Of a stretch of DNA of 64,000 nt, positions 1 through 64,000 are shown in pieces. The DNA is from Escherichia coli (GTDB lineage Bacteria; Pseudomonadota; Gammaproteobacteria; Enterobacterales; Enterobacteriaceae). The stretch lies in assembly GCF_030384885.1 (NCBI RefSeq), contig NZ_CP128613.1. One strand, 5' to 3'. Position 1 is the stretch's first letter; each line of letters opens with the position of its first letter. Both the position numbers and the translations under genes were made by a program. The notes beneath the pieces are model-generated. The model was not told the origin of the DNA. It saw only the letters and a list, made by a program, of their open reading frames with translations, and did not search any database.

Positions 1-1246
1 CCCAAATCACATCGTTCCAGTCGCGTGCGTTGACGTCATCATCGCAAACGATCACAAATTTAGTGTACATAAACTGGCGTAAGAACGACCAGACGCCCAT
101 CATGACGCGCTTCGCGTGTCCGGCGTACTGTTTTTTGATTGTCACTACCGCCAGACGATATGAACAGCCTTCCGGCGGCAGGTAAAAATCGACAATTTCC
201 GGGAACTGTTTTTGCAGAATCGGCACGAACACTTCGTTCAACGCTACGCCCAGTACCGCGGGTTCATCTGGCGGACGCCCGGTATAGGTGGAATGGTAAA
301 TCGCATCTTCACGCTGGGTAATATGCGTCACGGTGAATACCGGGAAACTATCGACTTCGTTATAGTAACCGGTGTGGTCGCCATACGGCCCTTCCGGCGC
401 CGTTTCACCTTGTTCGATATACCCTTCCAGCACAATCTCCGCACTGGCGGGCACTTCAAGGTCATTGGAGATACACTTCACCACTTCGGTCTTGGTGCCG
501 CGCAGCAATCCGGCAAACGCATATTCTGAAAGTGTATCCGGAACGGGCGTTACCGCACCGAGAATCGTTGCGGGATCAGCACCCAGCGCCACAGAAACCG
601 GGAAACGTTCGCCCGGATGTGCCGCGCACCACTCCTGATAATCTAGCGCGCCGCCGCGATGCGACAGCCAACGCATAATCAGTTTGTTTTTACCAATCAG
701 CTGCTGGCGATAAATACCCAGATTCTGCCGTTCTTTATTCGGGCCGCGCGTCACTGTCAGCCCCCAGGTAATCAGCGGCGCGGCATCTTCCGGCCAGCAG
801 GTCATAATGGGAATGCGATTGAGATCGACGTCATCGCCAGAGACGATTTTTTGTTGGCAGGGCGCACCACGCAGTCGCTTTGTCGGCATGTTCAATACTT
901 GTTTAAACTGCGGCAGTTTATCAAACAGGTCGCGGAAACCTTTTGGCGGCTCCGGCTCTTTCAGAAAAGCCAATAATTTACCCACTTCACGCAGCGCCGA
1001 AACATCTTCCTGCCCCATGCCCATCGCCACGCGCTTCGGCGTACCGAACAGGTTGCAAAGCACCGGCATTGAGTACCCTTTAGGGTTTTCGAATAACAGC
1101 GCAGGCCCACCTGCACGCAAAGTGCGGTCAGCAATTTCAGTGATTTCCAGATGCGGATCCACCGGGAGAGTGATACGTTTTAGCTCACCCTGCTGTTCAA
1201 GCAGCGTCAGGAAGTCGCGTAAATCGTTATATTTCATGGCATCCAT
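1..1246 (-). CDS. ubiD: 3-octaprenyl-4-hydroxybenzoate decarboxylase UbiD, partial (3' end runs off the window start)
   Basis: Reverse-strand translation from 1246 reads [16 protein letters not shown]..., matching the UbiD N-terminus; open frame continues to position 1; not in ORF track because no stop lies within the window. Confidence 0.88.
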
Positions 1247-1367
1247 TGTAGCCTCTTAATCTGCGCCCATTATACGGCGTTCATCTTTGCGATGCTGTAA
1301 ATTTGTTAAATTAGCGTGAACTCTGACGGTATAACGCAAACCGGGGAATATAATTAACTTAGCGTAA

Positions 1368-2680
<1,313 letters not shown>

Positions 2681-2721
2681 CCTGTACTCCATATGACAAC
2701 CGCCCTGACGGGCGGTTGAAT

Positions 2722-3498
2722 TTATTCTTCAGTTTTTTCGCTTTCTGCTTCAGCGTCGTTTTCCTCTTCCCGGTTTCGACCCTTACCAACGTAAAAGCGT
2801 GAGAAGAAGACACCAATTTCAAACAAGCAGTACATCGGGATCGCCAGCAGCGTTTGCGAGAAGACATCCGGCGGCGTCAGCAACATCCCGACGACGAATG
2901 CGCCAACCAGCACATACGGACGTTTTTTGCGTAAGTCTTCTGGCGAGGTAATCCCCATCCAGCACAGCAACACAATTGCCACCGGCACTTCAAAGGAGAC
3001 ACCAAACGCCATAAACAACGCCATAACGAAGCTTAAATAGCTGGCGATGTCGGTGGATACCTGTACCCCTTCCGGCGCGGTATTGGCAAGGAAGCCAAAT
3101 GCCAGAGGAAAGACCACAAAGTAGGCGAACGCCATGCCGATATAAAACAACAGAGAGCTGGAAACCAGCAGCGGCACCACCAGGCGACGTTCATGCTTAT
3201 ACAGCGCTGGGGCGATAAACGCCCACACCTGATAGAGAATCACCGGCGCTGACAGAATCAGCGACACCATAAAGGTCAGCTTGATCGGCGTAAAGAACGG
3301 TGAGGCCACGTCGGTGGCGATCATCGTTGAACCTTGCGGCAACTGCTTGATCAATGGCGCGGATACCAGGTGATAGATGTCATTGGCGAAATAGACCAGA
3401 CACAGGAATATCACGATCACCGCGATAATGCAGTTCAGCAGACGCTTACGCAGCTCAATCAGGTGCGTGATAAGCGGTTGAGTATCTTCTACAGACAT
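2722..3498 (-). CDS. tatC: Twin-arginine translocase subunit TatC
   Basis: 258 aa multi-pass membrane protein [21 protein letters not shown]... Confidence 0.95.
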
Positions 3499-3500
3499 GT

Positions 3501-4016
3501 TTACGGTTTATCACTCGACGAAGGGGAAGGTGCAGCGGTTTTCGGTTCAGCGTCCGCAGCTGGTTTTACCGCCGGCTCTGGCGTGGTTTCTGGCTTCTGT
3601 TGCGGCGAACTGGCCTGCGTTTGTGCAGCGGCAGGCGTTACGCCTTCATGCGCAGCTTCATTATCTTTCACCACCGGGTTATGGATGGTGTGCGCTTCAT
3701 CGCTCGCCTTTTCAGGATCGTTTGCAACGTAGGAACGCTTCATCGACTCCGCGGCCTGGCGTAGTTCATCCATCGACGCTTTCAGTTCGGGCGTCAGGTT
3801 AGTGAGGCTCGCCTTTTCAACCTTTTTCAGGCTGTCCTGAAACTCCTGGAGTTTTAACTCCTGGGTCAGTTCGTTCTGCACCGTTGTCGCCAGTGAACGC
3901 AACGCGCGAATCCAGCCAGCTACCGTTTTTACCGCCACAGGCAGTCGTTGCGGCCCCAGAACGACGAGGCCGATGATGAACACCAATAGCAGTTCGCTAA
4001 AACCGATATCAAACAC
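3501..4016 (-). CDS. tatB: Twin-arginine translocase subunit TatB
   Basis: 171 aa [26 protein letters not shown]... Confidence 0.95.
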
Positions 4017-4019
4017 GGA

Positions 4020-4289
4020 TTACACCTGCTCTTTATCGTGGCGCTTCGCGTCTTCTGTTTTAGCCTGTTCCTGATTCGTATCCGCCTGCTTATCGGCGAT
4101 AGTTTTCGCAGTAAAATCAGCATCCTGACTGGTTTTATCCTGCTTTGGTTCATCATCGCTCATTGCTTTTTTAAAGCCTTTGATCGACGCACCAAGATCG
4201 GAACCGATGGAGCCGAGCTTTTTGGTGCCAAAAAGCAGTACAACGATGACGGCAATAATCAATAACTGCCAAATACTGATACCACCCAT
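4020..4289 (-). CDS. tatA: Twin-arginine translocase subunit TatA
   Basis: ORF 4020..4331; start trimmed to Met15 ([27 protein letters not shown]...), giving the 89 aa TatA. Confidence 0.9.
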
Positions 4290-4367
4290 ACATGTTCCTC
4301 TGTGGTAGATGATGATTAAACAAGGCCGCATTATACGTTACACGGCCCGCCTTGAGCGATGAAAAAA

Positions 4368-6610
<2,243 letters not shown>

Positions 6611-6623
6611 TTCCGGTCTCCTG

Positions 6624-7379
6624 TCAGAACTTATAACCACGATGCAGCGCCACAACCCCTGCCGTCAGGTTGTAATAGTCGACACTTTCGAATCCAGCAT
6701 CCTGCATCATAGCTTTCAGGGTGTCCTGATCGGGATGCATGCGGATAGATTCAGCAAGATAACGGTAGCTGTCAGCGTCGTTCGCGACCAGTGAGCCAAT
6801 ACGCGGCAGCACATGGAAGGAGTAAGCGTCATAGGCCTTACTTAACGGCTCGATAATCGGCTTCGAGAACTCAAGCACCAGCAGTCGGCCGCCAGGTTTC
6901 AGAACGCGATACATTGAACGCAGAGCTTTATCTTTGTCAGTGACGTTACGCAGACCAAACGAAATGGTGATGCAATCAAAGGTGTTATCCGGGAACGGCA
7001 GCGCCTCAGCGTTCGCCTGAACATACTCAACGTTGCCAATCACACCAATATTACGCAGCTTCTCGCGGCCCATTTTGAGCATGGATTCATTGATATCAGC
7101 AAGGACCACTTTGCCAGTTTCACCCACCAGGCGGGAGAATTTCGCTGTCAGGTCGCCAGTACCGCCTGCCAGATCCAGCACGGTCTGCCCGCGGCGTACG
7201 CCACTGCAATCAATCGTGAAGCGTTTCCACAAACGATGTATGCCAAAAGACATCAAATCATTCATGACATCGTATTTCGATGCCACGGAATGGAAAACGT
7301 GGGCGACCATATCCGCTTTTTGTTCCTTCGCGACGGTCTGAAAACCAAAGTGCGTCGTTTCTTGTGACTTATCCACCAT
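6624..7379 (-). CDS. ubiE: Ubiquinone/menaquinone C-methyltransferase UbiE
   Basis: 251 aa [41 protein letters not shown]...; SAM-binding LDLAGGTGD motif. Confidence 0.95.
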
Positions 7380-7473
7380 CTCAATGCCTGCTCATCAAAA
7401 AATTGTTCCAGAAGTGTAACAGATTGGGCGTCGATGCCCTAGATTTCTACCCGGCTTAACTACCCCCAATGGG

Positions 7474-8901
7474 CTAGCGCGACTGCTGATTATATTCATC
7501 ATCGCGTTGATAAGCTTCATCATTCGGCTGCTCCGGTACCGACCGCAGTCGATACTCTTCATCCTGGCTCACCGCTTGTTCAGCCAAATCCGGATTAATC
7601 TCGCGTTTAATTTCTACTCCTAAACCGCGAAACGCTTCTGCCTGCGCCAGCACATTTCCGCGACCTGAAGAGAGTTTTTTCATTGCCTGGCGATAGTTGT
7701 CCTGTGCTTTGTCCAGACTTTGACCAATCGCGGACATATCATCGACAAACAAGCGCATTTTGTCGTACAACTTGCTGGCGCGATCGGCTATTTTCTGGGC
7801 GTTACGACTTTGATGCTCATAGCGCCAGAGGTTGGCGATAGTGCGCAGCGCCACCAGCAGCGTGGTCGGGCTAACCAGCATGATATTGTTTTTCAACGCT
7901 TCGGTGATCAGCTCCGGCTGGCGGTCAAGCGCCAGTAAAAAAGCGGGTTCAACGGGAATAAACATCAGCACGTAATCCAGGGTTCGCAGCCCCGGCAGCT
8001 GTTGATAATCTTTGCGTCCCAGCAAACGGATATGGTTACGCACCGACGCGATATGTTCCTGTAGCGCGCTTTCGCGGGTGTAGTCGTCTTCTGCGTTGAA
8101 ATAGCGTTCATAGGCGACCAGTGTCATTTTTGCGTCGATCACCACATCTTTGCCCTGCGGCAACCGCACGATGACATCCGGCTGCATCCGCGAGCGGGCG
8201 TCATTTTCGATGCTGACCTGGGTTTCATATTCATACCCTTCACGCAGACCGGAAGCCTCCAGCACACGCGTCAATACTACCTCGCCCCAGTTGCCCTGGG
8301 TTTTATTGTCGCCTTTCAGCGCACGCGTCAGGTTGATCGCTTCCTGGGCCATTTGCGCGTTGAGCTGCTGGAGATTGCGTATTTCGTGAGTCAGGGTATG
8401 GCGTTCTTGTGCTTCTTTACCGAAACTGTCCTGAACCTGACGACGAAAACCGTCCAGTTGTTCACGTAGTGGCGACAACAGGCTGTTCAGACTCTGACGG
8501 TTTTGCTCATCAACCCGGCGATTGCTGTGCTCGAAAATACGGTTGGCGAGGTTTTCAAACTGCTCACTGAGGCGCTGTTCGCTGTTGATCATTTGGCGAA
8601 TTTTATCGTCAGCATGTTGCTGTACGGCCTCCATTCGCGTGGTGACTTCACGCAGATCCGCCTCCAGCGAGGTGTTAATGCTTTGCAGACTGCGCACTTC
8701 ATTATTGAGTAACTCGCACTCAGCACGCCAATGTTCGCTTTGGGTAATTTGTTGTTTTGCCGCACTTAACTCCGCGATCATCTCTTCACGTTCAGCGAAT
8801 TGCTCGGCTTTTTGCTGCGCATGCTGATAACTGGCAATCAGCCAGCCAATCGCCACGCTCACCAACGCAATAACTGCGTAAACCATGATTGAGATATCCA
8901 C
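7474..8901 (-). CDS. rmuC: DNA recombination protein RmuC
   Basis: ORF 7474..8994; product trimmed to a GTG start (VDISIMVYAVIALV...) giving the 475 aa RmuC length; coiled-coil-rich N-terminus. Confidence 0.85.
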   Translation of the reverse strand: MDISIMVYAVIALVSVAIGWLIASYQHAQQKAEQFAEREEMIAELSAAKQQITQSEHWRAECELLNNEVRSLQSINTSLEADLREVTTRMEAVQQHADDKIRQMINSEQRLSEQFENLANRIFEHSNRRVDEQNRQSLNSLLSPLREQLDGFRRQVQDSFGKEAQERHTLTHEIRNLQQLNAQMAQEAINLTRALKGDNKTQGNWGEVVLTRVLEASGLREGYEYETQVSIENDARSRMQPDVIVRLPQGKDVVIDAKMTLVAYERYFNAEDDYTRESALQEHIASVRNHIRLLGRKDYQQLPGLRTLDYVLMFIPVEPAFLLALDRQPELITEALKNNIMLVSPTTLLVALRTIANLWRYEHQSRNAQKIADRASKLYDKMRLFVDDMSAIGQSLDKAQDNYRQAMKKLSSGRGNVLAQAEAFRGLGVEIKREINPDLAEQAVSQDEEYRLRSVPEQPNDEAYQRDDEYNQQSR

Positions 8902-9018
8902 AACGCCTCCAGCCTCATTACTTACCCGCACAAAATAGAATTGTGCTGTACAAACGTCCAGTTTGAAAGAAGTTTCCTGCGAGGCGCTACGCAAAACGAT
9001 CCTTAATTTTTATTATTT

Positions 9019-9056
9019 TATCCCACAATATGAGACGTAGTTTATATTGTGGGATA
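9019..9056. promoter_or_regulatory. 13-bp inverted repeat (TATCCCACAATAT / ATATTGTGGGATA) in the rmuC / IclR-gene divergent intergenic region; candidate operator
   Basis: Inverted repeat read directly from the sequence, about 60 bp upstream of the IclR-family gene start. Confidence 0.4.
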
Positions 9057-9113
9057 TATCACCTTTTCCCCACGTCATTATGTGGAACACTTCAGCAATA
9101 TCATCAGGAGAAA

Positions 9114-9884
9114 CGTATGGCAGATACCTCTTCAACCACCGCTGGCGCACAAACGTTATTACGCGGGCTGGCGGTTCTTAATGCTGTTTATAACGGCTGC
9201 CATGACCTGAAAAGTATCGGCGAGTTCACCGGCACGACCCGGAGCACAACCCATCGTTTAGTCACCGTTCTGGTGGAACAACGCTACCTGCGCCACGTCC
9301 CAACGCAGGGCTACCAACTGGGCGCCAAACTGATCGAATTCGGTGCCAGAGCGCTGGAAAGCACCTCGCTGTACGAAATTGCGCTGCCCGTTTTGCAGCG
9401 TCTGGCCCGTTACACCCTGGACACCGTGCATCTGGGGATCGTTGAAGGCGACGAAGTGCTGTATCTGGAGAAGATCAACAGTCAGCGTGGGCTGGAAATG
9501 CGCTCACGCCCAGGCCATCGCATGCCACTGGCAATCACCGGCATCGGCAAGGCATTGATCCTCAACCGAACAGAAGAAGAGTGGCGCACGCTGTTTAAGA
9601 CCTGTGGTGATGAAACAAAACTGGGCACATTTATTCAGAACATGCGTCGTTATGCCGCCAGTGGTTTTGCTTTTGATCTGGAAGAGAACGAGCCGACTAT
9701 CCGTTGCGTTGCAGCGCCGGTTTACAACGCCCGGGATGAAATTGTGGCGGCTATTTCTGTCGCCAGTACCACTACGTATATGTCACTGGCGCGTCTGGAA
9801 GAACTGGCACCTTACGTCAAATCCTGTGCAGAAGAGATATCCGCTGAACTGGGCTGGGGTAAGCACGTCCGCAAAAATAAATAA
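9114..9884 (+). CDS. IclR/KdgR-family transcriptional regulator
   Basis: ORF 9030..9884; start trimmed to MADTSSTTAGAQTLLRGLAVLNAV (RBS AGGAG upstream); N-terminal HTH plus IclR-type effector domain (about 256 aa). Confidence 0.8.
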   Translation, partial: RMADTSSTTAGAQTLLRGLAVLNAVYNGCHDLKSIGEFTGTTRSTTHRLVTVLVEQRYLRHVPTQGYQLGAKLIEFGARALESTSLYEIALPVLQRLARYTLDTVHLGIVEGDEVLYLEKINSQRGLEMRSRPGHRMPLAITGIGKALILNRTEEEWRTLFKTCGDETKLGTFIQNMRRYAASGFAFDLEENEPTIRCVAAPVYNARDEIVAAISVASTTTYMSLARLEELAPYVKSCAEEISAELGWGKHVRKNK

Positions 9885-9907
9885 ACCATGACTAAAGGAA
9901 ACGGCTA

Positions 9908-10912
9908 ATGTCGGGAAACACCTCATTTATTGCCCTGGACTGGGGAACGTCATCGCTTCGGGCATGGCGTTTTGGCGACTCACCAAATCCACAAGAAAAA
10001 CGTGAATTCCCGTGGGGGATCATGAAATTACCCTCCCAGGCAGCAACACGTGAGGACGCTTTCCACGATACGTTTTTACGTGTCTGCGGCGACTGGCTGG
10101 CACAATCCCCATGCCCGATTCTGGCTTGCGGCATGATCGGCAGTGCGCAAGGGTGGCAACCCGCAGCTTATTTACCTTGCCCGGTCACTCTCGAGGGTCT
10201 GGCAAAGCAGTTGACGCCTGTTATCTACCAGCAGCAGACAATGCTGCACATCATTCCCGGCGTGATTAAAGAAGGTGAAATGCCCGAAGTGATGCGTGGC
10301 GAAGAGACACAAATCTTCGGTGCTATCTCGATGGAACCGGCCCTGCAAAACGCGCTCCGCCAGGGTATGCCTGTGCTGATTGGCTTACCTGGCACACATG
10401 CGAAATGGGCGGTAGTTGAAAACAACACCATTACCGATTTTCGAACCTTTATGACAGGCGAGTTATTTGATGTTTTATCCCGCCATTCGATTCTCGGTGC
10501 CACCATGCGTTCGGGAGATGAACCGCACTGGGATGCCTTCGCCCACGGGCTGACAGCGGCACAAGAGCATCATCAGACCGGATTATTATCGACGCTGTTT
10601 TCGACCCGTTCGCGCCTGCTGACCAGTAATCTTACGCCGTCCTCACAGGGGGATTACCTTTCAGGATTACTGATAGGCCATGAATTATGCGGTCTGGCAT
10701 CCAGTTTGCTACGTGATTTACCCGCCACAACACCGATCGCCTTAATCGGTAGCGCCACTCTGAACAGCCGCTATTCACAAGCATTCAGCCACGTTTTTCC
10801 CGACAGACAGCTACACGCCATTCCTAATGCCACTGAACAGGGGTTATGGCGAATCGCCCACGCTGCCGGGCTACTCTCCACCAACGCCAGGGAATGTACT
10901 CATGCCATTTAA
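9908..10912 (+). CDS. 2-dehydro-3-deoxygalactonokinase (DgoK)-family sugar-acid kinase
   Basis: 334 aa; motifs ALDWGTSSLRAW, MRGEETQIFGA, GTHAKW...ITDFRTFMTGELF align with DgoK hallmark motifs. Confidence 0.8.
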   Translation: MSGNTSFIALDWGTSSLRAWRFGDSPNPQEKREFPWGIMKLPSQAATREDAFHDTFLRVCGDWLAQSPCPILACGMIGSAQGWQPAAYLPCPVTLEGLAKQLTPVIYQQQTMLHIIPGVIKEGEMPEVMRGEETQIFGAISMEPALQNALRQGMPVLIGLPGTHAKWAVVENNTITDFRTFMTGELFDVLSRHSILGATMRSGDEPHWDAFAHGLTAAQEHHQTGLLSTLFSTRSRLLTSNLTPSSQGDYLSGLLIGHELCGLASSLLRDLPATTPIALIGSATLNSRYSQAFSHVFPDRQLHAIPNATEQGLWRIAHAAGLLSTNARECTHAI

Positions 10913-11531
10913 TACGCTTTTGCAAAAAACCGGGTTAGTCGCCATTTTACGCGGCGTGAAACCGGATGAGATTGTCGCCATCGGTGAAAAGCTGTATGCC
11001 GCTGGATTTCGCCTGATTGAGATTCCCATGAACTCGCCGGAGCCGTTGCAAAGTATCAGTTTACTGCGCGACGCCCTGCCTAAGGACTGCCTGGTCGGAG
11101 CCGGAACGGTGCTTTCGGTGGAGCAAGTCGTCGCGGTTAAAGAGGCTGGAGGCCAGATTATCGTAATGCCGCATTGCGATACTGCGGTGATCCGTCGTGC
11201 CCGTGCGCTGGGTATGTATTGTGCGCCTGGCGTCGCTACGCCCACCGAAGCTTTTGCTGCCATTGAACATGGCGCCAATGCCATCAAGCTGTTCCCGGCT
11301 GAACAAATTACGCCTGAAGTCACCAAAGCCTGGCGTGCGGTTATTCCACAATCCGTTCCGATGTTACCGGTTGGCGGTATCACTCCAGACACAATGGCGC
11401 GTTATCTGAGCCACGGCGCAAACGGCTTTGGCCTCGGTTCTGCGCTATATCGCCCCGGCATGACGCCAGAGCAAGTCTATGAAAATGCAGTACTGTTTAT
11501 GAACGCATGGAACAATTTAAATAGCAAATAA
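10902..11531 (+). CDS. KDPGal/KDPG aldolase (DgoA/Eda-family)
   Basis: ORF 10827..11531; start trimmed to MPFNTLLQKTGLVAILRGV at 10902, overlapping the kinase stop (translational coupling); strong resemblance to DgoA. Confidence 0.8.
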   Translation: MPFNTLLQKTGLVAILRGVKPDEIVAIGEKLYAAGFRLIEIPMNSPEPLQSISLLRDALPKDCLVGAGTVLSVEQVVAVKEAGGQIIVMPHCDTAVIRRARALGMYCAPGVATPTEAFAAIEHGANAIKLFPAEQITPEVTKAWRAVIPQSVPMLPVGGITPDTMARYLSHGANGFGLGSALYRPGMTPEQVYENAVLFMNAWNNLNSK

Positions 11532-11555
11532 CTGATAAATAAGGATATAAAAGCA

Positions 11556-12530
11556 ATGATAAAACATCTTACCTTACCGAAAAAAATGGCTGCAATGGTA
11601 CTTCTTGCCGGCGCTGCCCTCAGCACTGCGCCTGTGCAGGCGGCCTCCTGGCCAACCAAACAGATCGAGTTAGTCGTACCCTACGCGGCCGGAGGCGGTA
11701 CGGATCTGGTTGCCCGTGCCTTTGCTGATGCCGCCAAAAACCATTTGCCCGTCAGCATCGGGGTTATCAATAAACCTGGCGGTGGCGGCGCTATCGGCCT
11801 GAGTGAAATCGCCGCTGCCCGCCCTAACGGTTACAAAATGGGTTTAGGCACGGTTGAACTGACCACCCTTCCCAGTCTCGGAATGGTGCGTTTTAAAACC
11901 AGCGACTTTAAACCCATTGCCCGTCTGAATGCGGATCCTGCGGCTATCACCGTCCGTGCCGATGCACCGTGGAATAGCTATGAAGAATTTATGACTTACG
12001 CCAAAGCGAATCCCGGAAAAGTACGCATTGGTAACTCAGGCACCGGAGCAATCTGGCATCTGGCGGCAGCTGCACTGGAAGACAAAACGGGCGTGAAGTT
12101 TTCTCATGTCCCATATGACGGCGCAGCCCCTGCCATTACAGGCCTGTTAGGCGGGCATATTGAAGCGGTTTCCGTAAGCCCAGGTGAAGTTATCAATCAT
12201 GTGAAAGGCGGCAAGCTGAAGACACTGGTAGTGATGGCGGATGAACGTATGAAAACCATGCCTGACGTCCCGACGTTAAAAGAGAAAGGCGTTGATCTCT
12301 CCATCGGCACCTGGCGCGGCCTGATTGTGTCGCAAAAAACGCCGCAGGATGTGGTTGATGTTCTGGCTAAGGCCGCAAAAGAGACGGCTGAAGAGCCTGC
12401 ATTCCAGGATGCTCTGCAAAAGTTGAATCTCAACTATGCATGGCTTGATGGTGCCAGCTTCCAGACCCAAATCAACGAACAGGAAAAGTACTTTGACGAG
12501 TTACTAACTCGGCTGGGCTTGAAAAAATAA
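11556..12530 (+). CDS. tctC: Tripartite tricarboxylate transporter substrate-binding protein (TctC/Bug family), periplasmic
   Basis: 324 aa with N-terminal signal peptide MIKHLTLPKKMAAMVLLAGAALSTAPVQA; TctC-like fold motifs. Confidence 0.8.
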   Translation: MIKHLTLPKKMAAMVLLAGAALSTAPVQAASWPTKQIELVVPYAAGGGTDLVARAFADAAKNHLPVSIGVINKPGGGGAIGLSEIAAARPNGYKMGLGTVELTTLPSLGMVRFKTSDFKPIARLNADPAAITVRADAPWNSYEEFMTYAKANPGKVRIGNSGTGAIWHLAAAALEDKTGVKFSHVPYDGAAPAITGLLGGHIEAVSVSPGEVINHVKGGKLKTLVVMADERMKTMPDVPTLKEKGVDLSIGTWRGLIVSQKTPQDVVDVLAKAAKETAEEPAFQDALQKLNLNYAWLDGASFQTQINEQEKYFDELLTRLGLKK

Positions 12531-12546
12531 TCCCGAGGTACGGTCG

Positions 12547-13053
12547 ATGAACACAAAACAGTCTGTTGCTCAACTCGCCGTACCGCACCGCAAGCGCTTT
12601 TCATCCACTGTGGTGGTGGCGCTGTTACTTTGTGTGGTTGCTGGCGCGGTGATAATTAATGCCGCTGATTTTCCAGCAACTGCCATTGAAACGGATCCCG
12701 GTGCAAGTGCCTTCCCTACTTTCTATGCCTGCGCTCTGATTGTGCTCGCTGTCTTACTGGTGATACGCGATCTTTTGCTGGCAAAACCAGTCCCTTGCGC
12801 CAACGCACAGGAAAAACCGGCATTCAGGAAAACGGCAACGGGAATTGCGGCAACCGCGTTTTATATTGTGGCGATGAGCTACTGCGGTTATCTCATTACT
12901 ACTCCTGTTTTCCTCATCGTCATTATGACGTTGATGGGCTACAGGCGATGGGTACTCACACCGGGTATTGCGCTGCTGTTAACGGCAATCCTCTGGTTGC
13001 TGTTTGTCGAAGCGTTACAGGTGCCATTGCCTGTCGGCACATTTTTCGAATAA
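12547..13053 (+). CDS. tctB: Tripartite tricarboxylate transporter small membrane subunit (TctB family)
   Basis: 168 aa, four hydrophobic segments; position between tctC and tctA. Confidence 0.7.
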   Translation: MNTKQSVAQLAVPHRKRFSSTVVVALLLCVVAGAVIINAADFPATAIETDPGASAFPTFYACALIVLAVLLVIRDLLLAKPVPCANAQEKPAFRKTATGIAATAFYIVAMSYCGYLITTPVFLIVIMTLMGYRRWVLTPGIALLLTAILWLLFVEALQVPLPVGTFFE

Positions 13054-13065
13054 CAGGGGCCTGCA

Positions 13066-14556
13066 ATGTTTGAAAGTGAACTTTTAACTCAGGGGTTTTC
13101 GACATTACTCAGTAATCCTCAGGCGCTGCTGTTTGCCACGTTTGGAGTGATACTGGGTATTATGATTGGCGCTCTGCCTGGCCTGACAGCGACCATGGGT
13201 GTGGCGATTTTGCTGCCTTTCACCTACGGCATGGAGCCTGTTTCTGGCTTGTTGATGATTTGCGGTGTCTTTTTTGGTGGTGTGTATGGTGGTTCTATCA
13301 CCGCAATTTTGCTCAAAATTCCCGGTACGCCTGCCGCCGCTGCCACCGCCATTGACGGTTATGAGTTAACGAAGCAGGGAAAAGCCGGGCTGGCATTAAG
13401 TGCCGCCACGTTCTCTTCTTTTAGCGGTGGAACGCTCAGCATTATCGTATTGATGTTTCTCTCTCCGGTACTTGCCAGTTGGGCGTTGAAATTTAGTGCC
13501 TCGGAGTCCTTCGCCCTGGCAACCTTCGGACTAAGTATTATTGCCAGTATTTCCGGTGAGTCACTGATTAAAGGGCTGATTGCCGGGGTTGGCGGATTAC
13601 TGATCGCAACGATAGGCCTCGATCCGATGGGCGGTTTTCCACGCTTTACGGGCGGGTTTGTGGAACTGATGAATGTGCCATTTATCCCGGTGATGATTGG
13701 TCTGTTTGCTGCTTCAGAAGCGTTCCGTTCTATGGAACAAAATCAGCATATTCGTCAGAGCGCGAACGTGGCTATCGGCAGTCTGTTACTGCCCTGGCAA
13801 ACGCTACGCCGCATCGCATTAACCATTTTGCGCTCATCAGGATTAGGGGTTTTTATCGGCATGATCCCCGGTGCGGGGGCAGATATTGCAGCTTTTGTTG
13901 CCTATAACGAAACTCGTCGTTTCAGTAAGACGCCTGAAAACTTTGGTAAGGGTGAGATTAAGGCGGTGGCCTCCTGTGAGGCAGGCGCGAATGGCTGCAC
14001 CGGTGGCGCATTGTTACCTATGCTGACGTTGGGGATCCCAGGCGATGCGGTAACTGCCATCATGCTGGGCGCGTTAACGTTACAAGGGATGCAGCCAGGC
14101 CCACTGATGTTTACCGACCACGGCGATATGGTTTATACGCTGTTTGTCGGCATGATCTTTTGTTACTTCATGCTGCTAGTTCTTGGACTGCTCTCTTTGA
14201 AAGTCATCGGTAACGTGGTGAAGATCCCCGGCAATATTCTCACGCCGATGATCCTCGCACTTTGTGTGGTCGGGACTTATGCGTTGAACAATAGCCTGTT
14301 TGATGTTGGCATTATGCTGATTGCAGGCGTGGTGGGCTATTTCATGCAAAAAGGGGGGTATCCGGCATCACCCGTAGTGCTGGCATTGATTATGGGGCCA
14401 ATGGCGGAAAGTAATTTTCGCCGTGCGCTGTCGCTTTCTGGTGGGTCACTCGACTTTCTGTATACCCGACCGATAACCCTGGCATTGCTGACACTGGCAG
14501 CCTTTACGCTACTGACGCCAATAATACGCAAAATTATGCGCTTACGGCGTCAGTAA
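13066..14556 (+). CDS. tctA: Tripartite tricarboxylate transporter large permease (TctA family)
   Basis: 496 aa polytopic membrane protein; TctA-like glycine-rich hydrophobic segments. Confidence 0.85.
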   Translation: MFESELLTQGFSTLLSNPQALLFATFGVILGIMIGALPGLTATMGVAILLPFTYGMEPVSGLLMICGVFFGGVYGGSITAILLKIPGTPAAAATAIDGYELTKQGKAGLALSAATFSSFSGGTLSIIVLMFLSPVLASWALKFSASESFALATFGLSIIASISGESLIKGLIAGVGGLLIATIGLDPMGGFPRFTGGFVELMNVPFIPVMIGLFAASEAFRSMEQNQHIRQSANVAIGSLLLPWQTLRRIALTILRSSGLGVFIGMIPGAGADIAAFVAYNETRRFSKTPENFGKGEIKAVASCEAGANGCTGGALLPMLTLGIPGDAVTAIMLGALTLQGMQPGPLMFTDHGDMVYTLFVGMIFCYFMLLVLGLLSLKVIGNVVKIPGNILTPMILALCVVGTYALNNSLFDVGIMLIAGVVGYFMQKGGYPASPVVLALIMGPMAESNFRRALSLSGGSLDFLYTRPITLALLTLAAFTLLTPIIRKIMRLRRQ

Positions 14557-14610
14557 TTGATATCGCTCCCCGACGTTGGGGAGTATGAGACTGATGACAA
14601 ACGCTAAATT

Positions 14611-14710
14611 GCCTGATGCGCTGCGCTTATCAGGCCTACCACAGAAATGCAATATATTGAATTTGCATGCTTTTGTAGGCCGGGTAAGGCGATCACGCCG
14701 CATCCGGCAT
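14611..14710. repeat. REP/BIME cluster (two inverted REP units: GCCTGATGCGCTGCGCTTATCAGGCCTAC ... GTAGGCCGGGTAAGGCGATCACGCCGCATCCGGCA)
   Basis: Characteristic enterobacterial REP palindromes read from the sequence. Confidence 0.6.
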
Positions 14711-14741
14711 GAACAAAGCACACGTTAACAACAATCGGAAT

Positions 14742-14768
14742 GCTCCCCTAAGCCAGGGAGCTTTTTTT
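14742..14768 (+). terminator. Hairpin (GCTCCC..GGGAGC) followed by T7 run; rho-independent terminator between the tct operon and the 3' end of udp
   Basis: Stem-loop plus U-tract on the + strand, immediately abutting the udp stop. Confidence 0.4.
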
Positions 14769-15531
14769 ATTTCAGCAGACGACGCGCCGCTTCCACCACG
14801 ATTTTCACCGCCTGGCTTTCGGTTTGTTTCATCGTCTCAGCATTCGGGATCTCTTGTTGGGTACGATTGACGATAACGCCCGCCACCATACCGGCACGAA
14901 GGCCCTGGCTTGCACACATGGTCAGCAGGGTTGCAGATTCCATTTCATAGTTCATTACGCCCATCGCCTGCCACTCTTCCATAGAACCTTTAAAGTGACG
15001 GACTACGCGACCAGAGTAAGTATCGTAACGTTCCTGACCCGGGTAGAAGGTATCAGAAGAAGCCGTCACACCAACGTGAGTGGTGGCACCAATTGACTTC
15101 GCCGCTTCAACCAGCGCGGTCGTACATTCGAAATCTGCGACAGCCGGGAACTCCAGCGGAGCGAAGTGCAGGCTCGCGCCATCCAGACGAACAGACGCCG
15201 TGGTCACCAGCACATCGCCGACATTGATATGCGGCTGGATAGCGCCCGTTGTACCGATACGCAGGAAGGTGCGAATGCCCAGCTGTGCCAGCTCTTCAAC
15301 CGCAATAGAGGTAGACGGGCCGCCGATACCGGTAGAGCAGACGATAACAGGTTTACCATCCAGCTCTGCACGCCAGGTGGTGAATTCGCGGTGAGATGCC
15401 AGCTTAACCGGCTTATCCATCAGCGCGGCGATCTTTTCCACACGATCCGGGTCGCCAGGGACGATGGCAAGCGTAGCCCCTTGTAAATCGTTTTTAGTGA
15501 GGCCGAGATGAAAAACATCAGACTTGGACAT
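14767..15531 (-). CDS. udp: Uridine phosphorylase
   Basis: ORF 14767..15537; start trimmed to [31 protein letters not shown] (253 aa). Confidence 0.95.
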
Positions 15532-15603
15532 ATACAACTCCTCTGTGAATCGGTTTAGTCAGAAGAAGCAAAAAGACACTTTACCGAAGGGTTTAACATT
15601 TTT

Positions 15604-15619
15604 TCGTGACACTCATCAC
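15604..15619. promoter_or_regulatory. CRP-like site (GTGA-N6-TCAC) in the udp promoter region, promoter-proximal
   Basis: cGTGAcactcaTCACc; spaced about 54 bp from the second site, consistent with the known tandem CRP arrangement of the udp promoter. Confidence 0.5.
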
Positions 15620-15657
15620 CTTGATGCAAATGCGTTGCATAAATTTACCCAGCAAAA

Positions 15658-15673
15658 GTGATGCGAATCACAT
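15658..15673. promoter_or_regulatory. CRP-like site in the udp promoter region, promoter-distal
   Basis: Reverse complement reads aTGTGAttcgcaTCAC. Confidence 0.5.
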
Positions 15674-15792
15674 AAATCACTCTTCATTCTGCATGACTGC
15701 ATAAAAGATGAGCCGATTCAGGCAATGTGATTTGTTGCATGCTGACTATAGTTAACATTGCGCAACATTTTTATAAGGGTACGGAGAATACC

Positions 15793-16605
15793 ATGGCAAC
15801 AACACAACAATCTGGATTTGCACCTGCTGCATCACCTCTCGCTTCGACCATCGTTCAGACCCCGGATGACGCGATTGTAGCAGGCATCACCTCTATCCCT
15901 TCACAAGGGGATAACATGCCTGCTTACCATGCCAGACCAAAGCAGAGCGATGGCCTACTACCAGTGGTCATTGTAGTGCAGGAAATTTTTGGCGTGCATG
16001 AACATATCCGCGATATTTGTCGCCGTCTGGCGCTGGAGGGGTATCTGGCTATCGCACCTGAACTTTACTTCCGCGAAGGCGATCCGAATGATTTTGCCGA
16101 TATCCCTACGCTGCTTAGCGGTCTGGTAGCAAAAGTGCCTGACTCGCAGGTGCTGGCCGATCTCGATCATGTCGCCAGTTGGGCGTCACGCAACGGCGGC
16201 GATGTTCATCGCTTAATGATCACCGGATTTTGCTGGGGTGGACGTATCACCTGGCTATATGCTGCGCATAACCCGCAACTGAAAGCGGCGGTGGCATGGT
16301 ACGGCAAACTGACAGGCGATAAGTCGCTGAATTCACCGAAACAACCTGTTGATATCGCAACCGATCTTAACGCGCCGGTTCTCGGCTTATATGGTGGTCA
16401 GGATAACAGCATTCCGCAGGAGAGCGTTGAAACCATGCGCCAGGCGCTGCGGGCTGCTAATGCGAAAGCAGAGATTATCGTCTACCCGGATGCCGGGCAT
16501 GCATTCAACGCCGATTATCGCCCGAGCTATCATGCTGAGTCGGCGAAAGATGGCTGGCAGCGTATGCTGGAGTGGTTTAAGCGGTATGGTGGGAAACGGA
16601 ATTAG
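15793..16605 (+). CDS. ysgA: Dienelactone hydrolase-family protein YsgA (DlhH)
   Basis: ORF 15727..16605; start trimmed to MATTQQSGFAPAASPLAS...; alpha/beta hydrolase motif GFCWGG. Confidence 0.85.
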   Translation: MATTQQSGFAPAASPLASTIVQTPDDAIVAGITSIPSQGDNMPAYHARPKQSDGLLPVVIVVQEIFGVHEHIRDICRRLALEGYLAIAPELYFREGDPNDFADIPTLLSGLVAKVPDSQVLADLDHVASWASRNGGDVHRLMITGFCWGGRITWLYAAHNPQLKAAVAWYGKLTGDKSLNSPKQPVDIATDLNAPVLGLYGGQDNSIPQESVETMRQALRAANAKAEIIVYPDAGHAFNADYRPSYHAESAKDGWQRMLEWFKRYGGKRN

Positions 16606-16996
16606 TTTCCTCTTATTCTATATTTGAGATGGTGAGTGAACGAATGCGTTTTGCTGCCATCTCTGTCCCCCAAAAAATAATCAGTATGAATTGATTGGAG
16701 AGCACGACTCCGCTATTTGACCTTAAGAAAGTCGGCAAGTCATAGTCATAAATGAGTCTCTTCACTGGCAGACACCTTAAAGATTTACCATCAACTCCCA
16801 TTCTCAAACAAACATTAATTATTATCAACACATTCACATTAATTATAAATTACCTCAGACCTTCCTGATAAAAAGATATTAAAGTGAAACATTTTGTTTT
16901 TCACATTTTAGTTCATCCCTTTTAGGCGTAAATAAAGGTAAAAAATAACAATACTATTTTTCTTTCACAAAAAAATTAACAAAAGGTTTTTCAAGG

Positions 16997-18145
16997 ATGA
17001 GTGATATTATCTACCTGACCATAACCGGAGAACAACACGGATGTATTTCCTCTCGTTGTGGAACGAGCACATCAATAGGTAATCGCTGGCAGATTGGTCA
17101 TGAAGATGAAATCTTCGCATTCTCGCTCTCTAATAGTATTACGAATACAGGAAAAGGGTCACATTTGCATGGCCTTAGTTTCTGTAAGTTGATTGACAAA
17201 AGCTCCCCGTTACTTATTAACGCTATTAACAATAACGAGCAGTTGTTCATGGAGTTTGACTTCTATCGGATCAATAGATTTGGTCGATGGGAGAAATATT
17301 ACAACATTCAACTCCGCGGCGCGCTCTTATCAGCAATCAATCACCTGTTTACGGAGAACAATCTGGATACAGAAACCATCACTGTCAGTTATGAATATAT
17401 ACTCTCCAGGCATCTGATTGCTAATACTGAATTTAGTTATTTGGCATTTCCCGATAACTACAATCGTCTGTTTATACCACGGCCAAAAACTAAAGATGAT
17501 AATGGCCTCAAAACACTCAATAGTAAAGCTGTTGGCAGACTGCTTGCTGCTGGCGGCATATACAATGGGAATATCGAAGGATTCAGGGAAACAGCAAACA
17601 AGTTGGGGGGAGATGCACCTGCTGGTTACGATCAAGTTATGGATAACAAAGGGTTACTCATCGCTGGTGCTTCAATAGTTGCTGGAGCAGTTCTGGGGAG
17701 AATGAGACTCCCTGATTTGGAATCACTTGAGCATTTCGGAGCCAGAGGAGCAGTATCAGGAAGACCATTTAATCCCGACCTTGCCGGTGGTCCAATAGAA
17801 AATCTGACGACAGATGGCGTAACAATCAACAGGGAAGGTATCGCTATTGTTGAAAAACACATAGCCAGATTTGGTCATGACCCTGTAAATGAAGTGATGA
17901 TCAATAGACTGAAAGACATTGAGAAAGGAAAAATCCCCCCAGAACAAGTAGATCTTAACTTCTATACTCATGAATGTCGGGAATATCAGCGTTACTGTAA
18001 TCTTGGTTGGGAAACAGGACAACCTGATGGTGACGCAGGCTATGCACTCTGGAATCATACGCATACTGCTACTCTAGAAGATTATAAACTTAAGGGAGAA
18101 CTTAATGACTTATACCACCAGGACGCACTTGACTATGATAACTGA
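16997..18145 (+). CDS. Hcp (T6SS tube protein TssD) N-terminal domain fused to a C-terminal extension of unknown function, Hcp-ET-like; not associated with a T6SS gene cluster
   Basis: 382 aa; residues 1-155 carry the Hcp hallmark ...HGLSFCKLIDKSSPLLINAINNNEQLFMEFDFYRI...; residues about 156-382 are an extension with no Hcp counterpart; RBS AAGGA upstream; AT-rich. Confidence 0.75.
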   Translation: MSDIIYLTITGEQHGCISSRCGTSTSIGNRWQIGHEDEIFAFSLSNSITNTGKGSHLHGLSFCKLIDKSSPLLINAINNNEQLFMEFDFYRINRFGRWEKYYNIQLRGALLSAINHLFTENNLDTETITVSYEYILSRHLIANTEFSYLAFPDNYNRLFIPRPKTKDDNGLKTLNSKAVGRLLAAGGIYNGNIEGFRETANKLGGDAPAGYDQVMDNKGLLIAGASIVAGAVLGRMRLPDLESLEHFGARGAVSGRPFNPDLAGGPIENLTTDGVTINREGIAIVEKHIARFGHDPVNEVMINRLKDIEKGKIPPEQVDLNFYTHECREYQRYCNLGWETGQPDGDAGYALWNHTHTATLEDYKLKGELNDLYHQDALDYDN

Positions 18146-18380
18146 AACTGAAATTAACATACTGAAAGTTATGGCTGAGAAAGATATAAACTGGAACTGG
18201 ATGAATCTCGATCGCACACTATCTATAAGGCAAATTCCAGGATTCGGTAATGTTGTTAACATTGTTAACAAATTAGCTAACGAGGGTTTGGTTATTATTG
18301 AGGATAGCGGACATAAGTCTATGCCTCACTACCACGTTACTGATAAGGGATACAATCTCGTGAAAAGTGAGAATAAATAA
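18105..18380 (+). CDS. Small protein overlapping the 3' end of the Hcp-fusion gene; candidate cognate immunity protein (alternative start at 18135)
   Basis: 91 aa ORF with GGGAG RBS; overlaps the upstream stop, typical of toxin-immunity pairs; no recognisable family. Confidence 0.5.
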   Translation: MTYTTRTHLTMITETEINILKVMAEKDINWNWMNLDRTLSIRQIPGFGNVVNIVNKLANEGLVIIEDSGHKSMPHYHVTDKGYNLVKSENK

Positions 18381-18528
18381 CGTAGCGTTGATTACTGAAC
18401 AAATCGCTCAGGATTATATTTTGCGAAAAAAATGATTCGGTTATTTCTGTGTCTGAACGGCCGCAGATAGCAAAATGGCTTCCGGTGATGGAAGCCATCA
18501 GATTATTGGCAAAGTGCGTGTTGTTCAT

Positions 18529-18559
18529 GCCGGATGCGGCGTGAACGCCTTATCTGGCC
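18529..18559. repeat. REP element (GCCGGATGCGGCGTGAACGCCTTATCTGGCC)
   Basis: REP consensus palindrome downstream of metE. Confidence 0.55.
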
Positions 18560-18666
18560 AACTAAATCTTGAAAATTCAATAAATTGAATAAATTATGTA
18601 GACTTGGTATCAGGCAGTTTTGCCTCTTTCATCGTACTGCAATTTACAGTGACTCGTTAATACTCA

Positions 18667-20928
18667 TCACCCCCGACGCAAATTCTGCGCCGCCTGCACC
18701 ATGTTCGCCAGTGCCGCGCGGGTTTCTGGCCAGCCGCGCGTTTTCAGACCACAGTCCGGGTTGACCCACAGACGCTCTGCCGGAATGCGTTTTGCCGCTT
18801 TCTTCAGCAGGGCTTCAATCCATTCCACGCTCGGTACGTTTGGCGAGTGAATGTCATAGACGCCAGGACCGATTTCATTTGGATAATCAAACTCTTCAAA
18901 CGACTCCAGCAACTCCATGTCGGAACGCGAGGTTTCGATTGTGATGACGTCTGCGTCCAGCGCCGCAATCGAATCCATGATGTCGTTGAACTCGCAGTAA
19001 CACATGTGAGTGTGGATTTGCGTGTCATCTTTCGCTACGGCAGCGTTGATACGGAAAGCCTCCACGCCCCACTGGAGATAGGCATCCCAGTCGCTGCGAC
19101 GCAGCGGTAAACCTTCGCGTAGCGCCGGTTCATCAATCTGGATGATGCCAATTCCAGCGGCTTCCAGATCGGCCACTTCATCACGAAGCGCCAGCGCAAT
19201 TTGTTTGGCGATGGTTTCACGGCTGACATCTTCACGCGGGAACGACCAGCAGAGAATGGTCACCGGGCCAGTCAGCATCCCTTTCACCGGTTTGTCGGTC
19301 AGCGATTGCGCATACTTTGCCCACTCCACGGTAATCGGTGCCGGGCGGCTAACGTCACCAATGACAATCGGCGGTTTCACGCAGCGGGAACCGTAGCTCT
19401 GTACCCAACCGTTTTGTGTAAAGACAAAACCGTCGAGGTGCTCACCAAAGTATTCCACCATGTCATTACGCTCGGCCTCACCATGCACCAGCACATCCAG
19501 ACCCAGACGTTCCTGCTCAACAATGGCCTGCTTGATATGTTCTGCAATGCCCGTACGATAGTTGTTGGCGTCGAGATTACCCTTTTTGAAATCCAGACGC
19601 AGGGTACGGATTTCTGTGGTTTGCGGGAAAGAGCCAATCGTGGTGGTCGGCCACGCGGGCAGTTTAAAACGCGCACGCTGGGCTTCAGCACGCACTTCAT
19701 AGACATTCGCACGCTGACTGTCCTGGGCGGTGATCGCCGCCAGACGCTTTTCTACTGCCGGATTATGTACACGAGTAGAGTGACGACGCGCCTGAATCGG
19801 TGCACTCCACTCTGCCAGAGCTGCCGTGTCACCACTGTTCAGCGCATCGCGCAGCAATGCCAGTTCATGGCATTTTTGCAGGGCGAAGGCAAACCAGCTT
19901 TTCACTTCTGCATCAAGACGCGTTTCCACGCTCAGGTCGATAGGGCTGTGCAGCAATGAGCAGGAAGATGCCACCCACAAATCACGTTTGCCGACAATGT
20001 CCTTAATTTGCGCATATTTCTCGGTAAGATCGGCGCGCCAGACGTTACGACCATTGATAAGACCCGCAGACAGCAGCCAGTCAGAAGGCAGACGCTTGTG
20101 CAGTTCAGCAACGTCATCTTTACCATGTACGAGATCGACATGCAGCCCCTGAACAGGCAGCGCAGTAATGGTGTCGAGGTTTGGCGTTACGCCTTCAAAA
20201 TAGGTGGTCAGCAGCAGTTTCACCTGGCCCTGGAGCGCGTCGTAAGCGGGTTTATAGGCGTCCAGCCACGCCTGCGGCAGTTCCAGCACCAGTGCGGGTT
20301 CGTCGATCTGTACCCACTCAATGCCACGTTTTGCCAGTTCTGCCAACACTTGCTGATAAACCGGCAGAATGTCGTTTAGCAGGCTCAGGCGATCAAACTG
20401 TTCACCTTTCACTTTACCCAGCCACAGGTAGGTAACCGGTCCCAGCAGCACGGGCTTGACCTTGTGGCCCAGCGCCAGCGCCTCGTCCACTTCCTCCAGC
20501 AGCTGCGTCCAGGTCAGTTTGAACTGTTGGCCTTTAACGAACTCCGGCACCATGTAGTGATAGTTGGTGTTAAACCATTTGGTCATTTCCGCTGCCGCCG
20601 CAGGTTCGCCAGTCGGCGCACGTCCACGACCAATACGGAACAGGGTGTCGATATCTACCGAACCATCTTTGTTCTGATGACGTGGCGGAACGTTACCCAG
20701 CAGCAGACTGGTGGTCAGTACATGATCGTACCAGGCAAAATCGCCCACCGGCAGCAGGTCGATACCCGCTTGCTTTTGTTGATCCCAGTGACGAGCACGC
20801 AGTTCACGCCCTACCGCCAGCAGTTCTTCACGCGTGGTGTTCCCGGCCCAATAACTCTCTTGCGCTTTTTTCAGCTCGCGACGCAGGCCAACGCGAGGGA
20901 AACCGAGGGTGTGATTCAATATTGTCAT
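18667..20928 (-). CDS. metE: Cobalamin-independent methionine synthase
   Basis: 753 aa [30 protein letters not shown]... Confidence 0.95.
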
Positions 20929-21163
20929 TTTTCTTCCTCTAATTATATGTAAATCCTATGGATTTTGAATTTAGGGAAGGCGGCAAGTTTATTCATCCCC
21001 GGGAGCTTACTGAAGTAAGTGACCGGGGTGAAGAAACGCAGCCAACGCACCATAAATTTAAAAGACGAAGGATTTTAGCCGTCCAGATGTTTACACATCC
21101 ATAATTGGCGGTTACTGTATATTCCTCAAGCGCAAATTATTCATGCCGAAGTGAAGGACTTTC

Positions 21164-22117
21164 ATGATCGAAGTAAAACACCTGAAAACGCTACAAGCGT
21201 TGCGGAACTGCGGCTCACTCGCAGCCGCTGCGGCGACGTTGCATCAAACGCAATCCGCCCTGTCTCACCAGTTTAGCGATCTGGAACAACGCCTTGGCTT
21301 CCGGCTATTTGTGCGTAAAAGCCAGCCGCTTCGGTTTACACCGCAGGGAGAAATCCTGTTGCAACTGGCGAATCAGGTGCTGCCGCAAATCAGCCAGGCA
21401 CTGCAAGCCTGCAATGAACCGCAGCAGACGCGCCTGCGCATTGCCATTGAGTGCCATAGCTGTATTCAGTGGCTGACGCCCGCGTTAGAAAATTTCCATA
21501 AGAACTGGCCGCAGGTGGAGATGGATTTTAAATCGGGCGTGACGTTTGACCCGCAGCCCGCGTTGCAGCAGGGTGAGCTGGATCTGGTGATGACCTCCGA
21601 TATTCTGCCGCGCAGTGGCCTGCATTATTCGCCGATGTTCGATTATGAAGTGCGTCTGGTGTTGGCACCTGACCATCCACTGGCGACAAAAACGCGAATC
21701 ACGCCGGAAGATCTCGCCAGCGAAACGCTGTTGATTTATCCGGTGCAGCGTAGCCGACTGGATGTCTGGCGGCATTTTCTTCAGCCCGCAGGCGTTAGCC
21801 CGTCACTGAAAAGCGTCGATAACACCTTGTTGTTGATTCAGATGGTTGCCGCGCGGATGGGCATCGCTGCGCTACCGCACTGGGTGGTGGAGAGTTTTGA
21901 ACGCCAGGGTCTGGTGGTCACCAAAACCCTGGGCGAAGGCTTGTGGAGCCGACTGTACGCCGCCGTGCGCGATGGCGAGCAGCGTCAGCCGATTACAGAA
22001 GCGTTTATTCGCTCAGCGCGCAATCACGCCTGCGATCATCTGCCGTTTGTGAAGAGCGCGGAGCGACCCACTTACGATGCACCCACAGTGAGGCCAGGAT
22101 CACCAGCGCGCCTGTAA
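21164..22117 (+). CDS. metR: LysR-family regulator MetR
   Basis: 317 aa [45 protein letters not shown]... Confidence 0.95.
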
Positions 22118-22904
22118 TAAACGTTGGCCAGTGCGGCTGTTGGTGCCAGATAGCCAGGTTAACCAACAGCCCTGCCGGAACGTGCATATTATTCATAATG
22201 CCCAGCGTTCCGGCGTCCACCTGAGTCGCGCCGTAGTTCCACATAAAGTAGCCAATACCGGAAGCCACCACGCCAAGAAACACCAGAATGCCCCATTGCA
22301 GCGTGGTTTGCGGCATTTTCTGCGCATTTCCCAGCAAGAACCATGCAATCACCGCCACCAGGAACGCGCCAAGATAGAACCACGCAAAGGCGTTATGCTG
22401 CGGCATCGGGCGAGTTTCCATCAGGCGTTTGTAACCCACCATGCCGATGGCAAAAGTGATATTGGAGAGTTGTACCAGTAACAGGCCGGTCCAGAAGTGG
22501 TCGGTGACCTGATCATAGCGAATAATTCCGGCACCAATCACCGCCAACAAGGCGCTAAAAGCATAGCCCCAGCGCAGACGGCGCTTACTCATGATGTCAT
22601 AAATCAGCGTGATGTAGAGCGGAGTCAGTACGGTGAACAGCAACAGCTCGGAGACCGTCAGGTAGAGATAGGCGCGAAAACTCAGCATATACATCACGCC
22701 AAGCTGCATCGCGCCCACCAGCATATACAGGCCAACCGTTTTCAGGCTATTGCCACGGGTACGCAGAAACGGCAGAAACACGAGTGCCGCCAGGCCAACG
22801 CGCACCAGCACTGCAAAATAGCTATCGACGTGCCCCGCAAGGTACTCGCCATAAAAGCTAAAGGAGAAGGCCCACAGAATCGTGGTGATGATAAGTAGCG
22901 CCAC
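22005..22904 (-). CDS. yigM: Biotin transporter YigM (BioP), EamA/DMT family
   Basis: 299 aa 10-TM protein; 3' end overlaps the metR 3' end convergently by 113 bp. Confidence 0.85.
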
Positions 22905-22979
22905 AATGGAAAACTCTTTGATTAACGAGTATCCATTGTAGCGAAGTATCAGGTTGACAACTGACCAAATAAAGAACGA

Positions 22980-23780
22980 TTACGATAAATAGAGTTTACG
23001 CAGATAATGCGGCACCGCGTCTTCGGCATTAGTACCAATCACTTCCAGCTCCGGATGCAGATCTTTCAGACGCTGGTGCGCACTGCCCATAATGCAGCCT
23101 TTACCTGCCATCGACAGCATTTCGGCGTCGTTCATCCCGTCACCAAAGGCAATACAATCTTTCAGACTGTAGCCCAGTTTCTTCGCCACCGCTTCCAGGG
23201 CATGGCCTTTTGAAACGCCGCCCGCCATCACTTCCAGACAAGTTAGGGTAGAGAAACTGACATTGACGCGATCGCCCCAACGAGCGTTGATTGCCTGTTC
23301 CAGCGGCAGCAGTTGTTCATGAGAATCACAGGTGAAGAACACTTTACTGACGCCTTCCGGATCCAGTAATCCTGGCTCATACAGCGCATACTTGAACACC
23401 GCTTCTTTAAAAAAGCGCATCTCTTCCGGGCGGTGGCGATTCATAAACCATTCGTCGTCGCGATAAACGTTAGTAATGATGTCCGGGTTGTCGTTGACCA
23501 CGCCAAACAGATCGCTGGCAATGTCGCGATCCAGGTTATGAGCAAAAATCAGATTGCCATCCAGATCGTGAACACGCGCGCCATTGGAGGTAATCATGTA
23601 AGACTTAATCTCCAGATTATCGCGAATTTGCCCTACATCAACGTGGTGGCGACCGGTCGCAAACACAAAGTTAATGCCGCGCGCGGTGAGGAGCTTCAGA
23701 GTTTCTTTGGCGTAAGGGGATAACGTATGGTCGGGAGAAAGTAACGTGCCATCTAAATCAGACGCAACAACCTGGTACAT
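22980..23780 (-). CDS. yigL: HAD-family phosphatase YigL
   Basis: ORF 22980..23906; start trimmed to MYQVVASDLDGTLLSPDHTL (266 aa; HAD DxDGT motif). Confidence 0.85.
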   Translation of the reverse strand: MYQVVASDLDGTLLSPDHTLSPYAKETLKLLTARGINFVFATGRHHVDVGQIRDNLEIKSYMITSNGARVHDLDGNLIFAHNLDRDIASDLFGVVNDNPDIITNVYRDDEWFMNRHRPEEMRFFKEAVFKYALYEPGLLDPEGVSKVFFTCDSHEQLLPLEQAINARWGDRVNVSFSTLTCLEVMAGGVSKGHALEAVAKKLGYSLKDCIAFGDGMNDAEMLSMAGKGCIMGSAHQRLKDLHPELEVIGTNAEDAVPHYLRKLYLS

Positions 23781-23787
23781 AAGAAAT

Positions 23788-24810
23788 TTAAACCTCTGTA
23801 GAGCGGTTTCCGCTGGGTGAGTTATGCCTGTTGAAAAAATCAACAATGGCGTGGAGCGCGACTGAGCGCATTGCGTCCTTTTCAAAAAGGATCTCATGGT
23901 ACGCACCTTTAATTACCAGCGGTCGTCCTCCTTCGACAGGATGGCCCGCAGCGGTGCGGAGTTCACAAAAACGGTCGTGCATGCGGTTATCCACCACGCG
24001 TTCCTCTTCAGCCTGCAAGAGAAGCGTTGGCGTGGCGTCATCACCCGCACCGGCTAACACCTGTTCGCCAGCCAGAATACTTTCGCGTACCCAATGGTAG
24101 GTCGGCCCACCGACGCGAATCGTTGGGTCATCAGCATAGAAGCGTAAGTTACGTCGATATCGCTGTCTGCTGTGGGTCAGTACGTTGATAGCAAACGGCA
24201 ACGCGCGCCAGCGCCCGGTGCCTATTGCATAGCCATCACGGAAACGTGGATGTGCTTCGGCCCAGTTAAGGATCTGCCGCGCCATAAATGACGGCATACG
24301 AATCACGATCCCAAACATTGGTGCAGTTAGCGCAATGGCGTCACATACACCTGGATGGCGTTGCAGAAATAACGTGGAGATCGCACCGCCCATCGAATGT
24401 GCCAGTATATAGCGCTTACGCCACGGACCGGGCTGGACCTCCTGTTGCCAGAATGCCGCCAGATCATCAACATAATCATTGAAGCGATTAACATGCCCAA
24501 GATGCGGATCGGCTAACAGGCGACCGGAACGTCCCTGCCCGCGATGGTCGATGATTAAGACATCAAACCCCAAATGGAACAGGTCGTAGGCCAGTTCCGC
24601 ATATTTTACGTAGCTCTCAATACGCCCCGGGCAGATGACTACCACCCGGTCATGGTGCTGTGCGCGAAAACGGACAAAGCGCACCGGAATGTCATCTACA
24701 CCAGTAAACTCTGCTTCATCACGCTGACGCCAGAAATCAGTCAGCGGTCCCATGGTAAAAGCAGCAAACGCGTTTTCTCTTGTTTCCCAGTCTTTTTGCT
24801 GCTGAAACAT
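23788..24810 (-). CDS. pldB: Lysophospholipase L2
   Basis: 340 aa MFQQQKDWETRENAFAAFTMGPLTDFWRQRDEAEF...; lipase GHSMGG motif. Confidence 0.9.
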   Translation of the reverse strand: MFQQQKDWETRENAFAAFTMGPLTDFWRQRDEAEFTGVDDIPVRFVRFRAQHHDRVVVICPGRIESYVKYAELAYDLFHLGFDVLIIDHRGQGRSGRLLADPHLGHVNRFNDYVDDLAAFWQQEVQPGPWRKRYILAHSMGGAISTLFLQRHPGVCDAIALTAPMFGIVIRMPSFMARQILNWAEAHPRFRDGYAIGTGRWRALPFAINVLTHSRQRYRRNLRFYADDPTIRVGGPTYHWVRESILAGEQVLAGAGDDATPTLLLQAEEERVVDNRMHDRFCELRTAAGHPVEGGRPLVIKGAYHEILFEKDAMRSVALHAIVDFFNRHNSPSGNRSTEV

Positions 24811-24920
24811 CGGGTAATCTGCCTCTTAAACCACGTAAAATCGTTTTTTTAAGCGTGCCTGACACAACGCTTCGACAGTAGCGTATTGTGGCACAAAAAT
24901 AGACACACCGGGAGTTCATC

Positions 24921-25541
24921 ATGACCTTAGAATGGTGGTTTGCCTACCTGCTAACATCAATCATTTTAAGCCTGTCGCCAGGCTCTGGTGCAATCAACAC
25001 CATGACCACCTCGCTCAACCACGGTTATCGTGGTGCGATGGCGTCTATTGCCGGTTTGCAGACGGGGCTGGCAATACATATTGTGCTGGTTGGCGTGGGT
25101 TTAGGAACGCTATTTTCCCGCTCAGTGATTGCGTTTGAAGTGTTGAAGTGGGCAGGTGCAGCTTATTTGATTTGGCTGGGAATACAGCAGTGGCGCGCCG
25201 CTGGCGCAATTGATCTTAAATCGTTGGCCTCAACCCAATCACGCCGACATTTGTTCCAGCGCGCAGTTTTTGTGAATCTCACCAATCCCAAAAGTATTGT
25301 GTTTCTGGCGGCGCTCTTTCCGCAATTCATCATGCCGCAGCAGCCGCAACTGATGCAGTATATCGTGCTCGGCGTCACCACTATTGTGGTCGATATTATT
25401 GTGATGATCGGTTACGCCACCCTCGCCCAACGGATCGCATTATGGATAAAAGGGCCAAAACAGATGAAGGCGCTGAATAAGATTTTCGGCTCGTTGTTTA
25501 TGCTGGTAGGAGCGTTGTTGGCATCGGCGAGACATGCGTGA
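24921..25541 (+). CDS. rhtB: Homoserine/homoserine-lactone efflux protein RhtB (LysE family)
   Basis: 206 aa [31 protein letters not shown]... Confidence 0.9.
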
Positions 25542-25549
25542 AAAATAAT

Positions 25550-25579
25550 GTCGGATGCGGCGTAAACGCCTTATCCGAC
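25550..25579. repeat. REP element between convergent rhtB and rhtC
   Basis: GTCGGATGCGGCGTAAACGCCTTATCCGAC palindrome. Confidence 0.5.
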
Positions 25580-25602
25580 TTACTCTGATGACGCGTCTGG
25601 CA

Positions 25603-26223
25603 TCAACGCGAAATAATCAAATGAATGCCAAATCCGGCAAATAACGCCCCGGCAAAACCATCAATCCACTTCGCCAGACGTTGATAACCACGGCGCATTT
25701 GCGGTAGAGCAAACAGGCTGGCAACCACCGTAAACCACGCCAGCGTTTCGACAATAATCAACGCGAAAATGCCCCAGCGCTCAGTGGTGCCGACGTTCTC
25801 ACCAACAAACAATGAGAATACCGAACCAAAGTAGATAATCGCTTTCGGATTGGCGAGATTAGTCAGTAATCCTTTGAGGAAACTACGCCCGCTTTTCGCC
25901 AGCTCGACCTGTGGCGCAGGCGCAGAAACAGCCTCTTTTTTCAGCGCGCCACGCAGCATCTGGTAACCCATCCAGCAAAGATACAGGCCACCGCCCACCA
26001 TAATCAGCGTATGCAGCCAGGCCATTTTTTCGATAATCAAATGCAGGCCAAGCAACGCGATCCCTGCCCAAACCATTACGCCGCAGGTAATGCCCAGCAC
26101 GCCCATCATCGCCTCTTTACGGGAACGACTGACAGCGGTCTGAGAAACAAAGAAGAAATCGGGACCGGGGCTCATAAGCGCCACAATATGAACCATGGCA
26201 ACGGTGAGGAATAACATCAACAT
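25603..26223 (-). CDS. rhtC: Threonine efflux protein RhtC (LysE family)
   Basis: 206 aa MLMLFLTVAMVHIVALMSPGPDFFFVSQTAVSRSRKEAMMGVLG... Confidence 0.9.
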   Translation of the reverse strand: MLMLFLTVAMVHIVALMSPGPDFFFVSQTAVSRSRKEAMMGVLGITCGVMVWAGIALLGLHLIIEKMAWLHTLIMVGGGLYLCWMGYQMLRGALKKEAVSAPAPQVELAKSGRSFLKGLLTNLANPKAIIYFGSVFSLFVGENVGTTERWGIFALIIVETLAWFTVVASLFALPQMRRGYQRLAKWIDGFAGALFAGFGIHLIISR

Positions 26224-26286
26224 ACAATTGACTCGCGGAGAAATCGTTTACGGAGTCTTCATCCTGGCACTTTTTTATGCTGCTGA

Positions 26287-28116
26287 CTACTCTTCGTCAT
26301 CGCCATCGACATGCGCACGGATAAGTGCCATAAACGGTTTGCCAAAGCGTTCCAGCTTGCGCATCCCAACGCCGTTAACGCTGAGCATTTCGCTGGCGGA
26401 GATCGGCATCTGTTCCGCCATCTCAATCAAGGTCGCATCGTTAAACACCACATACGGCGGGACATTACTTTCATCGGCAATCGATTTACGCAGTTTGCGT
26501 AATTTAGCGAACAGTTTACGATCGTAATTGCCGCCGAACGATTTCTGCATCGCCTTCGGTTTAAGCGCCACAATACGCGGCACGGCAAGTTGTAAAGAGG
26601 ATTCGCCGCGCAACACAGGCCGTGCGGCTTCTGTCAGTTGTAATGCCGAATGCTGGGCGATGTTTTGCGTCACCAGACCGAGGTGGATCAACTGGCGGAT
26701 TACGCTCACCCAGTGCTCATGACTTTTATCGCGACCCATGCCGTAGACTTTCAGTTTGTCATGACCATAGTCGCGGATTCGCTGGTTATTGGCGCCGCGA
26801 ATCACTTCCACTACATAGCCCATACCAAAACGCTGATTCACACGACCAATGGTGGAAAGCGCAATCTGCGCATCGGTTGAACCATCGTATTGTTTCGGCG
26901 GATCGAGGCAGATATCGCAGTTCCCGCACGGCTCCTGCCGCCCTTCGCCAAAGTAGTTCAGCAGCACCAGACGACGGCAAGTTTGCGCTTCGGCAAACGC
27001 GCCCATCGCATTGAGTTTATGGCGCTCGATATCCTGCAACTGCCCCTGCGGCTTCTCTTCCAGACAACGGCGCAGCCACGCCATATCAGCCGGATCGTAA
27101 AACAGCATCGCTTCCGCGGGCAGGCCATCACGCCCGGCGCGACCGGTTTCCTGATAATAGGATTCGATATTGCGTGGAATATCAAAGTGAACCACGAAGC
27201 GGACGTTAGGCTTGTTGATGCCCATGCCGAACGCTACCGTCGCCACCACAATTTGCAGGTCATCACGCTGGAATTTTTCCTGCACGTCCGCACGGACATC
27301 GTTTTCAAGCCCGGCGTGATAAGCCGCTGCGCTGATACCCTTGCTTTGCAGACGTGCGGCGGTGTCTTCTACTTTCGCACGACTATTACAGTAAATAATC
27401 CCCGACTTACCGCGTTGTTCCTGCACGTAGCGCATCAACTGATCGAGCGGTTTGAATTTCTCCATCAGCATGTAGCGAATGTTCGGGCGATCAAAACTGC
27501 TGATTTGAATCAGCGGATCGTTCAGCCCCAGCAGGCGCACGATATCCTGCCGCGTGGTGTCGTCGGCGGTGGCGGTTAGCGCCATAAACGGCAGAGTAGG
27601 AAAACGCTGACGCAGCTGACCGAGCGCGGCGTATTCCGGGCGGAAATCGTGCCCCCATTGGGAGATACAGTGCGCTTCATCAACGGCTAATAACACTGGA
27701 TTCCAGTGCGCCAGATGCTCAAGGAAGTTATCCAGCATCAGGCGTTCCGGCGCGATATACAGCAGGCGGATTTGCCCGGTGCGGCAGCCTGTCATTACTT
27801 CAAGCTGCTGCTCGCGGGTTTGCGTCGAGTTAAGGCACGCCGCCGCCACGCCGTTGGCCTGTAGCTGATCCACCTGATCTTTCATCAACGAAATCAGTGG
27901 TGAAACAACCACGGTAAGACCGTTTAGCAGTAAGGCAGGAATTTGATAGCAAAGGGATTTTCCGCCACCAGTGGGCATGACGACCAGGCAATCGCTACCG
28001 GAAAGTACGGTGTCGATAATCTCTTCCTGGCCGGGGCGAAACTGTTGGTAGCCAAAGGTTTCTTGTAAAACCTGTTTAGCCCCGGACTCCAGATTCAACA
28101 CTTCCGCCTGCGCCAC
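26287..28116 (-). CDS. recQ: ATP-dependent DNA helicase RecQ
   Basis: 609 aa [35 protein letters not shown]...; DEAH box, zinc-binding and HRDC regions. Confidence 0.95.
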
Positions 28117-28247
28117 ATTAACCCCGATTGCCTGAAATAAAAACAGGCGCTATTTTCAGCGCCTGCGCGAGAAACTGCAATGCTTTTAGTCTCTGAGAGG
28201 GTAATCCTGGATGCTGGATTCCAGTTTTGCCTTTCAATCAACTCACA

Positions 28248-29117
28248 TTAGAACAAGTCGTTCAGCATAACCCCCACACCCACACGGGTCTGGTTAAAGT
28301 TATAGTCGATGAGCGATTCGCCATAACCGCTGTAAACCTGGGTATAAAGGCGCACATGCCTGGTGATCGGGTAACTTAAGCCTAACTCCGCACCACCGTA
28401 ACCGGTGTTCCAGTTGTACTGTCCTTTCGCACTCAGCACCGCATCACCCAGGTGATAGCCGATTTTAAGCTGGTAGTAACCCATATATTTGGTGATATCT
28501 GGGTTATCGTCAGTATTCCCCACCACATACCACGGCTTCACCTCTACCAGCCAGTTACCGTTTTCTGCCATCAGACGGGTATAAAGGCGGTTCCAGCTGC
28601 GGGAAGTCGGGTCTGAACGCCCGTTAGAGTCGTGGTTATAACCCATCTCCACATCGCGCAGCGTCCAGCCAGCAAAGCGGTAATCTGTGGCAAAACCAAG
28701 GAACAATTGCGGTTCGTAGTTGGTTTCACGAAACGGTGAAGACTCTTCGCTATTGGACAGTTGCCACCAGGATTTTTGCGTGTAAGAAGCTCCCAACACC
28801 GAATTTGGCCCCAATATTCCGCGCCACAGCGGAAATGCCAGGCTCAACTGGAATTTCACTTCATCCTTACGCGCGTTTTCCGCCCAGTCATAACTGGCGA
28901 TCGCTTCTTTGTTCAGATCGCTGGTTTGGGTGTAGATGAGGTAGTTGGTGTCATAAGGATAGAGCGTGAAAGGATTGTCATGCTCCTGCAGCATATTCGC
29001 AATAATACTGCCACGCACCGCAGGCGCGTCATGCACCTCTTTTACCGTTGCCTCTTGCGCATACACTGCCATTGGCAACATAAACACCGGCAACAACCAG
29101 CCCTGCAGAGTCCGCAT
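28248..29117 (-). CDS. pldA: Outer-membrane phospholipase A
   Basis: 289 aa with signal peptide MRTLQGWLLPVFMLPMAVYA. Confidence 0.95.
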   Translation of the reverse strand: MRTLQGWLLPVFMLPMAVYAQEATVKEVHDAPAVRGSIIANMLQEHDNPFTLYPYDTNYLIYTQTSDLNKEAIASYDWAENARKDEVKFQLSLAFPLWRGILGPNSVLGASYTQKSWWQLSNSEESSPFRETNYEPQLFLGFATDYRFAGWTLRDVEMGYNHDSNGRSDPTSRSWNRLYTRLMAENGNWLVEVKPWYVVGNTDDNPDITKYMGYYQLKIGYHLGDAVLSAKGQYNWNTGYGGAELGLSYPITRHVRLYTQVYSGYGESLIDYNFNQTRVGVGVMLNDLF

Positions 29118-29281
29118 CGGTCGTGTTCTCCGTAACGAATTATTGATTAGATGAATATTTTTCTGCGGGCTATTTTACATACTTAACTCCTTTGCCGTTA
29201 GTTATCCCTTCCTAAAGTAGAAACCAACAAAAAAGAAGCATAAAATCAACATTTCATTAACCAATGAAGTGTAAGGATGAT

Positions 29282-29749
29282 ATGTCTGCCGTACTGACCG
29301 CTGAACAAGCCCTGAAATTAGTGGGTGAGATGTTTGTTTATCACATGCCATTTAACCGTGCGTTAGGGATGGAACTGGAGCGTTACGAAAAAGAGTTCGC
29401 ACAGCTGGCCTTTAAAAATCAGCCAATGATGGTGGGTAACTGGGCGCAAAGCATTTTGCACGGCGGGGTCATTGCGTCGGCGCTGGATGTCGCCGCAGGT
29501 CTGGTGTGCGTGGGAAGTACCTTAACCCGCCACGAAACCATCAGTGAAGATGAACTACGCCAGCGGCTATCGCGGATGGGGACCATTGATCTTCGCGTCG
29601 ATTATCTGCGCCCAGGCAGGGGCGAGCGTTTTACTGCTACCAGTAGTCTGTTGCGTGCAGGCAATAAAGTCGCCGTTGCCCGCGTTGAATTACACAATGA
29701 AGATCAGCTTTATATTGCCAGTGCCACCGCCACCTATATGGTAGGTTGA
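29282..29749 (+). CDS. yigI: Hotdog-fold thioesterase YigI
   Basis: ORF 29264..29749; start trimmed to [25 protein letters not shown] (155 aa). Confidence 0.85.
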
Positions 29750-29800
29750 TAACGTAAAAGCAGGTAAACTGCTTTTACCCATAAAAAATGAGTTTTTCCA

Positions 29801-30691
29801 ATGGATATCAAACAAACGCGGCAGGGCGTATTACTCGCTCTTGCCGCTTATTTTATTTGGGGTATTGCGCCAGCGTACTTCAAGCTGATTTACTACGTGC
29901 CCGCCGATGAGATCCTGACGCATCGCGTGATCTGGTCGTTTTTCTTTATGGTGGTGCTGATGAGCATTTGCCGCCAGTGGTCCTATTTAAAAACGCTGAT
30001 TCAGACACCACAGAAAATTTTTATGCTGGCAGTCTCTGCCGTGCTGATTGGTGGCAACTGGCTACTGTTTATCTGGGCGGTGAACAATCACCATATGCTG
30101 GAAGCGAGCCTTGGTTACTTTATTAACCCGCTGGTGAACATTGTGCTGGGGATGATTTTCCTCGGCGAGCGATTCCGCCGGATGCAATGGCTGGCGGTGA
30201 TTCTGGCGATATGTGGTGTATTGGTCCAGCTCTGGACTTTTGGTTCGCTGCCAATCATCGCGCTGGGGCTGGCGTTTAGTTTTGCCTTCTACGGCCTGGT
30301 ACGCAAGAAAATTGCCGTTGAAGCGCAAACCGGCATGTTAATCGAAACCATGTGGCTGCTGCCCGTGGCGGCGATTTACCTGTTTGCTATTGCCGACAGC
30401 TCAACCAGCCATATGGGGCAAAACCCGATGTCGCTGAATTTACTGCTGATCGCCGCCGGTATTGTCACCACCGTGCCACTGTTATGTTTTACCGCAGCAG
30501 CTACACGCTTACGACTCTCAACATTAGGCTTTTTCCAGTACATTGGGCCGACGCTAATGTTCCTGTTGGCAGTGACGTTTTATGGTGAAAAACCGGGAGC
30601 CGATAAGATGGTGACTTTCGCCTTTATTTGGGTAGCGCTGGCAATTTTTGTGATGGATGCGATTTATACGCAGCGTAGAACGTCCAAATAA
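29801..30691 (+). CDS. rarD: EamA/DMT-family transporter RarD
   Basis: 296 aa MDIKQTRQGVLLALAAYFIWGIAPAYFKLIYYVPADEILTHRV... Confidence 0.9.
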   Translation: MDIKQTRQGVLLALAAYFIWGIAPAYFKLIYYVPADEILTHRVIWSFFFMVVLMSICRQWSYLKTLIQTPQKIFMLAVSAVLIGGNWLLFIWAVNNHHMLEASLGYFINPLVNIVLGMIFLGERFRRMQWLAVILAICGVLVQLWTFGSLPIIALGLAFSFAFYGLVRKKIAVEAQTGMLIETMWLLPVAAIYLFAIADSSTSHMGQNPMSLNLLLIAAGIVTTVPLLCFTAAATRLRLSTLGFFQYIGPTLMFLLAVTFYGEKPGADKMVTFAFIWVALAIFVMDAIYTQRRTSK

Positions 30692-30785
30692 AAAATAAAT
30701 ATATTCTGAAAAAATATGCCGACTCTTGCATGAGAGTGGGCATATTGCCATGCTGACAGGAGACTCACACAAGGATGTAAAATTT

Positions 30786-31166
30786 ATGTTGCGTATATTT
30801 ATCCCAACATCTAACGGTAAGATTTCCAGACGTCGTTATATATTTTCATTTATTTTAATAAATTTCATTTTTGCCTTTCTTATTATCTTTTTTAACGATG
30901 GGGACGCAGGTTTTCTTGTTATTGTCTCTACCATCGCACTCCATTATCTCGTCATCAACATGAATTGCCAACGACTCCGTGATAGTGGTTTCATATATAT
31001 AAAAACTTATATTTTTGGTACATTAGCAGTATATATCATCTCTATCATCACAATGATAGCCGAACATTTTGATTGTTCAGGCAATGGTTCGATGATTTTT
31101 TTGATTTGTTATTTTTCCACTTTCAGTATGCTAATGCTTGCACCTACTGATTCATCAAAACAATAG
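30786..31166 (+). CDS. yigG: Small inner-membrane protein YigG (start uncertain; alternative start at 30726)
   Basis: ORF 30726..31166; internal Met gives [24 protein letters not shown]... (126 aa); AT-rich, hydrophobic. Confidence 0.55.
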
Positions 31167-31179
31167 TTATGGAGTATTT

Positions 31180-31560
31180 ATGAGTAAGGAATATATGAAC
31201 GATGGTTCATTAAGTGAAAAATGGAAATATCGCTTTAGTTTTTATGATCAACATGGCTTTCCTGGATTCTGGGGGGCAACACCAGAATATAAAGCAGCAT
31301 TTAAAGCATTAAAAGTAAGACAACGATTAACTATTCAAATTAATTTCATTGCTTTCTTCTGTTCCTGGATCTATCTATTTGTTCTGGGTTTATGGAAAAA
31401 AGCAATTATAGTTCTATTACTTTGCATTCTATCTCTATTTGTTGGTGCACTAATTGGCGTTAACATTTTGGGAATTGCCGTAGCAGCCTATGTTGCTGTT
31501 AACACGAACAAATGGTTTTATGAGAAAGAGGTAAAAGGGTTAAATACCTGGAGCCTTTGA
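31180..31560 (+). CDS. yigF: Small inner-membrane protein YigF (DUF2628)
   Basis: ORF 31138..31560; internal Met gives MSKEYMNDGSLSEKWKYRFSFYDQHGFPGFWGA... (126 aa). Confidence 0.6.
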   Translation: MSKEYMNDGSLSEKWKYRFSFYDQHGFPGFWGATPEYKAAFKALKVRQRLTIQINFIAFFCSWIYLFVLGLWKKAIIVLLLCILSLFVGALIGVNILGIAVAAYVAVNTNKWFYEKEVKGLNTWSL

Positions 31561-31602
31561 ATAACTGGTGGCTTAGCCGGGCTAAACCACCACTCTCGTT
31601 TT

Positions 31603-32553
31603 TTACAACCAGTTCTTCCGTTTAAAGTACAGATACGGTGCCAGGCCCGCGAGGATCATAAAGATAATCGCGCCTGGGTAGCCGAAGCTCCACTTCAGTT
31701 CCGGCATAAACTCAAAGTTCATCCCGTAGCTGGAAGCGACCAGCGTCGGTGGCAGGAACACCACGGATACCACCGAGAAGATTTTGATGATGCGGTTCTG
31801 CTCGATATTGATAAAGCCCATCGCCGCCTGCATCAGGAAGTTCACCTTCTGGAACAGGGATTCGTTATGCGGCAGCAGGGATTCGATATCTCGCAGGATT
31901 TCACGCGCCTGCTCCAGTTGCCCACCCGGTAAGCGTGCTTTACGTACCAGGAAGTTGAGCGCGCGCTGGGTATCCATCAGACACAGGCGAACTTTCCAGC
32001 CGATATCTTCCAGCTCCGCCAGTGTGGAGAGTGCTTCGTCGTACTCATCGCCCTGATGCCCTTCCATAATTACCCGGCTCAACTGCTCCAGGTCGCTGTA
32101 GATATTTTCAATTTCATCTGCCAACTGTTCGATTTTGGTTTCGAACAGATCCAGCAGCAGCTCGTAGGCGTTACCGTCCACCATTGACTGGCTACGGGCG
32201 CGCATACGATACAGACGAAAAGCGGGCAGTTCACGCTCACGCAGAGTAAACAGACGACCATCACGGATGGTAAATGCCACAGTGGAGTTACCGGCGTGAT
32301 CTTCCGCATCTTCAAAGAAGAAGAAGGAGTGAATATGCAGGCCGTCATCGTCTTCAAAGAAACGTGCAGATGCTTCGATGTCTTCCAGTTCCGGGCGGGT
32401 TGCCAGGCTCTGGCCAAGTTCAGATTGTACGCGCAGTCGCTCGTCGTCATCCGGTTCGACAAGATCAATCCATACTGCATTTACAAGGGGTTGTGACTCT
32501 TCGACTTCCAGCCGGGTCAGTCGGTTATTTTCCAGTTGAAATGCGCTCAGCAT
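31603..32553 (-). CDS. corA: Magnesium/cobalt transporter CorA
   Basis: ORF 31603..32568; start trimmed to [15 protein letters not shown] (316 aa); GMN motif ([11 protein letters not shown]). Confidence 0.95.
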
Positions 32554-32922
32554 GACCGGGACTCCCAATGCTTAAAATATCGGACAGTTCGGTGGGCACA
32601 CAGAAACAAATTGGGTTTCAGACCATTAAACAGCCTGACTCAGCGCGACGGGAAAAATTGAGGTCGCTGACAACCGCTAAGGCTATCAGCAAAAAGGGAT
32701 AGCCTTAGGAGTTGATCCTGAATGACAGGATAGTGAGCCAGTATCTACTGGGTGTGTCCAAGGCGAATGTCCTCTTAGAGTGATCGTGCGCGCATGTTAC
32801 GCCAGCAAAATTTTGCCGTCAACACGCAACAGAACACCACAGAACAATAGTTGAACTTCGCGCTTTTTGGTACTCGTCAAGGTCGCTAACAGGATAAAAA
32901 AATCCCACATCCAGGACCTATA

Positions 32923-33687
32923 ATGGCGCATCGGCTACTCATTGGTAAAGGAATGATCACCTTGAATCTCAAACGGATTTTTCTCGCCCTCACCTTACTT
33001 CCCTTGTTTGCTGTTGCCGCTGATGATTGCGCATTATCAGATCCGACACTGACCGTACAGGCGTATACCGTTAATCCTCAAACAGAGCGGGTGAAAATGT
33101 ACTGGCAAAAAGCCAATGGCGAAGCGTGGGAAACGTTACATGCGCTGCTGACGGATATTAATAGTCAGGGTCAGGTGCAAATGGCGATGAACGGCAGCAT
33201 CTATGATGAAAGCTATGCGCCGCTCGGTTTGTACATCGAAAACGGTCAGCAGAAGGTGGCGTTAAATCTCGCTTCAGGTGAAGGGAATTTCTTTATCCGT
33301 CCTGGCGGTGTGTTTTATGTCGCGGGAGATAAAGTCGGTATCGTTCGTCTGGATGCCTTTAAAACCAGTAAAGAGATTCAGTTCGCGGTGCAGTCAGGGC
33401 CAATGTTGATGGAAAACGGCGTAATTAATCCGCGTATTCATCCCAACGTCGCCTCACGCAAAATTCGTAACGGTGTTGGGATTAATAAACAAGGGAACGC
33501 CGTGTTTTTGTTGAGCCAGCAGGTGACAAATTTTTATGATTTTGCCTGTTATGCCAAAGCGAAACTGAACGTTGAGCAACTGCTTTATCTTGATGGCACG
33601 ATTTCACATATGTATGTGAAAGGCGGGGCAATCCCGTGGCAACGCTATCCTTTTGTTACCATGATTTCCGTCGAGCGGAAAGGTTAA
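32923..33687 (+). CDS. yigE: DUF2233-family secreted protein YigE
   Basis: 254 aa with signal-like N-terminus, recognised as YigE. Confidence 0.8.
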   Translation: MAHRLLIGKGMITLNLKRIFLALTLLPLFAVAADDCALSDPTLTVQAYTVNPQTERVKMYWQKANGEAWETLHALLTDINSQGQVQMAMNGSIYDESYAPLGLYIENGQQKVALNLASGEGNFFIRPGGVFYVAGDKVGIVRLDAFKTSKEIQFAVQSGPMLMENGVINPRIHPNVASRKIRNGVGINKQGNAVFLLSQQVTNFYDFACYAKAKLNVEQLLYLDGTISHMYVKGGAIPWQRYPFVTMISVERKG

Positions 33688-33769
33688 GCATTGTACACTC
33701 GAGGAGGCCAGACAAACTGGGACTGGCTACACAGCTGGAAAATCATCAGATAAATGAAGGGAAACAAAA

Positions 33770-34672
33770 ATGAAAAAAACGCTCGCAACGTTATTTTTAT
33801 TAACGTGTCTGGGATCATCATCCGCCTATGCGGATAACGCTTTGATTTTACAAACTGATTTTAGCCTGAAAGATGGTGCCGTCTCGGCGATGAAAGGGGT
33901 CGCATTCGGCGTTGACCATAATCTTAAAATCTTTGATTTAACACACGAAATTCCACCGTATAACATCTGGGAAGGCGCTTATCGCCTGTATCAGACTGCC
34001 AGTTACTGGCCGCAAGGTTCGGTGTTTGTTAGCGTGGTCGATCCGGGCGTAGGCACTGACCGTAAATCGGTAGTGCTGAAAACCAAAAACGGTCAGTACT
34101 TCGTTTCACCAGATAACGGTACGCTCACTTTGGTGGCACAAACTCTGGGTATTGATAGCGTCCGGGAAATCGATGAAAAAGCTAACCGCCTGAAAGGTTC
34201 TGAAAAGTCATATACCTTCCACGGTCGTGACGTGTATGCCTACACCGGTGCACGCCTGGCTTCCGGGGCGATCACGTTCGAACAGGTGGGGCCAGAGCTT
34301 CCTGCAAAAGTTGTCGAACTTTCTTATCAGAAAGCAAAAGCAACAAAAGGTGAAGTGAAGGGAAATATCCCGATTCTCGATATTCAGTATGGCAACGTCT
34401 GGAGCAATATCAGCGACGAGTTGCTGAATCAGGCAGGAATCAAACTCAACGACACGTTGTGTGTGACCATTTCCGAAGGTTCCCAGAAAAAATACGAAGG
34501 GAAAATGCCGTATGTCGCAAGCTTCGGCGATGTGCCGGAAGGCCAGCCGATGGTGTATCTGAACAGCTTGTTGAATGTTTCCGTGGCGCTGAATATGGAT
34601 AATTTCGCGCAGAAACATCAGGTTGCGTCTGGTGCTGACTGGAATATTGATGTGAAGAAGTGCGCTAAGTAA
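33770..34672 (+). CDS. Secreted DUF62-family protein (SAM hydroxide adenosyltransferase / SAM hydrolase fold) with N-terminal signal peptide
   Basis: 300 aa; signal peptide MKKTLATLFLLTCLGSSSAYA; DUF62 hallmarks ILQTDFSLKDG, VVDPGVGTDR, VSPDNGTLT, TFHGRDVYAYTGARLASG. Confidence 0.75.
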   Translation: MKKTLATLFLLTCLGSSSAYADNALILQTDFSLKDGAVSAMKGVAFGVDHNLKIFDLTHEIPPYNIWEGAYRLYQTASYWPQGSVFVSVVDPGVGTDRKSVVLKTKNGQYFVSPDNGTLTLVAQTLGIDSVREIDEKANRLKGSEKSYTFHGRDVYAYTGARLASGAITFEQVGPELPAKVVELSYQKAKATKGEVKGNIPILDIQYGNVWSNISDELLNQAGIKLNDTLCVTISEGSQKKYEGKMPYVASFGDVPEGQPMVYLNSLLNVSVALNMDNFAQKHQVASGADWNIDVKKCAK

Positions 34673-34681
34673 GGTGCTGAT

Positions 34682-34712
34682 GCGGGATGCGGTGTGGCGC
34701 ACCGCATCCCGC
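34682..34712. terminator. Strong 13-bp-stem hairpin (GCGGGATGCGGTG-TGGCG-CACCGCATCCCGC) between the convergent DUF62 gene and uvrD; likely bidirectional terminator
   Basis: Perfect inverted repeat read from the sequence between two convergent stop codons. Confidence 0.55.
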
Positions 34713-34726
34713 AACGGAATCGTAAA

Positions 34727-36889
34727 TTATACCGTCTCCAGCCGGGCGTAAGCCGCCACCAGCCATTTAATACCCTGGCCCTGAAATGCCACCTGCAAAC
34801 GACTATGTTCGCCGCTGCCTTCCATATTGACGATAGTCCCTTCACCAAACTTGGCGTGTCGTACGCGCTGGCCGAGTTTGTAACCGCTGTCGTTCTCAAC
34901 CATCGGCGTACCCATACGCTGATGGCTGACCGGGCGGCTTACCGTAGCGCGTAAACGCACCTCTTCCACACACTCTTCCGGCAACTCGCCAATAAAACGC
35001 GACGGGCGATGGTAAACCTCTTTGCCATACAGACGCCGGGTTTCCGCGTAGGTCAGCGTCAGTTTCTGCATCGCGCGGGTTACGCCAACGTAGGCCAGAC
35101 GGCGTTCTTCTTCCAGACGCCCGCCTTCATCCAGCGACATCTGGCTTGGGAACATGCCCTCTTCCATACCGACAATAAACACCTGCGGGAATTCCAGACC
35201 TTTCGCCGAGTGTAGCGTCATCAGCTGTACCGCATCCTGCCAGGTATCCGCCTGCCCTTCACCTGCTTCCAGTGCCGCATGGGAGAGGAACGCCTGCAGC
35301 GGCATTAAATCTTCGTCTTCTTCGTTGTAGCTGAACTGGCGCGTTGCCGTCACCAGTTCCTCTAAGTTTTCGATACGCGTCTGGCCTTTTTCGCCCTTCT
35401 CCTGCTCGTACATGGTGCGCAGGCCGGAGTCTTTAATTACCCGATCAGTCTGTACATGCAGCGGCATATCGGCAGTTTCTTGCGCTAAGGCGTCGATCAG
35501 TTCCATAAACCGTTGCAAAGCGCTGGCAGCACGTCCGGCGAGGGCTTTTTCCTGCAACAGTTCACGACATGCCTGCCAGAGTGTTAACTGGCGATCGCGC
35601 GATGTCTGACGTACCACGTCCAGCGTCCGGTCACCAATACCCCGCGTTGGCGTATTGACCACACGCTCAAAGGCCGCGTCGTCGTTACGGTTGGCAATCA
35701 GGCGCAGATACGAGAGCGCATCTTTGATTTCCTGGCGTTCGAAGAAGCGCATCCCGCCATAAATACGGTACGGCATACTGGCTTGTAATAACGCCTCTTC
35801 CAGTACACGCGACTGGGCATTGCTGCGATAGAGAATGGCGCACTCGGCGAGCGCCCCGCCGTTATCCTGCCAGGTCTTGATACGGTTAACCACAAAACGC
35901 GCTTCGTCGAGTTCGTTAAAAGCGCAATAGAGGGAAATCGGCTCACCGTCCGCGCCATCGGTCCACAACTTTTTACCCAAACGCCCGTTGTTGTTTTCAA
36001 TCAGGGCGTTCGCCGCGCTCAGAATGTTGCTAGTGGAGCGGTAGTTTTGCTCCAGACGAATGGTTTCGGCACCGGGGAAATCATTGAGGAAACGCTGAAT
36101 ATTCTCTACCTGCGCCCCACGCCAGCCGTAGATTGACTGGTCGTCATCGCCAACGATCATCACTTTGCCAGTATCGCCCGCCAGCAGGCGGATCCACGCA
36201 TACTGAATGTTGTTGGTATCCTGGAATTCGTCTACCAGGATATTGGTAAAACGTTCGCGGTAGTGTTGCAGGATATGCGGCTTGTTAAGCCACAGTTCGT
36301 GGGCGCGTAGCAGTAGTTCAGCGAAGTCTACCAGGCCCGCGCGGTCGCACGCTTCCTGATACGCCTGGTACACCTTCTGCCAGGTCTGCTCCACCGGATT
36401 ACCGTAGCTTTGAATATGATGCGGACGCAGCCCTTCATCTTTCTGGCTGTTGATGTACCACATTGCCTGGCGCGGCGGCCACTGCTTCTCGTCGAGGTTC
36501 ATGGCTTTGATCAGACGCTTAAGCAGGCGCAGCTGGTCTTCGCTGTCGAGGATCTGGAAATCCTGCGGCAGGTTGGCGTCCATATGGTGCGCACGCAGCA
36601 GACGGTGTGCCAGCCCGTGGAAAGTGCCGACCCACATACCGCCCTGACTGGTGCCCATCAGTTGCCCGATACGATGGCGCATTTCCGCCGCCGCTTTGTT
36701 GGTAAATGTCACCGCCATAATCGAGTACGGCGAGCAGTTTTCCACGCTCATCAGCCAGGCGATACGATGCACCAGTACGCGCGTCTTACCACTGCCCGCG
36801 CCCGCCAGCACCAGAAGGTTGCTGCGTGGCGCGGCCACCGCTTCGCGCTGTTTGTCATTAAGGCTGTCGAGCAGGTAAGAAACGTCCAT
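34727..36889 (-). CDS. uvrD: DNA helicase II UvrD
   Basis: ORF 34727..37075; start trimmed to MDVSYLLDSLNDKQREAVAAPRSNLLVLAGAGSGKTRVL (720 aa). Confidence 0.95.
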   Translation of the reverse strand: MDVSYLLDSLNDKQREAVAAPRSNLLVLAGAGSGKTRVLVHRIAWLMSVENCSPYSIMAVTFTNKAAAEMRHRIGQLMGTSQGGMWVGTFHGLAHRLLRAHHMDANLPQDFQILDSEDQLRLLKRLIKAMNLDEKQWPPRQAMWYINSQKDEGLRPHHIQSYGNPVEQTWQKVYQAYQEACDRAGLVDFAELLLRAHELWLNKPHILQHYRERFTNILVDEFQDTNNIQYAWIRLLAGDTGKVMIVGDDDQSIYGWRGAQVENIQRFLNDFPGAETIRLEQNYRSTSNILSAANALIENNNGRLGKKLWTDGADGEPISLYCAFNELDEARFVVNRIKTWQDNGGALAECAILYRSNAQSRVLEEALLQASMPYRIYGGMRFFERQEIKDALSYLRLIANRNDDAAFERVVNTPTRGIGDRTLDVVRQTSRDRQLTLWQACRELLQEKALAGRAASALQRFMELIDALAQETADMPLHVQTDRVIKDSGLRTMYEQEKGEKGQTRIENLEELVTATRQFSYNEEDEDLMPLQAFLSHAALEAGEGQADTWQDAVQLMTLHSAKGLEFPQVFIVGMEEGMFPSQMSLDEGGRLEEERRLAYVGVTRAMQKLTLTYAETRRLYGKEVYHRPSRFIGELPEECVEEVRLRATVSRPVSHQRMGTPMVENDSGYKLGQRVRHAKFGEGTIVNMEGSGEHSRLQVAFQGQGIKWLVAAYARLETV

Positions 36890-36947
36890 TGGCACCGCCG
36901 CGTAAAAATAGGTTGGGCGGAGAAGCGCAACGCCCTCCGCCAAAAAG

Positions 36948-36963
36948 CTGGGTATATATACAG
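36948..36963. promoter_or_regulatory. LexA (SOS) box upstream of uvrD
   Basis: Reverse complement CTGTATATATACCCAG fits CTGT-N8-ACAG, about 60 bp upstream of the uvrD start. Confidence 0.7.
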
Positions 36964-36972
36964 ATTTGCTGA

Positions 36973-37689
36973 TTATATCAGCGAGGTCAGAGATGCCAAC
37001 CGGGAAATTTCCAGATGCGGGAGTAAACGGCTGTCCCAGGTTTGCATCAGATCGCCATTTTCCGGTCTGATCCAACAGGCCTGCATTCCGCTGCGAATTG
37101 CCCCACCCACGTCAGTGGTGAGATCGTCCCCAACATGTAAGATCTCGCCGATCGGCACGTTGAGTTTTTCCGCCGCCAGGAAGTACATATCGCTGAACGG
37201 TTTCGAGCGCCCGTGCGGACCAGCGCGCAGCACAAACTCAAAATAATCCCCCAAACCAAACAGCTCCGGCTGGGCGTTACCGTTGGTGATCGCCACCAGC
37301 GGCCATTTCTTCGCCAGCTGTTTTAAGGTGTCGTGCGTTTGCTGCGGAACGTCGATCCGGCTACGCCATTTGGCAAAGTTGATCATTGCCGCGTGTGCGC
37401 CTGCACTGGCTTCTTCTGCGCTCAGCCCGGCGTCGAGCATCGCTTGTTCTATTGAGCGAAAACGCCAGCGCGTCACATCATGATAAATCTCGGGTTCCGC
37501 TTCCCGTACCGCCTGACGCAGACGTTGCAGATCTTCATTCTGGAAGCTGCGCAGCGCCGGATGGTAATTTTGCACAAAGGTAAGCGCCTCCTGCTCAGTG
37601 CGCAAAATCACCGGACGGTTATCGTAAAGGGTATCATCCAGGTCAAAGGTGAGCGCCGAGATGCGCCCCAAAGGCCGGTAAAAACGCAT
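36973..37689 (-). CDS. yigB: HAD-family phosphatase YigB (riboflavin pathway)
   Basis: 238 aa [30 protein letters not shown]... Confidence 0.85.
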
Positions 37690-38585
37690 TATTTCCCCCG
37701 TTTGGCGCGTGGATGCGCCGCATCGTACACCGAGGCAAGGTGTTGAAAATCAAGATGAGTATAGATTTGCGTGGTAGAAAGGTTGGCATGACCCAGCAGC
37801 TCCTGTACACCACGAAGATCACCGCTCGACTCCAGCATATGCGTAGCGAACGAGTGACGTAATTTATGCGGGTGAACGTGATTATTCAGCCCTTGTTTGA
37901 TGCCCCATTCGGCAAAACGTTTCTGCACATTACGCGCGGAGATGCGCTTGCCCAGTTTCGACAGGAAAAGCGCATCGTCTTCGCTTCCAAACAGGTCACG
38001 CAAATCAAGCCAGTGCTCAATCCACGCCACAGCGTTGCGACCAATCGGCAGGCGGCGCTCTTTGCTGCCTTTCCCCATCACCCACACTTCACCGGACTCC
38101 AGGTCGAGGTGTTTGATATCGAGCCCCACCAGTTCGGAAAGACGCAGACCCGCGCCGTACATCACTTCCAGCATTGCCCGATCGCGCACGGCGAGGGGAT
38201 CGTTGATATCAATATCCAGCAGCCGATTTATATCATCGACGTCGATATTTTTCGGCAGATGACGCGGCGCTTTCGGTGCCGAAACACCTTTTGCCGGGTT
38301 AGCTTTGAGTTCGTTCTGGCTGACCAGCCAGTCAAAAAAGCTACGTAGTGCAGAGAGGCGTAATGCGAGGCTTGCCGCGACCAGCCCTTTACGGCGACTG
38401 CGTACTGCAAAATTGCGCACCATCGTCACATCACATTGCTGCCAGCTTTGCAGGCCGTTTTCGCTGGCAAAATTGATGATCGCCTCAAGCTGGCGCTGGT
38501 AGTTAAGCAGGGTTATCGGGCTAAGCTGACGCTCCACGCTCAGATAACGTAGGTAGCGTTCTACATCGGTGTGTAAATCGGTCAT
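37689..38585 (-). CDS. xerC: Site-specific tyrosine recombinase XerC
   Basis: 298 aa [37 protein letters not shown]...; C-terminal R..HxxR..Y catalytic region. Confidence 0.95.
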
Positions 38586-39289
38586 ACGCGTTCAATCCAA
38601 CGCTCCAGAAGCTCCGGCAACATCAGCGCAATTTCATGAAGTAACTGCGTTCCCTGCCCTTGTTGATAGTGACTGGCATCGCGGCTGGTGAACAGCACGA
38701 CACCCAAATCAGCATCGCTTCCCAGCATCGACATCGCCACCGATCCCACCGCTTTCGCTTCCGGTAGCACCACCAGCAGCTCCGGTCCGTTAAGCGGCCC
38801 AAGATAGTGCTGTTCCTGCCCCAGACGCTGAATACGCAGCGGTTCGAAAGACTGACGGCTTAATGCGAGATGAGTGTGGTTCGACGGCGCACCTAAGCGC
38901 CAGCGATCCGGAAACAGGCGCAGACTCGCACCTGCCAGGCCGAGATCGCGCGCCCAGCGGTGAAAACGCATCAGCATATCGTCGAGACTGCTGGCGGCGG
39001 TGAGACTACGCTGCAGGTAAAGTAAGCGATAGAACAAGCCTTCGTTGGCGATAGCCTGTTCCATCAACAGCGCCATGTTCTCTTCCAGAACATGAATATG
39101 ATGACGTGCGCGGGCCATGTGCCACTCGACCAACGAAACGGTGCCGCGTACCGGATGCGGCACACGTATCGCTTCTACTGCGCGCGCATTGCGGATAAAA
39201 AACTCAGGATTTTTAATCAGATAATCGACAACCGCCCGGTCATCTAGCTCCGTGAGTGTTTCCTGCAGTTCTTCCCCTGGTTGCTTCAT
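38582..39289 (-). CDS. yigA: DUF484-family protein YigA
   Basis: 235 aa; conserved position between dapF and xerC. Confidence 0.8.
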
Positions 39290-40110
39290 AGATGAATAAA
39301 TCCGTCGTAGACATGTACCGCCGGGCCAGTCATATATAACGGGTGACCCGGACCTTTCCAGGCGATATCAAGACGACCGCCGGGGAGTTCCACGCGTACT
39401 TCTTCGGCCAGCAAACCTTGCTGAATCCCTACCGCCACCGCCGCACACGCGCCGCTGCCGCAGGCCTGGGTTTCTCCTGCCCCACGCTCATAAACGCGTA
39501 AACGAATATGCTCGCGCTTAACCACTTGCATAAAACCGATATTAGCGCGCTCCGGAAAACGTTCGTGGCTTTCCAGAACAGGACCAAGCGTTTCTACCGC
39601 TGCAGTATCGACATCATCAACCTGAATCACGCAGTGCGGATTTCCCATCGACACCACGCCGCATAAGATTGTCTGCTCGGCGGCGCGCATAATATAGGTC
39701 TTTTCCGCTTTGTTAGCGCGAAATGGCACGGCAGAAGGTTCGAAGTTGGGTTCGCCCATATTTACGCGCACCAGATCGTCATCGGTGACGGTCAGAACCA
39801 TCCGCCCGTTGGCAGTGCTGACGCGGATATCGCGCTTATTGGTCAGCCCTTTCAGGCGCACAAAGCGGGCAAAGCAGCGCGCGCCGTTGCCGCACTGCGC
39901 CACTTCACTGCCATCAGCATTGAAAATGCGATAGTGAAAATCCAGTTCCGGATCATACGGTGGCTCAACCACCAGCAGTTGGTCAAACCCTATCCCCAGG
40001 TGCCGATCCGCCAGGCGACGAATCAGTTCTGGTGAAAAAAAGACATTCTGCGTTACCGCGTCGACGACCATAAAATCGTTGCCAAGGCCATGCATTTTCG
40101 AGAACTGCAT
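39286..40110 (-). CDS. dapF: Diaminopimelate epimerase
   Basis: ORF 39286..40113; start at second Met, [21 protein letters not shown] (274 aa). Confidence 0.95.
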
Positions 40111-40146
40111 CATTTACTCCAATCACGCGGGTACAGAAACTGACTT

Positions 40147-40350
40147 TTAGTAATTCACCTGGGATGGACCATCGCCAGTGGCGCGATCGTTTTTATCCGG
40201 CACCGTGGATTGCGTTTGCGTCTCTACCGGTTTGGTCGGTGGCGGTGCGTTTTTATCTGCAGGCGGGAAATAGAGCGGACCTTTCAGACCGCAGCCCGTC
40301 AGGCTGAAGAGAGTAAGTAATACAGTGAGTGCCTTAAACACGTTTTTCAT
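40147..40350 (-). CDS. yifL: Small lipoprotein YifL (LptM)
   Basis: 67 aa MKNVFKALTVLLTLFSLTGCGLKGPLYFPPADK... with lipobox LTGC. Confidence 0.85.
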   Translation of the reverse strand: MKNVFKALTVLLTLFSLTGCGLKGPLYFPPADKNAPPPTKPVETQTQSTVPDKNDRATGDGPSQVNY

Positions 40351-40538
40351 TATGGATTGCCTGTAAAGTTCATCGCTTTCTGCTTTCTATCATCGCAGGA
40401 GAAGACGTAAAAGCAAGCGTTTAGCGACTCTTTATGAAGTCTGAAAAATGAGGAATTGCTGCGAGTATAACGCTTACACGTGGTGATTTATGTTTTGCTG
40501 GTAGTTTCGTGATCGGCACCTCGCGCCAGGATGGCTTT

Positions 40539-42017
40539 ATGCACTATCGCAATGTGGTTTGTTTGTTGTCTTGTTCGTTATTCTTATCCCCGGCATGGGG
40601 ATGTCGGCTTTCCGCGCCTGAACATAATATTTACCAGAAACAGGGAAAAGGCGTGGTGTACCTGCGCCCTTATAAAGAAACAAATCTTTCTCTACCTGAC
40701 GTGAATTACAAGAGTTTGCGTCGTTTACCTAATTTATTAATAGACGCAACAACACAAGATGAATGGAATAAAGAACCACCTCTGACTGATCTAACAACTG
40801 ACAACCTCTATGAGGGCGCACAAGCCTGGTATCCCCATTACTCCTGGCATAGCGATGGTCGCTATATCCTCTACGCGGGTGAAGTAGTGCAAAATCCTCA
40901 CGACGCACCACCCGTCGATATCGCCTCATTCAAGGCATGGGGAGATTTTGCCGCGGATAAACACAGTCTCTATTTTGAAGGCAAGCGCACCGATAACAAT
41001 GGCGGGGGAAATAGCTTAGATATCAAAACACTGCATCAGGTGGAATTCCGGCCTCCCTGGGATCCTGACTTACTGGGGCTGATATTACGTGACGCTAATT
41101 TCTTGTATATCAATGGGCATCGCCTCGCAGATCCCGATAGTTTCCGTGTGCTGGCACAAAAGTCATGGGATCAGCGAGGAAAGTTTTCTACCGCGTTTAA
41201 TCCCTGTGTGGCTATGCCATTTGGCCCTTGGGATACCCTGGCTCGTACACGGACCAAAATCCTGATCAACGGCGAACAGCTTGATGCCGACCCGGACACC
41301 TTTTCCGTCGTGCGCTGGATGCCCGGCTCACTCTTGACCTGGCGTGATAAAAACGGGCTACAGCGTAAAGTCCTCGACAAGGAAAATCTGGCGTGGGATG
41401 AAGATTTAACAAAGCACTGTCTGGATTTTTCTCTGCTGGAAAAGAAAGTGTTCTGGCGTAAAGGGCCTGCTTGTAAACAGGAAGAAGTACCGGGGCTCGA
41501 TCCTGAACAGTTCCACCCCATCAGTGATGCTGTCGCCCAGTATCAGGATTCGCTTTATACCATCATCGAAACAGAGTCTGGTGACCGCAACCTGGAGATC
41601 GTAAAACTTGATGATCCCAATCTTATTATCAACAAACGTTTCAACGCCGGGAAACGCCATGGCTATTTACTTACGCGTGCCGAAGGGTGGCCAAACCATT
41701 CCGGTTTACACGTGTTTGAATCTGACGGACCGCTGATCTTACTGGATAACCACTCTCCGGATGAACGCGAAGCCCATCTTGATGACCATCCCTTTTTGCG
41801 CAGATGGTATGCCCGCGATAACCGCTACGTTTACAGCTTTGATGGCGCGCAGCTCTGGCGATACCGCACCGCGGATCCGAAACAAGTTCGCTTAATCTGG
41901 AAGGAACAACATTCGGGATATGGCTATGGCGTAAATTACAAAACGGGATATCTGGACGGAAAAATTACCGATGACGGCGAATTTATTCCTGCCCCGCGCA
42001 ATGAGGCGACAAAATGA
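40539..42017 (+). CDS. Secreted repeat protein, paralog 1 (DKNYY-like repeats; unknown function)
   Basis: ORF 40509..42017; start trimmed to MHYRNVVCLLSCSLFLSPAWG (signal-like); internal repeats such as DANFLYINGHRLADPDSFRV / TKILINGEQLDADPDTFSVV. Confidence 0.65.
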   Translation: MHYRNVVCLLSCSLFLSPAWGCRLSAPEHNIYQKQGKGVVYLRPYKETNLSLPDVNYKSLRRLPNLLIDATTQDEWNKEPPLTDLTTDNLYEGAQAWYPHYSWHSDGRYILYAGEVVQNPHDAPPVDIASFKAWGDFAADKHSLYFEGKRTDNNGGGNSLDIKTLHQVEFRPPWDPDLLGLILRDANFLYINGHRLADPDSFRVLAQKSWDQRGKFSTAFNPCVAMPFGPWDTLARTRTKILINGEQLDADPDTFSVVRWMPGSLLTWRDKNGLQRKVLDKENLAWDEDLTKHCLDFSLLEKKVFWRKGPACKQEEVPGLDPEQFHPISDAVAQYQDSLYTIIETESGDRNLEIVKLDDPNLIINKRFNAGKRHGYLLTRAEGWPNHSGLHVFESDGPLILLDNHSPDEREAHLDDHPFLRRWYARDNRYVYSFDGAQLWRYRTADPKQVRLIWKEQHSGYGYGVNYKTGYLDGKITDDGEFIPAPRNEATK

Positions 42018-43342
42018 AAGGTCAAATAATCACAGTTGCACTCATCCTGTTGGGGCACACATTTCTGACACCTGCTGTACAGGCCATAGGGTTCGACTAT
42101 TACAATGATCACGGTGTTATGTCTTACGGTAAAGGTTATGGGGAGGATGAGAAAATTATTGCCCAATTTCCGAAGATGAACAGAGCCGATTTGCGCCTTG
42201 TGACAAATATATCCGGGAAGCGGGAGTTAGTGGAAGGCTATATACCCACCGATGAAATAAGCATAAAAAATGAGGAATACCACTGGGTGACAGACGGCCA
42301 CGTTATTCTCTGGCGTGGCAAAATCGTTAGCAATCCACCGGGAACACCCACTGTCGATATTGCCAGCTTTCAAGCTATGGGCCGCTTCGCGGTCGATAAA
42401 TATAGCCTCTATTTTGACGGACAGCGCACCGAAAGTAATAGCGGCGCGTCACGTGTTGATCTGGCGACACTAAAAGCTATCGAAGGTAACTCTACCACGC
42501 TGGTGGATAGTAAAAATCTCTACTTGTCCGGTCGACGTCAGGGGAGCAGCAGTAATGTTACTGTATTAGAAAAAAGATGGTGGGGTATTAATCCACGTCT
42601 TATGAGTGTAAACAGAAATTTGTATTCCAATGATCTGCTTATCCGCAGTGGGCAGAATATTTATTTAAATGGCGTTCACCTTACGGCAAATGCAGACTCA
42701 TTTGAGATAATTCGCTGGATACCTCATTCACTGCTGGTTTTTCGCGACAATAAGGGTATGCATCGTTATCCCTTTGGTCAATTATCAGGCAAGGCAATAC
42801 CCGTAGATGATGACGTCTCTTTTGAAGTAGGGGAAAGTCGCGTTCGCTGGCGTAAACAGCTCACGCCCGACCGTCAGTGGAGCCAGTGGATAGACCTACC
42901 AAGTATTGAACCTGAACAATTTCATCTGATTACTGACAATATTGCGCAGTATAAAGATCGGCTGTATGTAACAAAATTATCGACTTTTGGTGAAGACCAG
43001 CTTGAAATAATCCCGCTGGATTCGCCAGACCTGGTCATTGATCACTCATTTAATCGCGGCAAACAGCATGCTTACTTTATCCACCAATTACGGTCACGCA
43101 AGAGCGTGCAAATTATTCCAACTAACAGCCCGCTAACTAAAAACGATCGCTTTGCTTATGACGATCGCAATGTTTATACATGGACCGATACAGAGGTAAG
43201 GATTACACCCTCCCCCTGCCCAGCGAAAACATACGTCAGAGAAAAGAATGTCCGTGAAATTCATAACAGCGACATTATTATTCCGGTGACGGAGGAATCG
43301 TGCCGGAACGCAGCAGCAGACGGGCAAACTTTGAAGCCCTGA
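42014..43342 (+). CDS. Secreted repeat protein, paralog 2 (DKNYY-like repeats; unknown function)
   Basis: 442 aa; signal peptide [24 protein letters not shown]; start ATG overlaps the upstream stop (ATGA); shares blocks VDIASF.A.G.FA.DK.SLYF.G.RT and EPEQFH.I.D..AQY.D.LY with paralog 1. Confidence 0.7.
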
Positions 43343-43389
43343 CACCATGCCGCTATACTGCCGCCATCACCTTAAAACAGGAAACAACA

Positions 43390-43710
43390 ATGAACGACAG
43401 TGAATTTCATCGCCTGGCTGATCAACTCTGGCTGACCATTGAAGAGCGTCTGGATGACTGGGATGGCGACAGCGATATCGACTGCGAAATCAACGGCGGT
43501 GTGCTGACCATTACCTTTGAAAATGGCAGCAAAATCATTATCAACCGTCAGGAACCGCTGCACCAGGTTTGGCTGGCAACCAAACAGGGCGGCTACCATT
43601 TTGATCTGAAAGGCGACGAATGGATTTGCGACCGTAGCGGCGAAACCTTCTGGGATTTGCTGGAACAGGCGGCAACGCAGCAAGCGGGTGAAACAGTCAG
43701 TTTCCGCTAA
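43390..43710 (+). CDS. cyaY: Frataxin homolog CyaY
   Basis: ORF 43300..43710; start trimmed to [37 protein letters not shown] (106 aa). Confidence 0.95.
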
Positions 43711-43749
43711 GATTGCATGCCGGATAAGCCTCGCTTTCCGGCACGCTCA

Positions 43750-46296
43750 TCACGAAAAATACTGCTGTAATAGCGGCGTGTCGTGATCCTGATTGGCAGG
43801 CGGCATGTTGCCGATAGATTTGGTGCGGAACGGAATCACCTGTTCACGACCATCAACCGTCACAATTTGATAGAACTGCGGCAGGTTGAAGTTGATGAAG
43901 CTTGAGCCGTAGGTAAAACGGTCGTGCGATGACGAGTAGAAGCGACTGACGTCACGCACCAGCTCCTCTTTGCTGCCTTCGCAGTGGTGATACACCTCAA
44001 CCCGGTTGCTTTCGTCGAGAATGTAGATATTAAAGCCATTCTCGTCTTGCGTTTCTTCGAAGAAGAACTGGATGATCCCTTCGCTGGCAAAGCCGTCCAC
44101 CACCGCCGGTAATTTGACGTGATTGGTTTCAACCTGCACTGACAGGCCGTGCAGTTTGTTATGCGAAATAGCGCCATAAAACTCGATGGCATTTTCCAGT
44201 TTCTGTACCGATACATTCAGGCGTTCGAAGAATAAGCCCCAAGTTTGACCAGAAACGCGCAGCGCCTTGAAGCGCCCGGTTTCCTGGCGGGTGCTGGACA
44301 GACGCAGTTCAATGCACTCAGAAACCAGTTGCTGCACGCGAGTACGGATTAAGCCGCGCAGATGCTGGCTGTAGCAGAAGACTTCCACGCTATCTGGCGG
44401 TGCGGCGTCCTGATGCATTTTGCCGAGAATAGTTTTCAGGGCTTCGATCATCGACTGCTCGCCGTTGAAGTGCAGCGTACGCACTTCGTTCCACGAGTTG
44501 CGGTACAGCAGGTCAACGCTACCTACCAGGCAATTTTGGTTTTCGCCAAAGCTGAAGACGTCCAACTTACGGAAATCAAAATGCACCACCTGATTGCGGA
44601 ACGCAGCTGTCGGGTCATATTCCAGGTTAACGATAATCGCCAGATGGCGAATTTCACACGGGCTGTAGAGCGCTTTTGGCGTCGGTGCAGGCAGGCGCAG
44701 CGGGAAATGGTGCGACACATCGGCGACCATCTCCTGCAACTTAGGCAAATCGACAATGCCGTTGCCTTTAATATACAAGCGGGTGCGCGAGGTCAGCAGG
44801 CCGTTAAACCATGCCCACGCCACCAGTTTATTCAGGTAACGGTTATATTCCAGCGGCTGATGGCTGATGATCGACTCAATATTTGGCGCGCGGTTATACA
44901 GATACCAACCTGAACGGTTAGCCCGGCCCGGCGGCACATAAATAAAGGTCAGATTCGGTTCCGAGAGATCGGGCGAAATCTGCGGGTTTACCAGCGTCAC
45001 TTTACCTGGCAATGCTTCAAACGCAGCGTACAGTTTACGCGTCAGAACACCGATATCCTGTGGGCTGGCGGAGACGCTAAGGTTATTGCGACGCGCAAAG
45101 CGGATCAGATTACGGTAGCTCTGCATCATTGCATCGAGCAGCTCGTTGTGCGCCTCACGCACCTGATCAATCTTCCAGTTAGCGCGGTTATCGAGCATTG
45201 CAAGACGACCATCGTCCCATTCCCACTCTTTCACTAACTGGGTTAGCACTTCACGACGCCAGCCTACACAGGCGCGTTCACGGCTGAGTTTTTCGCACAC
45301 TTTTAAATAGAAGCAGCGACGCACTAAATCCAGACGGGTGAAATCTTCAATCGCCGTCAGGTATTCAGTAACACGCTCCAGCATCATGCAGTACGGATCG
45401 AGACCAAACGATACAATCTCGCCGTCGTGCAAACGCTGTTTGATATCTTTCGCCAGCAGACGTGGGTTCGGGTATTCCCAGGAATAGGCTTCCAGCAGCA
45501 GTGTTTTCAGCACCGCTTTGTATGGGGAATCGATACTCTTATAGAGCTGCCAAAGGCTGGCACCAAAGTACTCTTCGGCAGAAAGTGAGCTTAAGCCGCC
45601 GAGATCCAGCCATTCATTAGGAGTAAGCACGCCCTGCGCGTAAAGCGTCATCACATAGTCGTCGTAATGCTCTTCTTCGTCACACGGCACCATATTCCAC
45701 AGAATACGCTTACCCGCGAGACGCACGGCAGTGCGATAAAATTCGTCAAGCAGCAGTATATGCTGGGTGGAGCCACAATCTTCGCCCCCCAGGCTGCCGC
45801 TTTCATTATGACGGAAGCGATTTTCATCAATCAGGAAGAAGCTAACTTCCACGCCCAGCGAGGCGGCCCAGCTTTCCAGCAGGCTGCATTTACGTTGTAG
45901 TAACTGGCGCTCTTCGCTATCAAGCCAGGATTGATGACAGACCCAGATATCCAGGTCAGAGGAACAACTTTGCCCTACGGACGAGGTGCTGCCCATGGTG
46001 TATACACCAGTAATTGGAAGCTCACCTTTCGGCGGATCCTGTACTGACATTCCACGATACAGTTCAAGCTCGTTCAGGTAGTGGCGTTGAGTTTCATCAG
46101 GCGTGTAAAGGCAAATGCCTTTGGGAACGTTACCATCAAGGTAACCCGGCATTAGCGGATGGTGATAGTGCAACAATGTCGGCAGTAGACTGTAGACCTG
46201 CTGGAATGCAGGCCCCATAGCAGCAAGCGCGCGATCCACACGCAATTGATTTATGGCATCCAGTCTCTGTTTCAGAGTCTCAATATAGAGGTACAA
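43750..46296 (-). CDS. cyaA: Adenylate cyclase (class I)
   Basis: 848 aa ...[30 protein letters not shown]...; initiation codon is TTG (ttg tac ctc tat att gag on the reverse strand). Confidence 0.95.
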
Positions 46297-46682
46297 GACG
46301 TATCGCCTGATTTGCTACCCGTCATGACTGTGATTCCGCCAACATCAACGGTAACACGCGGCATTCGGGATATTTCGTATGTCAAAGGTAACCGTTACCA
46401 CTTTTCGCGCCTGGTTTTTTTAGTTTCACGACGAAAAAATGGTCTAAAACGTGATCAATTTAACACCTTGCTGATTGACCGTAAAGAAAGATGCGCTACA
46501 TACAAGTGTAGCACCGTTTATTCTCTGTAAATTCCTTATTACGACGGCGTGAAACGCCTGTCAGGATCCACTGCCAGACCTCATTTTACGGTTTGCGCAG
46601 GCGTCTACGTTTCACCACAACACTGACATCGCTCTGGCAAGGATGTTAGGATGGACCACGGATGATAATGACGGTAACAAGC

Positions 46683-47624
46683 ATGTTAGACAATGTTTTA
46701 AGAATTGCCACACGCCAAAGCCCACTTGCACTCTGGCAGGCACACTATGTCAAAGACAAGTTGATGGCGAGCCATCCGGGCCTGGTCGTTGAACTGGTAC
46801 CGATGGTGACGCGCGGCGATGTGATTCTTGATACGCCGCTGGCGAAAGTAGGCGGAAAAGGCTTATTTGTTAAAGAGCTGGAAGTCGCGCTCCTCGAAAA
46901 TCGCGCCGATATCGCCGTACATTCAATGAAAGATGTGCCGGTTGAATTCCCGCAAGGTCTGGGGCTGGTCACTATTTGCGAGCGTGAAGATCCTCGCGAT
47001 GCATTTGTGTCCAATAACTATGACAGTCTGGATGCGTTACCGGCAGGCAGTATCGTCGGGACGTCCAGTTTACGTCGCCAGTGCCAACTGGCTGAACGCC
47101 GCCCGGACCTGATTATCCGCTCCCTGCGCGGCAACGTCGGCACTCGCCTGAGCAAACTGGATAACGGCGAATACGATGCCATCATTCTTGCCGTAGCCGG
47201 ACTAAAACGTTTAGGTCTGGAGTCACGCATTCGCGCCGCACTGCCACCCGAGATTTCTCTTCCGGCAGTAGGGCAAGGTGCGGTAGGTATTGAATGCCGC
47301 CTTGATGATACTCGCACTCGCGAGCTGCTTGCCGCGCTGAATCACCACGAAACTGCACTGCGTGTTACCGCAGAACGCGCCATGAATACCCGTCTCGAAG
47401 GCGGATGTCAGGTGCCAATTGGTAGCTACGCCGAGCTTATTGATGGCGAAATCTGGCTGCGTGCGTTGGTCGGCGCGCCGGACGGTTCGCAGATTATTCG
47501 CGGTGAACGCCGCGGTGCGCCGCAAGATGCCGAACAAATGGGGATTTCGCTGGCAGAAGAGCTACTGAATAACGGCGCGCGCGAGATCCTTGCTGAAGTC
47601 TATAACGGAGACGCCCCGGCATGA
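46683..47624 (+). CDS. hemC: Porphobilinogen deaminase (hydroxymethylbilane synthase)
   Basis: ORF 46662..47624; start trimmed to [20 protein letters not shown] (313 aa). Confidence 0.95.
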
Positions 47625-48361
47625 GTATCCTGGTCACCCGCCCGTCTCCCGCAGGAGAAGAGTTAGTGAGCCGTCTGCGCACACTGGGGCAGGTGGCCTG
47701 GCATTTTCCGCTGATTGAGTTTTCTCCGGGTCGACAATTACCGCAACTTGCTGATCAACTGGCAGCGCTGGGAGAGAGCGATCTGTTGTTTGCCCTCTCG
47801 CAACACGCGGTTGCTTTTGCCCAATCACAGCTGCATCAGCAAGAGCGTAAATGGCCCCACCTACCCACTTATTTTGCCATTGGACGGACCACCGCACTGG
47901 CGCTACATACCGTAAGCGGACAGAAGATTCTCTACCCGCAGGATCGGGAAATCAGCGAAGTCTTGCTACAATTACCTGAATTACAAAATATTGCGGGCAA
48001 ACGTGCGCTGATATTACGTGGCAATGGCGGTCGTGAGCTAATTGGGGATACCCTGACGGCGCGCGGTGCTGAGGTCACTTTTTGTGAATGTTATCAACGA
48101 TGCGCAATCCATTACGATGGTGCAGAAGAAGCGATGCGCTGGCAATCCCGCGAGGTGACGACGGTCGTTGTTACCAGCGGTGAAATGTTGCAGCAACTCT
48201 GGTCGCTGATCCCACAATGGTATCGTGAGCACTGGTTACTACGCTGCCGACTATTGGTCGTCAGTGAGCGTTTGGCGAAACTCGCCCGGGAACTGGGCTG
48301 GCAAGACATTAAGGTCGCCGATAACGCTGACAACGATGCGCTTTTACGGGCATTACAATAA
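47621..48361 (+). CDS. hemD: Uroporphyrinogen-III synthase
   Basis: 246 aa [34 protein letters not shown]...; 4-bp overlap with hemC. Confidence 0.9.
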
Positions 48362-48382
48362 CTCTCATAACAGGAAGCCATA

Positions 48383-49570
48383 ATGACGGAACAAGAAAAA
48401 ACCTCCGCCGTGGTTGAAGAGACCAGGGAGGCCGTGGACACCACGTCACAACCTGTCGCAACAGAAAAAAAGAGCAAGAACAACACCGCATTGATTCTCA
48501 GCGCGGTGGCTATCGCTATTGCTCTGGCGGCGGGCGTCGGTTTGTATGGCTGGGGTAAACAACAGGCCGTCAATCAGACTGCCACCAGCGATGCCCTGGC
48601 TAACCAACTTACGGCACTGCAAAAAGCCCAGGAGAGCCAAAAAGCCGAGCTGGAAGGCATTATCAAGCAACAAGCTGTACAGCTTGAGCAAGCGAATCGT
48701 CAGCAAGAAACGCTGGCAAAACAGCTGGATGAAGTCCAACAAAAGGTCGCGACTATTTCCGGCAGCGATGCTAAAACCTGGCTGCTGGCCCAGGCTGATT
48801 TCCTGGTGAAACTCGCCGGAAGGAAGCTGTGGAGCGATCAGGACGTCACGACCGCTGCAGCGTTGCTGAAAAGTGCAGATGCCAGCCTGGCGGATATGAA
48901 TGACCCGAGTCTGATTACCGTTCGTCGGGCAATTACCGATGATATCGCCAGCCTTTCTGCGGTATCGCAGGTGGATTATGACGGCATCATCCTTAAGCTG
49001 AATCAGCTTTCTAATCAGGTAGATAACCTGCGTCTGGCCGATAATGACAGCGATGGTTCACCAATGGATTCCGACGGTGAAGAGCTTTCCAGTTCCCTCA
49101 GCGAATGGCGTATCAATCTACAAAAAAGCTGGCAGAACTTTATGGACAACTTCATTACGATTCGCCGTCGTGATGACACCGCCGTACCACTGTTAGCACC
49201 GAATCAGGATATCTATCTGCGCGAAAATATTCGCTCCCGCCTGCTGGTCGCGGCACAAGCCGTACCGCGTCATCAGGAAGAGACTTACCGCCAGGCGCTG
49301 GAGAATGTCTCCACCTGGGTACGTGCTTACTACGATACTGATGATGCCACCACCAAAGCGTTCCTCGACGAGGTGGACCAGTTAAGCCAGCAAAATATCT
49401 CGATGGATCTCCCGGAAACCCTGCAAAGCCAGGCGATGCTGGAAAAACTGATGCAGACCCGCGTGCGTAACCTGCTGGCACAACCGGCAGCAGGGACAAC
49501 GGAAGCTAAACCTGCACCTGCACCTGCACCGCAAGCTGATACTCCGGCAGCCGCGCCGCAAGGAGAATAA
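48383..49570 (+). CDS. hemX: HemX family membrane protein
   Basis: 395 aa; N-terminal TM segment then Q/A-rich coiled coil; conserved position. Confidence 0.9.
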
Positions 49571-49572
49571 CC

Positions 49573-50769
49573 ATGCTAAAAGTGTTATTGCTCTTTGTGT
49601 TGCTGATTGCGGGGATCGTGGTCGGCCCGATGATTGCCGGTCATCAGGGTTACGTGCTGATCCAGACCGATACCTACAATATCGAAACCAGCGTCACGGG
49701 CCTGGCGATCATTTTGATTCTGGCGATGGTAGTGCTGTTTGCCATTGAGTGGCTACTGCGGCGGATCTTCCGCACAGGCGCACACACCCGTGGGTGGTTT
49801 GTCGGACGTAAGCGTCGCCGTGCCCGTAAGCAGACCGAACAGGCGCTGCTGAAACTAGCGGAAGGCGATTATCAGCAAGTTGAAAAGCTGATGGCGAAAA
49901 ATGCCGATCACGCTGAACAACCGGTGGTGAACTATCTGCTGGCTGCCGAAGCCGCGCAACAACGCGGTGATGAAGCACGCGCCAACCAACATCTGGAACG
50001 CGCAGCGGAGCTGGCCGGCAACGACACAATTCCGGTAGAAATCACCCGTGTACGTCTGCAACTGGCCCGTAATGAAAACCATGCAGCACGTCACGGCGTT
50101 GATAAGCTGCTGGAAGTTACGCCACGCCATCCGGAAGTATTACGTCTGGCGGAACAGGCGTATATCCGCACTGGTGCATGGAGTTCGCTGCTGGATATCA
50201 TCCCATCAATGGCAAAAGCCCACGTTGGCGATGAAGAGCATCGTGCAATGCTGGAACAACAGGCATGGATTGGCCTGATGGATCAGGCGCGTGCCGATAA
50301 CGGTAGCGAAGGTTTGCGTAACTGGTGGAAAAACCAAAGCCGGAAAACGCGTCATCAGGTGGCGTTACAGGTGGCAATGGCGGAACATCTTATTGAATGT
50401 GACGATCATGATACTGCCCAGCAAATTATCATCGACGGCCTGAAACGCCAGTATGACGATCGCCTGCTGCTGCCGATCCCGCGTCTGAAAACCAATAACC
50501 CGGAACAGCTGGAAAAAGTGCTGCGCCAACAGATCAAAAACGTGGGCGATCGCCCGTTGTTGTGGAGCACACTGGGTCAGTCGCTGATGAAGCACGGCGA
50601 ATGGCAGGAAGCATCGCTCGCCTTCCGCGCGGCGCTGAAACAACGTCCGGACGCCTACGATTACGCATGGCTTGCCGACGCGCTGGACAGACTGCACAAG
50701 CCGGAAGAAGCCGCAGCGATGCGTCGCGATGGCTTGATGTTAACGTTGCAGAACAACCCGCCACAGTAG
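49573..50769 (+). CDS. hemY: HemY protein (TPR-containing inner-membrane protein)
   Basis: 398 aa MLKVLLLFVLLIAGIVVGPMIAGHQGYVLIQTDTYNIETS... Confidence 0.9.
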   Translation: MLKVLLLFVLLIAGIVVGPMIAGHQGYVLIQTDTYNIETSVTGLAIILILAMVVLFAIEWLLRRIFRTGAHTRGWFVGRKRRRARKQTEQALLKLAEGDYQQVEKLMAKNADHAEQPVVNYLLAAEAAQQRGDEARANQHLERAAELAGNDTIPVEITRVRLQLARNENHAARHGVDKLLEVTPRHPEVLRLAEQAYIRTGAWSSLLDIIPSMAKAHVGDEEHRAMLEQQAWIGLMDQARADNGSEGLRNWWKNQSRKTRHQVALQVAMAEHLIECDDHDTAQQIIIDGLKRQYDDRLLLPIPRLKTNNPEQLEKVLRQQIKNVGDRPLLWSTLGQSLMKHGEWQEASLAFRAALKQRPDAYDYAWLADALDRLHKPEEAAAMRRDGLMLTLQNNPPQ

Positions 50770-50780
50770 CTCTTTCTCAC

Positions 50781-50805
50781 CCGGAGGCAAGCACCTCCGG
50801 GGCCT
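50781..50805 (+). terminator. Hairpin CCCGGAGG-caagca-CCTCCGGG immediately after hemY; putative rho-independent terminator
   Basis: Inverted repeat followed by a T-rich stretch. Confidence 0.45.
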
Positions 50806-50816
50806 TTCTGATATAT

Positions 50817-51013
50817 AAAAAAACGCCTGCTCTTATTACGGAGCAGGCGTTAAAACAGGTCTGTATGACAACAAGTGGGTGCTTCACTCAACGTTGTGTC
50901 CATGGTGTCTGATGAGGCATAAGCGACATCTGTCAGTGGACGATAAGCACCGTAAACGGCTCTGCGTCATTCCGGAGTTTATGAGGCACTAAGGCGAACA
51001 TAAGAGATGGAAT
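50817..51013 (-). ncRNA. glmZ: Small RNA GlmZ (SraJ/RyiA), regulator of glmS
   Basis: Reverse strand reads GTAGATGCTCATTCCATCTCTTATGTTCGCCTTAGTGCCTCATAAACTCCGGAATGACGCAGAGCCG... and ends in terminator GCCTGCTCCGTAATAAGAGCAGGCGTTTTTTT; matches GlmZ as recalled and its known hemY-aslA intergenic position; exact 5' end within a few nt. Confidence 0.8.
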
Positions 51014-52898
51014 GAGCATCTACTCGTTTATTATGCCACAGAGAACCGGGAAATAACATCCCTTAACACTTGTTATGAGATAATTCTGTAATCCTCTTTG
51101 CTTCCTGAGTAATAACTTCCTGAGTGAATATTTCTCCTGCGCACGATTCTACACATATATATAATGAATAATAAAAGTCATTCAATTAATAACATATATA
51201 TTAATTGCCGTTAAAACTAAAAACAGCATCAATAATCAACGCGATATAACATCACCGCCTTACATATCACCTGCGCCAGAGGTAGGATTGAAAACGCTCT
51301 CCTGATTTTCCAATTCATTATCTGGATAAATAAATAATTTATTTTTATCACTATTATTTATGCAATCATCCTGTCAGGGAGAAGGATCTCAATTATCAAT
51401 GCTTAATTACGTCAACATTTTGACGACATGAAACCGGAGCATTTTGCATGGAATTTTCGTTTTCACCCAAACTTCTTGTTGTGGCTGTCGCCGCCGCTCT
51501 TCCACTCATGGCCAGCGCAGCAGATACCCCGTCAACCGCCACCGCACGCAAAGGCTTTGCCGGATACGATCACCCAAACCAGTATCTGGTTAAACCGGCG
51601 ACCACTATTGCCGACAACATGATGCCGGTGATGCAGCATCCTGCACAAGACAAAGAAACCCAGCAGAAACTGGCGGAACTTGAGAAAAAAACCGGTAAGA
51701 AACCGAACGTGGTTGTTTTCTTGCTGGATGATGTGGGCTGGATGGACGTTGGCTTTAACGGCGGCGGCGTGGCGGTGGGTAACCCTACACCAGATATCGA
51801 CGCCGTTGCCAGCCAGGGGCTGATTTTAACTTCGGCGTATTCTCAACCGAGTTCTTCCCCAACCCGCGCCACGATTCTCACCGGACAATACTCCATCCAC
51901 CACGGCATTCTGATGCCGCCAATGTACGGGCAACCGGGCGGTCTGCAAGGGTTAACCACGCTGCCACAGTTGCTGCACGATCAGGGCTACGTCACCCAGG
52001 CTATCGGGAAATGGCATATGGGGGAAAACAAAGAGTCGCAGCCGCAGAACGTTGGCTTTGATGATTTCCGCGGCTTTAACTCGGTATCTGATATGTATAC
52101 CGAATGGCGTGATGTTCATGTCAACCCGGAAGTCGCCCTGAGCCCGGATCGTTCTGAATACATCCAAAAACTGCCGTTCAGCAAAGATGACGTTCATGCC
52201 GTGCGCGGCGGTGAACAGGAAGCCATTGCCGACATTACGCCGAAATATATGGAAGATCTGGATCAACGCTGGATGGAATATGGCGTTAAGTTCCTCGACA
52301 AGATGGCGAAGAGCGATAAGCCTTTCTTCCTCTACTACGGCACTCGCGGCTGTCACTTCGATAACTACCCAAATGCGAAATATGCGGGTAGCTCTCCGGC
52401 GCGCACCTCTTACGGCGACTGCATGGTGGAGATGAACGATATCTTCGCCAATCTGTATAAAGCACTGGAGAAAAACGGTCAGCTTGATAACACGCTGATT
52501 GTGTTCACCTCTGATAACGGTCCGGAAGCTGAAGTTCCGCCGCACGGTCGCACGCCGTTCCGCGGTGCGAAAGGTTCTACATGGGAAGGCGGCGTTCGTG
52601 TGCCAACCTTCGTTTACTGGAAAGGGATGATCCAACCGCGTAAATCTGACGGTATTGTCGATCTGGCGGATCTCTTCCCTACGGCGCTGGATCTGGCAGG
52701 ACATCCTGGAGCGAAAGTGGCGAATTTAGTGCCGAAAACCACCTTTATTGATGGTGTGGACCAGACATCTTTCTTCCTGGGAACAAATGGTCAGTCTAAC
52801 CGTAAGGCCGAGCACTACTTCCTCAATGGCAAACTTTCTGCTGTGCGTATGGATGAGTTCAAGTATCACGTCCTGATCCAGCAACCGTACGCGTATAC

Positions 52899-54148
<1,250 letters not shown>

Positions 54149-54400
54149 CCACTACATACCCAGAGCGGGTATCAGGGTGGATTCACCGGCACTGTAATGC
54201 AAACGGCGGGATCGTCGGTGTTTAACCTGTACACCGATCCGCAGGAAAGCGACTCTATCGGCGTGCGCCATATCCCAATGGGTGTACCGCTACAGACCGA
54301 AATGCACGCGTATATGGAGATCCTGAAAAAATATCCGCCGCGCGCGCAGATTAAATCTGATTAAGCCGGCGCTATCGCTACATCGGGCCACACTGACCTT

Positions 54401-54504
54401 GCCGGATGCGGCGTGAACGCCTTATCCGGCCTACAAGCCTTGCAAATTCAATAAATTGCAGCGTCCTGTAGGCCGGATAAGATGCGTCAGCATCACATCC
54501 GGCA
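54401..54504. repeat. REP/BIME cluster between aslA and aslB
   Basis: GCCGGATGCGGCGTGAACGCCTTATCCGGCCTAC ... GTAGGCCGGATAAGATGCGTCAGCATCACATCCGGC. Confidence 0.55.
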
Positions 54505-54538
54505 ATCAACCGCAGGCGGTCACAAAATGGCTGCTTTT

Positions 54539-55774
54539 TTACTTATTCACCACCATCAAATGCGCCTGCATAATGTCGCTGGCCGGACGACCGTGCGCCA
54601 GCAAATCAGCCATTGCTTTAAGATATGGCGGTAGATAGCGGAAATAACGCTGATACCCGGCACACAAGTAATTTAGCCCCGGCTTACCGCTGGCATCGAG
54701 CATAAAGCGGTGTTTCGGGCAGCCTCCCCAACATGCTTTTAACACGTTACAACTGCGACACTGCGCCGGTAACTGCTTAAATTTATTTTCTCCAAACACC
54801 TGCTGCTGCGGGGAATCTACCATTTCTGCAATTGTTTGCTGAAGCATATTCCCCAGTCGATATTGCGGATAAACATAGTGATCGCAGGCGTAAACGTCGC
54901 CGTTGTGTTCGACAATCACCGAGCGTCCACAGGTCGGCTGATGATGGCAAACCGCACCCGGCGCACCGACAAAATTGGCAAACGCCCATTCGGTATTCAT
55001 CACGAAAATCTTGCCGACGTCACGTTTGATCCAGTGGTCAAAAATTGCCACCAGAAACTCACCGAACTCATCGGGGCGCACCGACCATTCTGTCAGTTCC
55101 CCCTGAATATCACCAGGCGCATGTAATTTCAGTCCATTGCGGGCAGCTGTTTCATCAGCCAGGCGCTCCACCACCGGAATAAACTGGATGAACTCCACGC
55201 CTGCATTGCACAAAAAATCATAAACCTGTAACGGTTGCTGCGCGCTGGTGCGGTTGACACAGACCAGCACGTTATAGTCGACATGATGTTTTTGCAGGAG
55301 CGTCAGGGCACGCATCACCAGCTTATGCGTGGGTCTGCCACCTTTGGTCACGCGATATTGATTGTGGATCTCAGCCGGACCGTCCAGCGATAACCCAACC
55401 AGAAAATGATTTTCTGCCAGAAATGAACACCATTCATCATCGAGCAGCACACCGTTAGTCTGAAAGCTGTTACTTACCTTCCTACCAGCACCATATTTCG
55501 CCTGTAGCGCCACGGCACGGCGGTAAAAATCCAGCCCGAGTAACGTTGGTTCGCCGCCCTGCCAGGTAAAAGCCACTTCGTTTTGGGGTTCGCTGGCAGC
55601 GATATAGTGACGGACATACGCTTCCAGCGTGTCATCGTCCATATGCGCAACTGGCTTTTCGCGGTAAAGGGATTGTTTTTCGAGATAAAAACAGTAGTCA
55701 CAGTTCAGATTACAATCGGAACCGCTTGGTTTCGCCATCACATGAAAAGCACGCGTTGGAACCTGTTGCAGCAT
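54539..55774 (-). CDS. aslB: Anaerobic sulfatase-maturating enzyme AslB (radical SAM)
   Basis: ORF 54539..55804; start trimmed to MLQQVPTRAFHVMAKPSGSDCNLNCDYCFY (CxxxCxxC radical SAM motif); 411 aa. Confidence 0.9.
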   Translation of the reverse strand: MLQQVPTRAFHVMAKPSGSDCNLNCDYCFYLEKQSLYREKPVAHMDDDTLEAYVRHYIAASEPQNEVAFTWQGGEPTLLGLDFYRRAVALQAKYGAGRKVSNSFQTNGVLLDDEWCSFLAENHFLVGLSLDGPAEIHNQYRVTKGGRPTHKLVMRALTLLQKHHVDYNVLVCVNRTSAQQPLQVYDFLCNAGVEFIQFIPVVERLADETAARNGLKLHAPGDIQGELTEWSVRPDEFGEFLVAIFDHWIKRDVGKIFVMNTEWAFANFVGAPGAVCHHQPTCGRSVIVEHNGDVYACDHYVYPQYRLGNMLQQTIAEMVDSPQQQVFGENKFKQLPAQCRSCNVLKACWGGCPKHRFMLDASGKPGLNYLCAGYQRYFRYLPPYLKAMADLLAHGRPASDIMQAHLMVVNK

Positions 55775-55885
55775 GGTCGCTCCTTGCCTGAAGTCATCCT
55801 TCAATACGTTAAGGGCGAAATCATACCGTGTAGCAATGAGTGATTACGGGCGTTTATTGCGAAGGGAGAGTGATGAAATGCACAG

Positions 55886-55912
55886 AAAACAAAAAACCCC
55901 GCCGAAGCGGGG
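55886..55912 (-). terminator. Rho-independent terminator of the tRNA operon (CCCCGCTTCGGCGGGG + U-run on the reverse strand)
   Basis: GC-rich hairpin followed by T-run immediately 3' of tRNA-Pro. Confidence 0.55.
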
Positions 55913-55920
55913 TTCAAAAT

Positions 55921-55997
55921 TGGTCGGCGAGAGAGGATTCGAACCTCCGACCCACTGGTCCCAAACCAGTTGCGCTACCAAGCTGCGCTACTCGCCG
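55921..55997 (-). tRNA. proM: tRNA-Pro (anticodon UGG)
   Basis: Reverse complement CGGCGAGTAGCGCAGCTTGGTAGCGCAACTGGTTTGGGACCAGTGGGTCGGAGGTTCGAATCCTCTCTCGCCGACCA; cloverleaf with UUUGGGA anticodon loop. Confidence 0.95.
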
Positions 55998-56039
55998 AAA
56001 TACTGCTTTTTGAATTTTTAGTTCAATTCTTTAAAGTCG

Positions 56040-56126
56040 TGGTGCGAGGGGGGGGACTTGAACCCCCACGTCCGTAAGGACACTAACACCTGAAGCTAGC
56101 GCGTCTACCAATTCCGCCACCTTCGC
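56040..56126 (-). tRNA. leuT: tRNA-Leu (anticodon CAG), 87 nt with long variable arm
   Basis: Reverse complement GCGAAGGTGGCGGAATTGGTAGACGCGCTAGCTTCAGGTGTTAGTGTCCTTACGGACGTGGGGGTTCAAGTCCCCCCCCTCGCACCA. Confidence 0.95.
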
Positions 56127-56146
56127 ATTGTCACAACTTCTAATAA

Positions 56147-56223
56147 TGGGGTGGCTAATGGGATTCGAACCCACGACAACTGGAATCACAATCCAGGGCT
56201 CTACCAACTGAGCTATAGCCACC
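56147..56223 (-). tRNA. hisR: tRNA-His (anticodon GUG) with G-1
   Basis: Reverse complement GGTGGCTATAGCTCAGTTGGTAGAGCCCTGGATTGTGATTCCAGTTGTCGTGGGTTCGAATCCCATTAGCCACCCCA. Confidence 0.95.
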
Positions 56224-56280
56224 ACTACAAATCTTGTTACGCGGTATTACTACCACCGCAGCTCAAGCGCCGGGACTAAA

Positions 56281-56357
<77 letters not shown>

Positions 56358-56459
56358 TTAGCGCCGTTGCGGGGGTGGATAATACGGACTTCCCACCCCT
56401 CTGTCTAGTCCCTTTTTAAATAAATTGCGCGTTTGGTTACGGTTTGTGCGTTTTGCTGC

Positions 56460-57845
56460 TTATTCCTCCAGTTTATGCGCTTTACCGTGGCGATTAAGCC
56501 CAAAAACTTTATAAATTGCCGTCACCGCCAGCATAAAGATGATGCCGACAAACAGCGACATACGCGTATCTTCATTAAAGTACATGCCGATCAAAACGCA
56601 AATCAGGAATGCCATTGTTACGTAGTTGGCCCACGGGAACAGGATTGAGCGGAACGGATGGCTGGCAATCGCCGCTTTGTGCGCTCGACGAAAACGCAAC
56701 TGGCTAATCAAAATCACAAACCATGGCACCATCCCCGGAAGCACGCTGGCACTGTAGACATAGACAAACACACGCTGTGGATTGGGAATGATGTAGTTCA
56801 GGCATGAGCCAATTAACAGAATAGCAATTGATACCGCCACGCCTGCAACCGGAACACCTTGACGGGAAACTTTCGCCATCGCCGCCGGTAACTGACGGTT
56901 TTTCGCCAGCGCATAGAGCATACGTCCGCAACTGTACATGCCGCTGTTACAGCCAGAGAGCGCAGCCGTCAGCACCACAAAGTTGATAATACCCGCCGCT
57001 GCGGTAATGCCGATTTTGGCGAAAGTCAGTACGAACGGGCTGCCGTTGCTGCCAATTTCATTCCACGGGAAGATGGTGACAATAACGAAAATCGCACCTA
57101 CGTAGAAAATCAGGATTCGCCACAGCACTTTGCCAACGGCACTGCGCAGTGTCACCTGCGGATTCTTCGCTTCACCGGCCGTAATGCCAATCAGCTCCAC
57201 GCCCTGGTAAGACGCCACCACGATACACAATGCGGTCAGGAACCCTTTCCAGCCACCCGCAAAGAAACCGCCATGCTCTGTGAGATTGCTAAAACCAATC
57301 GACTGCCCGCCATTGCCAAAGCCAAAGAAAATCACGCCCAGGCCAATGACAATCATCACGATAATCGTGGTGACTTTGATCATCGCGAACCAGAATTCGA
57401 TTTCACCGTACAACCGCACCGCCGCCAGATTCGCCAGTGCCACCAGCGCCACCGCGATCAATGCCGGTATCCATTGCGCCATCTCCGGGAACCAGAACTG
57501 GACATAAACGCCAATGGCGGTGATTTCTGAGATCCCCACCGCCATCCACATAAACCAATAAGACCAGGCGGTGAGATAGCCAAAGAACGGGCTCATATAA
57601 CGATGCGCATAAACGGCGAACGAACCGGTAACCGGTTCGAGGAACAACATTTCGCCCATTGAACGCATGATGAAAAAGACGAACAGCCCGGCGATGATAT
57701 AGGCCAACAATACGGATGGCCCGGCCCATTTCAGGGTACTGGCGGCCCCCATAAACAGGCCGACGCCAATGGTGCCCCCCAGGGCGATGAGTTCGATATG
57801 TCGAGCTTCCAGCCCACGCTGTAGCTCTGGTTTGTTATCTGCCAT
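56460..57845 (-). CDS. yifK: Amino-acid permease YifK (APC family)
   Basis: 461 aa [36 protein letters not shown]... Confidence 0.9.
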
Positions 57846-57993
57846 AAATCCTCGTGTTGTGTTTGCATGCTTTCCGGTGTTACCGGTTATCGTTATGGGT
57901 ACATCGAGTGTTGCGAATGTTTTCGTAATTCAGGAGAAATGGCAAATAAAGCATTAAAAATTTGAATGCTTTGTGTAATAAAAAGACAGGCAG

Positions 57994-58017
57994 GCGACGA
58001 AGTGACCACTCCGTCGC
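57994..58017 (-). terminator. Hairpin (GCGACG...CGTCGC) with downstream U-rich tract on the reverse strand; candidate terminator after wecG
   Basis: Inverted repeat plus T-rich run read on the reverse strand. Confidence 0.35.
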
Positions 58018-58035
58018 TTTACAGAGAGAGGAAAA

Positions 58036-58776
58036 TCAGAGGTTGCCGGTGTAATGCCAGCGTAAATAACGCAGCAAACGAAGCTGACGCTTAATGCGGC
58101 TCGGCTGCGAAAGCAGGCGGTAGAGCCACTCCAGCCCCAGCGTTTGCCAGATTTTCGGTGCGCGTTTCACGTGACCGGTGAAAACATCGTAAGTCCCGCC
58201 AACGCCCATATACAGCGCATCCGGATGCACCAGACGGCAGTCGCGCATGAAGATCTCCTGCTTTGGCGATCCCATCGCAACGGTGACGATTTGCGCTCCG
58301 CTGGCATGAATGCGTTCAAACAGCGCCTGACGCTGCTCGGGTTTAAAATAACCATCCTGACTGCCAACGATATTCACATTCCACTGGTTGCGCAGTTTAG
58401 CTTCCGTCTGTGCCAGCACTTCAGGTTTACCGCCCACAAGAAATACCGGCGTCCCTTCTTTACCTGAACGCGCCATCAGCTCTTCCCAGAGATCGGCCCC
58501 GGCAACGCGGGAAACCTGCGCCTGCGGGTACTTTTTACGTACTGAACGTACAACGCTGATGCCATCAGCATATTTAAATTCGGCAGCGTTAATTAACTCC
58601 CTGACCTCGGCGTTATCTTCAATGGTCAGCATTTTTTCGGCATTAATGGCAACCAGCGTTCCCTGCTTAAGCTGCCCGTCAGCAAACAGATAATCGAGGG
58701 CGTGCTGCATATCACGCCAACCAATCAACTGTAAGCCACGCAGCGTATAGGTCGGTGCTGTGGTGTTGTTATTCAT
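58036..58776 (-). CDS. wecG: UDP-ManNAcA transferase WecG (ECA biosynthesis)
   Basis: 246 aa [31 protein letters not shown]... Confidence 0.9.
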
Positions 58777-58778
58777 TG

Positions 58779-60131
58779 TTATCCTTCAACCTGCGTCCGG
58801 AGCGATGATTTTGTACGTTTATGAATGAGTCCGGCGCTTTCAAAAAGCCAGTACAACAGTTTTGCGATCATCAGACATGCGCCGAAGACCACGATAAAAA
58901 AGACAACGCGTGAGACAAACGAATCCAGCCCTTCACGCGCCAGCACGATCATATTGAAGATCGCCCCGAAGCAGAAACTGTGCAATATCGCAGCCTTATA
59001 GCGATTAGTTTCGCGATTGCCCAGTTCATACAGCCAGTCGAACCATTTGATGATCAGTCCAACCACAATCGCCCCGAGCGGGATGAACAACGCGCCGCCC
59101 ATAACAACCAGTGAGCCTATAAGCGTAGGCGAGATCGCCAGCCCGGAGTGGTTATTCAGCACTTCCCAGGTAAAGTAGTTGGCGGAGTTCAGTACCATAC
59201 TCGGGCGACCCGGCCACAGCCAGGAAGGGATAAAGACATAGAAATCGCGGACAATGGGAGCCAGGCCCTGGAAGTCGATGTTGTCGTAGTTCTGCAACAG
59301 CAATGCCAGATTCTCCCACGGTGAAAAGGTATCGCGGGTGAGATAGAGAAACGTATAGAACGCTTCATCGCCGCTCACATTCATTCCATAGCGTTTTAGC
59401 GCCAGCCAGAACATGCCCACAATCCCCAGCACGCCCGCCGCCGCCAGCATCCACAACGAAATCCAGCCGCGAATAATGCCAATAAACAGGAAGATAGCGA
59501 ATGCGATGATGATATTGGCGCGAGTGCCGCCGACAATCATATAAGTCAGCAAGCCAAAGGCGACCGTGCTGACGAGGAAAAACAGCCACGCTTTGCTGTC
59601 CTGGCGCAGAAAGTAGACCACCAGCATTGCTGGGATGAAAAAGTAAAAGAAGCGCTTTAACGCCACGCCGGAGACTTCACTGGAGAAGATCTGACTGTAG
59701 GAGTTAAGCCGGAACAGCAAAAATCCGTTGTGCATGAAGAAGATGCCGACGCTCACCAGTGCAATGCCCATCAGAATCACCCATGTGAGATTGGTCTCCA
59801 CGCGGTTCATGGTAAACAATGGGCGGCGCGGTACATCGGTAGTGCGTTTGCGTAGGCGGGTTTTGTAAGTGACGTAGTAAACCGCATAGAAGCAGCCCGC
59901 AGAAAGCAACGCCTGTAACAAGATTTCTGGCGGCGCGACACCAACATCAAAGCGAAATACCAGCACGCTGGTCAGCGGAAAGCCGAAGAAAAAGGTGAGC
60001 AAAAACAGCAATGAAAAGAAGACATTGAAGTTAAAGCGCACACGGCGAAACTCAAACCAGGTCAGCGTGGCGATAAACAGCGTGCAGAGCAGCCAGACAA
60101 CAAACAAGCCACTGAATTGCAGCAGACTCAT
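58779..60131 (-). CDS. wzyE: Enterobacterial common antigen polymerase WzyE
   Basis: 450 aa polytopic membrane protein. Confidence 0.9.
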
Positions 60132-61207
60132 GCGACCTCCCCGGCGGCAATCGCCAACGCCCGCTGCCAGCCTTGCAGATAGTTCGGGCTAAAGAAGGCA
60201 ATGGTGTTTTTATCCACCGACGCCAGCTGGCGCTGCGCTTCACGCACAATATCCTCGTTGAGATCGTCGGTAGTAAACAGCACCGGCAAATGCTGTTCCG
60301 TCATATCCTGCCAGAACGGATTTTCCCGGTTAAGCACACAAGGAATACCCGCCTGAATCAGTAAGCACAGCGTACCAATGCCCTGCTGGCGGGCAAAAAT
60401 AAAGTAACCGAGATCGCACTGACGAAGTAGCGCCAGATAGGCATCAAATTCCAGTTTTTCGCTCAGAACTTGCAGATTTTCTTCGCTGAATAACGCCAGC
60501 CCCGCCAGGCGAACTTCATTGATATATGCATCGTTATTGGGTGGATATCCCATCGGCACCACGACTTTTACCGTATCGCCAAATTGCTGATGAACGGCGC
60601 GTAAGGCGGCGACATGCTCATTGCTGCGGTCACCGGAGTTCCCCACCAGAATGGTCATTTTCCCTTCACGTTGGCGATCGTTCGCCATCGTATTGAGAGA
60701 AGGGTCCATCCGCGTCGGGAAGTACAGCAGTTCGCCCCGCACCTTTGGATGCGTTTTGGCAAAAAAACTCAAATCACCGCGGGTGGCAAATACACAGCCG
60801 ACTCGCTTTTGCGCCAGGCGACGCAACGGGTAAAAAAGCTTATATCTCAAGCCACTGGAAAGCTCATACAGGTCTGCCCCCCAGATATGCCAGAAAAACT
60901 GGCTGGGCTTAATGCCACCACTCAGCAGAGCCAGCCACAGTTTGGGATTGAACTGACCGTGGAAAAAAAATCGCTGCTGACGGTTAGCTTTTGCTTTCGC
61001 GATGACCGCTTCCGCCAGCGATTTTTTCCCAGGGAAAAATTGCACAGAAAGCGCCGGACAGCTATCACTTAAGCCATCGTCCTTGCCAACAACCATAAAC
61101 TCGCGCGCATGCTCGCTCGTCGCGGCCAGCACGTCGTTGAAAAACCGCAAAACGGTTTGGTTATGGTGAGGGATATCCGATCCCAGTACGTGAATCAGTA
61201 CAGTCAT
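60128..61207 (-). CDS. wecF: TDP-Fuc4NAc:lipid II Fuc4NAc transferase WecF
   Basis: 359 aa [33 protein letters not shown]... Confidence 0.9.
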
Positions 61208-62454
61208 GCCCGCCTACGCCAGAGTAAAAACACGCCACAACAAAGAGAAAAATAGACGATATAGGTTGCCATATAGGCCTGCGCCGCGCCCAGTGCACCA
61301 TGCGCAGGGATTAGCCAGTGGGCAAATACCATCAATAAAGTGAACTGGCTGACTTCCGCCAGAATATAAAACCGCAGTGACGCTTTGGCGATCACCAGAT
61401 AACCAAAGACATAAGCGCCCACTTTTAACACATCACCCACTAACTGCCAGGCAAAGAGATCGCGCATAGCGGTAAATTTATTCGACAACAGCAGCCAGAT
61501 AGCAAAATCACGCAGCAACCAGACGGTAAAACTCGCCGCCGCCACTGCCGGTAAGACGAATTTCAGCGATTTAACCACTTCCCGGGTGATATCGCGCTTT
61601 TCCGTTAGCCGCGACAACGTGGGCAGCAAATATACGCTGAACGATGCCGTAATAAATTGCAGGTAGGCATCGGAAATACTGCTCACCCCTTGCCAGATCC
61701 CCACTTCATCCCAGCTATACTGCGCCGCCAACAGTTTACGCATCATGATGTACGCAACGGGCAAGGTCACCGACGTAATCAACGCCATGAGCGTAAATTT
61801 GCTCAACTGCCCTGCCAGGCCGTTATCCCAGCAGGGTTTCAGATAGCTTAACGGGATGGCACCACGTTTGATCAACATGATGACGGCAGGAATCACCACC
61901 AACGCGGGAATCAACGCCAGCCCCAGCAACGCCCCTTCATAACCACCCAAACGGTAACTGACGTAGTACGCGAGAACGCCAATCAAGCTACCGACAATCA
62001 GCGATAACGCATTACCAGCGGCATCGCGAAAGCCTTTCATCAACGCCAGTAACAGGTTGCCCCAGGCGATCCCCATTTGCACCAACGCCACTAAACGCAC
62101 CAGCCCCTGATAGTCGGTATTACCAAACAATCCCTGGCTAATTGGCGCTGCCGCCAGCACAAAAACCAGCGCCATCAGCGTAGAGAAGCCAAGCACCATC
62201 GCTGATGAAGTACCGACCACGCGGCGCAGCTGCTGCGGATTATCATGGTACTGGGCAACGTATTTGGTTACGCCGTTAAAGATGCCTGCCCCAGCAAGCA
62301 CGCCGAGCACGGTAATTAACTGGCGGAAATTTGCCGCCAGCCCAAGCCCCGCCGGACCAAATGACACCGCCAGCAACTTACCGACCAGTAACCCGGCACC
62401 AATCTTGACCAGTGTACTGGCCGCCGTCCACAAGGACGCTTTTGCCAACGACAT
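61204..62454 (-). CDS. wzxE: ECA lipid III flippase WzxE
   Basis: 416 aa 12-TM MOP-family flippase. Confidence 0.9.
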
Positions 62455-62455
62455 A

Positions 62456-63586
62456 TCAGGAGAAGTAGTTCAACAAGGTCGCAATTACCGTGCGCTGATT
62501 GACGGGCGACAGGTTGTAGAACAACGGCAGGCGCAGCAGGCGCTCGCTCTCTTTGGTGGTGTAGCGTTCTTCACCGTGGAACTCACCAAAGCGTTCCCCC
62601 GCAGGGCAACCGTGCAGCGGAATGTAATGGAACACCGCCATGATTTCCGCTTCTTTCAGAAAGTTAATCAACGCGCTCCGGTCATCAATATCCCGCAGTT
62701 TAATGTAGAACATATGCGCGTTCTGCACGCAGCCATCCGGAATCGATGGTAGCTCGATACGCCCGGCTTTCGCCAGAGGCGCTAACGCATCGTAGTAGTT
62801 TTGCCACAGCGCCAGACGTTGCTGGTTGATACGATCCGCAGCTTCCAGTTGCGCCCACAGGTACGCAGCTTGCAGATCGGACATCAAATAGCTGGAGCCA
62901 ATATCGCGCCAGGTATATTTATCGACCTGACCACGGAAGAACTGGCTGCGGTTTGTGCCTTTTTCACGGATGATCTCGGCTCGTTCGATTAACGCTTTAT
63001 CGTTAATCAGCGTCGCGCCGCCTTCACCGCCCGCCGTGTAGTTTTTGGTTTCATGGAAGCTAAAGCAGCCAATATGACCAATGGTTCCCAGCGCACGCCC
63101 TTTATAAGTGGACATCACGCCCTGAGCGGCATCTTCCACCACAAACAGATTATGCTTTTTCGCCAACGCCATAATGGTGTCCATTTCACAGGCCACGCCT
63201 GCGTAATGCACCGGCACGATAACGCGCGTTTTGTCAGTGATCGCCGCTTCAATCAGCGTTTCGTCGATGTTCATGGTGTCCGGGCGAACATCCACAAAGA
63301 CGATTTTCGCGCCACGCAGCACAAAGGCATTGGCGGTGGAGACAAAGGTGTAGCTCGGCATGATCACTTCATCGCCAGGCTGGATATCGAGCAGCAGCGC
63401 CGCCATCTCCAGAGAAGCGGTGCAGGACGGCGTCAGTAACACTTTGGCGCTGCCAAAACGTTGCTCCAGCCACTGCTGGCAGCGACGGGTAAAACCGCCA
63501 TCGCCACACAGTTTGCCGCTACCCATTGCCGACTGCATATAGTCGAGTTCGGTTCCCACCACCGGCGGTGCGTTAAATGGAATCAT
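62456..63586 (-). CDS. wecE: dTDP-4-amino-4,6-dideoxygalactose transaminase WecE
   Basis: 376 aa MIPFNAPPVVGTELDYMQSAMGSGKLCGDGGFTRRCQQWLEQ... (DegT/PLP aminotransferase). Confidence 0.9.
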   Translation of the reverse strand: MIPFNAPPVVGTELDYMQSAMGSGKLCGDGGFTRRCQQWLEQRFGSAKVLLTPSCTASLEMAALLLDIQPGDEVIMPSYTFVSTANAFVLRGAKIVFVDVRPDTMNIDETLIEAAITDKTRVIVPVHYAGVACEMDTIMALAKKHNLFVVEDAAQGVMSTYKGRALGTIGHIGCFSFHETKNYTAGGEGGATLINDKALIERAEIIREKGTNRSQFFRGQVDKYTWRDIGSSYLMSDLQAAYLWAQLEAADRINQQRLALWQNYYDALAPLAKAGRIELPSIPDGCVQNAHMFYIKLRDIDDRSALINFLKEAEIMAVFHYIPLHGCPAGERFGEFHGEERYTTKESERLLRLPLFYNLSPVNQRTVIATLLNYFS

Positions 63587-63590
63587 GTGA

Positions 63591-64000
63591 TCACCTGTAT
63601 AACCAGTACGCGGTGCTTTCTACATTCGCACCACTTTGTATGTATCGTTTAAGCGCGGCGGTGTTGCCCATCTGGGTCGCCACCCGCAAAGTTGTTTTAC
63701 CGCGAGCATACGCCCAGTTTAGCGCCGTTTGCATCAGCTCAGCACCTGCACCGCGTCCAGCCAGCAGGCCAATTCGTGTATCTGTCGCATTGAGTTCCCG
63801 TAAAGAGACATAGCCGCGAATATCGCCGGACGCCGCACGTAAAATCAGACATTGATGATCAAAGGTGCCGCGCACGGCATTTTCAATCCACTGCGCATAA
63901 AAGCGACCGCTGGCGTCAGGCGCATACCATGGCGCACGAAAACGGCTTTGCGCAAATGCGGCGCTGGCTAACTGACGTAATGCGGGAATATCTGTCTCTT
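63591..64000 (-). CDS. wecD: dTDP-fucosamine acetyltransferase WecD (RffC), partial (5' end beyond window end)
   Basis: Reverse frame is open from 64000 down to stop at 63591 (...[64 protein letters not shown]...); ORF track shows only the Met-initiated C-terminal 94 aa. Confidence 0.85.

Follow-up and report, generated by a model that had tools for sequence, protein, structure and literature searches.

The AT-rich spacer between glmZ and aslA in Escherichia coli as an ordinary divergent promoter region

A long AT-rich gap separates the small RNA gene glmZ from the divergently oriented gene aslA, a gene reported as a determinant of invasion in the meningitis-causing E. coli K1, and the question raised by this locus is what the gap does and to which of its two neighbours it belongs. 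The window analysed here is a 64-kb stretch of E. coli DNA (64,000 nucleotides) with 51.5% GC. The spacer, bounded by the glmZ +1 (51023, minus strand) and the aslA ATG (51448), has 33.5% GC (66.5% A+T versus 48.5% in the window), and the genes flanking it have 53–56%. Only three stretches in the 64-kb window are equally AT-rich over 424 bp. In a near-identical reference strain, in which the ranking was computed, this spacer ranks first in length among the 27 spacers measuring 60 bp or more, and its GC content (0.337) is the second-lowest of the 27, the mean of 10 divergent spacers being 0.411. Thus, the long AT-rich region that a sequence-only reading had placed upstream of aslA is borne out, although its limits need correction, since a start at 51020 takes in the first 4 nt of glmZ and the glmZ promoter lies inside the region instead of merely abutting it.

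The spacer is an ordinary divergent promoter region, an already-studied AT-rich stretch holding the promoters of both genes, and in this respect it is known and not new. The best explanation of its organization, to which we assign a probability of roughly 70%, is a divergent control region of two unequal parts, namely the glmZ promoter and an H-NS-bound region upstream of aslA. The coordinates of the features are collected in Table 1. In this strain, aslA itself is interrupted by an IS3-family element that carries orfA and orfB and is flanked by a duplication of 4 bp, and the interrupted reading frame comprises 488 aa versus 551 aa in the reference. The element is annotated elsewhere as 'IS3 family transposase' and, among the best matches listed, none spans the aslA flank.

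Table 1. Features of the glmZ–aslA locus, in coordinates of the window
Feature	Position	Strand	Basis or remark
glmZ small RNA gene	50817–51023	minus	Rfam RF00083, 218.4 bits, full-length match
glmZ terminator	50822–50851		terminator-like site from scan
glmZ–aslA AT-rich intergenic spacer	51024–51447 (424 bp)	strandless	GC 0.335
glmZ sigma-70 promoter	51030–51059	minus	-35 ATGTTA (51054–51059), 15-nt spacer, extended -10 tggCATAAT (51030–51038)
Promoter-like TTAACA-N18-TGTAAT	51063–51092	plus	faces aslA, back-to-back with glmZ promoter; published best-match prediction only
Least conserved part of spacer	51093–51160	strandless	5–40% invariant columns in sliding windows
Conserved block AAAAACAGCATCAATAATCAAC	51219–51240	plus	~-75 to -55 relative to the predicted start of aslA
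Candidate aslA core promoter CTTACA-N18-TAGGAT	51259–51288	plus	inferred from conservation
Conserved segment TGAAAACGCTCTCCTGAT	51289–51306	plus	directly 3' of candidate -10; 85% invariant windows in Escherichia
Promoter-like site	51377–51350	minus	scan
Promoter-like site	51392–51365	minus	scan
Conserved leader block GGATCTCAATTATCAATGCTTAATTACG	51384–51411	plus	invariant in six Escherichia lineages except one T-to-C in E. albertii
Small hairpin/inverted repeat	51410–51427	plus	just 5' of Shine-Dalgarno sequence
aslA Shine-Dalgarno GGAG and ATG	51436–51439 and 51448–51450	plus	RefSeq aslA start at same position in reference strain
aslA	51448–54364	plus	5' part 51448–52898; 3' remainder 54156–54364
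IS3-family element, ~1257 bp	52899–54155		inside aslA; orfA and orfB; collinearity break

Conservation of the spacer and its glmZ side

The spacer is present in 5406 of 5426 complete E. coli genomes, with no annotation inside, and its counterpart in K-12 (NC_000913.3, 3986008–3986431) likewise measures 424 bp. It is under constraint and more conserved than neutral sites: 58% of its columns are invariant across six Escherichia lineages versus 29% of the 4-fold sites of aslA, and identity between the window and K-12 amounts to 94.1% in the spacer versus 79–85% at the 4-fold sites of aslA and hemY. The earlier proposal of a regulatory region 5' of aslA is therefore right, and the case is stronger than originally put, given these invariant columns and the recurrence of an AT-rich region upstream of aslA in two genomic contexts (see below).

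The glmZ side of this region is well understood in K-12, where deletion and point mutation defined the promoter ATGTTA-N15-tggCATAAT (Göpel 2011, NAR 39:1294; PMC3045617). The first 40 bp were found to contain this sigma-70 promoter, nothing upstream of -40 is required by glmZ, and the regulator GlrR does not bind the K-12 glmZ fragment from -424 to +32 (PMC3045617). In the window, the exact motif occurs on the minus strand (51059–51030), ends 6 nt before the glmZ +1 and is invariant across the six Escherichia lineages. The leftmost ~40 bp of the spacer (51024–51063) are the constitutive sigma-70 promoter of glmZ, as shown experimentally in K-12, whose promoter motifs recur in the window. The glmZ gene shows 100% identity to K-12 glmZ; in the Klebsiella oxytoca group, identity to E. 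coli glmZ is 96–97%.

The aslA side and its binding proteins

The remaining ~385 bp would constitute the upstream region of aslA itself. Read towards the gene, this part would consist of a poorly conserved AT-rich stretch, the conserved block at 51219–51240, a weak promoter at 51259–51288 and then a leader. To our knowledge, no aslA promoter has been mapped to date. The least conserved stretch harbours a tandem duplication of 15 bp (CTTCCTGAGTAATAA/CTTCCTGAGTGAATA, 51101–51130) that is specific to E. coli and absent in E. albertii, E. whittamii and the lineages L052 and L066. The block AAAAACAGCATCAATAATCAAC is conserved across Escherichia and recognisable in Pseudocitrobacter as AAAAACCGCAATAATAATCAAAG, and it is a candidate site for an activator or an architectural protein.

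Downstream of this block, the hexamers CTTACA and TAGGAT are invariant in the six Escherichia lineages while the intervening N18 is variable, and the same promoter-like architecture is found in Pseudocitrobacter, Kluyvera, and Superficieibacter. The pattern YTTACA-N18-TARKAT, defined post hoc, has a single match in the 64-kb window, with 0.03 expected. This footprint points to a probable weak sigma-70-type promoter of aslA, with 4/6 and 4/6 matches and an 18-nt spacer, and the predicted start site at ~51294–51296 would leave a leader of ~152 nt. TTTACA may instead represent a factor site and not a -35, because the spacing is 15 nt in the cassettes linked to maeB. The segment TGAAAACGCTCTCCTGAT directly follows the candidate -10, and TGAAA is likewise found 3' of the -10 in the Citrobacter cassette.

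The leader would be AT-rich and ~150 nt long; ahead of the ribosome-binding site it would contain a block that hardly varies and a small hairpin. Within the block GGATCTCAATTATCAATGCTTAATTACG, AATGCTT (51398–51404) is complementary to GAGCATT (51437–51443) at the aslA ribosome-binding site, and RNAalifold on the 3' end of the leader pairs columns 15–21 with 54–60. All columns of this putative anti-Shine-Dalgarno pairing are invariant; it is not kept in Pseudocitrobacter. The hairpin reads CGTCAA-CATT-TTGACG in the window and GTCATC-ATTTT-GATGAC in K-12, two substitutions specific to the window re-forming a stem of 6 bp in another register. RNAalifold also finds here one compensatory change from T-A to A-T (E. 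albertii) and one G-U pair (L066); the hairpin is a weak lead. The N-terminus of AslA that follows is signal-peptide-like.

Protein binding to this region has been recorded in vitro. In genomic SELEX with K-12 W3110, the aslA<>glmZ spacer was marked with H-NS sites and an RpoD holoenzyme site (Shimada 2014; PMC3946193), which lends published in vitro support to the suggestion of nucleoid-protein-bound DNA. For the RpoD peak, TTAACA-N18-TGTAAT was given as the aslA-side promoter (PMC3946193); this element is partly conserved in Escherichia and was not seen in other genera. It differs from the candidate at 51259–51288. The published 'glmZ-side' promoter of the same study, TTGAGA-17-GATGAT (51392–51365, minus strand; PMC3946193), is rejected here on account of its distance of 340 bp from the real start of glmZ and its lack of a conserved -10. 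On naked MG1655 DNA, the aslA probe set c4719 is better transcribed by E-sigma70 than by E-sigmaS, with a ratio of 2.54 (PMC3141248). The available part of the Kim 2012 data (PMC3415461) lists glmZ and not aslA, which is not readable as absence of an aslA start site.

Regarding H-NS, a class of 'short' bound regions upstream of operons has been described (Kahramanoglou 2011; PMC3064808). The high-affinity motif TCGATAAATT is not enriched in the spacer, where one match with 2 mismatches occurs, and window-wide its matches are not above chance. A full-text literature search for aslA together with H-NS or ChIP returned nothing relevant. Composition and published binding suggest that the spacer is probably H-NS-silenced. 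Low GC content, and not intrinsic curvature, would make the region a platform for H-NS, which, in the laboratory, would hold down an aslA promoter that RNA polymerase could otherwise use, until some signal or antagonist relieves the silencing.

Genomic context, origin and alternative explanations

The spacer belongs to the aslA–aslB cassette, encoding a sulfatase and its maturase, and not to glmZ. The adjacency of aslA and glmZ is restricted to Escherichia, Kluyvera, Pseudocitrobacter, and Superficieibacter electus, with spacers of 400–500 bp and 30–34% GC. In ~35 other Enterobacteriaceae loci, the glmZ upstream region (146–605 bp) leads directly to the tRNA Pro-Leu-His-Arg genes, with thrP next in almost every case, and most of these loci carry TGGCAC-N5-xTGCA and TGTC-N10-GACA sites. 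The same aslA–aslB pair adjoins maeB in Citrobacter and in a Salmonella-labelled assembly, where the region upstream of aslA measures 442–616 bp, has 31–35% GC and contains the element TTTACA-N15-TAGTAT/TTATAT. The border of a tRNA-integrated island was also considered for the spacer and rejected: a direct repeat of the tRNA 3' end is absent from it, and tRNA-Pro with its flank shares no word of at least 9 nt with the spacer in either orientation.

Several other explanations of the AT-rich stretch have to be weighed against the divergent control region. Intrinsically curved DNA with helically phased A/T tracts, whose curvature recruits nucleoid proteins, would suit a very AT-rich sequence bound by H-NS in SELEX, and local bends are indeed predicted, the sharpest (18.7 deg/turn) at 51442 on the aslA start codon and a moderate one (11.6 deg/turn) at 51200–51219. 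However, the phased tracts and the curved DNA described from the sequence alone did not hold up. A/T homopolymers 4 nt or longer are not in excess (8 versus 6.4 ± 1.9 in dinucleotide shuffles), and Fourier analysis reveals no periodicity of 10–11.5 bp, the AA/TT power being 0.42 versus 0.56 ± 0.26 in shuffles, 64% of which reach 0.42. A wedge-model prediction of the kind that had been proposed as a check gave an average spacer, with a mean of 6.36 deg/turn, compared with 6.53 overall in the window, which places it at the 45th percentile among windows of 424 bp; its maximum falls at the 84th percentile when the maxima of such windows are ranked. The values are comparative only, with controls behaving as expected (phased-A6 ~23.4 deg/turn, unphased 4). 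On these predictions, the curvature model is largely refuted in silico and must be regarded as very unlikely. Neither is it likely that the spacer encodes a further small RNA or small protein that annotation has missed. Such AT-rich DNA is rich in promoter-like sequence, RpoD binds it in vitro, and two minus-strand promoter-like sites and the conserved hairpin could be taken as signs of a gene, yet promoter-like matches are at shuffle level (2 versus 2.3 ± 1.6), with a non-conserved -10 in the minus-strand site, and a convincing terminator is absent, the one weak terminator-like site in the spacer (51258–51241, minus strand) belonging to a count within shuffle range over 50700–51600. Moreover, glmZ is the sole Rfam match even at E<=1, folding energy is ordinary on both strands (z-scores of -0.16 and -0.68), and a Shine-Dalgarno sequence is missing from all 15 small reading frames with 10 or more codons, although 2 of the 15, both in otherwise conserved blocks, keep start, frame and stop in all six Escherichia lineages. 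The expectation of further small transcripts is thus unsupported by these scans.

The composition could also lack any function and have arisen neutrally, through horizontal acquisition or through mutational bias in a non-coding gap. The patchy distribution of the cassette in two insertion contexts, a spacer that is not blastn-alignable between genera and the freely evolving segment 51093–51160 would agree with this, as would the use of the spacer as an insertion site for foreign genes in the engineering of MG1655 and W3110 (PMC9345386), the tolerance of which fits with no essential element being present and agrees with the divergent control region as well. Nevertheless, conservation about twice that of 4-fold sites, the maintenance of length and composition across genera and contexts, the discrete conserved blocks with their promoter-like element and the ordinary 51–53% GC of aslA and aslB themselves render it improbable. 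Finally, glmZ is controlled in most Enterobacteriaceae by a sigma-54/GlrR/IHF enhancer, of which the spacer could be a degenerate relic. In other genera, the ~250 bp preceding glmZ harbour IHF sites and three sites for GlrR (PMC3045617), our motif scan located sigma-54/GlrR motifs in Salmonella, some Citrobacter (R56, NCU1), Enterobacter, and others, and E. coli retains TGGCA beside the glmZ -10. Against this, the TGGCAC-N5-TTGCA-type -24/-12 promoter (GG-N10-GC) and the TGTC-N10-GACA GlrR sites (~-150, -213, and -245) are absent from E. coli and from every aslA-linked spacer even with one mismatch, and the IHF consensus WATCAANNNNTTR has no exact match in the spacer, the nearest sequence being TATCAATGCTTAA (51394–51406, one mismatch). 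GlrR fails to bind and the spacer is dispensable for glmZ in K-12, as described above, and a similarly long AT-rich region with the same promoter-like element precedes aslA where glmZ is not its neighbour. For practical purposes this explanation is refuted, and its probability is close to nil.

The divergent control region thereby retains the main weight, and a more specific account of its origin is possible but tentative. The spacer would be a portable module of a mobile aslA–aslB cassette, comprising an H-NS-silenced aslA promoter (start ~51295) and a ~150-nt leader in which AATGCTT and the hairpin gate the ribosome-binding site; its insertion or recombinational import beside glmZ in the Escherichia lineage would have replaced the sigma-54/GlrR/IHF enhancer and uncoupled the synthesis of GlmZ in E. 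coli from signalling by QseE/QseF. The glmZ-adjacent cassette lies between glmZ and the proM tRNA operon, where the ancestral sigma-54/GlrR/IHF region, presumably displaced, is absent. Cassette insertion is not the sole route to loss of the sites, because Klebsiella and Raoultella lack them without carrying aslA there.

Significance and comparison with known systems

These results have little significance beyond good annotation, as the glmZ side was dissected in 2011 and the binding of RNA polymerase and H-NS was catalogued in 2014. Footprinting across genera nevertheless provides a precise candidate promoter for aslA, and a spacer travelling with aslA–aslB offers a concrete scenario for how sigma-54/GlrR control, retained in most relatives, could have disappeared from E. 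coli glmZ. Furthermore, users of this popular 'neutral' integration site should beware of the conserved aslA control elements and of the glmZ promoter within 40 bp.

With the sigma-54/GlrR(QseF)/IHF regions of glmY and glmZ in Salmonella, Yersinia, Citrobacter, and Enterobacter, the spacer shares its position directly upstream of glmZ, and the -10-proximal ~20 bp can be aligned with Salmonella glmZ (TGTGGCATAAT in E. coli, TGTGCAATAAT in Salmonella). Unlike these regions, it has no -24/-12 promoter, GlrR sites, or IHF consensus, is unrelated to them beyond ~-20 and is followed by aslA–aslB instead of the tRNA operon. Textbook phased A-tract bends are of the kinetoplast type or occur as curved sequences upstream of rRNA or hns-regulated promoters. 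The spacer resembles them in high A+T content only, its periodicity and predicted curvature being at background.

In comparison with H-NS-bound AT-rich spacers (PMC3064808) and the class in which RpoD and H-NS overlap (PMC3946193), the glmZ–aslA spacer has in common 66.5% A+T, a position upstream of an operon, a length under 1 kb and in vitro binding of RNA polymerase and H-NS. It differs in that H-NS binding to it is known in vitro and is accompanied by neither intrinsic curvature nor a good match to the high-affinity motif. The published dissection of the K-12 aslA–glmZ region (Göpel 2011; PMC3045617) dealt with the glmZ side only, the aslA promoter, H-NS and the origin of the spacer not being its subject. 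That region is the same locus as the one described here, with 424 bp, 94% identity and the same glmZ promoter motifs.

Setting and base composition of the glmZ–aslA spacer

The gene glmZ, on the minus strand, starts at 51023 and the start codon of aslA lies at 51448 and, therefore, the AT-rich leader described in the sequence-only reading is the 424-bp intergenic region 51024–51447, hereafter the spacer. Its K-12 counterpart (NC_000913.3, 3986008–3986431) also measures 424 bp, is 94% identical and contains no annotated feature. The 731 bp around the spacer were matched in 5425 of 5426 complete E. coli genomes, with strain 2013C-4282 as the best match (99.9%), and at least 80% of the spacer itself is carried by 5406 of them.

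Features of the glmZ–aslA locus (window positions)
Feature	Position	Strand	Remark
hemY	49573–50769	+	preceded by hemX
glmZ	50817–51023	-	Rfam RF00083, 218 bits
glmZ–aslA intergenic region	51024–51447		424 bp
Conserved block	51027–51090		glmZ promoter and ~30 bp further
Conserved block	51219–51240		AAAAACAGCATCAATAATCAAC
Candidate aslA promoter	51259–51288	+	CTTACA...TAGGAT; cross-genus comparison
Conserved block	51260–51306		TTACATAT...GGTAGGATTGAAAACGCTCTCCTGAT
Conserved A/T block	51330–51346
Nearly invariant block	51384–51411		GGATCTCAATTATCAATGCTTAATTACG; one T-to-C change in E. albertii
aslA ribosome-binding region			conserved
aslA start	51448	+
aslA parts	51448–52898 and 54156–54364	+
IS3-family orfA	52935–53282
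IS3-family orfB	53402–54148

The AT-richness ascribed to this region is borne out, with a GC content of 33.5% versus 51.5% for the window and 51–56% for hemY, aslA and aslB, and just three stretches in the whole window are equally AT-rich over 424 bp. Of the 27 spacers with 60 bp or more in the annotation of a near-identical reference strain, it is the longest and has the second lowest GC content (0.337 versus a mean of 0.411 for ten divergent spacers). The two other stretches of matching AT-richness are the ysgA–tssD spacer (~16546–17311, 391 bp, GC 0.32), followed by a tssD (Hcp-like) gene for which the reference annotation records a frameshift, and yigG–yigF (~30600–31590), which covers these two small genes, yigF being annotated as frameshifted.

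Phased A/T tracts and curved DNA, also proposed from the sequence, are not supported. The spacer holds eight homopolymer A/T tracts of at least 4 nt, within the range of dinucleotide shuffles (6.4 ± 1.9), and its AA/TT power spectrum has no 10–11.5 bp peak, 64% of the shuffles equalling the spacer. Curvature was predicted with a Bolshoy–Trifonov-type wedge model, whose values serve for comparison only, and phased-A6 and unphased controls gave 23 and 4 deg/turn, respectively. On this scale, the spacer averages 6.36 versus 6.53 deg/turn for the window (45th percentile), and its sole local peak (18.7 deg/turn at 51442) falls on the aslA start codon.

The gene served by the spacer is a pseudogene in this strain. 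An IS3-family element of ~1257 bp at 52899–54155 splits aslA after codon 484, and a 4-bp duplication marks the junctions. In 2013C-4282, the closest complete genome, aslA is intact (551 aa), and none of the best matches listed for the element in a search of 5426 genomes spans the aslA flank; thus, the insertion looks strain-specific.

Promoters, bound proteins and conserved blocks

Exactly this "aslA-glmZ intergenic region" was studied by Göpel et al. 2011 (PMC3045617), whose 5' deletions showed that glmZ requires nothing upstream of -40. In the same study, a fragment from -424 to +32 was not bound by GlrR, and the glmZ upstream sequences of E. coli and Klebsiella were reported not to align with their sigma-54/GlrR/IHF-type counterparts in other genera. 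The K-12 motifs are unaltered in the window (51059–51030, minus strand), and the glmZ promoter has been shown to be the first 40 bp of the spacer, with nothing further required. In genomic SELEX, the aslA<>glmZ spacer is among the type-A spacers binding RpoD holoenzyme and is marked "HNS", i.e., as containing H-NS binding sites (Shimada et al. 2014, PMC3946193). RNA polymerase and H-NS have each been shown to bind the spacer in vitro, in agreement with the proposed occupancy by nucleoid proteins. The best-match promoter predictions of that study (PMC3946193) are TTAACA-18-TGTAAT for aslA (51063–51092) and TTGAGA-17-GATGAT for glmZ (51392–51365, minus strand), the latter not being the real glmZ promoter. 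In a run-off assay with naked MG1655 DNA as template, the aslA probe set c4719 is listed as better transcribed by E-sigma70 than by E-sigmaS, with a ratio of 2.54 (PMC3141248). In E. coli K1, aslA mRNA is raised indirectly by RpoE (PMC9147696). Strain builders have also integrated DNA into the chromosome at the spacer (PMC9345386). Overall, the spacer is an ordinary divergent promoter region, rich in AT and already described in the literature.

The view of the spacer as regulatory is strengthened by an alignment of six lineages: the window, K-12, E. albertii and E. whittamii, along with two divergent genomes that bear the label "E. coli" (L052 and L066). Invariant columns make up 58% of the spacer versus, in the same genomes, 29% of the fourfold degenerate sites and 42% of the third codon positions of aslA and, thus, the spacer is under constraint. 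Between the window and K-12, identity is 94.1% in the spacer and 100% in glmZ, versus 79% and 85% at the fourfold sites of aslA (51448–52898) and hemY; the figure for aslB (54539–55774) is 80%. This synonymous divergence is very high for one species, despite proteins that are 95–99.7% identical. The constraint is arranged in blocks (see table), and the least conserved part, 51093–51160, varies almost freely. It contains an E. coli-specific 15-bp tandem duplication (CTTCCTGAGTAATAA/CTTCCTGAGTGAATA, 51101–51130), which the window shares with K-12 and which is absent from the other four lineages.

The further small transcripts once suspected here find no support. At E ≤ 1, Rfam matched glmZ alone; promoter-like and terminator-like matches in 50700–51600 were within the range of shuffles; folding energy was ordinary on either strand (z-scores -0.16 and -0.68); and a Shine–Dalgarno sequence precedes none of the 15 ORFs with 10 or more codons, just two of which have a start, frame and stop conserved throughout the six lineages, both inside otherwise conserved blocks. 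A small lead, drawn from the alignment, is a 6-bp putative hairpin at 51410–51427, just 5' of the aslA Shine–Dalgarno sequence, whose stem is maintained through one compensatory change (E. albertii), one G-U pair (L066) and, in the window strain, two substitutions restoring it in a shifted register. The equivalent place in Pseudocitrobacter holds another hairpin, CTTC-ATGTG-GAAG. RNAalifold also pairs the invariant AATGCTT (51398–51404) with a GAGCATT that lies at the ribosome-binding site; every one of these pairs is invariant, and the pairing is not retained in Pseudocitrobacter.

Association of the spacer with aslA–aslB and the history of glmZ control

A scan for the glmZ 5' pattern, with one genome per species, yielded 120 loci, of which 97 contain glmZ. 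In ~35 Enterobacteriaceae loci (including Salmonella, Citrobacter, Enterobacter, Klebsiella, Raoultella, Atlantibacter, Kosakonia and Siccibacter), the glmZ upstream region meets tRNA Pro-Leu-His-Arg genes after 146–605 bp, with thrP next in nearly all, and most bear TGGCAC-N5-xTGCA and TGTC-N10-GACA sites near -150, -213 and -245. Among the scanned loci, aslA adjoins glmZ only in Escherichia, Kluyvera, Pseudocitrobacter and Superficieibacter electus, where a convergent aslB lies downstream wherever the fetched sequence extends that far. All these spacers measure 400–500 bp with 30–34% GC, show no blastn similarity between genera and contain no sigma-54 or GlrR motifs. AslA orthologues with 83–84% identity adjoin maeB in Citrobacter and one Salmonella-labelled assembly, with an upstream region of 442–616 bp (31–35% GC) and, in Citrobacter contigs of sufficient length, again a convergent radical-SAM maturase; more distant homologues (74–76%), which are arranged differently, are preceded by short gaps. 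From this distribution, we infer that the spacer belongs to aslA rather than to glmZ and is portable with the aslA–aslB cassette. Uliginosibacterium (Betaproteobacteria), a deltaproteobacterium and an endosymbiont have homologues with 75–76% identity (P0018, P0031 and P0025), nearly as close to AslA as some Citrobacter and Enterobacter copies, which points to a wide horizontal spread of this sulfatase.

Common to all glmZ-linked spacers is (C/T)TTACA-N18-TA(G/A)(G/T)AT on the aslA strand, a pattern defined post hoc that occurs in 0.4–0.8% of the shuffles of each spacer and once in the 64-kb window, versus 0.03 expected. Within Escherichia, both hexamers are fixed while the 18 nt between them change, which is the signature of a promoter. 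At a similar distance to the start codon, the maeB-linked cassettes have TTTACA-N15-TAGTAT, then TGAAA (Citrobacter), and TTTACA-N15-TTATAT (Salmonella). If this candidate is a promoter, transcription would start at ~51294–51296 and leave a leader of ~152 nt.

Most likely, the spacer beyond the glmZ promoter acts as an aslA control region travelling with aslA–aslB, whose base composition, and not curvature, would provide a platform for H-NS to silence a weak sigma-70 promoter ~150 nt upstream of aslA. Where the cassette lies beside glmZ, it would have displaced the sigma-54/GlrR/IHF enhancer that controls glmZ in most other Enterobacteriaceae. This enhancer is also missing from Klebsiella and Raoultella, yet aslA is not there. 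In the Klebsiella oxytoca group and "Enterobacter sp. JUb54" (L056, L102, L117 and L100), glmZ is 96–97% identical to that of E. coli, versus ~90–94% in Salmonella, Citrobacter, Kluyvera and Pseudocitrobacter, and the sigma-70-type promoter GATCCTGTGCGATAAT is similar to that of E. coli and Kluyvera, which suggests that glmZ, together with its promoter, was exchanged horizontally or underwent conversion. Since the Klebsiella and Raoultella glmZ is unusually close to that of E. coli, transfer and secondary loss may also have entered the history of the region upstream of glmZ.
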